Shown here piece after piece: positions 1-64,000 of a DNA stretch of 64,000 nucleotides. The DNA comes from an uncultured Thermoprotei archaeon (lineage in GTDB: Archaea > Thermoproteota > Thermoprotei > Thermofilales > B15-G2): positions 160,001 to 224,000 of the forward strand of contig CBDUKN010000001.1 in NCBI GenBank assembly GCA_965367815.1, written 5' to 3'. The notes under the pieces were generated by a model. It was not told the origin of the DNA and ran no database searches. It was given only the letters and a program-made list of their open reading frames with translations. Position numbers and translations under genes: made by a program. How positions within the stretch are numbered: position 1 is the first letter of the stretch; every line of letters begins with the position of its first letter.

Positions 1-2
1 AT

Positions 3-404
3 ACAGGAGCATTTACTCAAGGACTACTTACAGCATTCATGACATACTGCGTAGGCCCTATGACTATAATAGGGTCTATTGAAGACGGTTTAGGGGACCC
101 TTCGATAATATTAGCTAAAGCAGTAATGGATACTACAGTCTCGATAGCATATGCTGCAGCTATGGGCTATGGAGTACTCTTCAGCTCTATACTACTACTG
201 GCTTTCCAAGGATCACTAGCTTTAGCGGCATCATTCTTAAAACCATATTTAAGTACAGCTACGCTACACGATATAACAGGAGTAGGCGGAATTCTGCTAA
301 TAGGGCTTGCACTTAATTTACTTAAAGTAAGGAAAATAAAAGTGGGAGACATGCTCCCATCCCTAATTACTGTACCGCTTTTATCAGCTATCATAAAAAC
401 GTAG
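3..404 (+). CDS. DUF554 family membrane protein (5' truncated by window edge)
   Basis: Frame is open from the window start (TGAFTQGLLTAFMTYCVGPM...). Contains CVGPMTIIGSIEDGL, KAVMD, GYGVLFS and KVGDMLPSL motifs typical of DUF554. Confidence 0.8.
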   Translation, partial: TGAFTQGLLTAFMTYCVGPMTIIGSIEDGLGDPSIILAKAVMDTTVSIAYAAAMGYGVLFSSILLLAFQGSLALAASFLKPYLSTATLHDITGVGGILLIGLALNLLKVRKIKVGDMLPSLITVPLLSAIIKT

Positions 405-435
405 ACCTTATATCGAGCTCAAAGCCAAACTACAT

Positions 436-951
436 GTGATCATAGAGTTCGATGGAAAGAGACCTAGAATAGGAAGAGAGTGCTTCATAGCAGAGTCAGC
501 TCAAATAATAGGAGATGTAGTAGTAGGAGACAAAACTATTGTACTATTTAATGCAGTTATAAGAGGAGATCTAAATAAAATAATTATAGGAGAAAAGTGT
601 TCAATTCAAGATAATGTAGTAATTCACGCGACACTTGAGCATGAAACAGCAATAGGAAATGAGGTTGCAATAACTCATGGATGTGTTCTCGAGGGATGCG
701 AAATAGGCGATAGAACTTTACTCGGCATGGGTGCTGTAATATTAGATGGAGCAAAAATAGGTAAAAACTGTATAATTGGAGCTGGTGCAGTAGTACTCAA
801 TAACACTGTAATACCCGACAATAGCATTGCTGTGGGAGTACCAGCTAAAGTAGTGAAAAAAGTCTCTGAAGAACACTTAAATTACATTGAGCGAGTTATA
901 AGCGAGTACCAGAAGCTGAGAGAAAAATATCTAAAAATTCTATCAAAATAA
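436..951 (+). CDS. Gamma carbonic anhydrase family protein (hexapeptide repeat)
   Basis: IIGDVVVG, AVIRGD, IQDNVVIH and AVGVPAKVVK motifs; GTG start. Confidence 0.9.
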   Translation: MIIEFDGKRPRIGRECFIAESAQIIGDVVVGDKTIVLFNAVIRGDLNKIIIGEKCSIQDNVVIHATLEHETAIGNEVAITHGCVLEGCEIGDRTLLGMGAVILDGAKIGKNCIIGAGAVVLNNTVIPDNSIAVGVPAKVVKKVSEEHLNYIERVISEYQKLREKYLKILSK

Positions 952-1118
952 TATTGCGAAAATATTTCTCTCTAGATTTAGTTATTTTAAATAAATGTCA
1001 AAGAAATCTAAAAATAAGGGAAAATACGTTAAATTAGCTAGAAAAAATTACTCGTGCAAGGACAGGTGACCTACACTATATTAGAAAGGAATAAATTTTC
1101 TGGAAAATATCTTACTTG

Positions 1119-1166
1119 ATGATGAGAAACCCTCGGCAGATTAATGATGAGGGTCTGGAGCTCTGA
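1119..1166 (+). ncRNA. Box C/D methylation guide sRNA (D guide complementary to tRNA-Trp anticodon arm)
   Basis: C box ATGATGA 1119-1125, guide GAAACCCTCGG, D' CAGA 1137-1140, C' ATGATGA 1144-1150, guide GGGTCTGGAGCT, D CTGA 1163-1166. GC-rich guides in an AT-rich intergenic region. Confidence 0.85.
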
Positions 1167-1368
1167 GATGTGTTATGTTCATTAATATAGTATTTTTATG
1201 AGCGGGGGTCAACTCTGTGCACATGGCGATGTTTGTATTTATAATATGTTACTACAATGCCTATGTCTGGCTAAAAACTATATTATATTTATGTTTTTAT
1301 ACAGATAGCTCATACATTATTGCTGAAAAGGTTTTAAATGTAGGGAGTATAATTTAGCGGAAGCTCAT

Positions 1369-2019
1369 ATGGTTAGCCACTATGAGCTGAAGCAGAAGTT
1401 CCTCAATCACCCTTACATACGAAGGCTATACGAAGAAGTGTACAATAAGTATTTAAAAAATGCTTCTGATTTAAATAAGCTGGAAGAAATTGCTGAAAAA
1501 TTTTATAACAAGGAAGGGGAGCTTCTACATAAGATCAAAGTAGAATTACAGAACGGAGTAGGATTAAAGAAATACATCGACTTACTGAGAGACTTTGCTT
1601 TAGCACTAGTGTTAAGAGATTACCTGGGGTGCTTTAAGGAAGTACATGAAGGAAAAAGCGGTATACTCTACTTAGCTGAGAAGCAGTTTGTGGCTAAAAT
1701 GAGGGAACTTAGGTTAGATTATGATGAGATTTTCGATATAATCAAGTACGCTATGCACCCATGTTTACCTTATGAAATGGGTATTGAGAAAAATTGTCAC
1801 TTGGAGAAAATGCTAGAGCTCTTCGATGAAAAGAGAAAAAAGGCCATAGAGAACTGTGTTAAATGTTTGCAGAAAATAGCTGTGTTGAATAGTATGGATG
1901 AAACTAGGGAAAAAGAAATAAGAGAAATAATTAGTATAGTTTTGCGCAAAAAACTCTACTTGCTTACAGCTTATCTTCTTCTCTATATAACTAGACCTAA
2001 AGTAGATCACGTCATATAG
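1369..2019 (+). CDS. Hypothetical alpha-helical protein
   Basis: 216-aa ORF with ATG start and upstream TTTTAAAT; no recognised motif. Confidence 0.6.
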   Translation: MVSHYELKQKFLNHPYIRRLYEEVYNKYLKNASDLNKLEEIAEKFYNKEGELLHKIKVELQNGVGLKKYIDLLRDFALALVLRDYLGCFKEVHEGKSGILYLAEKQFVAKMRELRLDYDEIFDIIKYAMHPCLPYEMGIEKNCHLEKMLELFDEKRKKAIENCVKCLQKIAVLNSMDETREKEIREIISIVLRKKLYLLTAYLLLYITRPKVDHVI

Positions 2020-3359
2020 TGCTTTTGAGCTCTAGCCACTAAGCTTTTAGCGTAGTTAAGTAGCTCCTGTAAATTCTTCTCATTCTTAGCCTCGACTGTT
2101 ATTCTGATTAAAGGCTGAGTATTTGAGGCTCTTATTAGGAACCAGCCTTTGTCTGTGTAAACTTTGACGCCGTCTATAGTGTCTACTTTCTTGAATTTGG
2201 CTTTAAGTTCGCTAGAAATTGCCTCAACGACCTTAAATTTAATGGAGTCTGGGCACTCTAAAGAAACTTCAGTAGAAAGGTAGGTGGGTAGTTTATCAAA
2301 GAACTTTGAAATAGGTTCTTCTAGCTTGCTGCATATTTCGAGAAGTTTTGCTGCAACTAAAATAGCGTCATCAAATAGTCTCAAACTAGGTATAGTCATA
2401 TGTCCGCTGCGCTCAAAGCCTAGTACTGCTTTGTGCTTTTTAACGGCTTCAATTATGTAGAAGTGGCCCACGGGAGTTCTGATAACTTTAAGTCCTTTTT
2501 CCGAAGCAACGTCGTCTATAATACTTGAAGTATTAACGCTGGCTACAATAGTGTCGCCAGGCTTGGTATCTAGAAAGCTTACAATGAGAGAAGCTGTCTT
2601 TTCGGGTTCAGTGTAGCGCCCTTTATCATCAATCACTACTACTCTGTCGCAGTCTCCGTCAAAAGCTAATCCCAAGTCAAAGTTACCTTTAGATACAAGC
2701 GCCATTAGTTCTTTGAGCTTACTAGGCTTAGGCTCAGGTTCTCCTAGAGGAAAAAGCCCGCTAGGCTCTCCATGTATTATTTTGTACTCGCAGCCAAGTT
2801 TTTCAAGCAGAGACTTGATGATTGTTCCCGCGGCACCATTCATGCAGTCTACTGCTACTCTTATTTTCTTTTTAACATCTACTTTAGATAAAACGAAGCT
2901 TAAGTAGTCGTTTTTTATGTCCAATATCTCATATGACCCTATTTTTCTCCAGTCGAATTTCTTGAATTTTCTTTCAATAAAGATTCTCCTTATCTTGTTA
3001 TCTAATTCTTTCGAGTACTCTCCTCCTTCTTTAAAGAACTTTAGTCCATTATACTCTGGAGGATTATGCGATGCTCCAACCATAACGCCTATTTTTGCTT
3101 TAAGTTTCTCTACTGCATAGCTTAGAACACCTATAGGAACTACACCAGTAGCCCTGACATCTACTCCGCGGGAAAGTACTCCGCTCACAAAAGCTTTTTC
3201 ACATATCTCTCCGTGAACTCTAGCGTCTCTACCTACTACTACAAAGTCTTCTGCCACTGTGCCTACAGCTTTACCGAAACTAAGGTAATCTTCTAGCGTC
3301 AATTCGTATTCTACAACTCCTCTAATATCGTAGGCTCTGAAAAATGAAGGAATCTCCAT
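2007..3359 (-). CDS. Phosphomannomutase/phosphoglucomutase
   Basis: FRAYDIRG, ASHNP phosphoserine loop, DGDCDR metal loop, GFERSGH, RASNTQP. Confidence 0.95.
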   Translation of the reverse strand: MEIPSFFRAYDIRGVVEYELTLEDYLSFGKAVGTVAEDFVVVGRDARVHGEICEKAFVSGVLSRGVDVRATGVVPIGVLSYAVEKLKAKIGVMVGASHNPPEYNGLKFFKEGGEYSKELDNKIRRIFIERKFKKFDWRKIGSYEILDIKNDYLSFVLSKVDVKKKIRVAVDCMNGAAGTIIKSLLEKLGCEYKIIHGEPSGLFPLGEPEPKPSKLKELMALVSKGNFDLGLAFDGDCDRVVVIDDKGRYTEPEKTASLIVSFLDTKPGDTIVASVNTSSIIDDVASEKGLKVIRTPVGHFYIIEAVKKHKAVLGFERSGHMTIPSLRLFDDAILVAAKLLEICSKLEEPISKFFDKLPTYLSTEVSLECPDSIKFKVVEAISSELKAKFKKVDTIDGVKVYTDKGWFLIRASNTQPLIRITVEAKNEKNLQELLNYAKSLVARAQKHYMT

Positions 3360-3454
3360 ATAGTAGTTACTAGCGGCAAATGTATTAACATTACTGTAGC
3401 CAGCGTCATCATTTAAACAGATAGGTTTATTTAAATTTCTATGAGTTTTACTCT

Positions 3455-5308
3455 GTGCCGAAAACTCTTTCAGAAAACTGTAGCGTGAAAGTAGAAAATA
3501 GGAAAGTTTTCTTACTAGGAGCTAACTACTGGAATAGAAAACACGATATTTTGATGTGGAGAAAATGGGACAGGGAAACAGTTAAAGATGATTTGAAGAA
3601 AGCTCGAGAAATAGGGCTTAAGGTACTAAGGGCATTTATTCTAGCTGAAGATTTTGCAGAAACAGATGGCTCACTTAAAGAGGATTCTGCAAGAAAGCTC
3701 GAAGAATTCTTGAATATTGCGCAAGAAAATGGGCTAATAATTTTCTTGACGCTTTTAGTAGGCCACATGTCTGGAAAGAACTGGGGCTTTCCATGGGACT
3801 CAGAAAACAAAGTATACGAAGTAGATGTACTAGAAAAAACAAGAAAGTTCGTAAGAGAAGTAGTAAGGCGTTTTAAGAATCATCCTGCTCTCGGCGGCTG
3901 GATTATTTCAAATGAGATAACGTTAGTAGCTAAACCTGAGAAGCCTGAACAGTTCTATAACTGGCTTAGAACACTCTACAGAGACATTAAAGAAGAGGAT
4001 TCTCACCACATTGTTTCGTTAGGAGACTCCACTACACCATTTTCTACACTGCTCACGCCGGAGAAAGTAGAGCCTTACGTAGACTATTTTTCGCCACACC
4101 TATATCTGTACGACGATAATCCTATCAGACACACGATGACTTATCTCGCCGTACTCGAGTACTGTAGAAGTCTTAAAAAGAAGCCAGTAATCTTGGAAGA
4201 GTACGGTTTTCCAACAAATCTTTATACAGAAGAGAGCCACGCTAGATTCATTGAAATAGTTCTCGTAGGAGCACTAGCCGTAGGAGCTTCAGGAGCTTTC
4301 ATATGGTGTTTCTCCGATTTTCCTGGAGAAGAAGACGAGCCTTATCTCTGGGAGCCTCATGAGCTAGCCTTTGGCTTAATTAAAGCTAATGGAGAAAACA
4401 AGAAGGCAGCTGAATCAGTTAAAAGAGTAAGTGAGCTCCTTGAAATACTCGACTTAAATCAGTACACGCTGCCTCAAAGAGATATAGAAATAGTAGTTCC
4501 TGCCGTACTCTATAGAGATTATCCTTTCGTATTTGAGAATAACTACGAGGTATTTAAGGCTCTTTCGCAGGCATATGTTTTGGCAGAACAAGCTTCTCTT
4601 CAAGCAACATTTATTAGAGAAGACGATATCGAGAGTAGCGAGAGTAAAGTAATAACCGTGCCAAGTTTACCTCGATTATTGACGAGAACCTGGAGAAAGC
4701 TACTTAAACTAGCTGAAAAGGGACGGCTAGTCTACTACTCTCATTTGAGGTATACTAATCATCCGCATGTATCTTCATGTCACATATGGGAAGAACTCTT
4801 CGGCGTACAGCCTTCACTTAAAGCAGGTATGAGGGCAGAAACTCTAGACTACTTGTACATAAGGTTCGACGACTGGGTGCTAAGAATACCTGAAGTAAAA
4901 AGAGACCTCGGTAGCACAGGTTTCGTGCCTGTAGACGCTAAGCCGATTGGATTCGCATACAGGAAGCCAGTATTCTTCGAGGCCTCGAGAGGCTCAGGAT
5001 ATACAATGCTATCGGCGCATCCAATAGAGCTTCACTTAGCTTATACGAGTATACACAATAACGCCTATAAGCTCTACGAAAAGCTAGCTTCCAAGGTAGG
5101 AGTAAAGCCATTTTACAAAGCAGACAACCCTGCAATACAGGTAAAGTACTGGCTCAAAAAAGGCGAGCCTAAAATACTATTTCTACTAAACCACTCTTAT
5201 ACACCATTGAAAACAAGGCTGACAGGCAAAATTATATGGGGGAGAGGCGAAAAAGAAGACAACTTAATAAAAATTGAGCCTAAGAGCGCTGTAGTACTAG
5301 AGCTTTAG
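3455..5308 (+). CDS. Clan GH-A glycoside hydrolase (GH5-like beta-mannosidase/mannanase or beta-galactosidase) with C-terminal accessory domain
   Basis: GANYW, ISNE (acid/base), LEEYG (nucleophile), IWCFSD, HELAFG. Confidence 0.8.
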   Translation: MPKTLSENCSVKVENRKVFLLGANYWNRKHDILMWRKWDRETVKDDLKKAREIGLKVLRAFILAEDFAETDGSLKEDSARKLEEFLNIAQENGLIIFLTLLVGHMSGKNWGFPWDSENKVYEVDVLEKTRKFVREVVRRFKNHPALGGWIISNEITLVAKPEKPEQFYNWLRTLYRDIKEEDSHHIVSLGDSTTPFSTLLTPEKVEPYVDYFSPHLYLYDDNPIRHTMTYLAVLEYCRSLKKKPVILEEYGFPTNLYTEESHARFIEIVLVGALAVGASGAFIWCFSDFPGEEDEPYLWEPHELAFGLIKANGENKKAAESVKRVSELLEILDLNQYTLPQRDIEIVVPAVLYRDYPFVFENNYEVFKALSQAYVLAEQASLQATFIREDDIESSESKVITVPSLPRLLTRTWRKLLKLAEKGRLVYYSHLRYTNHPHVSSCHIWEELFGVQPSLKAGMRAETLDYLYIRFDDWVLRIPEVKRDLGSTGFVPVDAKPIGFAYRKPVFFEASRGSGYTMLSAHPIELHLAYTSIHNNAYKLYEKLASKVGVKPFYKADNPAIQVKYWLKKGEPKILFLLNHSYTPLKTRLTGKIIWGRGEKEDNLIKIEPKSAVVLEL

Positions 5309-5914
5309 AACACTTAGTATTTCTTTCTCAATTTTCCCCATATTTTCTTTAAGTTTTCCTTCAGCTAAATACGCTGTAAACATTTCAAATAACTTCTTGT
5401 AATCGTTCACCGTGAAGTTTGTTTTTCTAAAAACCGAATAGCCTTGAAGTTCCTCAAACTGTTTTTCAAGAGACTCAACTGTGATTAATCTACTCGGCTT
5501 CTCTTTCATTAACTCACTTGAAACTACTCTTTCAAGAAATCTCGCTAATATTTCACTTAAGGCAAGTCTTTTTTCAGGATCCTTTTCTCCGAGTATCTCG
5601 TTTAAAACCGAATGAGCTATCTCATGTATGATGACGTGAATAGAGCTATCAAAGTACTCTTTAATTATCATAAATGCTTTCTCGTCATTTACTTTAACTC
5701 CGCTTATTTTCTCTATTTTTTCACAAATGATTGGAGCGTATTTTTTGATTTCAGAAAATAGCTCGGAGAAATATTTCTCTAACTCTTTCTCTAATTTTCT
5801 CTGCACATAGAAATGGTGCTTTTCTCTGGTTTCCAGTCTGCTTTTCATTTTCTTGATTTCTTCAGCTAGTTCTTCAACTTTTTTGAGTTCTTTTTCTTCT
5901 TCTTCTAGGCTCAT
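5297..5914 (-). CDS. Hypothetical protein with HEXXH (zincin-like) motif
   Basis: VIIHEIAH followed by LSEILARF; N-terminal coiled coil. Confidence 0.6.
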   Translation of the reverse strand: MSLEEEEKELKKVEELAEEIKKMKSRLETREKHHFYVQRKLEKELEKYFSELFSEIKKYAPIICEKIEKISGVKVNDEKAFMIIKEYFDSSIHVIIHEIAHSVLNEILGEKDPEKRLALSEILARFLERVVSSELMKEKPSRLITVESLEKQFEELQGYSVFRKTNFTVNDYKKLFEMFTAYLAEGKLKENMGKIEKEILSVLKL

Positions 5915-5959
5915 AGTATCAAAGTATATAGTTTTATAGAAATATATAAGTTTTTCTAT

Positions 5960-6183
5960 TTCTATAGAATTATGTAGTAAGATAGTTTTAGCTGCTGTAG
6001 AAAGAGGCCTAAGCAGGCTAAGTGCCCGTAAGATAAATGAGGAACATTTATGTCTGGAAGCCTTATGTCTTTCCCAAAGATTTCCACCGGCTTTCCTTTA
6101 TCGTCTCTAAACACTTTAGCACAGGCTTTAAGACTGAAGCAAAGGGTTTGTGGCCCCTAATTCTATAGAATTATGTAGTAAGA
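5960..6183. repeat. 23-bp perfect direct repeat pair (5960-5982 and 6161-6183)
   Basis: TTCTATAGAATTATGTAGTAAGA occurs twice, 201 bp apart; it begins with the palindrome TTCTATAGAA. Confidence 0.9.
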
Positions 6184-6223
6184 CTGAAGTAAAAAGTAAA
6201 AATCTTTCAGACATAAATGTTCC
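6041..6223. repeat. 16-bp perfect inverted repeat (6041-6056 / 6208-6223)
   Basis: GGAACATTTATGTCTG and its reverse complement CAGACATAAATGTTCC. Confidence 0.85.
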
Positions 6224-6243
6224 ATTTAAATATGACTAGTAAT

Positions 6244-8088
6244 TTAGGCCACAAAACCTGCGCCTTCTATAGGAACGCATATTAAGACTCCTGTCCTAGG
6301 TTTGCCGTACTTATCGTAGTACTCTCTATAAAGTATGTCAACTACTTCTTTGATGTACTTTTCGTCAACTAATGCTATTACACATCCTCCTAAACCTGCT
6401 CCAGCTAACTGCGCACCTATAACTCCCTTTTGACGCAAAAGAAGGTCTACAAGATAGTCTGTTTCCTTTATACTACATCGATAGGCTCCGGGCTGCATAA
6501 AGAGCTGTTTTTCCGGATTATCACCAGGTAGCTTGATTAAATAATCTAAGTAGTCGTCGGTAGCACTCCACTTCCACTCTTTTTCAACGCTATCACTGTA
6601 CTTTACTACTCTATCTCCATCGTGTGAGATCTTCATAAGCTCACCGAATTTTTCCACATCACCTTTAGACAATATGTCGTAAACTATTCGGCTTCGCTCA
6701 CATTCAGCTATGCCGAAGAAACAAACATCTCTTATAGCATAGCCTTCAGCAGGCTCTTTATGTTCTCTAAAAATCTGTTTAAGCCGCTCTTTTTCTTCAG
6801 GAAGTATTTCAAGTATTTCTTTTCTACTAGCTCTTAAGGGCAGAGATTTCAGCATAGAGTATATTGTATTTAAGTCAAAGTTCAGTGTATTTATATCCCT
6901 CAGATACTTGACTTCAGAAAGTAGCTTTGGATATCTTTTCTTAAGAATCATGAACCCTATTTCATAGCACGCTACTCTCTGATTAAAAATATCTTTAGCT
7001 CCAGTCATCTTTTTTGCTTCAACAAAAGAATTGCAGACAAGTACTCTATAGCCTGAAGGAAACTTTGCGTAACTTATTCTCAGAGGGAAGAAGCCTATGT
7101 GTGAAACATAGCCAGCTCTACCCCATATCATTGCTGCGTGGTCGCCGCAGCCACCACGGGTTCCCACATACCACTCACTGTAGCCGCAGAGCTCTATAAG
7201 CCGTTTCTTAGATATCTTTAGGTTATTTGCGGCGATAGTAGCAAGATAAGTTGCCACAACAAGTGCTGATGAAGACGAGAGACCAGCAGACATAGGTATA
7301 TCTCCGTAGAAAAGCATGTCGAGTCCTCTGAGTTTCCTCAAGTACCATTCATCGTCAATACGGTAGTATTCCTGCAAATAGACTATAGATTTAATGTAAT
7401 TAATCCAAGACTTTTCTTCGCCCCTACAAGCTCTTTCCTCGTACTTTACTTGAGTCCACTTTCTCCACTCATCAATACTCTTAATCTTCTTCTCGGGGAG
7501 CTCTTCACTGAGCTTAAATTCTCCTCCTGGAAACTTTTCTTCATAGTAGTTTTCTACTTTAAATAGATCGTCTTCACGTGAAGAAGCTACAAGCACGACT
7601 TCTCTGTTAAAAGTAATAGGATTAACATATCCTCCTCGGTGGTCGACGTGCCGGCCCATTAAATTCACTCGTCCAGGTACTCTTACTAAAAACACTTTTC
7701 TCGAGCCATATTTATCTTTAAATCTATTTAAAACATCAAGGTATATTTTCTTACGTTCTTCAATTATATCAGGATAGTCTCCGAAAATTTTGCTGAAGTC
7801 TATTTGATTTTCTTTAATGCGCTCTAGGAGCTTCTCTATTTCCTGCGGCTTAGGGTAAGTCACTAGCTCTAAGTTGGGGTATCCGGACTCAATAACTTGT
7901 CCGTATAGTTTCTCGCCTACTACTTTCGAATTAGATTCTATTAAACAGCACGAAATCTCGCTATTCTTTATATATACGTTTTCGGAAATAATGCTGTCTT
8001 CGATAACAGAAAATTCAACAGTAGTATTATTCTCTAAAACAGTCTTTTCCTCGAATCTCTGTTTTCCTTTAACTACTATCTGTTTCAC
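6244..8088 (-). CDS. GHMP sugar kinase, galactokinase-like, with N-terminal extension
   Basis: PGRVNLMGRHVDH, PMSAGLSSSSA, GGCGDHA and GAQLAGAGLGGC motifs. Confidence 0.85.
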   Translation of the reverse strand: MKQIVVKGKQRFEEKTVLENNTTVEFSVIEDSIISENVYIKNSEISCCLIESNSKVVGEKLYGQVIESGYPNLELVTYPKPQEIEKLLERIKENQIDFSKIFGDYPDIIEERKKIYLDVLNRFKDKYGSRKVFLVRVPGRVNLMGRHVDHRGGYVNPITFNREVVLVASSREDDLFKVENYYEEKFPGGEFKLSEELPEKKIKSIDEWRKWTQVKYEERACRGEEKSWINYIKSIVYLQEYYRIDDEWYLRKLRGLDMLFYGDIPMSAGLSSSSALVVATYLATIAANNLKISKKRLIELCGYSEWYVGTRGGCGDHAAMIWGRAGYVSHIGFFPLRISYAKFPSGYRVLVCNSFVEAKKMTGAKDIFNQRVACYEIGFMILKKRYPKLLSEVKYLRDINTLNFDLNTIYSMLKSLPLRASRKEILEILPEEKERLKQIFREHKEPAEGYAIRDVCFFGIAECERSRIVYDILSKGDVEKFGELMKISHDGDRVVKYSDSVEKEWKWSATDDYLDYLIKLPGDNPEKQLFMQPGAYRCSIKETDYLVDLLLRQKGVIGAQLAGAGLGGCVIALVDEKYIKEVVDILYREYYDKYGKPRTGVLICVPIEGAGFVA

Positions 8089-8119
8089 GTTATAGGCTTA
8101 GTATTTAGCACTTAAATTA

Positions 8120-10570
8120 TTAGCCGGGAATTATAATATAGTCTACTCGCAAGTCTATTTTGCGGTAGCCTGTAATATCTGTTAAAAGTGTTTTAAATTC
8201 ATTTAACTCTGATACATTCAAAAGCTGTTTAGAAAGCTCGCTCTGTTTTAAAAGGAAGTGAATCACTATATCAACTTGTTTACCTTTAAATGAAACTGAA
8301 ACAAGAATTCTGCTTTCTGAAACATTGAAGTATGTTGCAGCAGCTGTTCTCACTATGTGCGATACTTCACTCAAGTTTCTTGTGTAAAATACTGTTTCAT
8401 ATACTGATAGACTCTGTAGAGTAATGTATGCTAGCATAAATATTACGAAGGAGTAGAGAATTACGTGTGATTTATATTTTCTGAGTTTCTTCCACAGAAC
8501 AGCTCCGGCGAAGAATATTGTATTGAGTAAAAGACCCAGCAAAGCTACTCTAGAGAAATAGTATATTTTAAGCAAAATTGCTAATGATCCCCATAGAGCT
8601 ATATTAACTAGAAGAGCGGAGGCTGCAGCTTTTCTCTGCTTCTTGCCGCTAGCTATTTTTACTAACAGTATTGCTAACCCAAGAACTAGTAAAGCTGAAA
8701 CGGCTATCGAAAGAGTCGGCGAATACATAGCTATAGCGTATGTACTGACACCTATTTTTTCCATAAGTTGTGAAACAAGTTGATCGATTATCGAAAGCAT
8801 ATATGATACTGCAAAAGAAATTTCAGCTAAAGATAAGGTAAGGCAGATTGACGCAGAGATTGTTACCGGCAAAACGATATACTTGAGGAATATTGAAGTA
8901 ATGTTCTTAATATATGGAGTAATAGTTCTAACAAGTTCTTTAAAACTTCCTATCTGTGTATCAATAGGAGTTTCAATATTTAAGCTGACGTTGACCCAGT
9001 ATTTTACTAAAGTCAAAATTTTAGTAAAAAGAACCTTAAGATAATCTGCCTCATTTATATCAAAAAGTCCTCTTATGTATTGCGATATTATCTTGATTAC
9101 CGGTAGCAGGACATAGATTCTCGCCGCTAAGTATGCTGAAAGCTTTATTGCAAGCAAGTTAGCTATAAGTAGCGAGAGAGCGCCTAAAGCTATATCAGCT
9201 CTCTTCAATGCAAGACCTATACCTATAGTAGAGGCTGGAGGTACAAGAGCTATAGCTATAGCTGCGCCAACTAAAATAGCATAGTTTTCTTTGCCACCTA
9301 TAAGCGATACTACTGCAGCCAAACCCGAGCCTACGGCAATAACTAGGTCTGCAAAATTAGGTCTAGCTCTCTCCATAATTAAAGGAGTTTCAGAGAGCGG
9401 AATAACCATAGAAGATATTTTAGCTATCAAAAGAGATTCTATAACAACTAATGCTACTAAAATAAACTCGTTTTTAAGGCTTTTTAAGTACTTTGCTCCT
9501 TCCTTCTTTTCTTCTGCTAGCAGTAGCCAGTCAAATGTGCTATAAACAGAGACAGAAAGTAGAGGAGCTATGATCATAGCTCCAATTACTGTCACGGTAT
9601 TATTCATTAGAAGTCCTACTGTTGCCATAAGAGCCGAAAGACTAGCTAAAATAAGTGTGCGTATATCTAGCGAAGCTTGTTCTTTAGCTTTTTCTAAGAG
9701 AGTTTTTTTGGCTGCTTCAACACTCTCCTTAAGATTCTCAACAATATTTCTTTTAGTCAAAAGAACTATGTTGTTTGTCCAAGAATCAGTACTCGAGACA
9801 TAAAGTGGAAAAACTATAAAGAAGATAAGCATGAAAATAAAAGTTCCCAATGAAGCTATACTTAGCCAAAAACTGTAAACCAAGTATGGATCATAGGATA
9901 AGCTTTTATCAATTGCTGAAAATAATTTGTGTAGTAGAATATAGTCTTGAGAAATAGTTATTTTTCTTTCTAAATCATTAAGCAAATTTTCTGCTTCTTG
10001 ATAAAAAATAGCACTTTTACTTATATTATTTTCTTTATATGCTCTAAAAGCAGAACTTAGTTTTTCGCTCAATTTCCTAAAGGAACTCTTTAGACTTAAG
10101 GCAAGCGGTGTTTCCTCTTCAAGAATATCTTCCACTTCAGCTTTCAAAGTAACATATTTTGAGAGAAGTAAATATAGATCTGTCTGCGTTGGAGCAATAA
10201 GTATTTCCTTAAATGAAGAACCTAGTACTCGTCCGCCAGAAAGTACTTCTACTTTAAGACGATATTCTCCAGGAGGATCTCTTTCAGAAATATAAAGTGT
10301 TTCAGAAATAGATTCAGTGCTATTATTTAAATAAACTTGTTTTACTACTGACCAGTAAATATGATCATTTTTTTGTAAAGAAATTTTTACATAAACTCTC
10401 CCTAAGTTAACTTTAGTGGAAAGGTCTATTTTACAGAATATTTCCGATGGCTTCAAATATGTTTTCTGAGGAATAAAAATAGATACAGAGACAAGTGAAG
10501 GATAAGTAAATGTGAGCAACAGTAGATAGAAAACTATCAGCAATGTACACGTTGTAGTTGCTTTACGCAC
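8120..10570 (-). CDS. Large multi-pass membrane protein with central DUF389 domain
   Basis: ATVGLLMNNTVTVIGAMIIAPL and GAAIAIALVPP DUF389 motifs; N-terminal signal/TM segment plus soluble domain. Confidence 0.8.
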   Translation of the reverse strand: MRKATTTCTLLIVFYLLLLTFTYPSLVSVSIFIPQKTYLKPSEIFCKIDLSTKVNLGRVYVKISLQKNDHIYWSVVKQVYLNNSTESISETLYISERDPPGEYRLKVEVLSGGRVLGSSFKEILIAPTQTDLYLLLSKYVTLKAEVEDILEEETPLALSLKSSFRKLSEKLSSAFRAYKENNISKSAIFYQEAENLLNDLERKITISQDYILLHKLFSAIDKSLSYDPYLVYSFWLSIASLGTFIFMLIFFIVFPLYVSSTDSWTNNIVLLTKRNIVENLKESVEAAKKTLLEKAKEQASLDIRTLILASLSALMATVGLLMNNTVTVIGAMIIAPLLSVSVYSTFDWLLLAEEKKEGAKYLKSLKNEFILVALVVIESLLIAKISSMVIPLSETPLIMERARPNFADLVIAVGSGLAAVVSLIGGKENYAILVGAAIAIALVPPASTIGIGLALKRADIALGALSLLIANLLAIKLSAYLAARIYVLLPVIKIISQYIRGLFDINEADYLKVLFTKILTLVKYWVNVSLNIETPIDTQIGSFKELVRTITPYIKNITSIFLKYIVLPVTISASICLTLSLAEISFAVSYMLSIIDQLVSQLMEKIGVSTYAIAMYSPTLSIAVSALLVLGLAILLVKIASGKKQRKAAASALLVNIALWGSLAILLKIYYFSRVALLGLLLNTIFFAGAVLWKKLRKYKSHVILYSFVIFMLAYITLQSLSVYETVFYTRNLSEVSHIVRTAAATYFNVSESRILVSVSFKGKQVDIVIHFLLKQSELSKQLLNVSELNEFKTLLTDITGYRKIDLRVDYIIIPG

Positions 10571-10744
10571 AGTGCTTAAGACGAGTAGAGCTATAAGATT
10601 CTTTCTCTCGAGAGCTTTGACTATGTAAGCGCATAGGTTTATCTTGATGCTAATAATTCAAGCAGATAATTGAACTAACATCAGTAATGCATGGTTTACT
10701 TAATAGAAATACTTATCTACTTCGCTTCGGTATATCTGATACTG

Positions 10745-11461
10745 GTGCAAAGTTTGAGAGAAAAGGTCCTTAAGATAATTAAGAGAGCTTACTCTGAAGG
10801 AAGAAAAATTCTTCTCCCTCATGAGGCTGAGGAAATCTGCAAATGCTACGGGATTCCTGTACCAAAATCCGGTTTTGCTAAAACCGCAGAAGAAGCTGTT
10901 AAAATAGCTAGTGAAATAGGATACCCTGTTGTACTTAAAATAATTTCACCGGAAATAGTTCATAAAAGCGATGTTGGAGGAGTCGCTTTAAACTTATCTT
11001 CTCCGGAAGAAGTTAAGAAAGCTTTCGAAGAAATGCTGGAAAAAGTAAGTAAAGTTAATCCCAAGGCAAATATTCTAGGAGTCTATGTTCAAAAAATGCT
11101 ACCCAAAGGCAGTATCGAAGTAATCGTCGGAGGACTCAAAGACCAGACATTTGGTCCAGTAGTTATGTTCGGGCTAGGCGGGGTTTTCGTCGAAGTACTA
11201 GAAGACGTTACTTTTAGAGTAGCACCTCTTTCCAAGAGAGAAGCACTTGAAATGATCAAAGACATCAAAGGCTATAAAATTTTAAAAGGATTTAGAAACT
11301 TTCCTCCAAGAGATCTTGAGGCAGTAGCCGACATTATAGTGAAGGCATCGCATATAATTTACAATAACCAAGAAATAAAAGAAATGGATCTTAACCCAGT
11401 AATGGTCTACGAGAAAGGCAAAGGCGCATATGTTGTAGACGCCAGAATAATACTAGAATAA
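10745..11461 (+). CDS. ADP-forming acetate/acyl-CoA ligase beta subunit (ATP-grasp)
   Basis: IGYPVVLKIISPEIVHKSDVGGV, FGPVVMFGLGG, EMDLNP, VDARI. The GTG at 10745 is a likelier start than the 10691 ATG. Confidence 0.9.
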   Translation: MQSLREKVLKIIKRAYSEGRKILLPHEAEEICKCYGIPVPKSGFAKTAEEAVKIASEIGYPVVLKIISPEIVHKSDVGGVALNLSSPEEVKKAFEEMLEKVSKVNPKANILGVYVQKMLPKGSIEVIVGGLKDQTFGPVVMFGLGGVFVEVLEDVTFRVAPLSKREALEMIKDIKGYKILKGFRNFPPRDLEAVADIIVKASHIIYNNQEIKEMDLNPVMVYEKGKGAYVVDARIILE

Positions 11462-11465
11462 ATAC

Positions 11466-12098
11466 ATGAAATTAGACGCGTCTGTAGGGTTTTTACTGGC
11501 CTTTTCACTAAACCTAGTTTTCACATTAATGAAGAATTATGTTGCAGCCCGCATAACCTCGTATTTTATTCTCGCAACAACTATTGTCATATTTAAAGCA
11601 CGTAGCTTCAAACTAGGCTTAAATGCAGAGTCTATAGTAGCAGGACTTTTCTACTCGATTCTTCCTCACTATTTCAACCTAATGATTTTAGGTCTGGCTA
11701 ATGAAGTGTCCTTTATTGCATTAAACTCAATGCTCATTATACCAAATTTATTTACTTCTATTATAGAGGAACTCTACTTTAGAGTACTCCTTTACGATAC
11801 ACTAAAGAAAAGTTATTTTAAAACATCATTGATGTTTTCTCTATTTCATTTATCTCTTTATACTTTCAATGAAGCTATTCTTTCACTAATTTTAGTAGCA
11901 TTTTATTTTTCTCTTGGAATAATTTTTCAAGTACTGTATGAAAAGCATGGTTTTGCTGCATGTTCTACTTCTCACATAGCATTCAATATAGTTGCTTCAA
12001 TGTATTTAGTTAATTTAAAATATTTATGTTTAGCTGTAATAATATTTACAACTATGGCTACGGCTTTAATAATTAAAGAAATTATTTATAGATATTAA
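11466..12098 (+). CDS. CPBP/Abi (CAAX-protease-like) intramembrane metalloprotease
   Basis: IEELYFR, FSLFH and SHIAFN motifs in a hydrophobic protein. Confidence 0.85.
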   Translation: MKLDASVGFLLAFSLNLVFTLMKNYVAARITSYFILATTIVIFKARSFKLGLNAESIVAGLFYSILPHYFNLMILGLANEVSFIALNSMLIIPNLFTSIIEELYFRVLLYDTLKKSYFKTSLMFSLFHLSLYTFNEAILSLILVAFYFSLGIIFQVLYEKHGFAACSTSHIAFNIVASMYLVNLKYLCLAVIIFTTMATALIIKEIIYRY

Positions 12099-12143
12099 AT
12101 AAAACTTAAGTAAAAAGTAAATTTATAAAAATGAACTTATTTT

Positions 12144-13100
12144 TTAGTAAGTCTTTCCTGTGAGAGAAGCTATTGTCGGCGAGTTTACTCCAGTTGCTAT
12201 AAACATTATCTTTGGGTACTGTAACCCTTTCTCTAGTCTTAGGCCCCAGAATGTTCTCTCAATCTTATACTTACTTGTTATTATTTGGTTGGCGGCAGAT
12301 GCCTCTTCTAGAGTAGTTTTCTCAGGAGCTACTACATATATTAGAGCTGACTCAGCGTCACTGAGGTCTGCGTCAAGTAGCTTGTTTTTTATGGCATTGT
12401 TTGCCGCTTCAGATACTTTGAGTCCTACACCGTGTCCCACCATTCCTAGTCCAGAGTCTCTGCATGCCGAAATAATGTCTGCGTAGCTGATGCTAATTAA
12501 GCTTGGTTTTGTAACTAAGTCAATAATGGACTTAAGAGTACTTACAAGTATTGAGTCCATAAACTTGAAAGCGAAGTTTACTGGAATTCCTCCTATCTTA
12601 TTTAGTAGTATATCGTTTAAGTTTGTTATTGTTAAGTCTGCTACGTCAAGTATTTTAGTTAACCCGTATCTAGCGTTGTCGAGACGATTCACTCCTTCGA
12701 ATGTGAAGGGTAGTGTTACTAGTGCTATTCTTAGTGCGTCTGGGAATCTGTTTCTTAGTTCTTCTAGTAGTACTGGTATTCCTCCGCTTGCTGTACCACC
12801 ACCAAGACCACCAGTAACAATGACTACATTAGGAACTCCGATTGAGTTAATTATGCGGCTTACATCGTCTCTCATTGCTGCTTCTCCTAGACTTGGGTTT
12901 CCTCCTGTTCCATGTCCTCTTGTTATTGTTTGCCCAATTAATATTTTATTGGGTACTTTAACTGACTGTAAGTGAACAGCCTCAGTATGAACAGCAACAG
13001 CTAAAACATCTTCAGTAGCACCAACCTCATACAACCTATTCAAAGTATTACAACCACAACCACCAACACCGACAACAACTATGTTTATTCTCTCCCCCAT
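12144..13100 (-). CDS. ftsZ: FtsZ/tubulin-family GTPase, paralog C
   Basis: GVGGCGCN, IGQTITRGHGTGGNPSLG, GLGGGTASGG, PFTFEG. ATG at 13100 is preceded by SD-like GAGGGGTGA (the ORF track uses a TTG at 13115). Confidence 0.85.
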   Translation of the reverse strand: MGERINIVVVGVGGCGCNTLNRLYEVGATEDVLAVAVHTEAVHLQSVKVPNKILIGQTITRGHGTGGNPSLGEAAMRDDVSRIINSIGVPNVVIVTGGLGGGTASGGIPVLLEELRNRFPDALRIALVTLPFTFEGVNRLDNARYGLTKILDVADLTITNLNDILLNKIGGIPVNFAFKFMDSILVSTLKSIIDLVTKPSLISISYADIISACRDSGLGMVGHGVGLKVSEAANNAIKNKLLDADLSDAESALIYVVAPEKTTLEEASAANQIITSKYKIERTFWGLRLEKGLQYPKIMFIATGVNSPTIASLTGKTY

Positions 13101-13104
13101 TGTT

Positions 13105-14034
13105 TCACCCCTCAATGAATTTTGTTACCATATCAGATTTAACATTTGTTGCTATAAACCCTACTTTCGGAGACTGTACTGCCCAAGTTGGCTTGAATCC
13201 GAAATACGCGTTTACCACATTGTATTTGCTTGTTATTGTTCCTTGGATATCGAAGATATCTGATGTGCTTAAAGCAGTCTCAGTGCTTTCTACAACTACT
13301 ATTGCTCCTCTTGCATCTTTAAAGTTTAGTTCACAGTAAGGGCTCTCACAGGCCTTGATAAAGGCTTCTCTTACATTAAGTCCTTCGCCTAGCCCTATAA
13401 AGCCTAGACCTGACTTAACTGCTATTGACTTGAATACATTGAAGTCTACGTTCATTAGTCCAGGTATAGGTGTAATTTGATCCAGTGCTTTCAGTACGTA
13501 GATAGCATTTGCTATCAGTTTGTCTAAAGTACGGTATGCTCTAGGTAGAGCCATAGTTGGGTGCTTTTCTTTGAGTTTATCGTTAAAGTGTACTATAGTC
13601 ATATCCGATGATTCTATTATTTGAGGTAGAGCAGTTTTAGCATTGTTTATTCTTGGAAGAGCTTCTGTTCTGAAAGGTATAGTTACAAAAGATACTACTA
13701 GCGTATCTAACTGACTCTTAATGTTTTCTACTAGAACAGAGTGTCCTCCGCTACCTGTTCCTCCACCTAAGCCAGAGATTACAACTACTAGCTCAGAGCC
13801 TTCAATTCTCTCAACAATTTTTGGAACTAAGTTTTCGACAGCTTTTCTGCCAAGCTCCATTGAGCCCGCAGTAGATCTTCCTTCACCTACCTGCAGGACA
13901 TACTTAGCTTTAGCCGTTTTAAGAGCTAGGGAATCGGTATCTACAGCTATTGTTGTCAGGTCTTTTATATCTAGTGCAATATTGTTAAGGGCGTTTAGTC
14001 CTCTACCGCCTATACCTATTACTGATATCTTCAT
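13105..14034 (-). CDS. ftsZ: FtsZ/tubulin-family GTPase, paralog B
   Basis: GIGGRGLN, DTD, GLGGGTGSGG, PFRTE, NDKL, GLMNVDF. Confidence 0.85.
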   Translation of the reverse strand: MKISVIGIGGRGLNALNNIALDIKDLTTIAVDTDSLALKTAKAKYVLQVGEGRSTAGSMELGRKAVENLVPKIVERIEGSELVVVISGLGGGTGSGGHSVLVENIKSQLDTLVVSFVTIPFRTEALPRINNAKTALPQIIESSDMTIVHFNDKLKEKHPTMALPRAYRTLDKLIANAIYVLKALDQITPIPGLMNVDFNVFKSIAVKSGLGFIGLGEGLNVREAFIKACESPYCELNFKDARGAIVVVESTETALSTSDIFDIQGTITSKYNVVNAYFGFKPTWAVQSPKVGFIATNVKSDMVTKFIEG

Positions 14035-14035
14035 A

Positions 14036-15043
14036 CTATCTCGCCTCCAGGAATTGTTCTACTAAGGGGGATTTAACACTTGCCACTAATAACATTACTT
14101 GCGGATTGTGCACCCTCCAATTATACCTGACGCCCCAATACACAGTGCCTATACCGTATTTTTCACTGAGTATTCTTGGGACTTCCTCAATTTCTCTAAG
14201 GGAAAGCATGCTTCTAGTGCCTTCAGCGTAAACTACAGCTCCCCTAGCACCACTTAAGTCTGCTTCACAGTAGTTTTTAGCTAGAGCTTCTTCAAATGCG
14301 TCAATAAAGCGCAGGCCAGAGCCTATGCCAACAAAGCCGAGTCCACTTTCTCTCGTTAATCTCTCGATGTTAGAGAAGTCTATATTAACTAAACCTGGCT
14401 CAGGTTTGAGTCCCTGCAGCTTAGTTAATCCATTAATTAAATCTACTAGGTGTTTATCCATTTCTCTAAATGCCTGTTGAATGCTATATGCGCCTACTTT
14501 TTCCTTAAGAATATCATTAAAGTTAACTAAAGTCATATCAGCTAAATCGAGTAACTCAGATAGAGCCATTTGAGCATTCTGGATACGTTCAATACCTTCT
14601 GAGGAGAAGGGTATTGTTACTACTGCCCAGACAAGTCTATTCTTCATGTTTTCTTTTATGTATTCTGCTAGTGCTAGTATTCCTCCTGTTCCTGTACCGC
14701 CGCCGAGACCAGCAGTAAGAATATACAGCTCAGCATCCTTGACTGGGGCAAGGACTTTGTCTACTTCGCGGCTCATTATCTCTCTACCAAGAGCAGGACT
14801 ACCAGCACTACCACGACCACGAGTAACAGTCTCACCAATCAATACACGGTACTTAGCTCTAGTCACACTTAAGGCTGCTGCGTCAGTATTTACAGCAACT
14901 GTAGGTACTTGTATTCCAGCATTAGTTAAGTTAGTTATGGTGTTACATCCACATCCTCCTATACCGATTATGGCCATTTTTAAAATCGCTCTCCTTGCTA
15001 ATGTTTCGGCAAGTGTTCTGTCTTCAATAAATCTCCTCGACAC
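14036..15043 (-). CDS. ftsZ: FtsZ/tubulin-family GTPase, paralog A
   Basis: GIGGCGCN, AVNTD, IGETVTRGRGSAGSPALG, TAGLGGGTGTGG, PFSSEG, GLVNIDF. Confidence 0.9.
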   Translation of the reverse strand: MSRRFIEDRTLAETLARRAILKMAIIGIGGCGCNTITNLTNAGIQVPTVAVNTDAAALSVTRAKYRVLIGETVTRGRGSAGSPALGREIMSREVDKVLAPVKDAELYILTAGLGGGTGTGGILALAEYIKENMKNRLVWAVVTIPFSSEGIERIQNAQMALSELLDLADMTLVNFNDILKEKVGAYSIQQAFREMDKHLVDLINGLTKLQGLKPEPGLVNIDFSNIERLTRESGLGFVGIGSGLRFIDAFEEALAKNYCEADLSGARGAVVYAEGTRSMLSLREIEEVPRILSEKYGIGTVYWGVRYNWRVHNPQVMLLVASVKSPLVEQFLEAR

Positions 15044-15062
15044 GTATATTACCTTGAAATAA

Positions 15063-15078
15063 CTTTAAAAACTTTGCC
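15063..15078 (-). promoter_or_regulatory. Putative BRE/TATA of the ftsZ-like operon
   Basis: Minus strand reads GGCAAAGT-TTTTAAAG, with the TATA-like part about 20-27 bp upstream of the GTG at 15043. Confidence 0.4.
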
Positions 15079-15127
15079 GTTAATCTTATGTGCACTTGGA
15101 ATCTCTTAAAAATAGCCGAAGTATGTT

Positions 15128-16375
15128 TTATAGTCTTGAAATAACTTCGAAATTTTCTTCGGGAGTATTACTGAATGAAAAGAAATATAGTCCCTTGGGA
15201 TTGATCTTGAGAGCTTCTTTAATCGCGTCGAGTAGTCTCCTCGGAGGATTATACACTATGCTTGGATCATATCCTGAGTAAAGACCTACATATATTCTGG
15301 AGGGGTCGATGTATTCTGCCACCTTTAGAGCTTCTCTTGAAGCTATTTCAGGTGGAAGACCATAGTACTCGAAGTCTTTAACGCTACTAGGCTTATTTAC
15401 TCCAAGCAAATGCGATATTGTCTCAAGTAGTAGATCTTCGTACTCCCATCCTACTCGGTCTAGTATTGACTTAATGTACTTTGTCTCCCAGGCACCCATT
15501 CTAGCAGTATATATCATAGGCTTAACTGTATCCAAGACTTCTCTGAGGAGAGAGTAGTCTTGTCCCACCTGCCAGGAGAGAGTAGGATAGAAGAGGTCTG
15601 CACTCAAAGCGACGCCGCTTTTTTCGACACTTTCCTTAATGAAAGCTATGAGTTCTTTTACGCTTTCTGCTCTGAAGCGAAGCCAGTCTGCTACTTCAGG
15701 ATGCTCTAAGTAAAATCTGTTTAAGTCTCCAGTGCTGCCGAGGAACATTTTTAGATACTTTAAGTTTTCGTGGCTAGTTTCAGATATTGTTTTAAACATT
15801 TCGATAATTTTTTCGAAAGATTTCCAATCTAATCCTTTTTCTACTGCTTTTTCTCTGCAGAAACTACAGTAGCAGTGACGCCCTATTAGCAGGTGTGTTG
15901 GCAGAAGAAATCCTTCGCGGCTACGCTTAAACCTAATGTAGTCTAACTCAACTTCATCTACCTCATATTCGTAGGCAATATTTTCGGCTAGTCCTCTGAG
16001 GTACTTTTGGACATCAGGATTGTTTGGGCACAAGGCTCTGGGGTGCGGGCTTCCTCTAAAGTCTATTAATCTGCATTCAGGGTTCTTTTCTGCATGAAGA
16101 GGGTCTACTACACAGACCACAGTGGCAGTAAGCTTTAATCCATATTCTCTTGAAGCCTCGACACACTCCGCTAAAAGATCTCTTTTACAGCCTTTTACGG
16201 GCTTAAGTTTAGTTTCGGTAAAATATTTGTCTTTAGGCTTGAAAAACACTTTACCTTCAGCTACTACGAATATAGATGCTCTCGAAACATTGTATTTAGC
16301 TAGTTTCTCGAAGACCTTATCGGCGGTTTTCTCGTAAATATCTCTCCAGCTTACCCAGAACCCTACTTCAACCAC
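15128..16375 (-). CDS. Putative glycoside hydrolase-like TIM-barrel protein (GHL10/DUF187-like)
   Basis: DLLAECVEASREYGL, LCPNNPDV, VELDYIRF, CYCSFC, GQDY, PMIY. Confidence 0.65.
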   Translation of the reverse strand: MVEVGFWVSWRDIYEKTADKVFEKLAKYNVSRASIFVVAEGKVFFKPKDKYFTETKLKPVKGCKRDLLAECVEASREYGLKLTATVVCVVDPLHAEKNPECRLIDFRGSPHPRALCPNNPDVQKYLRGLAENIAYEYEVDEVELDYIRFKRSREGFLLPTHLLIGRHCYCSFCREKAVEKGLDWKSFEKIIEMFKTISETSHENLKYLKMFLGSTGDLNRFYLEHPEVADWLRFRAESVKELIAFIKESVEKSGVALSADLFYPTLSWQVGQDYSLLREVLDTVKPMIYTARMGAWETKYIKSILDRVGWEYEDLLLETISHLLGVNKPSSVKDFEYYGLPPEIASREALKVAEYIDPSRIYVGLYSGYDPSIVYNPPRRLLDAIKEALKINPKGLYFFSFSNTPEENFEVISRL

Positions 16376-16404
16376 ATTTTAAATTTGCTGTCACAGAAAT
16401 AAAC

Positions 16405-17073
16405 TTAAGTCTTTTTACAGTAGGCACAAATATCTTTTAATGGACATTCGCTGCACTTAGGTTTTCTTGGCTTGCAGTATTTTCTTCCGACTAAAATTAG
16501 CCTTACGTGGGCTTCCTTGTAGTCTTTGGGGTCGAAGACTTCTAGCAAGGCTTGTCTAACCGGCTCGTAGCCCTGTTTACTGCTTAAACCTAAGCGTACT
16601 GCGACTCTCATAGCGTGGGTGTCGACAGCTATAGTTGGCTTACCCATTAGCTGCAGGAGAAGATCTGCGGTCTTGAGTCCGACTCCTTTAAAGCTAGTTA
16701 GATACCGTCTAGCTTCTTCTAGGCTCATTTCTTTCAGTTTTTTGAAATCGAGTCTATTTTCTAAGACAGCTTCAGCAAGCTGCTTTATTACATATGCTTT
16801 CTGACGATAAAGCCCCGCAGGCTTAATTGCTTCCTCGATGTCTTCTAGCTTAGTAGACGCTATTTTCTCTGGTGTAACGCCTATTTTCTTCTCGAGATTA
16901 TCGTATGCTTTTATAGAATTTTTATCACTTGTATTCTGTGAAAGAACTATTGAAACTAGGAGCTTAAAGAGGTCTCGGCCGTAATTTTCTTCAACCCAGA
17001 AAACAATAAAATCTCTGCTAGTATACTTCAGGTACTTTGTTTTCTCGAGAATAAGGCTTCCTAGCTTACTCAC
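16405..17073 (-). CDS. nth: Endonuclease III (HhH-GPD DNA glycosylase)
   Basis: LSQNTSD, GVGLKTAD, AVDTH and C-x6-C-x2-C-x5-C FeS motif. Confidence 0.92.
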   Translation of the reverse strand: MSKLGSLILEKTKYLKYTSRDFIVFWVEENYGRDLFKLLVSIVLSQNTSDKNSIKAYDNLEKKIGVTPEKIASTKLEDIEEAIKPAGLYRQKAYVIKQLAEAVLENRLDFKKLKEMSLEEARRYLTSFKGVGLKTADLLLQLMGKPTIAVDTHAMRVAVRLGLSSKQGYEPVRQALLEVFDPKDYKEAHVRLILVGRKYCKPRKPKCSECPLKDICAYCKKT

Positions 17074-17120
17074 ATAGAGTCTAAAAAAAGATAGCTTAAC
17101 TACTTAACGTTAAACAAGCT

Positions 17121-17684
17121 TTACTCGAGAGGTCTTTTAATCACGAATGGTTTCCATCCAAGTTTTTCTCTAAACCTATTTATAGCCTCGATAGCTTTCA
17201 ATTTGCTTTCCTTGTCCATTTTTCTTGTTCTCAGTACTGCTAGAAACAGTATGTATGTACGCCTGTGAATAGTGCCTCGTGAAATACCGTGCTGCAGATC
17301 TTCTTCAAGTTGCTTAAGTATATCCTCTACTTCTTTTAAATCGCTTAGTCCCTTTTTCCCTATATCAGCTACCTGTGTACCTAAATATAATGGGTGGCCT
17401 TTAGGAACTACCATGTATTTTCCTTTTTCATAAGTGACTCTGCCTTTGACCAGGATGTCGTATAGCTCGAAGTTTCCTCTCCATTCAGGATTTCTTTTCT
17501 CGAGTTCTCTAAGCACGAGTTCTCTTATCTCATCTGTAGTCATTCCATCGCGAACCTTTTTCTCTATTTCTCCTGCGATTTCTCTGGCTACTTCTAATGG
17601 TGCTCCAGCTTTATAGCAACTCACAACGATTTTCTCTTTAAGAAAATCTTCTTCGAGACCATTTCTTTTAACTATTTTAACCAT
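17121..17684 (-). CDS. ATP-cone domain protein with unknown C-terminal domain
   Basis: N-terminal IVKRNGLEEDFLKEKI...TTDEIRELV ATP-cone signature. Confidence 0.8.
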   Translation of the reverse strand: MVKIVKRNGLEEDFLKEKIVVSCYKAGAPLEVAREIAGEIEKKVRDGMTTDEIRELVLRELEKRNPEWRGNFELYDILVKGRVTYEKGKYMVVPKGHPLYLGTQVADIGKKGLSDLKEVEDILKQLEEDLQHGISRGTIHRRTYILFLAVLRTRKMDKESKLKAIEAINRFREKLGWKPFVIKRPLE

Positions 17685-17756
17685 AGTTTAGTATGTAATA
17701 TGTATTAATTATTTTTAACGTTCACTGTTTTTTCGAGTTGACAAAAATATTTTTCT

Positions 17757-18779
17757 TTATGCTAAAGAAAATGCTAACTGCTTTTTAGCCATCGAGACTT
17801 TAAAGAGGGCTAAGCCTATGTGCTCAATGAAAAGAGAGTCTCTGTATACGTCTGCTTTACTCAGAACTTCACATGCTTCTTGTAGAAGCTTATTAACATG
17901 AAATATTATTGAGCGGCTTCCGCCTATTCTTTCCACTAAGTCTGCAAGAGTTTTTGTTTCTTCAATCTTATCCCATGCACGAGAGTACAGTAATAAGTAG
18001 TGATTGCTCCCAGCGTACTTTGGGACTTCCATAATAACTTTAATTGAAGGGGGTACTTTGAAGAAGTAGTCTTTGAAAATAGTAAATCTTCCCGCTTCTC
18101 TTAGTGTTCTCAGTAGTTCTGGAATTTTCTTAAAGTGATTCCATTTAGATTCCTCGATAACGGTAATTAAAATAGAGTTTTCATCTACAGTTCGCGCCTT
18201 CTCTTTATATTTCTTTAAAAGCTCTTCTTTACTAATATTTTGTTTTAGATACATTAGTAAATAGTAGCATAAGCCAGTATTTAAGTTGACTGCTGGAAGA
18301 CTGTCTCCGAGAACGTTTTCTACTTCAAAAACTTTCGTCGTAATTTCATGGTCTCTCCAGAGAACTAGGTACGTGTAGTCTTTTTCTCTTAAAGCAGAGA
18401 GTATCAGAGGGTTCCACGAATTATTTGGAAGATAAAAACCTTGAGGATGGACATTAAATGCCTTTACTACTGTATCTCGATTGACTGCTAAGAGAGATTC
18501 TAGAGCGTAGGGTGATAAAGCCTCTATATTTAGAGGAGAGGAAAAGGTAGTAACTATTTCGATAAAACTTGAAGCAGCCAAGTCTTCTAGTAGGTCTACA
18601 AGTCTACTTCTCTCTTTCATTAGGAAGTCAATAGTGTACTTAGTTACAGCAACGTTTACAGGTATTTCAAGAGAATAAAGCTCTTCGAGAGCATCTTCAA
18701 GAGCTCTTGCAGCATAATAGCGCGCAGGTTCAGGAAGGCTTAGTAGATCAAAATATAGTATTTGAGCTAAATATATCAC
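17757..18779 (-). CDS. Degenerate GH57/polysaccharide-deacetylase-like protein
   Basis: IEIVTTFSS and FNVHPQGFYLPNNSW resemble GH57 conserved regions but lack the catalytic Glu. Confidence 0.5.
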   Translation of the reverse strand: MIYLAQILYFDLLSLPEPARYYAARALEDALEELYSLEIPVNVAVTKYTIDFLMKERSRLVDLLEDLAASSFIEIVTTFSSPLNIEALSPYALESLLAVNRDTVVKAFNVHPQGFYLPNNSWNPLILSALREKDYTYLVLWRDHEITTKVFEVENVLGDSLPAVNLNTGLCYYLLMYLKQNISKEELLKKYKEKARTVDENSILITVIEESKWNHFKKIPELLRTLREAGRFTIFKDYFFKVPPSIKVIMEVPKYAGSNHYLLLYSRAWDKIEETKTLADLVERIGGSRSIIFHVNKLLQEACEVLSKADVYRDSLFIEHIGLALFKVSMAKKQLAFSLA

Positions 18780-18828
18780 AAGTACTTTTACTCAAGCAGT
18801 GATATATAATCTTCTTTACTTGGCTTCA

Positions 18829-19836
18829 CTAATATATTTCCTTAATATCTACAGGTCTCTGTTCTTTACTCGACTTGTAGGCAGCTTCAGTAAGCGCTAT
18901 TACTTGAAGAAAATCTTCTGCAGGCGATTTATTTTCCTCTAAGCCCAAGACACAATTAACGAAATTGTCATCAGGTGAACTGCCTTCAATAAGCCAGCTT
19001 CGAGTGTTAAACACTATTCTGTTGCCGTTTTCGTCAATAAACATCGTTTTGCCGTTTTCTATCCTCACAGCCGATCCTGTCTCCCCATAAAAGGTTTCGA
19101 TTTCGTACATGCCGGGAGGGCTATTTCCACAAATATTTAAGCTAGCTAAAACTCCGTCCTCGAGCTCTACAGTTACCAAGGCATATAAATCGACTTCAAA
19201 GTCTCCGCAGTCTACTTGCGCGTAGACTTTCTCAGGCTTTTTACCGGTAATCCAGAGAAGTATGTCTACTACATGGCTTCCTGAATCAAAGAACATACCT
19301 CCGTAGCCAAGTTTCTTCGATGCTCTCCAAGTACCTTTAGCTATGCTCTTCCAATTCTGGTCAAGGCATATTGTGACGAACTTAAGTCTACCTAGTTTTT
19401 CTCGAACAAGGTCTCTTGCTTTAATAAAGTTCTCAATAAATCTCCTCTGATAAGACACCAATACAACTAAATCTTTTCTCTTAGATACCTCTACGATGTC
19501 TTTTGCCTCTTTTACAGTACAGCATAAAGGCTTCTCTGACAGTACATGAAGTCCTCTCTTTAGTGCATACATTATCTGAGGATAGTGTAAGGTGTGAGGA
19601 GTGAAAATACAGACAGCGTCTAATCCTGCTTCATCGATCATTTGCTTATAGTCGCTATACAGCATATTCTTTGAGCGAGATGTATAGCCGTAGATTTCAC
19701 TGTAAAGTGCTTTAGCTTTATCTAAAACTACGTCGCAGAAACCGGCGATCTCTACATGAGGGTTTCTTCGGAGTCTTAAAGCATGGCCCCAGCTTATGCC
19801 GCCGCACCCTATTATTCCTATTTTTATTTTCCTCAT
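18829..19836 (-). CDS. Gfo/Idh/MocA family oxidoreductase
   Basis: IGIIGCGGI, TPHTLH, HVLSEKP, GGMFFDSGSH. Confidence 0.92.
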   Translation of the reverse strand: MRKIKIGIIGCGGISWGHALRLRRNPHVEIAGFCDVVLDKAKALYSEIYGYTSRSKNMLYSDYKQMIDEAGLDAVCIFTPHTLHYPQIMYALKRGLHVLSEKPLCCTVKEAKDIVEVSKRKDLVVLVSYQRRFIENFIKARDLVREKLGRLKFVTICLDQNWKSIAKGTWRASKKLGYGGMFFDSGSHVVDILLWITGKKPEKVYAQVDCGDFEVDLYALVTVELEDGVLASLNICGNSPPGMYEIETFYGETGSAVRIENGKTMFIDENGNRIVFNTRSWLIEGSSPDDNFVNCVLGLEENKSPAEDFLQVIALTEAAYKSSKEQRPVDIKEIY

Positions 19837-19922
19837 TCTACCATTAATGCACTTCTGTTTCCGAGAATAAATAACTACCAGCTATAGCTAAACTCTATTA
19901 ATATTTTTCGCGAACAATTTAT

Positions 19923-21005
19923 GTGAAGCCTGTCGAGTTAGCCGTAATAGTTGCAATAATACTTGCTCTACTCTTTATTATAGCGATTCTCGCTTTAATT
20001 ATTTTAGAGAAAGAAAAGAAAAGAGAAAAGGCAGATTTCACAGAAATCATCAAGGCTAACAGCAGACTTGAGAAGCTTAAAGTATATTTCATGGGATGGG
20101 TCGTTGAATACGATTCTAAAAGCAAGGATAATTTTTACCGTTATCACGATAAGTTTACATGGGTTTCGCCAACGTGGTATGTTTTTGGCGAGAACTTAAA
20201 GCTAATAGAGAAAGTCTACGATGAAGAGTTTGTGTCGAATTGTAGGAAATGGAGTGTTAAAATACTGCCTTTAATAGCGAATAAAGATTTTAGTCGAGGA
20301 ATAGTCCATAAAATTCTCTCTGATCCTGAGGTTCGGGAAAAAGCAGTAAATCAGATAGTTGAGATGGTGTTGAGTAGGGGATATGACGGTGTCAACATAG
20401 ATTTTGAAAACATACCTCCCGAAGACAGAGAAAATCTTACACTTTTCATGAAGCTTCTCCACGAGAAACTACATCCGCTAGGAAAGCTTGTCACAATAGA
20501 TGTACCGGCTAAAACTCAGCCCACGTATTCTGGCTGGAGCGGAGCATATGACTACAAAGCGCTAGCAAACTACAGCGACTTAGTAATTATTATGATATAT
20601 GATTATCATTGGGCGGGCGGAAGTCCGGGCCCTATTTCGCCGCTAGATTGGTTCAATGATGTACTTGATTATGCTCTTCAGACTATTCCTCGCGAAAAAA
20701 TAGTGGCAGGTATACCCTTCTATGGATATGACTGGCCTGAAGGAGGTAGGGGAAGAGGAGTAACTTATGCTATGGCTATTCGAATAGCTAATGAGAGCAA
20801 GGCATATGTGCACTTTGATTCAGAGAAAGGAGAAGCCTATTTCACTTACTATAAAGACAACATAAAGCACTATGTGTGGTTCCAGATCGCTAAAAGCACT
20901 GAGCTTAGAGTTAAAGCGGCTTTAAGTAAGGGTATAGATAAAGTAGCTGCGTGGAGAATAGGTCAAGAAGACCCGCTTACTTGGAACGTCATAGATAAGC
21001 CCTAA
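19923..21005 (+). CDS. GH18 glycoside hydrolase (chitinase/YaaH-like), N-terminally membrane anchored
   Basis: YDGVNIDFE (DxxDxDxE-like), MIYDYH, GIPFYGYDW, AAWRIGQED; N-terminal TM helix. Confidence 0.88.
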   Translation: MKPVELAVIVAIILALLFIIAILALIILEKEKKREKADFTEIIKANSRLEKLKVYFMGWVVEYDSKSKDNFYRYHDKFTWVSPTWYVFGENLKLIEKVYDEEFVSNCRKWSVKILPLIANKDFSRGIVHKILSDPEVREKAVNQIVEMVLSRGYDGVNIDFENIPPEDRENLTLFMKLLHEKLHPLGKLVTIDVPAKTQPTYSGWSGAYDYKALANYSDLVIIMIYDYHWAGGSPGPISPLDWFNDVLDYALQTIPREKIVAGIPFYGYDWPEGGRGRGVTYAMAIRIANESKAYVHFDSEKGEAYFTYYKDNIKHYVWFQIAKSTELRVKAALSKGIDKVAAWRIGQEDPLTWNVIDKP

Positions 21006-21044
21006 AGTCTTAGACTATATATAGTTTAAGAGAGCGTTTTCTTT

Positions 21045-22154
21045 ATGAGCACAGTTTACCTGTTAAGCTACATTATTAAGGAATTTAAAGCTGAGTACAG
21101 TCCTGTAGCAAGGCTTAGAGAATTAATGTATAGAGCCGGTATAAGAGATGTTATCAGCGAAGGAGATACTGTAGCTATAAAAACCCACTTTGGCTCGCCC
21201 GGCGGATTTCGTATAGTTAGACCAATTTTCTTGAAGAAAATAGTCGAGGTAGTTAAAGAACTAGGCGGTAAGCCTTTTGTAACTGATACATGTAGGCCTC
21301 CTGCACTAGACTACTTGGAGATAGCCAACGCTGAGGGAATAAATCACTTGTCTGTAGGAGCTCCTGTCATTATAGCTGATGGACTCAAAGGAAACGACTA
21401 CAGGTTAATGAAAATCAACGGTGAAGTACTGAAGGAAGTAGAAGTAGCTTCAGCTATCTATGAGGCTGATGCAATGATCGTAGTTTCGCACGTTAAGGGC
21501 CACCGTATGGCGGGCTTTGGTGGCGCACTTAAGAACTTAGCTATGGGATGTACTGCCAAGCCCGGGAAGAGGAGAATACACGATGTTCTGGGAGGAGAGC
21601 CGCCAGTCTGGCGCGAAGAGAAGTGCACTAGGTGTGGCGCATGTGTTTCAGCATGTGACCACAAGGCTATAGCGCTTGTAGACGGAAAAATAGTCATTGA
21701 CGAAGAGAAGTGTGTCAGGTGCTACAGATGTGTATGGGTTTGTCCGAACAGAGCTCTAGTATGGGATAGGAGAGGAGTAGAGAGATTTCTTAAAGCTATA
21801 GCTGAAGCGGCAGCGGCTGTAGTAAATACATTTAAGGAGGGGAAGATACTTTACTTGAATTTTGTCTGCGATGTAACAGTAGCCTGTGACTGTACGCCTT
21901 GGTCTACAAACCCTCTAGTACCAGACATAGGTATACTCTCGTCGAAAGATGCAGTAGCCATAGACACTGCTTCACTAGACTTAATCAATAAGGCTGAAGG
22001 TATTCCAGGGCAAACGCTGCCAGGGAAAGTAGAAGTACTGCCAGCTAATGTCAATAAGTTTCTCGAAGTCCACGGCATAGACCCATATATACAAGTGTGT
22101 CACGGAGAAAAAATAGGACTAGGGTCAACTAAGTACAAAATAGTAGAAATCTAA
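21045..22154 (+). CDS. DUF362 domain Fe-S protein with inserted 2[4Fe-4S] ferredoxin
   Basis: VAIKTHFG, SHVKGH, GGALKNLAMG, two CxxCxxCxxxC motifs, CDC, DAVAID. Confidence 0.9.
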   Translation: MSTVYLLSYIIKEFKAEYSPVARLRELMYRAGIRDVISEGDTVAIKTHFGSPGGFRIVRPIFLKKIVEVVKELGGKPFVTDTCRPPALDYLEIANAEGINHLSVGAPVIIADGLKGNDYRLMKINGEVLKEVEVASAIYEADAMIVVSHVKGHRMAGFGGALKNLAMGCTAKPGKRRIHDVLGGEPPVWREEKCTRCGACVSACDHKAIALVDGKIVIDEEKCVRCYRCVWVCPNRALVWDRRGVERFLKAIAEAAAAVVNTFKEGKILYLNFVCDVTVACDCTPWSTNPLVPDIGILSSKDAVAIDTASLDLINKAEGIPGQTLPGKVEVLPANVNKFLEVHGIDPYIQVCHGEKIGLGSTKYKIVEI

Positions 22155-23002
22155 AGTTTTAAGAGAAGTCGAGAGAGTTCTTCGAGAGCTTTAGCTGAAG
22201 GCGAGTCAGGATAGGCTTCTACTACGGTTTTTCCCTGAATATACGCTTTAACTAACTTATCATCGTAAGGAATCTTATAGCTTTCAGGGGCTATTTCTTC
22301 GAGCTCTTTGTAAGTTCCTCCAGGCAGACCGTACTTATTCACTACAACAATAAGCTTTTTCCCGTAGAGGTTCACTAGTTTCTTAAACTTTGCTAAGTCG
22401 TGGACTCCTAGTCTACTGGGCTCGGTTACTGCTATAACTAAGTCTGCGTGCTTAATAGCCTCGGCTACCGAAAAGCCTGTTCCTGGAGGACAGTCTATTA
22501 GCGTAATACCGTAGTGGCTAGATTTTGCAAGAATTTCTCGCATAGCTTCTTCAGCTACTTCATGGTATTTGCGGCTACCGGGCTTCAGCTCCCCTATAAT
22601 TAAGTCTAAGTTTTCTCTACTGCCTGTCTTTAAGTAGCCTATAACAGTTCTTCCTTCACGTATAGCCTGATTAGGGCATACAGCTTCACATAGACCACAG
22701 CCTTCGCACAGTGTTTCAACGAAAATAATCTTTTTCCCTGGAATAACTACAAGTGCGTGTACAGGACAGTAGCTTGCACATAAACCGCATAACTTGCACG
22801 TAGATTCATCTATGATTGGTCTGTATGCGTACACTTCTCTAAGTAGTTTGGGCTCTATACCTAGCAAAGTGTATGAACATGGATTATCTACATCGATGTC
22901 TCCCAATAGAACTTTAGTCTGCTTAGATAGTAGAAAAGCTAGAGAAGCTGTTACAGTAGTTTTTCCTGTTCCTCCTTTACCACCAGCTATAGCTACTATC
23001 AC
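22151..23002 (-). CDS. MinD-superfamily P-loop ATPase with inserted ferredoxin (COG1149-like)
   Basis: GKGGTGKT, DIDVDNP, two CxxCxxCxxxC motifs, DCPPGTG, VTEPS. Confidence 0.9.
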   Translation of the reverse strand: MIVAIAGGKGGTGKTTVTASLAFLLSKQTKVLLGDIDVDNPCSYTLLGIEPKLLREVYAYRPIIDESTCKLCGLCASYCPVHALVVIPGKKIIFVETLCEGCGLCEAVCPNQAIREGRTVIGYLKTGSRENLDLIIGELKPGSRKYHEVAEEAMREILAKSSHYGITLIDCPPGTGFSVAEAIKHADLVIAVTEPSRLGVHDLAKFKKLVNLYGKKLIVVVNKYGLPGGTYKELEEIAPESYKIPYDDKLVKAYIQGKTVVEAYPDSPSAKALEELSRLLLKL

Positions 23003-23099
23003 TTTCTCACCTGCTTTCTCTAAGCTTTCTTAGTAGCTGAACTGACTTAAATAGCATATGCACAGAATTAAGAAACTAGTGTACTATACTAAGTTAAGG

Positions 23100-23975
23100 C
23101 TACTTGCTTACAATATCTAATATCTTCTCAAAAGCGTTTTCTAGAAGTGGCTTTAGAGAGCTCTTTGTAGCCAAGAGTGGCGTCATCATAGAATATGACT
23201 CGACAATGTCTCTGCTATAAGGCACTTTCCCGACAACTTCTATTCCCAAGAGATCGCCTATTTTTGCTGAAAAATCGGGGTTTATGTCGTATTTATTTAC
23301 TATACAGACAGACTTTACTCCAAGTGTTTCAGCTACTTTGAGTAGTCTTTGGGAGCCTTTAACGCTCTGAGGTGTTGGTTCGACAACAATAACAAGGAGA
23401 TCTGCTCCGCTAATACTTGATACTACTGGACACCCTATTCCAGGCGCTGAGTCGACAATAACGTATCCTGAGTTAAGAAAGCTTCGTGCAAGTTTTTTAA
23501 GCTCGTATACTAGTCTGCCGCTAGTCCCTCCACCTAACTCTAAGTCGCCGGTAACAACTTTTATTCCGAAGGCAGATTCAGCTACGTAAATTACTCCCGT
23601 TTTAGCTTCTTTCAGCGAGATTGCTTGAGCAGGACATATTACGGCACACGCACCTAGACCTTCGCACTTACTGTAGTCTACTACAGGGCCTTTTTCTCCT
23701 ATAGTGATGGCGCCGAATTTACAGAAATTGACGCATTTCCAGCACTTAGTGCATTTAGTGTAATCTATTACGGGCCTATATGAGCCATAGTATTCTTCGG
23801 CAGATATTCGGCTTTTTTCTCCACCTAAAGCCAGAATCAAGTCTGGGGCTTCTACATCAGCGTCTACTGCAATTACTTCTCCTAGCTTTTTGCGGATAAA
23901 GTAAGCTAAGTTAGAGGAGATAAATGTTTTTCCTGTGCCTCCTTTACCGCTGGCAACTGCTATTTCTTTAATCAA
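23100..23975 (-). CDS. MinD-superfamily P-loop ATPase with inserted ferredoxin (COG1149-like)
   Basis: SGKGGTGKT, DADVEAPD, ferredoxin cysteines, DSAPGIGCPV, VVEPT. Confidence 0.9.
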   Translation of the reverse strand: MIKEIAVASGKGGTGKTFISSNLAYFIRKKLGEVIAVDADVEAPDLILALGGEKSRISAEEYYGSYRPVIDYTKCTKCWKCVNFCKFGAITIGEKGPVVDYSKCEGLGACAVICPAQAISLKEAKTGVIYVAESAFGIKVVTGDLELGGGTSGRLVYELKKLARSFLNSGYVIVDSAPGIGCPVVSSISGADLLVIVVEPTPQSVKGSQRLLKVAETLGVKSVCIVNKYDINPDFSAKIGDLLGIEVVGKVPYSRDIVESYSMMTPLLATKSSLKPLLENAFEKILDIVSK

Positions 23976-24274
23976 CGTGTCTCACCGAGTACTTTATCTA
24001 TAGCTTCCTTTACTTTAGCAGGATCTGCTTCTCTCAGAAAAAGTATTTTCTCTCTGCTTCTCATACCTTTAATAATAGCTATTTGACTTACATTTAATGC
24101 TTTCCTGAGAAATCGAAGTAACTCCATGTTTGCTTTTCCTCCAGTAGGAGACGCTTTAACTTCTATTACAAGGTAATCTCCTTCAACGCCGACTATTCTA
24201 TTTTCTTTAGCGCGAGGCTTAACTAGTACCCTCAAGAAAACACCGTCTCTATCTTCTATAAGATAATTTGCCAT
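23972..24274 (-). CDS. DUF167/YggU family protein
   Basis: VKPRAK, ASPTGGKANMEL, KGMRSREK. Confidence 0.9.
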   Translation of the reverse strand: MANYLIEDRDGVFLRVLVKPRAKENRIVGVEGDYLVIEVKASPTGGKANMELLRFLRKALNVSQIAIIKGMRSREKILFLREADPAKVKEAIDKVLGETR

Positions 24275-24314
24275 ACATATTAGTTAGGAACTAAAGGTAT
24301 AAGAAGCTTATAGT

Positions 24315-24992
24315 TTAAAGAAAATGACCTAAGAAAACTCCTATAAGCGATACAAGTAGCCCTGAAATTAGCATACATAGTCCGTACTTCAGTACATTTT
24401 CGTCGGAGACTCGCGCTAAGAAAGCTCCAAGCGAGAACAGCAAGATGCTTGTTAAAGTAACTGAGCCTATTAAAGCGTAATCTATTGGTACAATAGAGTA
24501 TATTGCTAGAATAAAGGGAGCTACCGATATTACTGAGAAAAGCATTGGGGCAAAAGCGTCTATTAGTGCGGCTAGAATAGTCACTACGTCTACTGCCTGC
24601 TTAAGCACGCTGTCTTCTAGGCTTGTAAAAAGACTTCTCTCTAAATCTTTTATTTCTCTGATCCTTTCGGCTCTCTCGGTAATAAATGCTCCTACGAAAC
24701 CTGAAATACTCATAGCTATGCTCGCGCCTATACTAGCTCCTACAATGAACTTAGGGTCCAGCGAGTGCGTCATATAGGAGCCCATAATGATGCCCATTAC
24801 TGTCATTATGCCGTCAAAGCCGTTCATAATGAAGTATCTTCTCAGTATTCCTCCAGCGTTAAGTAGGTTTACGTAGAGTTTAAGGTTTTTCAGCAGTGAG
24901 TTATTTAAGGCTAAGCCGTTTCCCTTATTTCTTCTTCTCCTATTAATAGAATCTGTGTCTTTAGACATAAACCTGAGTCCTCTGCGCGTCAA
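24315..24992 (-). CDS. VIT1/CCC1-like membrane protein
   Basis: RRYFIMNGFDG, GAFITERAER; multiple TM helices; true start may lie downstream. Confidence 0.8.
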   Translation of the reverse strand: MTRRGLRFMSKDTDSINRRRRNKGNGLALNNSLLKNLKLYVNLLNAGGILRRYFIMNGFDGIMTVMGIIMGSYMTHSLDPKFIVGASIGASIAMSISGFVGAFITERAERIREIKDLERSLFTSLEDSVLKQAVDVVTILAALIDAFAPMLFSVISVAPFILAIYSIVPIDYALIGSVTLTSILLFSLGAFLARVSDENVLKYGLCMLISGLLVSLIGVFLGHFL

Positions 24993-25056
24993 GCAAATAT
25001 ATAATAGGTTTAAAAGATTTAAGTTTTATTGCTTCAATCTCTCATAAAAACTATGT

Positions 25057-25500
25057 CTACGTTGTTATTCCTAACCGTCTTAGAGCCTCTGAGAGCGGTA
25101 TACCCGGCGGAACAATCTCTACTCTCACTCCTGCTTGCTGCAAAACAAAGCTTATATTTGGGCCTAAACGGGGAGCTATTACTAGCTTAACTCCGCTTGC
25201 CACAATCCATTGTCCTAACCCCATTCCTGCTCCATGAGGAGCAGTAGCGTAGGGGTTTTCTAGAATTTTAAGGTTTACTACTTTGCCTCCAACTGTGTCT
25301 ACTACAGCTATTAACGGTGCTCTAGCGAACCTGAAAGATATGGGTGAGTTTAAGCCTACATTGGAGTCTACTGTAGCCACGATTCTTAGTCCATTAGGAG
25401 GCGGGGGAGGAAGAGGCGGTAAAGTGGGCAGAGGTCCCCATCCTCTTCCTCTACTCCATCCTCTTCCAAAACCTCTTCCGTAGGGAGGAGGGTATGTCAC
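25057..25500 (-). CDS. NifB/NifX family metal-cluster binding protein with Gly/Arg/Pro-rich N-terminus
   Basis: ISFRFARAP, ENPY...GAG, GPN...LQQAGV. Confidence 0.8.
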   Translation of the reverse strand: MTYPPPYGRGFGRGWSRGRGWGPLPTLPPLPPPPPNGLRIVATVDSNVGLNSPISFRFARAPLIAVVDTVGGKVVNLKILENPYATAPHGAGMGLGQWIVASGVKLVIAPRLGPNISFVLQQAGVRVEIVPPGIPLSEALRRLGITT

Positions 25501-25530
25501 AGAAAAATATGCATTTGCACATTATTAAAA

Positions 25531-27408
25531 TTAGCGTACTTTACTCAAGAGTTTTTCTCCTATTTCTTTTAAGCCGAGGTCTTCTAAAAGCTCTTTAGTG
25601 GGAACGCCGTTTTCGTCCCATTTGCGGTACTCGTAGTACTCTTTAAGCATAGGCTCTAGCTCGACAACTTGACCAGCAGCTCCTCCTTCTTTAAGAGGCT
25701 CTTTGAGAAGACGTTCTGGCAGAGTGTCGTCTTTAGACGTGTAGCCGCAGGCTATATTGAATAGTCTCTTTAGGTTAAACGACCTAGCGCCTGCCTTGAG
25801 TAGTTCTGGTAGGAGTGTTTTTCTGCCAGTAACCATGCTGTACATGGCTGCTACGTGCGCTGGAGGTATGGCCAGGAACTTGCATATTATCATAGACTCT
25901 AGTACTTCGTGCCAGTCCTGCATAATAGCGACTATTCTGCCTTTACCTTCTACAGCGAAGCGGTCTACTCTCTCGTATATTTTTAAGTCGTGCATACGTT
26001 CTCCCTGCTCTATTCTTAGGACGAATCCCTGGAGGTGGCAGGCACCTCTATTTGATGTAGCGTACTGGAGCCCCATACCTTTAAAGGCGCGTGGATCATG
26101 CATAGGTACTTCAAGTCCCTTTACGTGCATAGCGTATTTCTCAGAGCCTCTGCCTATTGTCTTAGAGGCTAGCCTACTTCCCTCGCCTAAAAGCTTACCG
26201 AATCCTTCACGTTCACTGATCATTTTAATTAACTTAAGTAGTAGTTCTCCGTCGCCCCACTTCAGCTCTAAGCCTCCAGTATCCTCTTTAGTTATGATTC
26301 CTTTCTCGTAGCACTCAATAGCCCAGGCTATAGTTACGCCGGTTGAGATAACGTCTATTCCGTATCTATTGCAGAGCTCGTTTGCCTTAGCTATTACATG
26401 CGGATCATCTATTAAGAGAGTAGAGCCTAGCGAAGCGACAGCTTCGTACTCGGGGCCTCTGACTTTAAGTCCGTCTACTTCAACTACTCTCCAGCAACCA
26501 ATAGGGCAGTTATAGCATGCTCTATGCTTAACGACAATTGTTTTAGCGAGGCTTTCGCCCTTAAGCTTCTCTATTCCTTCCCACGCTCCTAGGCTAAAGT
26601 TCTTTATAGGCATGTCGCCATACTCGTAGAAAACCTCTACTTCGCCCGCAGTACCGTAGGCAGCCTGTATTTGTGTTGAAGGGAAAGACATTATGAGCGG
26701 AAGCAGTCTCCTAATAAGGTGTCTTAAGCGGTTCGGGTCGGCCATAGAGATAGAGCCGGAGCCTTTGACAGCTATCGCTTTGAGTTTCTTAGAACCCATT
26801 ACGGCGCCCATACCTGTTCTGCCGGCTACTCGAGGGCCTTCAGGCTCAGGCTCAACTGTAATGCAGGCGTAGCGCACCAGTTTTTCTCCAGCAGGTCCTA
26901 TACACGCTACTTTGACTTTATCGTCGCCAGTATCCTGTTTTACAAGTCCATCTGTTTCACGGGTATCTTTACCCCATATTTTAGAAGCGTCTCTTATCTC
27001 GACTTCAGAGTCCTTAATGTATATGTAGACAGGGTCCTTTGAAGACCCTTTAACGACTACTCCGTCAAAACCAGCCTTTTTAAGCTCTATTCCCCAGAAA
27101 CCGCTTGAGTGCGCTTCACCCCAACCTAGTGTTAAAGGAGATTTAGCAGCAACCGCGAATCTACCAGTACACGGAACATATGTCCCTGTGAGAGGGCCTG
27201 TCATGAAAACAAGAGTATTCTCGGGACTAAAGGGATCTATTGAAGGATCTACTTCCTCACAGACTATTTTCGCCGCTAAGCCCGTGCCTCCTATAAACAT
27301 TAATTCTTCTTCTTCAGAAAGTTCTCTAACCCAAGTTTTCTCCTTAGATAAATCAATATAAAGTAATTTACCACAATACCCCAAAAGCTTCCCGCCCATG
27401 TAGCTCAC
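25531..27408 (-). CDS. aor: Tungsten-containing aldehyde:ferredoxin oxidoreductase family protein
   Basis: CIGPAGE, GRTGMGAVMGSKKLKAI, CYNCPIGC, GPEYE, GIDVIS, RGACH, YYEYRKWDENGVP. Confidence 0.92.
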   Translation of the reverse strand: MSYMGGKLLGYCGKLLYIDLSKEKTWVRELSEEEELMFIGGTGLAAKIVCEEVDPSIDPFSPENTLVFMTGPLTGTYVPCTGRFAVAAKSPLTLGWGEAHSSGFWGIELKKAGFDGVVVKGSSKDPVYIYIKDSEVEIRDASKIWGKDTRETDGLVKQDTGDDKVKVACIGPAGEKLVRYACITVEPEPEGPRVAGRTGMGAVMGSKKLKAIAVKGSGSISMADPNRLRHLIRRLLPLIMSFPSTQIQAAYGTAGEVEVFYEYGDMPIKNFSLGAWEGIEKLKGESLAKTIVVKHRACYNCPIGCWRVVEVDGLKVRGPEYEAVASLGSTLLIDDPHVIAKANELCNRYGIDVISTGVTIAWAIECYEKGIITKEDTGGLELKWGDGELLLKLIKMISEREGFGKLLGEGSRLASKTIGRGSEKYAMHVKGLEVPMHDPRAFKGMGLQYATSNRGACHLQGFVLRIEQGERMHDLKIYERVDRFAVEGKGRIVAIMQDWHEVLESMIICKFLAIPPAHVAAMYSMVTGRKTLLPELLKAGARSFNLKRLFNIACGYTSKDDTLPERLLKEPLKEGGAAGQVVELEPMLKEYYEYRKWDENGVPTKELLEDLGLKEIGEKLLSKVR

Positions 27409-27409
27409 C

Positions 27410-28057
27410 TTAGAACCTGTAGAGCTTACGGTAAAGCTCTACTTCGCGCTCAGGTATAAGCGGAGGCTTCTTGCCTAAAGCATAGCAGACGAACTGAGCG
27501 ATAGCTACTTCCTCCATTGTTTCTGCTACAGCTTCAGCTTCAACCAGATTAGAGCCCATGGCTATAATACCGTGGTTCTGAAGAATAATAGCCCTACATC
27601 CCTTAGCAGCAGTCTCAGCCACTAGCTTAGCGAGCTTATCGGTTCCAGGAAAAGCAAAAGGCACTATTTCTACTTTCCTTAAAACCATTACTTCCTCTAC
27701 AGTAATAGGCTCAATAGACAGCCCCGCTAAAGCCAGACCCAAGGTAAACGGATTATGTGCGTGAACAATAGCATTTACATCAGGTCTAGCCTTATAAATA
27801 GCCGCATGCACCGGAGCCTCTATTGAAGGCCTCAGCAGGCCGTCAACAACATTACAGTCTAAATCTAGTTTAACTAAGTCATCTGGATTCAACTCACCCT
27901 TGAAGACGCCACTAGGAGTAATCCAAAACTCCTCAGAATTAGGTATACGTGCACTAACATTACCGCCTAAAGCAGAAACAAGCCCTCTCCTATACAGAGC
28001 ACTCATAACTCTGCATATCTCTTGCTTCAATTCTTCCTCACTAAACAGACTCTCCAT
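27410..28057 (-). CDS. Class II aldolase/adducin family (fuculose-phosphate aldolase-like)
   Basis: GGNVSAR, ITPSG, PSIE, H...HAH, LQNHG. Confidence 0.92.
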   Translation of the reverse strand: MESLFSEEELKQEICRVMSALYRRGLVSALGGNVSARIPNSEEFWITPSGVFKGELNPDDLVKLDLDCNVVDGLLRPSIEAPVHAAIYKARPDVNAIVHAHNPFTLGLALAGLSIEPITVEEVMVLRKVEIVPFAFPGTDKLAKLVAETAAKGCRAIILQNHGIIAMGSNLVEAEAVAETMEEVAIAQFVCYALGKKPPLIPEREVELYRKLYRF

Positions 28058-28534
28058 ACGCTAATACCACAAACTACACCAGTTTAAAACTTTTCACAAA
28101 TAGATAACCTAGAATTGAAGTAGTCGCCGAAAACAAGATACTTTACTACAAACAGTAAACAATCTATAACATTTTATCATAAAGACTCTACATAAATTTA
28201 ATTTAGAAAGTAAGTGCCGAAAGCCATGCGCTGTGCATACCTGCAAAACCGAAATACTACTAGAGGCTTATTAATCATAGTTAATAAGTATTATGTGAAA
28301 CTGTCAACCACAATTAACATCATAATTAGTTAAGTAGCCGTACAAAAATCAAAGCTCTTCATTCTCAAAACTACACTAAACCATTTTACGAGAAATAAAC
28401 TAAGCACACTGCTTCTAAAATAGCAGTCAATAATACTAATCTATAGGAAAATACAATAATTGCTAGACGGACGCAATTAATTTACCATCCGTATACAATA
28501 TTCTTATATTGCTGTATACAAAGCTATATCGTAT

Positions 28535-28761
28535 ATGTCAACGGAAGTCTTCAGTATCAGAATAAGAAAAGATTTAAAAGAAATAGTTAAAAATACAGAG
28601 AAGTCAATTGGAGAAAACTTATCGAAGAACTTATAGAAGAAGTAGCAGCACGTAAAGAAATTGAAGAATCTTTCAAAGAACTGGATCAATTATTCAAAAA
28701 TATAACTCCTTCACCCGAACCAGGATGGGTTACGGTTAGAGAAGCTAGAGAAACAGAGTGA
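28535..28761 (+). pseudogene. vapB: VapB-type RHH antitoxin, frameshifted
   Basis: Reads MSTEVFSIRIRKDLKEIVK, then a shift at the A5 run 28589-28593 restores YREVNWRKLIEELIEE...VREARETE*. The stop overlaps the GTG of vapC. Confidence 0.75.
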
Positions 28762-29195
28762 TAAGTATGTACATTATAGATGCATCAATATACGCTAGTG
28801 TAGCTGTTAAAGACGAATTCTATGAAAAAAGCCGCAGCTTCCTCACTCAAAGCAGAAGCTTTAGATGTATAACTCTAGACATAGCTCTCATTGAAGCATA
28901 CAATGCTCTATGGAAACACGTCTATTTACTAAAAAGAATTCCTATAAAAAACTATAGAAATATAGCCGTAAATCTAAGAAAAATATTCGAAAAAAGCGTA
29001 AGAAAAATATTTAATGCAATCGATATAGCTGACGACGCTCTTAATATAGCTATTAACTATGGAATAACAGTCTACGACTCAGCTCACTTAGCTCTCGCCG
29101 AAAAAACAGGATATAAACTAATAACTTACGATAAAGAACTAAAAAGAAGACTTGAAAAAACAAATTTAGAGAAAAACATATATGTCTTTTATTAA
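28758..29195 (+). CDS. vapC: VapC PIN-domain ribonuclease toxin
   Basis: IIDAS, IEAYNAL, ITVYDS, ITYDKEL; all four acidic PIN residues are present. Confidence 0.9.
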   Translation: MISMYIIDASIYASVAVKDEFYEKSRSFLTQSRSFRCITLDIALIEAYNALWKHVYLLKRIPIKNYRNIAVNLRKIFEKSVRKIFNAIDIADDALNIAINYGITVYDSAHLALAEKTGYKLITYDKELKRRLEKTNLEKNIYVFY

Positions 29196-29399
29196 AGTAA
29201 AATAACTAGCAAACAATTTTCCTCTACCAATTACGACATTATAGCTAATGTCTCAAACGAACCCAAATAATAAAATAAAGTCCTATGGACTCCCAAACAT
29301 ATATTCCTGCTAAATGTAAACAAAGCTCCCAAACATCAATATAGCATAATTCAATTTCCCGCAGAAAAGCTAAAATATTTACATAATTTAACAAACTCA

Positions 29400-30456
29400 A
29401 TGGATAAATACAGAATAGTTAAAATAACTACCTCAGCCATCTCACTAATTCTAATAATATACCTACTATCAGCAGGAATATCCGCAGCACTGATCGAAAT
29501 AGACTACAACAATATAGAAACACGCATCGAAAACACGTACATTGTAGCAGAAGTACCACTACACAACAAAGGATTCTACCCTATCAAAAACATGAAAATA
29601 TCATACCAAATACTAACACCCGAAAACGAACTAATATACAGCGGAGAAACAGTTATCAAGAAAATAAAGCCAAAAGAATACAAGAAAATAAAAATAGCAA
29701 TACCAATAGCCGAGCTCTTATCAGGAAAACTAATTAAAGAAATATTAAAAGAAACATATTTAAAAATACCAGTCAAAATAACACTAATTTACGCTTAGTT
29801 AATAAAAACACAAGTACAGCTGACAATAAAAGTACCTATCAAAAAAGCAATCACCATACATGAATTAGAAATAAAGAACATAGAAGTTTCAGAAAAAGGA
29901 GTAATCATAACATACGTATGTACACTGACTAGCTCATTTACACTAAAAGATGTAACTCTTCTCATCGTAGCTAACGGAGCTCAATTGAGTGCAGATAAAA
30001 TAGACATATATATAGGAACAACAACAATAGAAAAACAAGTAACAATACCGCCAAACATAATAAAGCAGGCGTTATATAATTCAATACTTCTAGAAATATA
30101 CTTATCAAAGAATAATATAAAAGTACCTCTCAAAAAAAATAACAATAGGACCAATACTAGTGAATAAAATAAAAGTAATTAAAGTAAATGTAGACATATT
30201 TCAAATGAAAGTATATGCTGAAATACTAGTTCCACTAAACAAAACAATAGTACCGGAAAACATAATTCTGCCTTTGATAATAGTTCAGCGCAATGCTCAG
30301 GGGGCAGTAGTCTCGAAAACAAGTCTTCAAATAAAGCCTGTAAACAATGTAATTAAGCTTGAATTTAAGGTAGCATTACAAACAAGAGCTATTGAAATAA
30401 TCTTAGAAAACCCCTTCAACATAACTCTAGTAAAATATGGTATAGGAGGCGAATAA
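29400..30456 (+). pseudogene. Disrupted membrane-anchored beta-rich (Ig/LEA-like) surface protein, about 350 aa if repaired
   Basis: ORF 29400 stays in frame past TAG 29796-29798 into ORF 29985. A +1 shift at the A8 run 30132-30139 joins ORF 30160-30456. Confidence 0.7.
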
Positions 30457-30458
30457 CT

Positions 30459-30959
30459 ATGAAAAAACTAAAACTTTTACTATCTACAGTATCAGCAATA
30501 ATATTTTTCATTGTAGCCGCTTATCTACCATACGTACTGTTTACTAAAAACCTTAAAGAAATAGCTACGTTACTGCAACCACTACTTAACATAAATACTG
30601 AAGAAATACCGCCTATAACAATATCGGTAGACAGAGATCTCAATTTAATACTAGCTGTGGGAATAATATACACCATAGTAGCACTAACGGCAAGCATAGT
30701 GTGCTACTTTAAAGAAGCCCGCGAGAGTATATTAGAGGTAGCTAAAGCGACTTTAATGACGTTGTTTAAAGCTGTATGGCTAATTGGATCAAGTGGAGTA
30801 GGAGTATACGTAATTAAAATACCTCCTACAGAAATATTTGAATCGGAAATACAGCTAACATTAGACATGTCAATAATAGCTATAGTACTACTGCTTTTGT
30901 CACTGCTAGAAGTTGCTTTTTCAGTACTGCAAATCAAGAAAAACAATAAAACATATTAA
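30459..30959 (+). CDS. Hypothetical 4-TM membrane protein
   Basis: 166 aa, hydrophobic; SD-like GGAGG upstream; starts 2 bp after the previous stop. Confidence 0.7.
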   Translation: MKKLKLLLSTVSAIIFFIVAAYLPYVLFTKNLKEIATLLQPLLNINTEEIPPITISVDRDLNLILAVGIIYTIVALTASIVCYFKEARESILEVAKATLMTLFKAVWLIGSSGVGVYVIKIPPTEIFESEIQLTLDMSIIAIVLLLLSLLEVAFSVLQIKKNNKTY

Positions 30960-31178
30960 TTTACATTGATTGTCATCTAAAGAAATATGTTTAGGACAAA
31001 GTAATTTAAGAGATTACTAGTATTAAATACTTAAGGAAATGATTTATTTCTAAGTTCAAGTAACTTAATTTATCTTCATATGTAGATACTTAAGCCACTT
31101 AAAGGATACTATTTAAGAATGCTAAATTTACTATGAAGTATACTTCAACTAAGCATGTACTTTACTGAACGTGAGTAG

Positions 31179-32669
31179 CTAGAAGAGAATTCTTGCTGTT
31201 ATTTCGAGTAAAGGCTTTACCTTATTCAATATAAGTGACGGAGTTAACGCGTAGACTATTAACTTTACTTCATTTTTTGATATTAAGTTAAGTTTAATGT
31301 ACATTATATACGATAGTATTATAATTAATGGTACGCCTATAATCCATTCTTGTCTAAGTATAGTCCAGGCGACGCTTGATAACGCTAGTGGGACTGCTGC
31401 TAAGCAGGCTATTGTCTTGTATGAGGGAGTGAAGCCTATGTTTTTCGCTATAATTACTGATGCGAGAAAACCTGTTATACTTCCTGCCAAAAAGGATAGT
31501 GCTGCGCCGTATCCTCCATAAGGTGGAACTAGTATGAAGTAGAGCACTATTCTCGGAATATTCAGTGCAGCGCCTAAGGCAAGTATTTTCATGTACCCAT
31601 TATAAGCATAGAGGAGGTTTGTGACAGCGCCTACAAAGATTATGAATGCTGATGAAGCTAGCAGTACGAAAAGCGAGCTACTTGCTGAAACATATTCTCT
31701 TCTAAGCAGTTTTAAAGGAGCCCAGGGATACGTCATTAAAGCGAAAGCTAAAGGCAGTATTAGTGCATAGCATACTTTAAGAGTGCTCCAGCAGACTCTT
31801 TTTCTTCCATCGGTAAGGCTGCTCAAAACTGGGAGAAGAAGCATAGTTATGTTTAGCCCTAGTCCTACGACGACAGAGCTTATTGTAAATGCTATGTAGT
31901 AAGCACCTGTTTCTACAGCTCCTGTGCTTCCAAAGACTACGAGGACTCCAAGCCACTGACCTAAAAGAGTCACTACATTTGGTAGCCATGAAACGGAGCC
32001 TGCCTTTAGTATTTTGTATACAGCACTTAGAGAGAAAGCTATTCTCTTTTCAGAGTAGAGCCTACTCAAATACAAATATACTAGAAGCATTACTAAGTAG
32101 TGAAAAACATAGCCAAGGCTTGCACCAACCCAGCTCCAGCCCCAAATAACTAATGTAATTCCTACTGCTAGACGCACAACATTTCCTAGCGCTGACACAA
32201 GTGCGACAATGTTTGTCTTAAGTACTGCCGTAAAAAGAGCCGTGAAATTAGTGTTGAATCCCAGTGCGACGAGAAGTGAGCATATAACAAAGGCCTGTGG
32301 AGAAAATTCCTTATAAGAAAATCCAGACAGCGCTAGAAGCATTAACATGAACCCTGCAGCGAAGTAAACTATCGCTGAAAACAGAGTAGTTGACCAGAAA
32401 TAAGTAGATAAACTTTCTCTGTCTTTTTGGCCCCAAGCTTCACCTATGTATTTCTGCAAGCCTATACCACTGCCCATATTTAGTAAACCTATGATTATTG
32501 AAGCTAAGCCTATAACGGCGCTAGTATATCCCAGTACTGAAGGGCCTCCAATAATTGATATTACAAACCAGTAAACGAACCCAAATATGTTATTGAGGAT
32601 ATTTGATAGATAAAGCCAAGATCCTCCTTTCAAGACTTTGCTGACGACGCTTTGTTCGCTGGAAGACAT
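31179..32669 (-). CDS. Oligosaccharide flippase (Wzx/MOP family)
   Basis: About 14 TM helices; KVLKGGSWLYLS, GAYYIA, LLPVLS, LVPPYGGYGAA. Confidence 0.85.
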   Translation of the reverse strand: MSSSEQSVVSKVLKGGSWLYLSNILNNIFGFVYWFVISIIGGPSVLGYTSAVIGLASIIIGLLNMGSGIGLQKYIGEAWGQKDRESLSTYFWSTTLFSAIVYFAAGFMLMLLALSGFSYKEFSPQAFVICSLLVALGFNTNFTALFTAVLKTNIVALVSALGNVVRLAVGITLVIWGWSWVGASLGYVFHYLVMLLVYLYLSRLYSEKRIAFSLSAVYKILKAGSVSWLPNVVTLLGQWLGVLVVFGSTGAVETGAYYIAFTISSVVVGLGLNITMLLLPVLSSLTDGRKRVCWSTLKVCYALILPLAFALMTYPWAPLKLLRREYVSASSSLFVLLASSAFIIFVGAVTNLLYAYNGYMKILALGAALNIPRIVLYFILVPPYGGYGAALSFLAGSITGFLASVIIAKNIGFTPSYKTIACLAAVPLALSSVAWTILRQEWIIGVPLIIILSYIMYIKLNLISKNEVKLIVYALTPSLILNKVKPLLEITARILF

Positions 32670-32925
32670 CAGTGTTGTACAAGTAAATTTTTTTATAAAA
32701 ATTTCGGAAAAATAGTCTACTTTTAGCTAAGGTAGAGAAGTCAGTAAAATTTATGGAAAATTCGCTACAGCTAGAGTATTGTTCGTTTTTCAGCAGCTCT
32801 GCTTTTCTCTAACCATGCATCCTTTCCATAAACTAATTATACTCACATTTTACCGAATAATGATGCTGAAATAATAATTTAGTGTCAACTAGGGTTTAAA
32901 TATCTGCTTAGAATAATGTGCTAAT

Positions 32926-33759
32926 GTGTACGTAATTAAAGCAAACGGGGAGAAAGAAGAATTTGATAAAAGTAAAATAATAAGAACTTGTTTAAGAATG
33001 GGGGCTTCAAGAGAATTAGCTGAAGAAATTGCTTCTGAAGTAGAGAAGAGAGCTTATGACGGAATTCCCACTAAAGAAATCTTAAAAACGATACTTAAGT
33101 TACTAGAAGAGCGCTACCACCCAGCATTTAAACATAGAGAAGACTTGAGATCTGCGCTTAGTCTACTTAGGCCTAAACCAGATTTCGAGCAATATGTGCG
33201 AATAGTTCTAAGAGAACTGGGATACTTTGTTTTACCTAATCAAATTATTAGAGGTAAATGCCTTGAATACGAGCTAGACGGGATAATTGAAAAAGATGAT
33301 AAGAGATATATGCTTGAAGTAAAACATCACGTAAATCCTCATACACCTACTGGCCTAGAAGTATGTTTAGCTGTGCACGCTAAGCTACTGGATATTAATG
33401 AAGGATATAGACTAGGCTTAACTACAGTCAAGCTCGATGGAGCAATAATAGTGTGTAACACAAAGTTTTCCTACCATGCACGAAAGTACGCTGAATGTGC
33501 AGGCTTAATGCTGCTAGGCTGGAATCATCCTTCCGAAAACGGTTTAAGCACTATTATAGAAAAAAAGAAGCTCTACCCAATTACGTGTATTAAGGGATTT
33601 AGTAGGGACGTTTATGCTAAACTTGCAGAAGCTAGAGTACTACTACTTAGGCAAGTAGCTGAAAGTCCTCTAGAAGAATTAACTAAAATTACTGGTCTCG
33701 ATGAAGATACCTTAAGATTGCTTAAAGATAGAGCATTAAAAATAATGTCTATATATTAA
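32926..33759 (+). CDS. ATP-cone domain fused to Mrr-like PD-(D/E)XK endonuclease domain
   Basis: VIKANGEKEEFDKSKI ATP cone; DFEQYV, YELDG, LEVKHH, CNTKFS. Confidence 0.85.
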   Translation: MYVIKANGEKEEFDKSKIIRTCLRMGASRELAEEIASEVEKRAYDGIPTKEILKTILKLLEERYHPAFKHREDLRSALSLLRPKPDFEQYVRIVLRELGYFVLPNQIIRGKCLEYELDGIIEKDDKRYMLEVKHHVNPHTPTGLEVCLAVHAKLLDINEGYRLGLTTVKLDGAIIVCNTKFSYHARKYAECAGLMLLGWNHPSENGLSTIIEKKKLYPITCIKGFSRDVYAKLAEARVLLLRQVAESPLEELTKITGLDEDTLRLLKDRALKIMSIY

Positions 33760-33836
33760 AATCTATTTAATTCATTTTTAAGACAATATAACTATTTGAT
33801 TCTCCAGTGGAAATGACTGATGATAGGAGGGGTTCA

Positions 33837-34535
33837 TCAAATTACTAGAGTCGAGAAGCATAAAAGTATGTAGAGTAAAGGAGGTAGAACAATATTATCG
33901 TCAATAGGTGAGCATAATTCTCCTACAGCAGATATGAATGCAACTATTAGTGAAAAATAGCCGACAATAGTATACGTTGCTGCTGAAATGACTATAAATA
34001 ATGCGAAAGCACCTTCAATACTCTTATTGAGCAGCCTATGTTTGCCAAAGTGTAAACCTGCAAGTGATGCTATAGAATCTCCAATACCAGAAATAACTAT
34101 ACTTAAAGTAGAGTACTCAATTTTAATGAAAAACTGAAGAAGAAGTACTAGAAGAGCTCCTGAAGCTAAATTGAGTGCACAGTAGCCTGGAGGCTCGTTT
34201 TCTCGAGAGAACTTATTTATAACGCTTTTAGTTATTTTACCGAGTTTATCTACACGTTCTACTGCTAAAGAACCTATTAAAACTAGTATAGATAAAGTTA
34301 GAAGAGATAAACTGTAGCCAAAGCTGATGTAGAGAAAATGAAGTAGAAGACAGCATAAAATGTGTACTATTTTTCTATAGTATTCTCCTCTAGCGCTTCT
34401 ATGAAATAGTATAACTGCGAGAATAGCAAGTAGTAGTACGAAGTATTCTACATATCCTGTTAAAGAAGTTTGAAAGTCTACTAGCGATAAAGCTAAACCT
34501 GAAATAGATATAGTTAGGTAAAATTCTCTACGCAT
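33837..34535 (-). CDS. Dolichol/phytol kinase-like (CTP-transferase family) membrane protein
   Basis: RKIVH, GDSIASLAG, NKSIEG, DDNIVLP. Confidence 0.85.
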   Translation of the reverse strand: MRREFYLTISISGLALSLVDFQTSLTGYVEYFVLLLAILAVILFHRSARGEYYRKIVHILCCLLLHFLYISFGYSLSLLTLSILVLIGSLAVERVDKLGKITKSVINKFSRENEPPGYCALNLASGALLVLLLQFFIKIEYSTLSIVISGIGDSIASLAGLHFGKHRLLNKSIEGAFALFIVISAATYTIVGYFSLIVAFISAVGELCSPIDDNIVLPPLLYILLCFSTLVI

Positions 34536-35772
34536 ATTCTAGTATTCTTTTCTGTTTCATAAGAAGTCTTAAAATATATGATTTAGGTAATATTAGGTTT
34601 AAATCTGTTTCAATGAATTTCTTTGCAAGAGAAAGAGCTTTACTAAGATCATCTACTATTACAGGCTTTCCTTTAAGTGCATTTCGCACACTTTCTCTTA
34701 TTTGCCACGAGCCTACGGGTGCGTAGTAGTCTTTTGTTACTTCTCTAATAGCTATGACTGTTGCCTGCCGCTTTTCTCTGTAAAGGTGTTCTAGTACAGG
34801 GAATCTTATGGCGTGATAGCCGCCGTCTACACCGGGTTTTCTCCACTTGCCGTCGTGTAGCTCGAAGTTCACTGTGAAGAAAGGCTCATTTGATTTAACC
34901 CATATGCTTCTAGGAAGCCATATTTCTATCATTTCAAAAGACCAGGGGCCCGGCGCCATTATAATGAAGTACCTGTTTCCCATGTAGCTTGTCTTATAGA
35001 CTCTGTACTCGTTTATTTCACTGAAAGTTCTAACTTTTTCGAGTAGTTTATCTCCTAGAATACTGTCTACGGCGGTAATGCTCCACCTAGTGGGGACAAT
35101 TTTTCTATCTTTCTTTAATCCGAGCAACCCTAGTGAGAAGAGCCGCACTATGTGGTACACTGAAATACCGCTGAAGTATAGTTCAGCTATACTTTCGCTG
35201 GCTCTAGCATCTTCGTCGCTCACTAGCTGATCTACTCTTCTAGGTACAACAGGATTACTTGCCAAGTTAAGTTTGTCTAATACAGCTACAGGGCCTCGTG
35301 GAGCAACTATTCCGTCAAAAGCTAGCCGCGGAGTAGGAGGTTTCTTGAAGACATACTCTGCGTCAACAGGCTCCGTTGAAAGAGAAATCTCTTTAATGAG
35401 ATTGAGAAGCCTAGAGCTAGGTCTCCTTGCCTCCGTTACTCTAGCAGTAAAGCTGGAGAAAATAGTTCTAGCTCTAAGCCTAATAATATCGTCTATTGAA
35501 AACCTCCTCCACCATGACTCAGGATCATCGTAGATTTTTGCTTCAGCTCCAGGAACAGGAGCTACATTCGGCCCTAAAGTCACGTAAGGGTAGTTCTTTT
35601 CTCCAACTAAAACGGAGGGAGGTGTAGCTGCATAAAGAGTCTTCTTTCTAATAGTAGGCTTTATTTTGAGTTCTTCTTCTAGCCTAACTAAAATAGGGCA
35701 CTTCGGGAAACCACAGAGCTTTCTTACACCTTTACACTGTGCACAAAGAGCAGGGTCTATTTTCTTAGGCAC
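34528..35772 (-). CDS. nreA: Nre family DNA repair protein
   Basis: CAQCKG...CGFPKCP zinc site, PPSVLVGE, VPTRWSITAVD, GGYHA, PVGSWQIRE, C-terminal PIP-like QKRILEY. Confidence 0.92.
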   Translation of the reverse strand: MPKKIDPALCAQCKGVRKLCGFPKCPILVRLEEELKIKPTIRKKTLYAATPPSVLVGEKNYPYVTLGPNVAPVPGAEAKIYDDPESWWRRFSIDDIIRLRARTIFSSFTARVTEARRPSSRLLNLIKEISLSTEPVDAEYVFKKPPTPRLAFDGIVAPRGPVAVLDKLNLASNPVVPRRVDQLVSDEDARASESIAELYFSGISVYHIVRLFSLGLLGLKKDRKIVPTRWSITAVDSILGDKLLEKVRTFSEINEYRVYKTSYMGNRYFIIMAPGPWSFEMIEIWLPRSIWVKSNEPFFTVNFELHDGKWRKPGVDGGYHAIRFPVLEHLYREKRQATVIAIREVTKDYYAPVGSWQIRESVRNALKGKPVIVDDLSKALSLAKKFIETDLNLILPKSYILRLLMKQKRILEYA

Positions 35773-35822
35773 TCTGTGAAGAAAGCGCAGTTAAAGTAGA
35801 TAAAACTGTTGCTTAAATACAT

Positions 35823-36296
35823 TTACTCGATTTCAGCTACAATAACTAAGGCGCATCCGCATTTCTCTACTTTATGCTCGGCTGAGTACACTTTGTACTT
35901 TGTAATAGTTATTTTCCTAGCTTTAGCCATTTCCTTTAACCTCAGCAAAGCTCTTTCTTCAGCCTCACTTCTACTAATATTGCGTGCAGAATACTCAGCT
36001 ACTAGCGTGGGCCCCTTGTCGGTCCACCCTATAGCCATAGCTGCTGCAATAACTTCACCCCTAGTACTTGAGACAACATAGTCATATATTGCCGGAAGAT
36101 TTGCTCCTAAAGGAATCCCCTGAGGAGGCTCTTCAGTAATCTCTATGTCTCTTGGGAGAATACTAGTTAGCTTTATGAGGGATACTTGAGGCAGACCTGC
36201 TTTAATCAAGCAGTTGTCGAATGCATTTAGCTCTGTTTCCCCTTCCGCTGATACAGCGGCTACATAGGCTTTCTTAGGAACAGTTATTAAACTCAT
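35823..36296 (-). CDS. pdaD: Pyruvoyl-dependent arginine decarboxylase
   Basis: LNAFDNCL, SLIKLTSILP (T-S cleavage site), VAEY. Confidence 0.85.
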   Translation of the reverse strand: MSLITVPKKAYVAAVSAEGETELNAFDNCLIKAGLPQVSLIKLTSILPRDIEITEEPPQGIPLGANLPAIYDYVVSSTRGEVIAAAMAIGWTDKGPTLVAEYSARNISRSEAEERALLRLKEMAKARKITITKYKVYSAEHKVEKCGCALVIVAEIE

Positions 36297-36378
36297 ACTG
36301 TTTCCTAAAGCTACTGTAAAAACAGTACTTAAAATTAACGTTCCTAATGCAAGCTAAAAAGAATGTAAGTTATGTAAT

Positions 36379-36627
36379 CTATCTATATTTAAGAGACTCA
36401 TCCAGGTAATCTCGGTAGTCTTCTATTTGTTTTCTAATAGCCTGCCTTATAAATTCCGATAAGTGACGGTATCCTTTTAGCTCAACGTATTTCTTCATCT
36501 TAATGTAAAGTTCCTCAGGTACAGTAAATGTTACTACGCGAGAAGATTTCTTTTTGTTCTTTCTTCGTTCAGAAGAATATGTTTCACTCAGCATGTGCTC
36601 TCTAAGTCCCCTCAGCTCCCCCCTCAT
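36379..36627 (-). CDS. Ribbon-helix-helix (CopG-like) regulator
   Basis: VVTFTVPEELY...GYRHLSEFIRQAIR. Confidence 0.85.
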   Translation of the reverse strand: MRGELRGLREHMLSETYSSERRKNKKKSSRVVTFTVPEELYIKMKKYVELKGYRHLSEFIRQAIRKQIEDYRDYLDESLKYR

Positions 36628-36679
36628 CGAGTAAACATAACCTGAGAGATTTAAAATATTTAGTGTCTATATTTTCTAA

Positions 36680-37798
36680 CTATATCCTACTATTAGCCAG
36701 TCTACTTGAAACTGCTTCACATAAATCTAGTACATTTAAGTTAAATTCCTTCAATGTGCTAGCATACCTAAAGTTCATTAAGCATACAGGACATGCTGTA
36801 ACAAGAGTATCTACTTTCAGCGGAAGAATTTCATTCACTATTTTTCTTGAAGCAGCTTCAATCGCGAGATCCGTGTACAGTCCCCATATTAAGCCTCCTC
36901 CACCGCAACAAGTAGACTTAAGACCCTGCTTAGCTGGACCAACAATTTTGTACCCGAATTTTTCTAAAACAGCCCTAGGCTCTTCTACAACGCCACAGTG
37001 TCTAGCAAGTTCACATGGATCGTGGTAAGCGATGTTCTTGACGTTAACTGGTTCTACTTTAATTCTATTAAGAGATTCCTTGAGCAGCTGTGATATGTGG
37101 AGAATTCTGGTAGGGAGCTCTATGCCGAGTACTTCTGGGTAGAGATATTTTAGCGTATGGAAGCAGCTAGGACAGCCTGTTACAAGAGCACTGGGATTAA
37201 TTTCGCTTAAAATCCTCACTATTTTCTCAGCTAGCTTTTTGGCTTCATTAATGAATCCAGCTAATATAAGAGGACTACCGCAGCAAACTTCGCTTACTGT
37301 ACAAACACTGTAATTTAAGCTGGATATGAGTTTGAGCTGTACCTCACTTAGGTCTGGCAGCCTATAGTTCATCATGCATCCTCTCCAGTACAGGATGTCT
37401 CCTCTCTTCTCTCCTTGAGCAGAGGGATTTTCTTCAAAGCCGAATATGTTACCGGTTTTCAGTACATTTCTGACTAGTCTAAGTATGGGATTTGGTGCAG
37501 TGCCTTTTTCTGAAAGAATTTTTCTTGCAGAAAGAACTAGACTTGGCACATCTATGCCTGCAGGACACTTAACAAGGCATCCCCCACATAAAGCACAAGT
37601 ATACAGCTCCTCTAATAGATCTCTGAACTCGAATATGTCTTCGCATACTCCTTTAAGCAGAATTACTCTGCCTCTAGGTCCTCTTACCTCAAGTCTATTT
37701 AATGTATTGTAGATAGAGCAGATAGTATTGCAGAAGCCGCAGCGAGTACAGAGATTAACAACAATATTTCTTAATTCTTCTTGGCTCAGAATTTTCAT
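36680..37798 (-). CDS. GlcF/HdrD-like Fe-S oxidoreductase subunit (CCG domains)
   Basis: Two CxxCxxCxxxC motifs, VCCG, YHDPC, CCGGGG, TACPVC. Confidence 0.9.
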   Translation of the reverse strand: MKILSQEELRNIVVNLCTRCGFCNTICSIYNTLNRLEVRGPRGRVILLKGVCEDIFEFRDLLEELYTCALCGGCLVKCPAGIDVPSLVLSARKILSEKGTAPNPILRLVRNVLKTGNIFGFEENPSAQGEKRGDILYWRGCMMNYRLPDLSEVQLKLISSLNYSVCTVSEVCCGSPLILAGFINEAKKLAEKIVRILSEINPSALVTGCPSCFHTLKYLYPEVLGIELPTRILHISQLLKESLNRIKVEPVNVKNIAYHDPCELARHCGVVEEPRAVLEKFGYKIVGPAKQGLKSTCCGGGGLIWGLYTDLAIEAASRKIVNEILPLKVDTLVTACPVCLMNFRYASTLKEFNLNVLDLCEAVSSRLANSRI

Positions 37799-39192
37799 AA
37801 AAACACCTTGTCGGGATTCATTATGTTCTTCGGATCAAACACCTGCTTAATTTTCTTCATTAAGTCCAGTGCTCTAAGAGAGTTTCTTGCCTTAAGCTCC
37901 TCTACCAGTACTTCTTTCTTGACGAGACCTATGCCGTGTTCACCTGCTATAGCTCCTCCAAGCTCTATAGCCGCTAAACATATTTCCTTGAAGCATTTTT
38001 CAGCTTTCTCCCACAGTTCCCTGTCTTTAGGGTCAGTGTAAATAACTGGATGAAGATTACCATCACCTATGTGGCCGAAAACGACTACCGGAACACCGTG
38101 CTTCTCTGCAATCTGGTAAATCTTCTTCAGTATTACTGGAAGCTTTGAAGGAGGAACCGTTATATCTTCTATAAGAACAGCCGGCATAGGTCTCAGCTTA
38201 AGACTAGCAGGATAAGCAGACCTTCTAGCTAAGTAAAGTTTCTCCATTTCTTCAGGGTCATCAGAAGCCTTTACCTCGAAAGCGCCACACTTCCTCATAA
38301 TTTCTTCTAGTCTCTTAGCATACCTCCATACAGCTTCCAGAGGCCCATCTACATCAGCTATAATAGCTGCCTCTGCTTCAGGAAGATCTAAGCCAGTAGC
38401 CTCCTTAACAAACTTTAACACATTCTTGTCGAGAAACTCCATTATAAGAGGAACTATTCTATGTTTCTTGGCTTCAGCTACTACTCTGCCAGCGTCTTCG
38501 ACGCTCTTGAATAAAGCCATAAGCCTAACTATTTTCTCCGGAAGCGGCCATATCTTCAAGTAAATCTTAGTTATCACACCCAGCGTGCCCTCTGAGCCTA
38601 TAATCAAATGAAGGAGGCTGAGTCCTTGCCTACACTTTAAGACAGGTTCTCCGAGAAACACTACTTCGCCGTCGGGAAGCACTACTTCTAGTGCTAAAAC
38701 CCAGTTCCTGAATGTGCCGTATTTTGCTCCTCTCATTCCTCCTGCATCTTCGGCAACACATCCTCCGACACTACATGTACTTGAGCTTGCGGGATCAGGT
38801 GGCACAAAATAGCCATACTTAGCTAGCTCGCTGTTGAGGTCGTCTAGTCTAACGCCGGGCTCTACTACGATGTATCCGTCTACAACATTTACTTCAATTA
38901 TTCTGTTCATGGGCGAGAGATCTAAAACAATAGAGTTTTCTGACGGTATGGAAGCACCTGTAAGGCTTGTTCCACTTCCTCTAACAGTAACCGGAATACC
39001 GTACTTATACGTTATCTTAAGCGTATTTACTACGTCTTCTCTACTAAAAGCACGTACTACGCATAAAGGCTTGCCTGGAAAGAGGCCGGAGGCATCAAAA
39101 GAATAAGTGTAAAGGATTTTAGGGTCTTCAAAGACCTTATTCTCGCCTAGAGTTCCTTTAAGCTCGTTTAAGGCCTGTCGATAAGAGTCCAC
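37795..39192 (-). CDS. FAD-linked oxidase, GlcD/D-lactate dehydrogenase family
   Basis: RGSGTSLTG, PDPASS, GSEGTLG, GHIGDGNLH, GEHGIG, FDPKNIMNP. Confidence 0.93.
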   Translation of the reverse strand: MDSYRQALNELKGTLGENKVFEDPKILYTYSFDASGLFPGKPLCVVRAFSREDVVNTLKITYKYGIPVTVRGSGTSLTGASIPSENSIVLDLSPMNRIIEVNVVDGYIVVEPGVRLDDLNSELAKYGYFVPPDPASSSTCSVGGCVAEDAGGMRGAKYGTFRNWVLALEVVLPDGEVVFLGEPVLKCRQGLSLLHLIIGSEGTLGVITKIYLKIWPLPEKIVRLMALFKSVEDAGRVVAEAKKHRIVPLIMEFLDKNVLKFVKEATGLDLPEAEAAIIADVDGPLEAVWRYAKRLEEIMRKCGAFEVKASDDPEEMEKLYLARRSAYPASLKLRPMPAVLIEDITVPPSKLPVILKKIYQIAEKHGVPVVVFGHIGDGNLHPVIYTDPKDRELWEKAEKCFKEICLAAIELGGAIAGEHGIGLVKKEVLVEELKARNSLRALDLMKKIKQVFDPKNIMNPDKVFL

Positions 39193-39223
39193 ATTAAGTC
39201 AGCTGTAGGCGAGGTATATAGCA

Positions 39224-40579
39224 TTATGCTGTTTGCAGCTTCTGGTACTCTAGAGGCTGAGGCATGTAGTATTTGTCTAGCTCCTCCATGGGGTCTTTTT
39301 CACCCGGCTTTAAGTGTGCTTTGATCCATTCATTGAGCTTATTTAGCAAGTTATCTAGTATTGTTTGCTCAGTATCTGCTAAGTTAATTACTTCAGCGGG
39401 GTCTTTTCTAATGTTGTAGAGCTCGAATCCTAGTTCACCTTTCTTCTTAGCTAACTCTATAATGCTTTTGAGTTCAGGTCCGGGTCTTTCTAGTTCTTTA
39501 GGGTAGTGTACAATAAGTTTCCAGTCGCAGTCGATTATTGCTCTTTCGCCCCATGTCTCTGAGACAGCGTATTCTCTTATTTTGCCGCCGTTAATTAGCT
39601 TCATTAAACTTTCTCCATTGAACTGGTAGTCTACTTTTATTCCAGCTAAATCGAGTATTGTTGGAACAATGTCTACTTGCTGAGCGTACTCTTTTACTCT
39701 AACACCTTTAGGTACTTTAGGAGGATACCTTATTATGAGCGGGATTTTTATAACTGCTTCGTGTAGGCCCGCATGGCCGTAGAGTCCGTGCTGACCTAGT
39801 TGTTCGCCGTGGTCAGACGTTATTATTATGAGAGTGTCGTCTAATATTCTGAGGTCCTCAAGTGTATTGATTACTTGCGCTAAGCAGTGGTCTACATAGA
39901 AGATTTCGCAGTCATATAGGTCTATCGACTTTTCTTCATCTCCTTCAAATATTTCGTCGGCTTTACCCCATCCCGGGACGTAGTCGTAGCCAGCTTCCGT
40001 TTTAACTACTTTGAGGTCCGATAAATCGCCTTTCTTATGTCTAAATACTCTGTCGAAGCCTACGGGCATATTGTAGGGCATGTGGGGATCCCAGTAGTGT
40101 ATGAAAAGGAAGAATTTCTCGTAGGCATGTTGCTTTATCCAAGGTATTAGTCTAGCGTTTAGCTCTCTTCCTATAATGTGGTGGTGAAGCCACTTAGATG
40201 TCCTAGTTACGTTAACGTAGTACTCGTATCCTCTAACGAAGTGCTTGGGATGGGACCTGAAGTTAATAAGGTTGTCGAAAGCAGCTGTAGTGTACCTGTG
40301 GTCCCAAAGTATTTCGGCTAAAACGGGGATATTGTCGTCTAGCTGGTAAGTATTAGGTACGTTCCATGGAGTAATGTAGTACTTTGACCTAATAGGGTAG
40401 AGCCCGGTAATAATTGACGTGAAGCCTGGCCCTGTAGCTATGCCTGCGGCATACGAGTTTTCGAAAAGTACTCCTTCTTTAGCTAATCTATCGATAGTTG
40501 GACTAGTTTCTCTAAAGTAACCATAGCAGCTGAGGTGGTCTGCTCTTAAAGTATCAATAACTACTAAGACTATATTCAC
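39224..40579 (-). CDS. Sulfatase/alkaline-phosphatase superfamily hydrolase
   Basis: DTLRADH, TGPGFTSIITG, DPHMPY, YDCEI, TSDHGE. Confidence 0.88.
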   Translation of the reverse strand: MNIVLVVIDTLRADHLSCYGYFRETSPTIDRLAKEGVLFENSYAAGIATGPGFTSIITGLYPIRSKYYITPWNVPNTYQLDDNIPVLAEILWDHRYTTAAFDNLINFRSHPKHFVRGYEYYVNVTRTSKWLHHHIIGRELNARLIPWIKQHAYEKFFLFIHYWDPHMPYNMPVGFDRVFRHKKGDLSDLKVVKTEAGYDYVPGWGKADEIFEGDEEKSIDLYDCEIFYVDHCLAQVINTLEDLRILDDTLIIITSDHGEQLGQHGLYGHAGLHEAVIKIPLIIRYPPKVPKGVRVKEYAQQVDIVPTILDLAGIKVDYQFNGESLMKLINGGKIREYAVSETWGERAIIDCDWKLIVHYPKELERPGPELKSIIELAKKKGELGFELYNIRKDPAEVINLADTEQTILDNLLNKLNEWIKAHLKPGEKDPMEELDKYYMPQPLEYQKLQTA

Positions 40580-40660
40580 ATTAAAATAATCTAATCAGCA
40601 TATATAATAGTAATGAAAAGCTTCGCTAACCCTTATAAGTTTTTGTTGAGAAAATAGTGT

Positions 40661-40867
40661 ATGGAGGTATACAAGTACATAGAATTAGTCGGAGTTTCTG
40701 AGAAAAGCTGGGAAGACGCTATTAAAACGGCTTTAAATGAAGCAGCTAAAACAGTCCGGAATATAGTTGAAATAGAAGTAGTTAAGCTCACAGCTGAGGT
40801 AGAGAAAGGCGAAATTAAGAAGTATAAAGCTGTAATGAAAGTGTTATTTGGAGTCGAGAGACCTTAA
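40661..40867 (+). CDS. Dodecin (flavin-binding)
   Basis: YKYIELVGVSEKSWEDA...AAKTVRN. Confidence 0.92.
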   Translation: MEVYKYIELVGVSEKSWEDAIKTALNEAAKTVRNIVEIEVVKLTAEVEKGEIKKYKAVMKVLFGVERP

Positions 40868-42295
40868 TTTCTTTCTCACAGTAACATCGCTTGGATCAAT
40901 ACTGCTCCATATAATTTCGAAGCCTTTTTCTTCGAGAATTCTTACTACTTCTTCGCTACTTAAATTATATTTCTTTAGCTCATTTAAAATTGTTGACAGC
41001 TTAGCTACCTGAACTTTCTTTAAGAATTCTTCAGCTTCCTCAGGTAAAATAATTTTATTTGATGGTTTTACTACAGCTTTTTTCTTAGTAGGAGTTCGGG
41101 GCTCGTATTTCTTTAAAATAAGATAAACTTCGGGTGCAGGAAGTTTTCTCTTGTAGAAGATAACATTTTCGAATTCTTTTGCGAAAACTTTAGAACATGA
41201 AAGTTCTTCATTTACAGCTAAAATAATGTTCTTTTCTTTAAGTTTTCTTAACTTATTTATTTTTCTTTCTAAATAGTCTTTTGTCCAAAAGCCTACAATC
41301 TCTAAATATACCTTAACTCCGTTTTTAACGAAGGCGAAATCCGGTATGAAAATACTTGTGCCTGCGACAAGTGGTTCTGGTTCGCGTATTATTTTCCATC
41401 CACTTCCTAAGGTCTGAAAGCGTTTGTAAAATGTTTCTTCTACATCGCTATCATATTCTATTAACTTTAATTCTATTTTTGGAAATAAACTAGAATATTT
41501 ATCTGTTAAATAAAAATTATACACTCTATTCTGTTTTTTGATTTTAGCGTAGATTCTCCATCTAGGAAGAGAAATAATGTAAGGTAAGAGTTTTGCTAAT
41601 CGAGTGCCATAGCGTTCTGTTTGCTTAACTGCTGAAGCAGGCCCGTCTATTGTAAGTTTGATTCCTTGAGGAACCTGTTCTGCAGTATACATTAGGCCTA
41701 GGCGCTTGACATTAAACAATATGATTTTGGCTTGTGTACCAGTTGCCTGTATCTCGGCGTCTATATTTAGGGCTTTGAAGAGGAGTGTTTGTGCTAGTGA
41801 AAGATTGTAGTATTTGAGGAGGTCTTCGGGGCTTATTTCTTCAAAAAATTCTACTACTTGCTCTTCTTCATGTACAGCTTTAAATGCCTTAATGAGCTCT
41901 TCTACAGGTATTTTGAGTCTTTCTGAAACTTTTTTAAAGACAATCGCTCTTTCTCCCTCATTTAAAGTAAAGCCGTATAGTTTCGATGCTTCTGTAAAAA
42001 TTTCTAATCTGGCTTTAATAGGGTCTATTTTTGTAGCTGGTTTAGCGAAACTAGTTCTTTTTAAAAGTAAGTGAATTAAGCCTCTAGCAAATCGATAATC
42101 TAAGCCTAGCTTAAAAGCCTCGTTTTCGATTTCTTTAGCTTTTTCTTCTAGTTGTTTCTTCTTTAACCCAATTGATTCTTTAAATACTTGAATGAGCTTG
42201 CGTGCAACATATAGTTCTGTGTCTGTTAAATGAGAATACTTCGGGTAAATAAAATATCCTCTGGTTCTGGCTACGAGTAAATTTGATGGAAGCAT
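40844..42295 (-). CDS. bax1: DUF790/Bax1 endonuclease
   Basis: MLPSNLL, YNLSLAQTLL, DGP...YGTRLA, REPEP, IPDF, LEIVGFWT. Confidence 0.9.
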   Translation of the reverse strand: MLPSNLLVARTRGYFIYPKYSHLTDTELYVARKLIQVFKESIGLKKKQLEEKAKEIENEAFKLGLDYRFARGLIHLLLKRTSFAKPATKIDPIKARLEIFTEASKLYGFTLNEGERAIVFKKVSERLKIPVEELIKAFKAVHEEEQVVEFFEEISPEDLLKYYNLSLAQTLLFKALNIDAEIQATGTQAKIILFNVKRLGLMYTAEQVPQGIKLTIDGPASAVKQTERYGTRLAKLLPYIISLPRWRIYAKIKKQNRVYNFYLTDKYSSLFPKIELKLIEYDSDVEETFYKRFQTLGSGWKIIREPEPLVAGTSIFIPDFAFVKNGVKVYLEIVGFWTKDYLERKINKLRKLKEKNIILAVNEELSCSKVFAKEFENVIFYKRKLPAPEVYLILKKYEPRTPTKKKAVVKPSNKIILPEEAEEFLKKVQVAKLSTILNELKKYNLSSEEVVRILEEKGFEIIWSSIDPSDVTVRKKLRSLDSK

Positions 42296-42392
42296 TCCGC
42301 TTTAAATACTTGTACTTACACATAAAGAGTTCTTTTACGCACCGAAAGTAATAGTTCCGTTAATCTTTTAACGCTAGGGGTTTAAGCAAGTT

Positions 42393-43421
42393 GTGGTAAA
42401 AGAAGAGCTACTAGCATTCGGCGCTCTTTTACTGATGTATATTTGCTCTTTTGCCGTAGGTAAAGAGGCGTCTATTATAGCTGGCTTTGTTCTAGGAGTA
42501 TATCTAGTTTTTAGGGCAAGCGAGCTAGCTGTAGAAGGTTTAGACAAGCTAGCCCTTAAAATAGGTATTTCCAAGCATTTAGCTGGAGTAATATCGAGTA
42601 TAGCGTCGATTCTCCCTGAAACTCTTATAGCTTTATTTTTAATCATGAAGGCTTCTGCAGAGACTATAGAGACGGCTGTTTTGTCTACTATAATCGCAGC
42701 TGGGCTCAATGTATTTTTACTAGGAGTATTTATACTGATACTAGGTAGCAAGAAAGGAGCCATAAAAGTGAGCTATACTGCGATCGAGCATGAAAGTGAG
42801 TTAATCAGATCGACTATAGTCGTATGCTTTCTAATAACATTAATGGGGCTTGTAGAGGACTGCGAAGGCTACTTACCTCAAGGAATAGGAATCTTCTTGT
42901 TGCTTGTTTATGCAGCGTACATAATAAACATGGTGAGTAAAACTCCTCTAAAGAAGTCTCTTGAAAAAGAAGTATCTTCGCGTAAAATAGCTTTACTTAT
43001 TGCCTTAGGCTTCGGGGGAGTAATTGTGGGAAGTAAACTAGTATCGGATCTCGGAGAATATGCTGTACACACATTAAATCTCTCTCCAGCACTAGCAGCC
43101 TTAATCTTAGCGATCTTTGGAACAATACCAGAAAACGGCATAGCTATAATTGGAGCACTAAAAGGGCATCTCGAGTTAGGCTTAGCTAATCTTCTAGCGG
43201 GAATAACTCAATGTATCTTAATAGTCCTAGGCATAGTAGCTTTATTTACGCCAATTCCTCTCGACGGCTATATAGTCTTCCAGTTAGCCTCAGTAGCAGG
43301 CGTACTATGGTTAGTCAACAAAGCAATACTAGACGACAACCAGCTGACACTAGAAGAAGGAGTATTCATTGTGCTTCTACAAACACTGGTGCTAGTTCTC
43401 TTCGAAGAACTGAGAATTTAG
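42393..43421 (+). CDS. Ca2+/cation antiporter (CaCA family)
   Basis: Two alpha repeats (ASILPE, GTIPEN); about 10 TM helices. Confidence 0.85.
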   Translation: MVKEELLAFGALLLMYICSFAVGKEASIIAGFVLGVYLVFRASELAVEGLDKLALKIGISKHLAGVISSIASILPETLIALFLIMKASAETIETAVLSTIIAAGLNVFLLGVFILILGSKKGAIKVSYTAIEHESELIRSTIVVCFLITLMGLVEDCEGYLPQGIGIFLLLVYAAYIINMVSKTPLKKSLEKEVSSRKIALLIALGFGGVIVGSKLVSDLGEYAVHTLNLSPALAALILAIFGTIPENGIAIIGALKGHLELGLANLLAGITQCILIVLGIVALFTPIPLDGYIVFQLASVAGVLWLVNKAILDDNQLTLEEGVFIVLLQTLVLVLFEELRI

Positions 43422-44776
43422 TCAGACTTAAGAACACGGCGCCTTTTACTAGAGACTCTGGTTTCAGAGGTTCCTGATGTAACTATCTCATATAGAACAG
43501 CTTTTCCCTCCTTAGGTCTCAGTATTCTGCCAAGCCTTTGAATAAACTCTCTCCTACTTGCCGTGCCGCTTAAAACTATTGCTACGTTTGCGTCTGGGAC
43601 ATCTACTCCTTCTTCGAGAACTCTGCTTGTCACTATTGCCTTGAACTTGCCTAGACGGAAGCCTTCGAGAATAGCTCGGCGCTCGACAGGTTTAGTCTTA
43701 TATGTTATTTCAGGTATAAGTAGTTCCTCGGAAATTCTCCTAACCATTTCGTTGTTCTCGGTAAAGATAAGTATTTTATCGCCCCTGTGTTTAGCTAGAA
43801 TTTCTTTAAGTACTTTCATTTTTTCAGAAGCATTGAAAGCTATTTTTCGTGCTTCACGCCAGGCGAGAAGAGCTTCTCTAGCCTCTCTATCAAGTCCACT
43901 TCTCATTATAATTTTTTCAAAATCACTAATAGATTTTATCTTAATATTATGTTTTCTAAGATATTCTTTGTATTTCTTTACAAGCTCTTTATATATTTTT
44001 CTTTCTTTTTCAGATAATTTAACTCTTATTGTCCTTACTTCAAAGTCTGCTAGGAAACGTCCTTTAAATTCTTTAACTACTTTACGGTAGACAATTCTTC
44101 CTACAAGGTAATCTAAGTCTAAGTGTAGGTTATCTTCTCTCTCGGGTGTCGCTGTAAGACCTAGTCTGTAGGGAGCGGCATTCAGTTCTGCTATTTGCCT
44201 ATAGCCGGGGCTCGGCAAATGGTGAACTTCATCGAAGATGATTAACTCGAATTTATTGCCTAGTATTTCTGCATTAATGTACGCTGAATCGTATGTAGAT
44301 ATCGTTATAAAGCCTATGTACTTGCTTCCTCCCCAAAATCTGCCTATCTTTACCTTGAAGAACTTTTTCAGCCGTTTTTCCCACTGCTCCATTAGCTCTA
44401 TTGTCGGAACTACTATCAGCGTGGGCTTCTTTAAGTAGTTTAAGGCGGCTAGTGCAACTCTAGTTTTACCGGCTCCTGTAGGAAGTACGATTACTCCTCT
44501 GCACCTGGCTTTAATCCAGCACTCAAGCGCTTCTTTCTGGTAGTCTCGAAGCCTAAGGTTCTCAGCTAACGTTATTTTTCCTTCAATAGGCTTTAGAACA
44601 CTATCCTGTACTTCAACTCCCTTCTTTTCAAAGTATTCAAGAGCTTGCCTGTAGTGTATAGCTAGTGCTCTGTAAGCATTTATTCTTTTGTCATATTTGA
44701 AGAAAGAAGGTAAACTTAATGGCTCTAGTAGCTCAGCTACTATTGTTCCCCTGTCATAGTATAGCTTAACGACCAC
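43418..44776 (-). CDS. xpb: XPB/Rad25-like SF2 helicase
   Basis: LRDYQ, LPTGAGKT, DEVHH, TATPERED (RED motif), EGVDVPD, QRLGRILR. Confidence 0.93.
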   Translation of the reverse strand: MVVKLYYDRGTIVAELLEPLSLPSFFKYDKRINAYRALAIHYRQALEYFEKKGVEVQDSVLKPIEGKITLAENLRLRDYQKEALECWIKARCRGVIVLPTGAGKTRVALAALNYLKKPTLIVVPTIELMEQWEKRLKKFFKVKIGRFWGGSKYIGFITISTYDSAYINAEILGNKFELIIFDEVHHLPSPGYRQIAELNAAPYRLGLTATPEREDNLHLDLDYLVGRIVYRKVVKEFKGRFLADFEVRTIRVKLSEKERKIYKELVKKYKEYLRKHNIKIKSISDFEKIIMRSGLDREAREALLAWREARKIAFNASEKMKVLKEILAKHRGDKILIFTENNEMVRRISEELLIPEITYKTKPVERRAILEGFRLGKFKAIVTSRVLEEGVDVPDANVAIVLSGTASRREFIQRLGRILRPKEGKAVLYEIVTSGTSETRVSSKRRRVLKSD

Positions 44777-44830
44777 TGTCTATAGTGATGTTCACCGAAT
44801 TAATTAAGTTTAAGAAATATATTGAAACTA

Positions 44831-45838
44831 TTAGCGTTTAAGCACTTGCGTATTTTCTCCACTTAAGTTCGCGCCGCAGTAGGGGCAGAAGCGCGCGTCT
44901 ACTGGTACTTGTCTTCCACACTTGGGGCATACTTTAGTTCCTCCTAGTGGAGAACCGCAGTACATACAGAATTTTGCTCCCGGAGGATTTTCTCTACCGC
45001 AAGAGGGGCACTTTACTCCTGTAGCTATGGGAGGAGCTGACGGCGGCTGCTGAGGAGGCTGGGCTGGCTGCTGCATGAGCTGTGGCAGTAAGACCAGACC
45101 TGTTCCGACAGCAGCTCCACTACTTTTGCCCAGCTCTTTTGCTACTTCACGTAAAGTCTGCATTTGTAAAACATAAGTCGCCTGTCCTGTTTGTCTCAGC
45201 CAGAAGATTTTTTCTCTCCATTCATCAGTAGTGTTTATTCCCTCAAATTTCAGGTCTATTAGCTCTAAGCCTATTCTCCTGAAGTCTGCGAGGAGCTTGA
45301 CTTTAACTTCCATAGATACTCGATCTAAGCTCTGGTAAACATCAAATATACTGTATGTACTTAAGTATTTCATGAGGTTTTCATTAAAGTATCCTCGGAG
45401 GAACTTAGAGAGGTCGCTTGACTCGTAAATGCTTCTGCCTCCGACGACTTCCATTATGAAGAGGCGGGGATCAGATACTTTAAACCAGAACGTTCCGTGA
45501 AACATTAGTGGAGCAAGTTCTATTGTCTGCGTTCTCCCTCCAAATTTTCCTTGAAACTGTTTAGTTGAGACAAATATTACGGTGGCTCTAAAAGGTATTT
45601 TATCGAAGCCGGCGATAGCTGAAAGAGCTCTCGTAAGTAACGGTAAAGTGAGCGTTGTTAAGGTATGTCTTCCGGGACCTAGGACATCGTATACTTTTCC
45701 GTCTCTGAAGAATACTGCTACTTCGTACTCCTTCACTATAAGCTGGCTGCCCCACTCAATAACTTCTTCAGGGTACTTCCATATTATCTCGTCTTCTCTA
45801 GGATTAACCCACTCAATTACCTTAGGCATTAACAGCAC
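44831..45838 (-). CDS. SPFH (band 7, YdjI-like) protein with C-terminal double zinc ribbon
   Basis: GSQLIVKEYEVAVF, GPGRHTL; CPSCG...AKFCMYCG and CPKCG...ARFCPYCG. Confidence 0.88.
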   Translation of the reverse strand: MLLMPKVIEWVNPREDEIIWKYPEEVIEWGSQLIVKEYEVAVFFRDGKVYDVLGPGRHTLTTLTLPLLTRALSAIAGFDKIPFRATVIFVSTKQFQGKFGGRTQTIELAPLMFHGTFWFKVSDPRLFIMEVVGGRSIYESSDLSKFLRGYFNENLMKYLSTYSIFDVYQSLDRVSMEVKVKLLADFRRIGLELIDLKFEGINTTDEWREKIFWLRQTGQATYVLQMQTLREVAKELGKSSGAAVGTGLVLLPQLMQQPAQPPQQPPSAPPIATGVKCPSCGRENPPGAKFCMYCGSPLGGTKVCPKCGRQVPVDARFCPYCGANLSGENTQVLKR

Positions 45839-46325
45839 CTCCTACTGCAACTTCACTTCTCTTACTAACTACTAAATCGAGCTCCAGTACTTTAGACTTT
45901 ACTTCAGCTATCCCCGCTACAAGCCTGCTTTTCTCGCTTAGAAGTGAAGCAAGATTCTTTACAGATTTATTTATCTCTTCAGCTAAAGTGACCAACTTGT
46001 AGTCGTAATCGAGAAGTTTCCTTAGCTCTTCTTCTCTAATCTTCACTCTATCAAATAGTCCTCTATACCCTAGTGAAGCATGACGTATCTTCTGAGCCAA
46101 AGCCTCTAGGTCTTTTCTTAAAGAATCCATTTTTTCTAATACCTCATAGTCTCCACTATAAGAAGGCATTACTTCCTCTAAAAGCCTCTTAGCTTCATCT
46201 ATTTTTAAAGCAGCTTTTTCTCTCACAAGTCTATCGTCTTCTCTTATTAGTTCCTTCTGCTTATATCCTCGGTAGCCAGGAATAAGCATCGAGAGGCGCT
46301 CAATTAAATCCAGTTTTTTCCCCAC
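45822..46325 (-). CDS. Conserved hypothetical alpha-helical protein
   Basis: IPGYRGYKQKE...DDRLVRE and IRHASLGYRGLFD; overlaps the SPFH gene. Confidence 0.75.
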   Translation of the reverse strand: MGKKLDLIERLSMLIPGYRGYKQKELIREDDRLVREKAALKIDEAKRLLEEVMPSYSGDYEVLEKMDSLRKDLEALAQKIRHASLGYRGLFDRVKIREEELRKLLDYDYKLVTLAEEINKSVKNLASLLSEKSRLVAGIAEVKSKVLELDLVVSKRSEVAVGGAVNA

Positions 46326-46355
46326 AGCCTAATTCTGCTAAACTTACTTATAGTT

Positions 46356-47282
46356 TTATGCTTTATGTTCTCTGATTTCAGATGCTTTCACTTTAAGCTG
46401 AACGCTTCTAGTGAGAAGTGGGACTGCTCCGGCTATACCTGAAGCTACTGCGAACAGCGCTGCGAGCAGCGCGTCTCCGCTTGCCTTAAGTGCGGTTATA
46501 ATGACTGCTGCTAAGCCAAAGCCTGTGGTCAAAAATACTCCGCCTAGCGTCAGCTGAAGAGCTCTACTCTTAGCAGCCAAGGGATGCTCAGCTAAAATAA
46601 CTGTACCTGTTACGCCGTCGACGTATGCTCTATAGTTTTCTTCTCGATAAGTATACTCGATTTCCCATACTGGATAGTGGACAAGGCCCTTGAATTCTAC
46701 TTTAAATACTTTGTAGTCTGCTGAAAGAATGTCTTCAGCCGTATTTTCTATTTCGTAACTTAGCTTTTCATTAAGCTTTCCTTCAGCTAGGCTTTGAGCG
46801 TACTCTAAGCTAAGAGCGGGCTTATAGAATATTTCGCTTTTCATCGTCTTTTCGTCTAAAAACTTCTTGCCTCTTAGTGGGAAAGGATAGTCTTCGAGCA
46901 AGAAAGCTACTTCGTTATCTACTGCAGGAATGCCTATTTCTCTAACTTCTTCTACTGTAGTTGTGAAAAATCCATATTTTCTTGAACGAGCTTTTACTTC
47001 TACAACACCGTGCACGTGGAAGAAATATACTGGAATCATGTGCAGTACTCTTTTCTTGTAGCTAGAGTTCTCTCTAATGTCTTTTGGGACGCCGTACTGG
47101 CGCTCAATAAATCGCATTAAGTAGTCATAGGGATTAGCTACAGTAGGAGGGAAGTAGAAGTGTTCGGTGCTTTTAGAGCCTGTTTCTGTATTGAAGACTG
47201 TTCCACAATAAGGGCACTCGACTCTTTTAACTGTTTCTGGAACCTCTAATTCAGCTCCACAGACAGGACATCTAGCTTTCAT
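46356..47282 (-). CDS. Zinc-ribbon protein with C-terminal TM hairpin (YdjG-like)
   Basis: CPVCGA...CPYCGT, PVYF, YPVW...Y, VDGVTG, two C-terminal TM helices. Confidence 0.75.
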   Translation of the reverse strand: MKARCPVCGAELEVPETVKRVECPYCGTVFNTETGSKSTEHFYFPPTVANPYDYLMRFIERQYGVPKDIRENSSYKKRVLHMIPVYFFHVHGVVEVKARSRKYGFFTTTVEEVREIGIPAVDNEVAFLLEDYPFPLRGKKFLDEKTMKSEIFYKPALSLEYAQSLAEGKLNEKLSYEIENTAEDILSADYKVFKVEFKGLVHYPVWEIEYTYREENYRAYVDGVTGTVILAEHPLAAKSRALQLTLGGVFLTTGFGLAAVIITALKASGDALLAALFAVASGIAGAVPLLTRSVQLKVKASEIREHKA

Positions 47283-48250
47283 ATTCTCTCCTCTATTCTT
47301 ACGCTTTTGAGAAAGCTACTTGAAAAATGATATGCTCCTGTAAGAGCTAGAAGAGACAGTATAAGGAGCTCTGGTCTAGTGCTCGAGGCAATTATAGCGA
47401 AGATAGGTGAAGCAACAATTGAGGCTAATGCGCCCAGAGCATAGGCTATTCTTCTTAAGGCCGTAACAGGCTCTGTCTTAACGAGTAGCCTAAGGTTCCA
47501 TCCGGTGAAGAAAGCTGAGTAAAGTGATTCTCTGTACTCGTAGCATATTCTCCATACGGGAACCAAGTATAGTTTAAGGTCCTGAGGTTCAGAAGCAGCG
47601 ACATTAAAGCAGTCGATAGTACCTTTGCTACGGTAATAGCTCCTTAAATGGTCTAGAGCACTATCCTTCATTTCGAGAGAAACCATTTTCTCGTCAAGCT
47701 CTGTGTTTAGCACTTCAAGCTTCATTTTATTCCACTTTTCTAAATCTAGGTCAAGAAGCTTTTTAGCATACTCTGCAGAGTTGCTCGACACTACTTCTTT
47801 AGCAACTTCTTCTGTTCCGAGCCTAAAGTACTGGCGACGAGCTACAACGGGTACAGTATATGTCTCATCGATAGTCACAGTCCTATATACTCGCCTTCTA
47901 CGCGTCTCTACTCTCTTGTCTCTTTTCTTGTACTCTGTAACATAATAGTAGTAAGAAACATAGCCCTTCAAGTATATTTTACCAACCCAAACAGGAATAT
48001 AGACTCCATCAATGCTTCTGACACTAATCTCGCTTTTAATCGACTGTAAATCGAAGTCTCTTTCAATTGCAGTCCAAAAAGCTTTTACTATATACTCTCG
48101 AGGATACGTCGGTAGAACAAAAATTTTATTCAAGTCTACTAGGCCCGCTACTAAGTGAGGCTTACCACAATATTCACAGACAACTACTACGCTTTCGGGA
48201 GTCACTTTAAGCGGAGCACCACATCTGTCACAAAGATAGCCTGTGCTCAT
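47279..48250 (-). CDS. Zinc-ribbon protein with C-terminal TM hairpin (YdjG-like paralog)
   Basis: CDRCGAP...CEYCG, YIPVW, LVPVW...YEY, two C-terminal TM helices. Confidence 0.75.
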   Translation of the reverse strand: MSTGYLCDRCGAPLKVTPESVVVVCEYCGKPHLVAGLVDLNKIFVLPTYPREYIVKAFWTAIERDFDLQSIKSEISVRSIDGVYIPVWVGKIYLKGYVSYYYYVTEYKKRDKRVETRRRRVYRTVTIDETYTVPVVARRQYFRLGTEEVAKEVVSSNSAEYAKKLLDLDLEKWNKMKLEVLNTELDEKMVSLEMKDSALDHLRSYYRSKGTIDCFNVAASEPQDLKLYLVPVWRICYEYRESLYSAFFTGWNLRLLVKTEPVTALRRIAYALGALASIVASPIFAIIASSTRPELLILSLLALTGAYHFSSSFLKSVRIEERI

Positions 48251-49146
48251 AGCTTCTTCAGCCTGTCAGCTACTCTAGAGTACTCTGCGTTAATAAACAG
48301 CATACGGTGTGTTTCAGGTGAATAAAATCTTGTTTTCACACTTCTCTCATCTAGAGTCTTCCTTACATAGTCTTCTTCGACATTTTTTAAGTCAAAGTAG
48401 TCTGAGGCATAGGTAAATGTCCACAGATCCATGAACGAGGGCACAAAGGCGCCGTAAATTCCAACATACTTGAAGTACTTTTTAAGCTCACTAACTATTT
48501 TCTGCTGGGAACCTAAGTGTTCAACTAAACCGAAAGTCTGGAAAACAACTACACTTTTTTCTCGAAGAGCGTTTTTTAGCTTCTTTACGAATTCTTCTCC
48601 ATAAATAGGGCTATCAGGAGAATCTGTTAAATCTATGTAAGCTATGTCAAATTCATTTCTAGGCTTTTCAATGTACTTAAAGCCGTCTTCAATAACTATT
48701 TCTGCTCTAGGATCGCTGAATGAACCTTGAGGAACAGATGGCATGTATTTCTTAACTACTTCTATTACGCGTTCATCTATTTCAACTAAAACGGCTTTTT
48801 TCACTGTATTATGTTTAAGTACTTCGCGCAAAACACCGCCGTCTCCTCCACCTACTATCAGTACTTTTTCGGGATTTGGGTGAGTAATCATGGCTGGATG
48901 AACAAAAGCCTCGTGGTAAATATGTTCATCACCCTCAGTAATCTGCATACTTCCGTCGAGGAAAAGACAAAGACCATAGTGTTTTTCTCTGACAACATCT
49001 ATTTTCTGATACTTACTTTCTTCTGAGTGAACAATTTCATCTACTTCTTCAAGAACATAAGTGTCTTCTCTTACTTTCTGTACATAGAAAAGACGTCCAT
49101 TTATTTTGCGAAGACCAGTTTCAAGCACAAAAATACATACTGGCAA
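48247..49146 (-). CDS. speE: Polyamine aminopropyltransferase (spermidine synthase family)
   Basis: SKYQKI, LDGSMQ, YHEAFVH, GGGDGG, VEID, DLTD. Confidence 0.9.
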   Translation of the reverse strand: MPVCIFVLETGLRKINGRLFYVQKVREDTYVLEEVDEIVHSEESKYQKIDVVREKHYGLCLFLDGSMQITEGDEHIYHEAFVHPAMITHPNPEKVLIVGGGDGGVLREVLKHNTVKKAVLVEIDERVIEVVKKYMPSVPQGSFSDPRAEIVIEDGFKYIEKPRNEFDIAYIDLTDSPDSPIYGEEFVKKLKNALREKSVVVFQTFGLVEHLGSQQKIVSELKKYFKYVGIYGAFVPSFMDLWTFTYASDYFDLKNVEEDYVRKTLDERSVKTRFYSPETHRMLFINAEYSRVADRLKKL

Positions 49147-49152
49147 TAATAC

Positions 49153-49425
49153 TTAAGTCTTATGTGAATTTGCTGTAGAATTCATAGTAACTTCATACCT
49201 CAATACAGCATCGCCTAAATCTACTTCTATTACAACTTTATTTCCATTTTTCTCAATTTTTGTTCTTTTAACTAAATCTAGAGCCTCACTATAGGATAAT
49301 TGATGCTTTCTATGAGATATTTCGTAAAAAATATCTAAGAGAACTTGAGCTACTTTATTCTCATATTCTTCTTCCAAAGACTCTTTAATAATATCTTCAA
49401 CAATTTTTTCTACAAGAGAGCTCAT
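49153..49425 (-). CDS. Hypothetical protein
   Basis: 90-aa ORF overlapping the upstream ORF and 6 bp from speE; operon-like arrangement. Confidence 0.6.
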   Translation of the reverse strand: MSSLVEKIVEDIIKESLEEEYENKVAQVLLDIFYEISHRKHQLSYSEALDLVKRTKIEKNGNKVVIEVDLGDAVLRYEVTMNSTANSHKT

Positions 49426-49840
49426 GACGTATCCTCTCTATAACACAAATTATGTATAAAAGAATACCAGAAGGATCTCCTCTCCATTCCTCTAAAATAG
49501 CTTCCTTTTCTCTAGCTATTTCTTCTAAAGGAATACCTGTTTCTTCAAGAAAGTATTCAATAAGGCTTGCATCGCTATTTTCTTCGAGTTGCTCATTTCT
49601 CTTCAACAAAATTGTTATCTCAGATAAACGTTTGCTTCCAAAAATACTGCTAATGCTCGCTTCAGCTAGCTCAATTCCCTTAAAAATTCTCGTCGCTATG
49701 AGAGCGGCGTCAGCAGCATTGTTTATGTTCTTTCCTCTAGCCTTGATCGCTATTTTTTCAACTCCTATGTAGAAATTATAAAGCACTTCTGCAGCACACC
49801 TTAAGGCTGATTCTCCGCAGTAAATAATTTTACACTCCAC
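49397..49840 (-). CDS. Alba-like domain protein with acidic C-terminal extension
   Basis: IAIKARGKNINNAADAA...LSEITILL resembles the Alba KARG motif and final strand. Confidence 0.65.
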   Translation of the reverse strand: MECKIIYCGESALRCAAEVLYNFYIGVEKIAIKARGKNINNAADAALIATRIFKGIELAEASISSIFGSKRLSEITILLKRNEQLEENSDASLIEYFLEETGIPLEEIAREKEAILEEWRGDPSGILLYIICVIERIRHELSCRKNC

Positions 49841-49898
49841 TGGCTTTTATTCATCGTGAAACTTAATTAAATTTTCTTACTAGCAAAACCCTGTAACA

Positions 49899-50603
49899 CT
49901 AAGTTAATACAATACCAGAAACTATTGCTAGAGCAGCTGGGGCTAGGTCTCTGTAGTCTTTCACAATAGATAGCAAATTGTTTTTGACAAGATACTGTAT
50001 TAAATCTATGTAAACTATAATAGGTTTACCTGACTCAGAGATAATTCTCCAATAACGTTTTTTGTCATTTTTTATTTTATTTAAACGTTCTTCAATAAGC
50101 TTAGAAAAGTCTCCTCCCCTGAGCCATAATTCGATTATTTTAGCTGAATTTTGAGTAGACCATGAATAAAAATCTAGTGTAGTATAGTCAGCAATCCTCA
50201 TGTGGAGTTTCCAATTTTTATCACTTAGCTCTTTATTTGTTTTAATACAGTCTACACAGATAGACTTTAGTGACTTGAAAGCCTCTTCTCCTACTATAAA
50301 TATCGGTGAGACATATATAGAGGCCACAGCTACATGTTTAGCGCCAGCGCCTATCTCTTCTCCTATTTTATCTAATAGTTCTTTTAACGCAGTGATAGGA
50401 TAGTGGAGTTTAATGAAAGGCTTTCCTTCATATTTCCCTATTATAGGATATTTTTTAGCAAGGTCTTCTATGTAACCTAAATTACGGTAACGAAATCTTT
50501 TAACAAGCCACTTAATTTTCTCTTCAAACTCTTCTTCAGAAGCCTCGCTGTAAACAACACCTCTCAAATTCTTTACAATAGCTGCATACAGGTGAAACGA
50601 CAC
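49899..50603 (-). CDS. Conserved hypothetical protein
   Basis: 234 aa; motifs FRYRNLG, ASIYVSP, WKLHMRIADY, DKKRYWRI; no function recognised. Confidence 0.7.
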   Translation of the reverse strand: MSFHLYAAIVKNLRGVVYSEASEEEFEEKIKWLVKRFRYRNLGYIEDLAKKYPIIGKYEGKPFIKLHYPITALKELLDKIGEEIGAGAKHVAVASIYVSPIFIVGEEAFKSLKSICVDCIKTNKELSDKNWKLHMRIADYTTLDFYSWSTQNSAKIIELWLRGGDFSKLIEERLNKIKNDKKRYWRIISESGKPIIVYIDLIQYLVKNNLLSIVKDYRDLAPAALAIVSGIVLT

Positions 50604-50615
50604 ATTATAAAGAGC

Positions 50616-51260
50616 TCAGGTACTTATTTTCTTTAACTCTACATCGACTTCTTTGTCGTCAATATGTGCTACGGCATAGTACTTTTTAAAGAGAGGGCCT
50701 GGATTAACTACAATAGTTTCTTTTATCCTGCAGACTCCTCGGCCTTCATGAATGTGGCCGCACACGCTTAAAACAGGTCTCTTTTCTTCTATAATTCTCC
50801 GTACAGAAATACTTCCTGCATGAGTACCGAAAAGGACTCTATCTAGGTCAGTGTTCTTTGGAGGAGCATGAGTAAGCAGAATATCCCCCGGTTCAACTAT
50901 GCTCAGCTTACTGAAGATTTCATCTTCGCTGAACTCGAGAGGAGTATTAAACGGAGTTGGAGAAGAACCTCCGAAGCCCGCTACTCCGATGTCTTTGTAA
51001 ATTACTCTTTTGCCGTGAACAGAACAATTCTTTTCTTCTAGAGCACGAATTACCTCGATAGTGTCACAATTGCCTGGCACACAGAGTATCTTAGAGCCTA
51101 TTTTCTCTAATTCCTCTACAATCTCGAGTGCTTCAGAGTATCCGCCGAAGTCTGTCAAGTCTCCGGCTACGAGCAATAAGTCTACACTACTTACTTCAGA
51201 GACAAGTTTCTTTACTGAAGAAAGTTTTCCGTGAATATCGCTTACACAAACTATTTTCAC
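50616..51260 (-). CDS. Calcineurin-like metallophosphoesterase
   Basis: SDIHG, GDLT, PGNCD, THAPP, CGHIHE, NPG. Confidence 0.92.
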   Translation of the reverse strand: MKIVCVSDIHGKLSSVKKLVSEVSSVDLLLVAGDLTDFGGYSEALEIVEELEKIGSKILCVPGNCDTIEVIRALEEKNCSVHGKRVIYKDIGVAGFGGSSPTPFNTPLEFSEDEIFSKLSIVEPGDILLTHAPPKNTDLDRVLFGTHAGSISVRRIIEEKRPVLSVCGHIHEGRGVCRIKETIVVNPGPLFKKYYAVAHIDDKEVDVELKKIST

Positions 51261-51395
51261 GCAGTAGAGTACTGAAAACAGCCTCTAATACTTTATCTAT
51301 GCTTTTTAACTAGTATGCTATCAAACTATTTCTCATTAAATAGTAGGTAGTTTTCTACAAATAAATTTATATAGAAGGAGGTAGAAGCCTATAGC

Positions 51396-51863
51396 ATGGA
51401 TAAACCACTAGATACGGTCAAAGAGTATTTAAAGCAAATGGGGCTGAGCGAGGAGAACATTAAAGAAGGACCTTCAGGTATAACTGCTCATTTTGAAGTA
51501 GAGGTTTCTGGCGAAGGAGAGGGAGAAAAAATATCAGTTGAAATACCGATAAGCTTTTTCGCTCTAGAGGACTGGGTGAACTGTTTCACTATACTCTTAG
51601 ATTTATCTAGTATTCCTGAGGAGACAGATCTTCAAAGCTTTTTGCTTTCTTTGCTAAGAGCAAACATGAGTATTCCTGAGCTGAATTTCGGCATAATAGG
51701 TAACTACTTAGGACTTTATGCATGGATGCATTCTTCTGCACTATCATACGAGAACTTTGTCTCAGAAGTAGAGGGAATTATAAATGGAGCAGTAGTTTTC
51801 GCTACAAAAATTCTTCCAGGTTTTCCTGAAATTCAGGAAAACTTAGTTGAAGAATGTAGTTAG
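51396..51863 (+). CDS. Acidic hypothetical protein, possible YbjN/CesT-like chaperone fold
   Basis: Acidic 155 aa; LLSLLRAN...LNFGI pattern; SD GGAGG upstream. Confidence 0.55.
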   Translation: MDKPLDTVKEYLKQMGLSEENIKEGPSGITAHFEVEVSGEGEGEKISVEIPISFFALEDWVNCFTILLDLSSIPEETDLQSFLLSLLRANMSIPELNFGIIGNYLGLYAWMHSSALSYENFVSEVEGIINGAVVFATKILPGFPEIQENLVEECS

Positions 51864-51990
51864 TGTACGTCTAAGTTCTCGAAGAATAGCTGTTTCTTTT
51901 TAAGGTATTTCTTTAACAACTACTTAGCTGAAAATTTATTAGCATAAGCAGCTCCATGCTTAAACCGCTGGTTATTGCTTTAAATCACTT

Positions 51991-52920
51991 ATGAAGACAC
52001 TATTTTTATATACCATACTGCAAGAAGAGTACGGGACGATGTCTCAACTCAAACCATTTGTAATGCTACAGCCTGTCTCAAACAAGACTTGGCTCATAAT
52101 GAAGTTGAAGCATATTCTAGTAAGCAAGAAAACACAGTACCAAAGTCTAGCTATAGTAGATTTTGAGGAATACGGGCGAAGCCTCGTTCTAGATGATCTT
52201 GTTCAGTCAAGCGAGGAAGACGAGTACATATACCATGAATCGCTTGTTCATCCTGCTATGATTACTCACCCAAATCCCGAAAAAGTACTGATAGTAGGTG
52301 GAGGAGAAGGAGCTACGCTGCGCGAGGTGCTGAAACACAGCACTGTGAAAAAAACTGTGATGATAGATATTGACAAAGACGTAGTAGAATACGCCAAAAA
52401 ATACCTACAGAGTTTTCATCAAAACAGCTTTAGCAACCCTAAAGCCGAAGTAATAATAATGGATGGAAGAGAATACGTAAAGAAAATTGAAAACGAGTTC
52501 CAAGTAATAATACTCGACTTAACAGACCCCTATGGGCCCGAAATCTCTCGTGCACTGTACTCCGAGAAATTCTACCGCGAAGTTTACAGAGCACTAACAG
52601 AAGACGGCTTAATGGTTACACAGGCAGGCTCATCGTTTTACTTCGAGGAAGTCTACGACGAGGTATTATCAAATGTAAAAAAAGTATTCCCTATAGTAGT
52701 AGAGTACAATGTCTGGATACCCTGCTTTGGCTACGCTTGTAACTTCATTATAGGCTCTAAGAAATATAGTCCCCTAGACTTAACAGTAGAAGAAGCTGAA
52801 AAAAGACTTAAAGAAAGATCTGTTAAAACACTATTTTACAGTGGGGCGACTCACTTAGCGCTACTTCATACACCTATTTTCAGAAGAAAAAGCTACCTAC
52901 TGAAGAAGACATGTCATTAA
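51991..52920 (+). CDS. speE: Polyamine aminopropyltransferase (GGGEG type)
   Basis: TQYQ, LDDLVQS, YHESLVH, GGGEGAT, DID, DLTDP. True start may be the ATG at 52039. Confidence 0.9.
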   Translation: MKTLFLYTILQEEYGTMSQLKPFVMLQPVSNKTWLIMKLKHILVSKKTQYQSLAIVDFEEYGRSLVLDDLVQSSEEDEYIYHESLVHPAMITHPNPEKVLIVGGGEGATLREVLKHSTVKKTVMIDIDKDVVEYAKKYLQSFHQNSFSNPKAEVIIMDGREYVKKIENEFQVIILDLTDPYGPEISRALYSEKFYREVYRALTEDGLMVTQAGSSFYFEEVYDEVLSNVKKVFPIVVEYNVWIPCFGYACNFIIGSKKYSPLDLTVEEAEKRLKERSVKTLFYSGATHLALLHTPIFRRKSYLLKKTCH

Positions 52921-53199
52921 GCCAGGTCTATACCTAAATTTATTTTAAATTCGTTTCGATTAAACGAACTAAACAGCTATTTTAATCAGTCTGGAGTTAA
53001 TGCTCAACTTAGCTCTATTATTTCACTTGCTAACACTCGACAAAGCTCTTCTAAAGCACTCTATATAATCACTTTTCTCAAGTACACTTCTCCCCTAGTT
53101 TACTTAGCTTCCGATATAATAAGACTTATTTATAATGCTGTTACTAATCTACAAATTAAAGACATTATTTTCTTAACGGTAATTACTCTTCTATATATT

Positions 53200-53835
53200 T
53201 TATTTACCTGAAAATACTTTACGAATACTTAACAATAGTATAGCTCTTAGTCTCAAAGAACTATAGTCTTCTCCCACAAGTACTCGCTTTTTCCTCAGCT
53301 CAGCTACTCTTCTACCCAGCTCACTTATTTCCATGCCTAGTTTTACTGCAGCATCGCGGAAAGAGTCTGCTTCAGCTATAGCTTTAAGAACTCTTACGTC
53401 TTCAGAAGAAAGCTCTACTTGAGGAAGGGTCAACAGCTCAAGCAGTACTTCTTTCACAGCGCTCTTAACACTGTAGACTAATTCCTCGGGAGTCACAAAA
53501 ACTAGAAACTCTGGTAAAAACAGTACTTCTACTCCCAGAAGCTCAGCTGTTTTTCTCGCAGCTTCATCAGAGAAATCTCTACAAACAATCAGCGGCTTAG
53601 CTTTAAGCAAAACAGCATTAGCATAAACCTGTCTCAAATCAGTTACCGATACTCTACCTGCTTTAACTTCAACAGCATATCTCTCGCCGTCTTTTTCTGC
53701 TAAAATATCTACTTCAGCAATATCTACTCCCTCCACTTTAATCCTATACCTTTTACCAACTATCCTGTACCCTCTCCTGGTCAAAACTTCTTCAGCTATA
53801 TTTTCGATAGAAATTCCTTTAATCTTTGGCTTCAT
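53200..53835 (-). CDS. PD-(D/E)XK (RecB/YraN-like) nuclease with C-terminal HTH
   Basis: E..AE..L..RGY, AEVDILAE, AVEVKAG; C-terminal SFRDAAVKLG helix-turn-helix. Confidence 0.8.
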   Translation of the reverse strand: MKPKIKGISIENIAEEVLTRRGYRIVGKRYRIKVEGVDIAEVDILAEKDGERYAVEVKAGRVSVTDLRQVYANAVLLKAKPLIVCRDFSDEAARKTAELLGVEVLFLPEFLVFVTPEELVYSVKSAVKEVLLELLTLPQVELSSEDVRVLKAIAEADSFRDAAVKLGMEISELGRRVAELRKKRVLVGEDYSSLRLRAILLLSIRKVFSGK

Positions 53836-53881
53836 AATTTAAAAAACATTTAGAAGACTAAATGCTTAAGCACTAAAAAGG

Positions 53882-53931
53882 TCAGCGACGTCGTAGCCCT
53901 CGTCATTTATCAGTCCCAGGTTCTTCATCAC
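53882..53931 (-). ncRNA. Box C/D methylation guide sRNA
   Basis: Minus strand: C GTGATGA, guide AGAACCTGGGA, D' CTGA, C' ATGACGA, guide GGGCTACGACGTCG, D CTGA. Confidence 0.88.
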
Positions 53932-54003
53932 AATCAATATTTTCTCTGTAAGTAACCTATTATTTAATATTTTTGTTTTTGTTAATGAATAGTACTTAAT
54001 ATA

Positions 54004-54753
54004 CTATACTAAAAGTAAAGTTTTCACTATATCAAGTAGCTTAGTCATGTTGAATATAACGTAGTCTGGTTTATAGAAAGGAAAGTCTACTTTTAAGGAA
54101 CATTTCTCATTCAAGTACTTTTTTCTAAGAAATTTCTCTAAATTGAGAACATTTTCTCTAACAACGAGCACCACAGGGAGCCCTGCATTTTTTGCTCCAT
54201 ATACGTCGAAGAAGTAACTATCTCCTACAGCTAAGGCTTTGGAAGGCATATTTTTAAGAGCCTTTTCATAAGCCCTCCTATCGGGTTTGCCGTAGCCTAA
54301 AAGATCAGGTGTTGCTATTTTATCAAAATACTCTAAAAGATTAAGTTTTCTAAGTAAGGGTACTTGGTAAATAGAGTATCCGCTCGAGAAAGCAATTAAA
54401 GCTACTGGAAGTTTCTTAAGTCTCTTTATTGTGTCAATAGCATCTGGATACACATGTAGATATTTTTCTACAAGGTAATTTTTCAGCATAATTGCTAGCT
54501 GCGGAGGTTTTTCTTTTAACCCATATTTTAGGTAGATTTTTTCGATAATATCTTGATAGTCATAAGCTCTTACATAATCCTTAGAGGCTATCCTAGCCAA
54601 TCTTTCTCTTCTAATTTCCTTTAAGAAGTCTTCTTTCGAGATTCCGGTATCTTTAGATACTCTCTTAGCTATATCATTAATTAAGTATGCAAGAGGATTT
54701 CTTTTGATAATAACTTGATCTATGTCCATTAGGATTGAAAGCTTTATTGTCAT
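54004..54753 (-). CDS. HAD-superfamily hydrolase
   Basis: DIDQVI, FSSG, GKPD, VGDSYFFDVYGAKNAG. Confidence 0.88.
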   Translation of the reverse strand: MTIKLSILMDIDQVIIKRNPLAYLINDIAKRVSKDTGISKEDFLKEIRRERLARIASKDYVRAYDYQDIIEKIYLKYGLKEKPPQLAIMLKNYLVEKYLHVYPDAIDTIKRLKKLPVALIAFSSGYSIYQVPLLRKLNLLEYFDKIATPDLLGYGKPDRRAYEKALKNMPSKALAVGDSYFFDVYGAKNAGLPVVLVVRENVLNLEKFLRKKYLNEKCSLKVDFPFYKPDYVIFNMTKLLDIVKTLLLV

Positions 54754-54987
54754 ATAGTTGGACTATACACAGGCCGATAAATACCTCGCTCCTTTTTAGA
54801 TATGTTTCTAAAGGAGTCGTATTTGATTTACTAAGTATTATAGAAAAAGGACTATCACTAAGATCAGCCTATTAACTCGGTATATAAGGCAATATATACT
54901 TCTTTGAAGATAGAAATAGACTTCTAAAAACTATGGTATATAAATGTTTCTATAAAGTATATAAACTCTCGAGCGCGGAAAAAATCT

Positions 54988-57027
54988 GTGGGATCGGAAA
55001 AAGTTGAAATAACGAGAGGGCTTACTTCTCGAGCTATTGTGTGGAGCCTTATACTTTCAGTAATAATGGTATGGCTGTGTACTCAAGTATACTTCACTAC
55101 AGGAGCTTTCGCTTTCTTTAATCCATGGCCATATAGCCACACAGTAGGAGCTCAGATAGTAGAAACTGTTGGACTATTAACGTTAGTGGTTCTACTGACC
55201 AGTTTAATGGGTAAAGCATTTAGACTAACTTCACAGGAGCTAACTGTAATAATGACAGCTTGCCTAATAGCTGCAATGCCTGTAGGACCATATGTTGCTC
55301 ACTGGACAATGAATTTTGCTCTAGGAGCAAATAAGCCTGGTATAGCGGAAGCGGTTGCTCATTTAGTGCCCAAAATATGGGTTCCTCCAGCTGAAGCCAC
55401 TACTAATTACCTAATAGGAGGTCCTGTCCCATGGGGTATCTTAGCTCCCTTCATTATCACCTGGATTATAGCTTGGACTCTATGGGGATACTTGAATATA
55501 GCGTTCTCTCTGCTGTGGAGGAGAAGCGTAATAGATGTTGAGAAGCTTCCATTTCCTTATGCTGTCGCTGGAATAGAGTTCATTAATATAGCTACTGGAG
55601 AAGATAAACCAAAATTCCTTAATCTCAAAGAGTATGTGGGGAAGTCCTTCTGGATATCATTCATTGTAGGTTTCTTTGCATATCTGCCTCTAGCCATAAG
55701 GATTGTAGTGCCATGGTTCCCCGTACCTGTAATGAAAGGCTCAGCTTACCTAAGAAACTGGTGGATGATAAACTTCTACGATGAACTCAAAGGTCTAGCT
55801 CCATGGGCTCCTTGGGCTATATGGCCTATACCTGAAGTCACAGCACTAGCCTACTTAGTACCAGTAGATATTCTATTCACAGTAGTCGCAGCTTACATAT
55901 TTTTCTTTTATATATTTCCACCAATAGAGTTTTCTCTCGGAATAGCTCCTCCTCCGCCACCTGGAGGCTTTTCTGACTGGTACAATGCCTACAAATTCTA
56001 TGCACGTAAAGTAGGCTTAAAGCCTCAAGCTATATTTGAAACAGGAGGAATATGGGCATTTGCTATCTTCAGTATAATCTTCCACTGGAAATATATCAAA
56101 GAAATAATAAACTATATCAGGAAGCCTCCTGCCGATGAAAAAGAGGCTGAGCCACTTTCATACAAAGCTATGTTCTCAATGTTTGTTCTCTTCTTCATAA
56201 TATACTGCGGTTTCATGGTATCCATGGGCGTCCCAGCGGGACTAGCCCCTATATTACTTATGCTGACTTGTCTGATATTCTATGCGGAGCTATTAATGAG
56301 AGCTGAAGCCGGGCCCTTTGGTTATTGGTGGAGTGAACCTACTCAAATATTCTACGCGAACATCGGAGGAACTTTAGGTCTGTGGTCATGGCCAGCCTCA
56401 GATAATCCGGCAGCTTATGCTACTGCCTACTGGGCGGTACAGTTCCACGGGTACAACCTTGGAGCACAGCCAGGAGTTGTGAGCATGGATGCATACAAGA
56501 TAGCTAAGTCCACTAAAACAAGTCCACGCGAGATACTCATAACCCAGTTGATCTTCACTCCAATAGTATTCGCCCTAGCATTTCTCTTTACAGCATACAG
56601 TAGCTATGCTCTAGGAATAGAAAAGGCATTCAGAGGAAGACCTATAGTTACTTCATGGCCTAAATCTTGGGTCTACGGAGTTCTCAAAGAGCCGTTAATG
56701 AAACACGCTTATTGGGCTGGTCCAGGAGATCTGCCTTTAGCTCTCTCAGCTTTCATAATATTTCCGATAATAATGTTACTGAGAATGAAGTTCCCGTGGT
56801 TCATTATCAATCCAGTAGGCTTAATACTGTTCTGTGGTCACGAAGCCAAGCTCTTTGGGCCATTCTTCATAGCACTGATAATTAAGTACGCTGTATTAAA
56901 GCTAGGAGGAACAAAGCTGTACCGTAAGGGAATACCAATAGTCCTAGGATTCATTTCAGGTTGCGCTATATCAAGAATAGTCGTAGCTCTCTGTTATCTT
57001 GCAGCAGGTATTCCAGCACCTATTTAG
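54988..57027 (+). CDS. OPT-like multi-pass membrane transporter (DUF6785-like)
   Basis: About 16 TM helices; DVEKLPFPYA motif; IIKYAVLKLGG..LY. Confidence 0.75.
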   Translation: MGSEKVEITRGLTSRAIVWSLILSVIMVWLCTQVYFTTGAFAFFNPWPYSHTVGAQIVETVGLLTLVVLLTSLMGKAFRLTSQELTVIMTACLIAAMPVGPYVAHWTMNFALGANKPGIAEAVAHLVPKIWVPPAEATTNYLIGGPVPWGILAPFIITWIIAWTLWGYLNIAFSLLWRRSVIDVEKLPFPYAVAGIEFINIATGEDKPKFLNLKEYVGKSFWISFIVGFFAYLPLAIRIVVPWFPVPVMKGSAYLRNWWMINFYDELKGLAPWAPWAIWPIPEVTALAYLVPVDILFTVVAAYIFFFYIFPPIEFSLGIAPPPPPGGFSDWYNAYKFYARKVGLKPQAIFETGGIWAFAIFSIIFHWKYIKEIINYIRKPPADEKEAEPLSYKAMFSMFVLFFIIYCGFMVSMGVPAGLAPILLMLTCLIFYAELLMRAEAGPFGYWWSEPTQIFYANIGGTLGLWSWPASDNPAAYATAYWAVQFHGYNLGAQPGVVSMDAYKIAKSTKTSPREILITQLIFTPIVFALAFLFTAYSSYALGIEKAFRGRPIVTSWPKSWVYGVLKEPLMKHAYWAGPGDLPLALSAFIIFPIIMLLRMKFPWFIINPVGLILFCGHEAKLFGPFFIALIIKYAVLKLGGTKLYRKGIPIVLGFISGCAISRIVVALCYLAAGIPAPI

Positions 57028-57073
57028 AAAATATATTAAATTTTTTACATATTTTTCCCAAAGGTGATTCAGC

Positions 57074-60000
57074 ATGAGGAAGTTTACTGCAATAGGATTC
57101 CTGTTCTTTATACTCATTATAGCAAACTGTTGTTCAGTTAAAGGATCCGACGAAAATAAAAATATCTATAAAGAGTCCGCCCAAATGGTTTTTCTCTTAG
57201 ACTTAAACAAAATACGTACTCATGTAGAGTACCTTTCTTCAGTAAATTCTAGATTTACTGGGTATCCTGGCTTCTATAAGGCTAGAGACTATATTGTAAA
57301 CTATTTCCGGAAGCTAGGTCTCAAAGTAACACTTCAGAATATTTCAGTTTTAATTCCGCTGGAGAAATATGCTTACATAAAAGTAGGGGAAGAGAAAATC
57401 GAGGTACACGCTGTATATCCTAATTTAGTATGCTTACCTAATGCTGAAGGATTAGAGGGAAGACTTGTATACACTGGTAAGTGTTCACTAAAAGAACTCG
57501 AAGGACTAGAGGTAAACGGATCTATTCTTCTAGTAGATTTTGACTGCGGCTGGAATTGGCTTAATGGTTTCCTTTTTGGAGCAAAAGCAGTTATTTTTCT
57601 GGAGACACGCGGAGTAAACAGAGTAGAGGCCGAGAAGAAATACCTGCCTTACCCAGCTAACTTGCCTAGGTACTATGCTGATAAAGAGGCCGCCGCTAAA
57701 CTATTGGCGGCGGCAGAGAAGGGTTTTAAGGCTAAAATCTATGTTAGAGTCGAGTGGAAGAAAGTTGAAGTGAGCAATATTATTGCAGTACTTGAGGGAG
57801 AGAAAAGTGATGAAATTGTAGTCTTTATGAGCTATTATGATGCGTTTTCTGTAGTACCAGCCTTAGCTCCAGGGGCAGAAGACTCTCTCGGGATATCGCT
57901 GTTGCTAGAGATTGCTCGAGTCTTATCTTCTAAGGGAAAGCCTTATAGAACTATCTGGTTTGTAGCTCTAGCTGGACATTACCAGGGAATAATTGGGGCA
58001 AGAGAGTTTGTAGAAGAATACTTCTTTGGGAAAATGTCTAAGAAAACTGGCGGAGATGGACGCTATGTAAGAGTTATCATGGGACTGGATATAGCATCTG
58101 ATAGCGACTACTTGGCGCTAGTTGCTGGAAGAAGTGATGGAGAGTCCTTTTATGCTCTCTCGAGACTGGACTTTACTAGCATTTACGGAATAATGGAAGA
58201 CATAGTGTTTTACGGAGGTGCAAAGCTTTCTAAATATTCTTCACCTCTACAGGAAATAAGAGATCAATCCTTCCTGCACTATCTAATGCTATACACAGGA
58301 AAGAGGTACAAGGTAGCTGATGGTCTTAGGCTAAGTGAAGGGAAATACTTTAAAGAAGCGGCGGCTTCTCCAATAGGACTCATGTTAGATAGTGAGGCTC
58401 CGGCAATAGCCGGTGCATATGCTTTTTCGCTTTCAACATCGCTTTCTCTAAGACTAAACAGATGGTCTCCTCTGGATAAAATCAGTTCAGTGAACTTCAC
58501 TAATATAGCTCCTCAAGCCGAGTTCGCGATTGCTTTTGCATACTTCTTGACTAACTGGAAGGAGCTCAGCAAGAAAATACCTGTTCTTTCTGCAAGCAAG
58601 TTTCTTGGAGGACAGAATAAGGGATTCATAACACTTAAAGGCAGAGTAGTTGAGTATGATTTAAATAAAGGAATATATGTTGCTGTCCCTAACGCTATTA
58701 TACATATAGTTGCTAACTCCTACAAGCACGAAATTCTTGTGCAGACAAATGAGAAAGGGCTTTTTGAAGTGCATGGACTTTCTCCTTCGGCTCTTTATTT
58801 GATAGAAGCTTTTGCAGTAGACCCGAATACAGGAAATGTTGTATACGCCCCTGATTACGGGGAATACGGAGGAAAAGTCTTTCCTCTTAGACGTACTTCC
58901 TTCATAGATCCTGAGGTTGAAATAACTACAGTGGTTTTCAAAGCAGGCTCGATAGTGTTCATTGACGCAATAGACCCTAGGAGTATCATGGGAAGAGTTT
59001 TCACTATAATAGTGAACGACGTTAGGTCGCATACTCCAACAATAAAATATGGGTCATCAGAGTTGCTAAGCCAAATAGTCTATGAATACTTGTCTAGAAA
59101 AGCCATGCCAGCTATGCCGATTTTTTACATAGAGCCTCCAGTAGCTGTAGCCTTTGTGCCAGAAGATGTTCCAGTAGAAGTTATGTTTAAATTAGGTGCT
59201 GTTTTCACAGGAGTATACAATAATTTAGGAAGAGGAATAAAAGTAAGTACTGGAGAGCAGGTCATAGTAAATACACCTCTAGTGATGGCTAGAGACTTAG
59301 TAAAACTTGATGAAGATAGACTAAGCCTACTACACTCTTATGGGGTCTATAGCGGCGGAGAAATAGCAGAAAAGTATCACGCGAGAGCTCAAGACTGTTT
59401 AAGGAAGGCTCTAGACTACTTAAATAGAAAGAAGTATGCGAAAACCTATGTTTACTCAATTAGATCATGGGCTATAGAACTCAAAGCCTATAGCGAGACT
59501 AGGAAACTGATATCGGATACGGTCAATACTGCGATCTTTTTCTCATTCATGTTAGTTCCCTTTGCTTTCTTCTTAGAGAGACTGGTTTTTAGTAGAAGAG
59601 GTCTAAAACAGTTCTTAGGGACTCTAGCATTCTACATAGTGTTTACAGCACTCTTTGTGGCTACTCATCCAGGCATAGTGGTAGCTTCAAGCGGTTTCAT
59701 GATTATACTTTCTACATCTGCTTTGATCTTAGTAATACCAGTACTCGGCATTATGCTGAGTGAAGTGCAGGAACGCTTTAGGGAGCTGAGGGAAAGACTT
59801 CTAGGAAGGCATGAAGCTGGAATAAGCATAGCCTCAGCAGTTACTCTCTCATTTTCTTACAGCACTCTAAGTATGAGGAGGAGAAGAGCGAGAACTATTC
59901 TTACATTAGTCTCTCTGATAACAGTAGTCTTTGGCATGATAGCTCTATCATCTGCCTATGCTTTCAGCGTAGTTCTCCCTAAGCCTCAGCAGGCCGAAAT

Positions 60001-61528
60001 AAAGCCGTATTACGGAATACTGATAAGAAATCCTGAGAGAGCTGTCTTGCCCGAAGTAACGCTTAAGTTCTTTAAAGCTTGGTTTGAGGAAGAAGGAGTA
60101 GTTTCAGCTAAGATATGGTGGTATCCTAGATATCTGTTTAAGCCAGAGATGAGTGCAAAGTTTGGAACAAATGCTTCTCTTCGTGCTCTCTGGGCTCTAA
60201 GTAAGGAAGGTATAGAAATTTATAACTTTTCAAATGCAATTGTGCCGACAGAAGCTCTTGGCATAGTGTCTGAAGGATCTATGGCGTGTATAGTCAGCTC
60301 TGATATAATTGAGAGAGGTATTAAGGTAGGAGACGAAATTCTGCTTCCAGGAGGAATAAAGCTGGTAGTAATAGGTCAGACTATCAAGGGAATGAAGCTT
60401 CCTCTTGATCTAGATTTAGACGAAATATCTCCAGTAGACCCTATTGCTTTAGTAGAGGCAGGTGAAGAGATACAGACTTATCCTAGGCTAAAGAACTACT
60501 TCGCAATAGTTCCGCTAAGAGTGCTCAAGCTATTAGGAGACTACGGTATCTACTCTATATCGGTTAAGTTCACAAAGAAAGTTGACTTAAAGAGCTTAGC
60601 TGAAGAGCTAGTGGACATCATGGGAGTAGATGTTTATGTAGGATCAGAAGAAGGAACACTAATCTACCGTCAGGCGCTTGCGTTTACTTTCCACGGATGG
60701 CAATATCTCATGATACCGCTTGTTATCGCTATGTTCACAATACTGAACACAATGCTAGGAAGCATATATGAGAGAACAGGTGAAATCAAAATACTAAGCG
60801 CCTTGGGATTATCTCCCACACAAGTGTTCTTTGTGTTTCTAGCTGACGCGATAGTCATGGGCGTAGTCGGAAGCTTTATAGGTTATCTTATGGCGACAGT
60901 TTATGCCAAGGCTTATGCCATAATAGCTGCGGAAAAACTTGCATTTAACTATACGTCGTGGTTCGTGATGATAGTGGTAGTGCTTTCTATAGTAGCTAGT
61001 CTTCTCTCAACACTCTATCCGGCTTTTAAGGCGTCGAAGCTCGTAACTCCGTCTCTAGCTAGAAAGTGGAAAGTAGCAGGACCTAGGGGCGACACCTGGG
61101 AGATACCATTACCGTTCGTGGCGGAGGAGGCAGAGGTAGAAGGAGTTCTTGCTTTCATGAAAGAATATTTCTCAGCGCATAAGGGAGAGAGGCTAGGCAA
61201 ATTTATGGTCACAAGTGATGTTGAATACCACGAAGAAGAAATCGCTGGACAGTACACTAAATCAATAGTCTTCACGATGTCTCTAGCCCCCTATGAGCAA
61301 GGTATTTCTCAAAGAGTAGAGCTAAATGCTGTCTGGAACCAGGCCATGCGAAAATACACCTTTACAGCGAACTTAAAGCTCCTCACAGGCTCGAGGAAGC
61401 TGTGGACAAGTCTAGCTTATGGAGTAATGGACGATGTGAGAAAGCAGCTTCTCCTCTGGAAGATACTGAAGCCCGAAGAGAGGAGGAAGTACATTAGTCG
61501 TGCTCGCGAGATCTTAGGGGTGAGATGA
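57074..61528 (+). CDS. Signal peptide + M28-like/PA domain + carboxypeptidase-regulatory-like domain + FtsX/MacB-type permease fusion
   Basis: SRFTGYPG, NIIAVLEG, YYD...APGAED; GRVVEYD...TNEKGLF; RRRRARTILT; ERTGEIKILSALGLSP; LYPAFKASK. Confidence 0.8.
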   Translation: MRKFTAIGFLFFILIIANCCSVKGSDENKNIYKESAQMVFLLDLNKIRTHVEYLSSVNSRFTGYPGFYKARDYIVNYFRKLGLKVTLQNISVLIPLEKYAYIKVGEEKIEVHAVYPNLVCLPNAEGLEGRLVYTGKCSLKELEGLEVNGSILLVDFDCGWNWLNGFLFGAKAVIFLETRGVNRVEAEKKYLPYPANLPRYYADKEAAAKLLAAAEKGFKAKIYVRVEWKKVEVSNIIAVLEGEKSDEIVVFMSYYDAFSVVPALAPGAEDSLGISLLLEIARVLSSKGKPYRTIWFVALAGHYQGIIGAREFVEEYFFGKMSKKTGGDGRYVRVIMGLDIASDSDYLALVAGRSDGESFYALSRLDFTSIYGIMEDIVFYGGAKLSKYSSPLQEIRDQSFLHYLMLYTGKRYKVADGLRLSEGKYFKEAAASPIGLMLDSEAPAIAGAYAFSLSTSLSLRLNRWSPLDKISSVNFTNIAPQAEFAIAFAYFLTNWKELSKKIPVLSASKFLGGQNKGFITLKGRVVEYDLNKGIYVAVPNAIIHIVANSYKHEILVQTNEKGLFEVHGLSPSALYLIEAFAVDPNTGNVVYAPDYGEYGGKVFPLRRTSFIDPEVEITTVVFKAGSIVFIDAIDPRSIMGRVFTIIVNDVRSHTPTIKYGSSELLSQIVYEYLSRKAMPAMPIFYIEPPVAVAFVPEDVPVEVMFKLGAVFTGVYNNLGRGIKVSTGEQVIVNTPLVMARDLVKLDEDRLSLLHSYGVYSGGEIAEKYHARAQDCLRKALDYLNRKKYAKTYVYSIRSWAIELKAYSETRKLISDTVNTAIFFSFMLVPFAFFLERLVFSRRGLKQFLGTLAFYIVFTALFVATHPGIVVASSGFMIILSTSALILVIPVLGIMLSEVQERFRELRERLLGRHEAGISIASAVTLSFSYSTLSMRRRRARTILTLVSLITVVFGMIALSSAYAFSVVLPKPQQAEIKPYYGILIRNPERAVLPEVTLKFFKAWFEEEGVVSAKIWWYPRYLFKPEMSAKFGTNASLRALWALSKEGIEIYNFSNAIVPTEALGIVSEGSMACIVSSDIIERGIKVGDEILLPGGIKLVVIGQTIKGMKLPLDLDLDEISPVDPIALVEAGEEIQTYPRLKNYFAIVPLRVLKLLGDYGIYSISVKFTKKVDLKSLAEELVDIMGVDVYVGSEEGTLIYRQALAFTFHGWQYLMIPLVIAMFTILNTMLGSIYERTGEIKILSALGLSPTQVFFVFLADAIVMGVVGSFIGYLMATVYAKAYAIIAAEKLAFNYTSWFVMIVVVLSIVASLLSTLYPAFKASKLVTPSLARKWKVAGPRGDTWEIPLPFVAEEAEVEGVLAFMKEYFSAHKGERLGKFMVTSDVEYHEEEIAGQYTKSIVFTMSLAPYEQGISQRVELNAVWNQAMRKYTFTANLKLLTGSRKLWTSLAYGVMDDVRKQLLLWKILKPEERRKYISRAREILGVR

Positions 61529-63432
61529 TGTCTCTCTTAGGAGATGTATCTAAATGGAAAGAAGGTTTCACTTATCGAGTAGTCTTTGCCGCAATATATG
61601 CGGCAATAGTTCTTCAGCCAATAATACTCTTTAGCCAGCTGTATTCAGGAGTAGCGCTGGTCGGAGCAGCAACTTACTTAACGCTAGTGCTTTTCGATCA
61701 GATAGGAAGACTTTCAGGAAAACCTCTCAGCAAACAAGAATTATTTACTCTGCAGATAGCAGCTGAAACAGCTGCAGGAGACATAATATTCCTACAGCTA
61801 CTGTGGTTTGCTTTCCTTAGAACAGGTAGTGTATCTAAAGCATTCGGTATAGCCGACAAACTACCTTTATGGATAGCGCCTCCGGAAACATCGCCAGTAT
61901 ATCTCTACAGAACAATACTCCATAGTGACTGGCTCATGCCAATAGCCCTCTTAGTATTATCCTACGTCTTTTACAAAATATGTAATGTATCACTCGGACT
62001 TATAGCAGCACACCTATACGTCGAAGTAGAGCGCCTGCCATTCCCGTTAGCTCAAGTATCGGCAGAAGTGATAGTAACGCTAGCCGAAAGAGAGTCTGAA
62101 AGAGTAAGAGTTTTCAGTATAGCTACTTTCATAGGAGCCATATACTCTCTCGTGTTATATGGAGTACCCCTGCTAAGCGAAGTTTTCGCCGGAACAGCTA
62201 TTCGAATACTTCCATTTCCGTGGTACGATATGAATAATTTCATAGAGACATGGCTCCCTGGCGCAAGCTTCGGAATAGCCACAGATATACTAGTACTGGG
62301 AACAGGTTTTGTCATACCCTTCAACGTAGCTGTAGCACAGTTCTTAGGAGCATTTGTAATATACTTTATAGGAAACCACCTACTAGTGGTAAACAATCTT
62401 TTCCCACACTGGCTCCCAGGAATGAACATTACACTCACCTGGAGCAATTCAATACTAGACTTCTGGGCAAGCTTCATAATAGGACTAGGCATAGCAGCTG
62501 GAATAGCACCTTTCATAAAACACCCAGAGTACGTTACATCAACTATAAGGAGCTTAGCCAAGCTCTCTAAAGCCTCTAAGGAAGCAGGATACTTATCAAT
62601 TAAAGTCCTTGGAACACTATTCCTCTTCGGTAGTCTTAGCTTAGTAGCAATAGCACTATTACTCGTGCCCAGCTTTATGCCCTATGCCTGGGTACTTCTC
62701 CTCCTCTCGCCTGTATGGGCCTTCATATCAACTTTAATAGCAGCAAGATCTCTTGGTCTCACAGGATACAATCTAGCAATACCTTATGTGAGAGAAATAG
62801 CATTAGCTTTAACACCTTACAGGGGAGTAGACATATGGTTTGCTCCAATATATACACCGTCTAATATAGGCTTTGTCTGGCCTACTGGAGGCTCAAGCTG
62901 GGCCGCAACTCTTAAAATATGCTGGATAACAGAGACTAAGTTATCAAGTATATACAAGGCGTGGATACTGGCAACAGCATGTGCCTGGTTAGCAGGACTT
63001 TTTTACGTAGACATTTTCTGGAGACTAGCTCCAGTGCCCTCTACATTCTACCCGTGGACTGCTATTTACTGGCCAGTTCAAGCAATATATACAGGGCTAT
63101 GGATTACTAAACAAATATTCGTATTTAACCCAGCGTTGCTATTAATAGGACTATTTGGAGGACTAGCTCTTTCTGCATTAGAGTATTTGAAAATACCTTT
63201 CTCCTTGATAGGATTTGCTTTTGGAGTAGCATCACCTATACCGACAAGTGTGACAGTTCTTATAGGTGCTCTACTAGGAAAGTACTTTTTCTCAAGAGTC
63301 TTTGGAAAAGAGTGGTGGAAAAAATATAAAACAGTAATTGTGGCCGGATTCACTTTCGGAGAGGGAATAATTGTTGGAGTGACAATATTAATAACACTTA
63401 TAGCGAAGTCCGTGTGGACTATGCCTTATTAA
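61525..63432 (+). CDS. OPT family oligopeptide transporter-like protein
   Basis: LSKQELF, EVERLPFPLA, APVPS..YP; about 16 TM helices; overlaps the previous stop. Confidence 0.8.
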   Translation: MMSLLGDVSKWKEGFTYRVVFAAIYAAIVLQPIILFSQLYSGVALVGAATYLTLVLFDQIGRLSGKPLSKQELFTLQIAAETAAGDIIFLQLLWFAFLRTGSVSKAFGIADKLPLWIAPPETSPVYLYRTILHSDWLMPIALLVLSYVFYKICNVSLGLIAAHLYVEVERLPFPLAQVSAEVIVTLAERESERVRVFSIATFIGAIYSLVLYGVPLLSEVFAGTAIRILPFPWYDMNNFIETWLPGASFGIATDILVLGTGFVIPFNVAVAQFLGAFVIYFIGNHLLVVNNLFPHWLPGMNITLTWSNSILDFWASFIIGLGIAAGIAPFIKHPEYVTSTIRSLAKLSKASKEAGYLSIKVLGTLFLFGSLSLVAIALLLVPSFMPYAWVLLLLSPVWAFISTLIAARSLGLTGYNLAIPYVREIALALTPYRGVDIWFAPIYTPSNIGFVWPTGGSSWAATLKICWITETKLSSIYKAWILATACAWLAGLFYVDIFWRLAPVPSTFYPWTAIYWPVQAIYTGLWITKQIFVFNPALLLIGLFGGLALSALEYLKIPFSLIGFAFGVASPIPTSVTVLIGALLGKYFFSRVFGKEWWKKYKTVIVAGFTFGEGIIVGVTILITLIAKSVWTMPY

Positions 63433-63598
63433 GTCTTATCTAAAATTTTATAAAATTTTTACATAACTGTTTTTATTAATTTTGTAGTGGTAGTTATTTA
63501 AGCATTCTAGTATTGCTTAGCCTAATTGAAAGTTAGGTCATTATATTTTAAGCGTAGAGACTATATAACTATAATAGAGAGTAATTGAAATAACATAC

Positions 63599-64000
63599 GT
63601 GAAGGTACCAAAAATAGATTTTCATGTTCATACAGCAGAAAAACCAACCTTGACTTTCATTCCTCTAGAGGGCTTAATCAAGGAAGCTGAAGAAAGAGGC
63701 TTAAAGTACTTGGCGGTAACTGATCACTGGAAAGATGATACGGAAGTAGCTATCTTTGTTGAGGAGAGGAGAAAACTTAGTCGCCTCTCTCCTAGACTTG
63801 AAGTATTTTTGTCTGCTGAAGTAGAAATAGTAGACGATAAAGGTTCATGTCCCATAAACCCGAGGAAGCACTATGAAGTACTAGAAGCATTAGACTACTT
63901 ATCGGCGGCCCCTCATTTAGGCGAACTTATACCCGAGGGGAAGAGGCCGAAGACTAGCGACAAGTACATTGAATATGTTCATAGAAAATACATAAGTATT
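63599..64000 (+). CDS. PHP domain phosphoesterase (3' truncated by window edge)
   Basis: GTG start, MKVPKIDFHVHT...AVTDH...SAEVE; frame is open to the window end; missing from the ORF track. Confidence 0.85.
   Translation, partial: MKVPKIDFHVHTAEKPTLTFIPLEGLIKEAEERGLKYLAVTDHWKDDTEVAIFVEERRKLSRLSPRLEVFLSAEVEIVDDKGSCPINPRKHYEVLEALDYLSAAPHLGELIPEGKRPKTSDKYIEYVHRKYISI

Follow-up and report, generated by a model that had tools for sequence, protein, structure and literature searches.

FtsZ-like genes of the window

The window, i.e. the whole stretch of 64,000 nucleotides that was analysed, contains three co-oriented, tightly packed ORFs of the FtsZ family on the minus strand. Paralog A (14036..15043, minus strand) has a GTG start and encodes a tail-less FtsZ-like protein of 335 aa, belonging to family A (P3). 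Paralog B (13105..14034, minus strand; 309 aa; family B or P4) is the most divergent of the three. Paralog C (12144..13115, minus strand; family C or P5) comprises 323 aa if translated from the TTG at 13115; the ATG at 13100, which is preceded by GAGGGGTGA and would give a protein of 318 aa, is the more likely start, as in the ortholog P0001. The genes of the cluster are separated by 1-10 nt or overlap, both here and at a second locus of the genome. A TATA-box-like element, TTTTTAAA (15064..15071, minus strand), can be read some 24 nt ahead of the A start codon and is possibly the promoter of a leaderless A-B-C transcript, and a T-rich stretch (12100..12143, minus strand) downstream of the stop codon of C is a possible terminator. 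The three genes are presumably co-transcribed.

The Pfam Tubulin/FtsZ domain (PF00091) was identified in all three products, the ORFs lying exactly where the earlier note had placed three FtsZ-like genes. The E-values were 4e-32 for A, 1.9e-26 for B and 1e-34 for C, and the scores of 112.5, 94.0 and 120.9 bits, against a gathering cut-off of 33, assign the proteins to the superfamily. The closest solved structure for each of them is FtsZ of M. jannaschii (1W58/1FSZ/1W5E), matched by HMMER with E-values of 1.1e-49 (A), 6.7e-33 (B) and 4.2e-56 (C). The scores against TIGR00065 (188.6, 148.1 and 227.4 bits) are all under the cut-off of 295.2, and thus none of the three is classified as an FtsZ equivalog. 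All three proteins stop no more than about 10 residues from where their globular-domain alignment to M. jannaschii FtsZ ends, and they have neither the C-terminal linker nor the C-terminal peptide that serves as the SepF/FtsA anchor; they are 309-335 aa long, versus 345-412 aa in the canonical FtsZ proteins of this phylum.

All three reading frames are intact. Synteny of the trio, its flanking genes included, extends to another genome of the genus (locus L012 of genome G001), and the whole region is tiled by unitigs from four runs of four studies. Relatives of B are rare, forming only five clusters at 90% identity among 5.8 billion proteins. A mobile or plasmid-partition (TubZ-like) origin was rejected, since the neighbouring genes have housekeeping functions and keep their synteny with G001, and since the top PDB matches are FtsZ rather than TubZ/RepX (4EI7, E-value 3e-7 with A as the query).

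Nucleotide-binding motifs and T7 loops

The T1 motif is kept in all three paralogs. The T4 signature GGGTG[ST]G is present in A (GGGTGTG) and B (GGGTGSG), while C has GGGTASG, a Gly to Ala variant seen throughout its family. Given T1 and T4, nucleotide binding by A, B and C is plausible. The nucleotide pocket of B is altered, with GGRGLN in T1, GRSTAG in T3 and TEA in T5. Its T3 loop, VGEGRSTAG (13864..13890, minus strand), is four residues shorter than that of M. jannaschii FtsZ in the alignment; the deletion is confined to B of the window type and to the ortholog in G001, and the replacement of GxGAGG by GRSTAG extends throughout the B family. In C the NTD motif of T2 is replaced by HTE (12981..12989, minus strand), and the residues concerned, H43 and E45, are invariant across an 11-row alignment of the C family. 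Both peculiarities, the HTE and the shortened T3, had been pointed out in the earlier note and were recovered in the window translation.

The register of the T7 loop was taken from HMMER alignments to M. jannaschii FtsZ, in which the loop reads GLINVDFAD. Aligned with it are GLVNIDFSN in A, GLMNVDFNV in B and SLISISYAD in C, and the register assumed earlier is therefore right. The loop of A (NIDFSN; 14369..14386, minus strand) comprises N220-I-D222-F-S-N225, the last catalytic Asp being replaced by Asn, and that of B (NVDFNV; 13435..13452, minus strand) comprises N195-V-D197-F-N-V200, with Val in the same place. In C (SISYAD; 12477..12494, minus strand; S208-I-S210-Y-A-D213) the Asn and the first Asp are lost and only the last Asp is kept. 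Alignment and translation thus bear out the observation that A and B retain N-x-D without the last Asp and that C retains this Asp alone; the canonical N-x-D-x-x-D is found in none of the three.

A second locus and five families of tail-less FtsZ-like proteins

The host genome (G000, 99.4% complete) carries eight paralogs distributed over two loci. The second locus, on contig C25 (L009, 6013-11522), consists of seven genes in the order P1-P2-sX-A'-PRC barrel-B'-C', of which sX encodes a small protein. The same order is found at locus L117 of genome G463 and, in pieces, in genome G461 (locus L040, under the title Candidatus Korarchaeum sp.). At the window locus only A, B and C are present, with no P1, P2, sX or PRC-barrel gene. 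The product of sX is a small helical protein with a basic N-terminal part, modelled confidently by AF2 (pLDDT 83.9); it gave no match in Pfam, no usable match in the ESM Atlas and no fold match in the PDB at E <= 0.001.

A seven-gene cluster with five ftsZ paralogs and a PRC-barrel/MTH1859-like gene is described for Ca. Korarchaeum cryptofilum (Elkins et al. 2008, as reported in Moriscot 2011, PMC3132758, and Nussbaum 2023, 10.1101/2023.03.28.534543). The C25 locus agrees with L117 and with the G461 pieces in its seven genes and their order, a likeness drawn through a Korarchaeum-titled MAG rather than through the K. cryptofilum sequence. The cluster as such is already in print for Korarchaeum, and what is new in detail is the trio, the lineage of its host and the conservation of the T7 pattern; no T7-loop analysis of the cluster was found in the main texts of the literature searched.

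In a tree of 78 rows with canonical FtsZ as the root, and similarly in a 65-row tree, the paralogs fall into five families, P1, P2, A, B and C, with SH-aLRT values in the former of 99, 99, 97, 99 and 95. Korarchaeum-titled and Thermoprotei-type genomes both contribute members to each of them, and together the families form a clade apart from all canonical FtsZ (SH-aLRT 99). The window proteins A, B and C group with members 3, 4 and 5 of the G463 and G461 clusters (SH-aLRT 97, 99 and 95). They belong to an ancient system made up of five families, all tail-less and derived from FtsZ, and the trio is a partial duplicate of the last three FtsZ genes of the seven-gene cluster. Two tracts are 100% identical between the loci: 362 nt over the N-terminal domain of C (12718..13079), shared with C' (L009 6587-6948), and 214 nt over the T3-T4 region of A (14645..14858), shared with A' (L009 8800-9013). 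Both point to gene conversion between the two loci.

The composition of the cluster varies. Genome G462 has P1-P2-sX-A-C, without B or the PRC barrel, and four FtsZ genes are present in each of the genomes G057 and G287, the third member being very divergent.

Conservation of the T7 patterns

The motif N-x-D-x-x-D was present in 21 of 21 canonical FtsZ proteins of the same phylum versus 0 of 41 cluster paralogs. Instead, the patterns go by family: [R/H]xDxxD in P1 (7/7), NxDxxN in P2 (7/8; the exception, in G287, is SIDFSD) and in A (7/8; SIDFSN in G462), NxDxx[V/S/I] in B (7/7) and [S/G]x[S/G]xxD in C, in all nine proteins from the loci and also in the 17 C-family rows of a separate alignment. 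P1, which is not in the window, is the only family with both T7 aspartates; as it lacks the conserved Asn, none of the paralogs has a fully canonical T7. The loops are thus split between an 'Asp-keeping' lineage (P1 and C) and a 'beta-tubulin-like' lineage (P2, A and B), kept across distant archaea. The earlier note had described a complementary loss among the three window genes: the asymmetry of their T7 loops is real, but they do not make up a closed set, since the genome has eight paralogs of five families and the trio is without P1 and P2. The pattern is a five-family one.

The family-specific substitutions recur in both Thermoprotei-titled and Korarchaeum-titled MAGs and are still seen in orthologs with as little as 44-53% identity. 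For seven ortholog pairs of G000 and G001, all within one genus and with saturated dS (dN 0.03-0.10), dN/dS was 0.019-0.059, and all of the genes are under purifying selection. Sequence identity of the T3 region (top face) was 0.59-0.80 within families versus 0.42 between them, and that of the T7-H8 region (bottom face) 0.40-0.78 versus 0.29. These data bear on the simplest explanation of the T7 changes, namely that redundant duplicates have decayed or that the assembly is at fault. The presence of eight paralogs in one genome would favour decay, and the identical tracts of the two loci could mislead assemblers; yet each T7 pattern is kept in orthologs under low dN/dS, the frames are intact, and the synteny in G001 and the unitigs of independent studies support the assembly, which makes this explanation extremely improbable. 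The changes are a conserved pattern and not decay; the random scatter of T7 substitutions among orthologs that the earlier note had named as a sign of decay is contradicted family by family, and the dN/dS comparison it proposed gave the same answer.

Possible mode of assembly

The role of the T7 loop in FtsZ and tubulin is treated in PMC8456036 and PMC13394414; the latter describes residue E254 of alpha-tubulin as catalytic and K254 of beta-tubulin as non-catalytic, with K248 in the Asgard AtubA. A and B resemble beta-tubulin in that they keep N-x-D and drop the last acidic residue, and a head-to-tail heteropolymer of catalytic and non-catalytic T7 partners would be a functional likeness to tubulin. 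The best reading of the data, to which we give about an even chance, is that the proteins form a heteromeric filament with a tubulin-like division of labour among the T7 loops, the trio being a partial duplicate of the five-family system. The paralogs would co-assemble head to tail into heteromeric protofilaments, in which the specialised T7 loop of each subunit enters the GTP pocket of its neighbour. P1 ([R/H]xDxxD), with both catalytic aspartates kept, would trigger hydrolysis, and P2, A and B (NxDxx[N/V/S]), which like beta-tubulin lack the last aspartate, would make structural contacts at which no GTP is hydrolysed. Degeneration of the loop has gone furthest in C (SxSxxD), which probably sits on B, the subunit with the most degenerate nucleotide pocket. 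The trio alone would then give slow or non-hydrolysing, stable polymers, and together with P1 and P2 from the other locus it may give a filament isoform. The proposal of the earlier note, an ordered heteropolymer hydrolysing GTP at some interfaces or else a slow, stable filament, is partly supported in that the substitutions are conserved and under purifying selection. We infer the co-assembly, the order of subunits, the consequences for GTPase activity and the cellular role from sequence comparison. Several observations run against the mechanism, among them the varying composition of the cluster: the trio also lies apart from P1, P2, sX and the PRC-barrel gene, so it may act alone, and the conserved Asn is missing in P1, so that all interfaces may simply be slow.

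Alternatively, the paralogs could polymerise separately, each with itself and with little or no turnover of GTP, giving separate stable filaments for shape, division or positioning like the CetZ paralogs of haloarchaea, with the operon ensuring only co-regulation. The T1 and T4 signatures of all three proteins fit such polymers, as do the variation of the cluster between lineages, where B or A is dispensable, and the occurrence of the trio without P1 and P2. However, A, B or C alone would have an intact catalytic T7 at no interface, and the family-specific T3 and T7-H8 faces, the constant order of the genes and their close linkage in distant lineages suit hetero-contacts better; CetZ genes, moreover, are not known to form a single operon. 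We regard homopolymers as somewhat unlikely. T7 mutants of E. coli FtsZ are dominant inhibitors, and A, B and C, having lost T7 catalytic residues, might in the same manner be caps or regulators of the filament of another paralog such as P1, as T7-defective FtsZ mutants poison polymer ends, rather than filament formers. This would require three or four regulators per filament former, under the low dN/dS given above and at presumably equal operon dosage, which is unparsimonious, and the canonical Asn is missing in the supposed filament former P1 as well; such a role is very unlikely.

The heteromeric filament can be elaborated into a bolder scheme, which we consider unlikely as a whole: the five families would constitute a defined hetero-oligomeric protomer in the gene order P1-P2-A-B-C, polymerising in the manner of a 'five-subunit tubulin' in which each protomer contributes a single interface that hydrolyses GTP, the T7 of C resting on the pocket of B and the catalytic T7 of P1 closing onto C. 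It would serve as the division or shape machine of Thermoprotei-type archaea in which canonical FtsZ, SepF and ESCRT-III gave no match, tethered via the PRC barrel and sX, and the window trio would be an A-B-C isotype whose faces are kept compatible with the single-copy P1 and P2 by gene conversion. Such a fixed protomer cannot be universal, because the clusters of G462, G057 and G287 differ in composition.

Cell division genes

A profile search of the host genome (99.4% complete) gave no match for canonical FtsZ, nor for SepF, Snf7 (ESCRT-III) and CdvA, the Snf7 profile being weak and scoring below its cut-off even on a Sulfolobus control. Related archaea without FtsZ and without ESCRT, whose division mechanism is unknown, are described in PMC9723716 and 10.1101/2023.03.28.534520. 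PRC-barrel proteins are reported to work in FtsZ-based division in Haloferax (10.1101/2023.03.28.534520; 10.1101/2023.03.28.534543), and the PRC-barrel gene inside the full cluster may point to a role in division or cell shape. However, the cluster is present in only 4 of 120 genomes of the class and most relatives in the order and class are without it, so it does not represent the class-wide machinery of division. Genomes G287 and G463 carry it alongside canonical FtsZ and SepF, a combination that speaks against primary division as its function in these two.

Relationship to other FtsZ and tubulin systems

Like alpha/beta-tubulin, AtubA/B and BtubA/B, the cluster consists of paralogs of one superfamily encoded side by side. 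In contrast to tubulins, A, B and C are FtsZ-like (PDB E-values of 1e-4 to 1e-7 for tubulin versus 1e-33 to 1e-56 for FtsZ), and there are five families instead of two; we know of no tubulin counterpart of the SxSxxD pattern of C. With the archaeal FtsZ1/FtsZ2, SepF and CdpB system they share the globular FtsZ fold and, in the full cluster, a PRC-barrel gene, but they differ from canonical FtsZ in the low TIGR00065 score, the T7 loop, the absence of a tail, the lack of a SepF match in the genome and the separate clade. As with CetZ, several non-division paralogs of the superfamily may occur in one archaeon; the proteins are nevertheless not assigned to CetZ, since the entries 4B45, 4B46 and 3ZID, which we take to be CetZ, were matched at only 1e-5 to 1e-15 versus 1e-33 to 1e-56 for FtsZ.

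The origin of tubulin-like heteropolymers, in which catalytic subunits are combined with non-catalytic ones, from an FtsZ-like ancestor that formed homopolymers is a central question of cytoskeleton evolution, and the cluster represents an independent, prokaryotic, multi-paralog case of T7 divergence. It sits in a lineage related to archaea without FtsZ or ESCRT, and it includes a PRC-barrel gene, whose domain has by now been linked to division in archaea. Small, apparently soluble and of thermophilic origin, the proteins lend themselves to direct in vitro tests of the hypothesis.

An FtsZ-like clade of Culexarchaeia that includes 'unclassified Thermoproteia' sequences, placed between FtsZ2 and CetZ, is described in PMC9723716. 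It likewise represents non-canonical FtsZ-like proteins in TACK lineages otherwise without FtsZ, but, according to the published description, with a single homolog per genome, unlike the multiple paralogs here. Three top hits of a search of representative proteins (P0188, P0190 and P0191) looked like fused double FtsZ; both of their halves carry the canonical NxDxxD, and they are unrelated to the cluster families.

Three FtsZ-like paralogs

Three co-oriented FtsZ-like open reading frames occupy the minus strand within positions 12144-15043 of the window: paralog A (14036-15043, 335 aa), paralog B (13105-14034, 309 aa), 1 base from A, and paralog C (12144-13115, 323 aa). Translation of C probably starts at the ATG at 13100, four bases past the B stop, giving 318 aa, because a GAGGGGTGA motif precedes this ATG and orthologs such as the database protein P0001 begin at the equivalent position. 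All three match Pfam PF00091 (E-values of 4e-32, 1.9e-26 and 1e-34 for A, B and C), score under the 295.2-bit cut-off of the NCBIfam FtsZ equivalog (188.6, 148.1 and 227.4 bits) and have M. jannaschii FtsZ as the top solved-structure match (1.1e-49, 6.7e-33 and 4.2e-56).

According to excerpts of PMC8456036, the T7 loop of FtsZ (GXXNXD...) enters the GTP pocket of the next subunit and starts hydrolysis, with N207, D209 and D212 highly conserved. The earlier note had read a differently altered T7 loop in each paralog, and its sequence observation is correct in every detail: the structure-match alignments set M. jannaschii GLINVDFAD over GLVNIDFSN in A, GLMNVDFNV in B and SLISISYAD in C, and translation of the exact coordinates yields these three loops together with HTE in C and VGEGRSTAG in B.

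Directly upstream of A lies a DUF4015 (putative glycosyl hydrolase) gene (15128-16375). The syntenic locus L012 of G001, the second genome of the host genus, has no DUF4015 gene at that place, and an endonuclease III gene abuts A there.

The seven-gene cluster and its partial duplicate

The host genome G000 (99.4% complete) contains eight PF00091 genes, of which three are those of the window and five form a tandem array on contig C25. The latter belong to a seven-gene cluster (locus L009, 11522 to 6013, minus strand) encoding P1 (329 aa), P2 (340 aa), the small protein sX (97 aa), A' (338 aa), a PRC-barrel protein (79 aa; PF05239, E 3e-9), B' (318 aa) and C' (320 aa), with genes 4-10 bases apart or overlapping. 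Seven genes in identical order are found at locus L117 of genome G463, and the same arrangement occurs in pieces in the Korarchaeum-titled genome G461. A seven-gene cluster of five ftsZ paralogs and a PRC-barrel (MTH1859-like) gene is described for Candidatus Korarchaeum (cryptofilum) in the consulted parts of PMC3132758 and 10.1101/2023.03.28.534543, both citing Elkins 2008; the gene arrangement is therefore already published and not new.

The window trio partially duplicates the A-B-C part of this cluster, and this partial duplicate is new. The duplication predates the genus, since an A-B(-C) locus with matching upstream neighbours is also present in G001 (L012). The two loci of G000 share two tracts of 100% identity, 362 nt in C and C' (window 12718-13079, L009 6587-6948) and 214 nt in A and A' (window 14645-14858, L009 8800-9013), with flanking sequence 60-70% identical; no identical tract was found between B and B'. 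Both tracts are confined to the N-terminal (nucleotide-binding, top-face) parts and represent gene conversion; the T7 loops of the trio lie outside them. Unitigs from four runs of four studies fully tile window positions 11000-16500 and break exactly at both tracts, where depth is raised, so the tracts are real repeats rather than chimeras of one assembly, although unitigs do not establish how the flanks connect over the 362-nt repeat. In database orthologs, P0003 for example, the sequence looks like a mosaic of the two C types.

Family-wise conservation of the T7 loops

A maximum-likelihood tree (78 rows, quick IQ-TREE, LG+C20) with 26 canonical FtsZ as the root separates the cluster proteins, along with a small sister group of further FtsZ-like sequences, from all canonical FtsZ (SH-aLRT 99). 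Five families are recovered, P1 (99), P2 (99), A (97), B (99) and C (95), and a 65-row tree gives the same families. Each has members from Korarchaeum-titled G461/G463, from G003 and G462, and from the Thermoprotei-type G000/G001. G057 and G287 carry four FtsZ genes each: P1, P2 and C plus, in third place, a gene on a very long branch. P1 groups with C (97), and P2 with A, B and the long-branched third genes (99), the position of the long-branch rows G057_3, G287_2 and G287_3 being uncertain.

In all five families the cluster genes of G003, a relative at the order level, form tight groups with their counterparts in the Korarchaeum-titled genomes. This grouping suggests horizontal transfer or mis-binned short contigs; the G003 genes lie on C132 and C35 (2.8 and 14.3 kb; L014 and L015). 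Three proteins of 744-840 aa (P0188, P0190 and P0191) were considered as relatives and rejected as unrelated: each is a tandem of two complete canonical FtsZ domains, and both domains keep NxDxxD.

Among 41 cluster proteins, none has N-x-D-x-x-D, versus 21/21 canonical FtsZ from the same phylum sample. The loop is [R/H]-x-D-x-x-D in all seven P1 proteins, N-x-D-x-x-N in 7/8 of P2 (G287 has SIDFSD) and 7/8 of A (G462 has SIDFSN), N-V-D-F-x-[V/S/I] in 7/7 of B and [S/G]-x-[S/G]-x-x-D in 9/9 of C, while the two long-branched third genes have AVDFTH and RIDFPT. Both aspartates are thus kept in P1 and the last one alone in C. In a database-derived alignment of C orthologs down to 53% identity, S-x-[S/G]-x-x-D is present in 17/17 rows, HTE in the 16 rows covering the site and GGGTASG in all. 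Nucleotide pockets also differ by family: that of B has T1 GGRGLN, T3 GRSTAG and T5 TE[A/S], and the corresponding G287 gene has a degenerate T4, GRGMGS-S. Identity within versus between families is 0.59-0.80 versus 0.42 for T3 and 0.40-0.78 versus 0.29 for T7-H8, the two faces of the longitudinal contact, and 0.48-0.62 versus 0.34 for whole proteins.

Simple decay through random T7 substitutions, the alternative raised in the earlier note, is ruled out by these family-conserved motifs and by low Nei-Gojobori dN/dS between G000 and G001 orthologs (A 0.019; B 0.036; P1, P2, A', B' and C' 0.019-0.059); dN is only 0.03-0.10, although saturation of dS (pS about 0.57-0.73) makes the ratios rough. 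The altered residues have become fixed and are being maintained. This family-by-family conservation of complementary T7 variants appears to be new, as it was not found in print in a limited literature search.

A putative heteromeric filament

In tubulin the last T7 position is decisive: according to the available part of PMC13394414, E254 of alpha is the catalytic residue, the GTP of alpha stays unhydrolysed because of beta K254, and the same logic extends to K248 of Asgard AtubA. By this precedent P2, A and B, which keep N-x-D and have lost the last acidic residue, look 'beta-like' in sequence. The heteropolymer logic of tubulins is itself known. The cluster may form a heteromeric protofilament in which GTP would be hydrolysed only at the contact beneath P1 and perhaps, weakly, at the one beneath C; consistent with such a polymer are the split of T7 types, the fixed gene order, the closely packed reading frames and the top and bottom faces, which are conserved and specific to each family. 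That each paralog instead builds its own slow homopolymer is considered less likely. Within the heteromeric protofilament, C may sit on B, as suggested by gene adjacency and by the match between the degenerate T7 of C and the degenerate pocket of B; that the order of subunits mirrors that of the genes is guesswork. The trio lacks a P1-type subunit and alone would form stable polymers with slow or no GTP hydrolysis, or it could supply a filament isoform together with P1 and P2 from C25.

Distribution and associated genes

Family B is rare: a search of 5.8 billion proteins, which depends on shared words, turned up no more than five clusters at 90% identity; exhaustive phmmer with A against 1.84 billion representatives yielded just a few additional 50% clusters belonging to the cluster families. 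The cluster was found in 4/120 genomes of the class and 0/23 of the order's largest family, tandem arrays were seen in G000, G057 and G287 alone in a 401-genome phylum sample, and in G287 and G463 the cluster stands alongside canonical FtsZ and SepF; this patchy system is therefore unlikely to serve as division machine throughout the class. What is new is that the system occurs in a Thermoprotei-type genome in which neither canonical FtsZ nor SepF was found. SepF, Snf7 and CdvA had no match in G000, nor SepF and Snf7 in G001 or G057, the Snf7 profile being weak even on a Sulfolobus control. G000 has one actin-family gene.

The embedded PRC-barrel gene points to a link between the cluster and division-type machinery: in Haloferax, the PRC-barrel proteins CdpB1-3 work at the division ring (10.1101/2023.03.28.534520; 10.1101/2023.03.28.534543, in part), and Zhao et al. 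report, in the section consulted of their preprint, a PRC gene beside FtsZ-machinery genes in only one genome of a 524-genome set (10.1101/2023.03.28.534520). In full clusters the PRC-barrel protein (79-85 aa) is encoded between A and B (L009 7947-8186, L011 9250-9489, L117 7592-7849, L119 785-1021); the window trio, G057, G287 and G462 lack it. A second PRC-barrel gene of G000 lies at C5:53991-54182.

An sX-type protein of 78-101 aa follows P2 wherever that junction was read (L009 9204-9497, L011 7943-8233, L016 7024-7299, L017 4416-4652, L117 6301-6606, L118 5757-6020, L120 30-329). In sX, an N-terminal M..LF.RKKK is combined with a Pro/Gln-rich linker and a confidently modelled four-helix domain (AF2 pLDDT 83.9); Pfam, Atlas and PDB gave no match. 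One idea is that sX is built like a membrane tether of the SepF kind. Next to the clusters of three genomes (L009 5715-6002, L015 2654-2935, L117 10827-11105) is a conserved protein of 92-95 aa (34-37% identity); at L015 and L117 it comes with a second protein, 442-471 aa long, that weakly matches ABC_transp_aux. A possible partner is encoded 1.2 kb downstream of the L009 cluster (4062-4838): this 258-aa protein comprises an N-terminal coiled coil, a charged linker and a C-terminal region, with weak ZapB-like and other coiled-coil matches.
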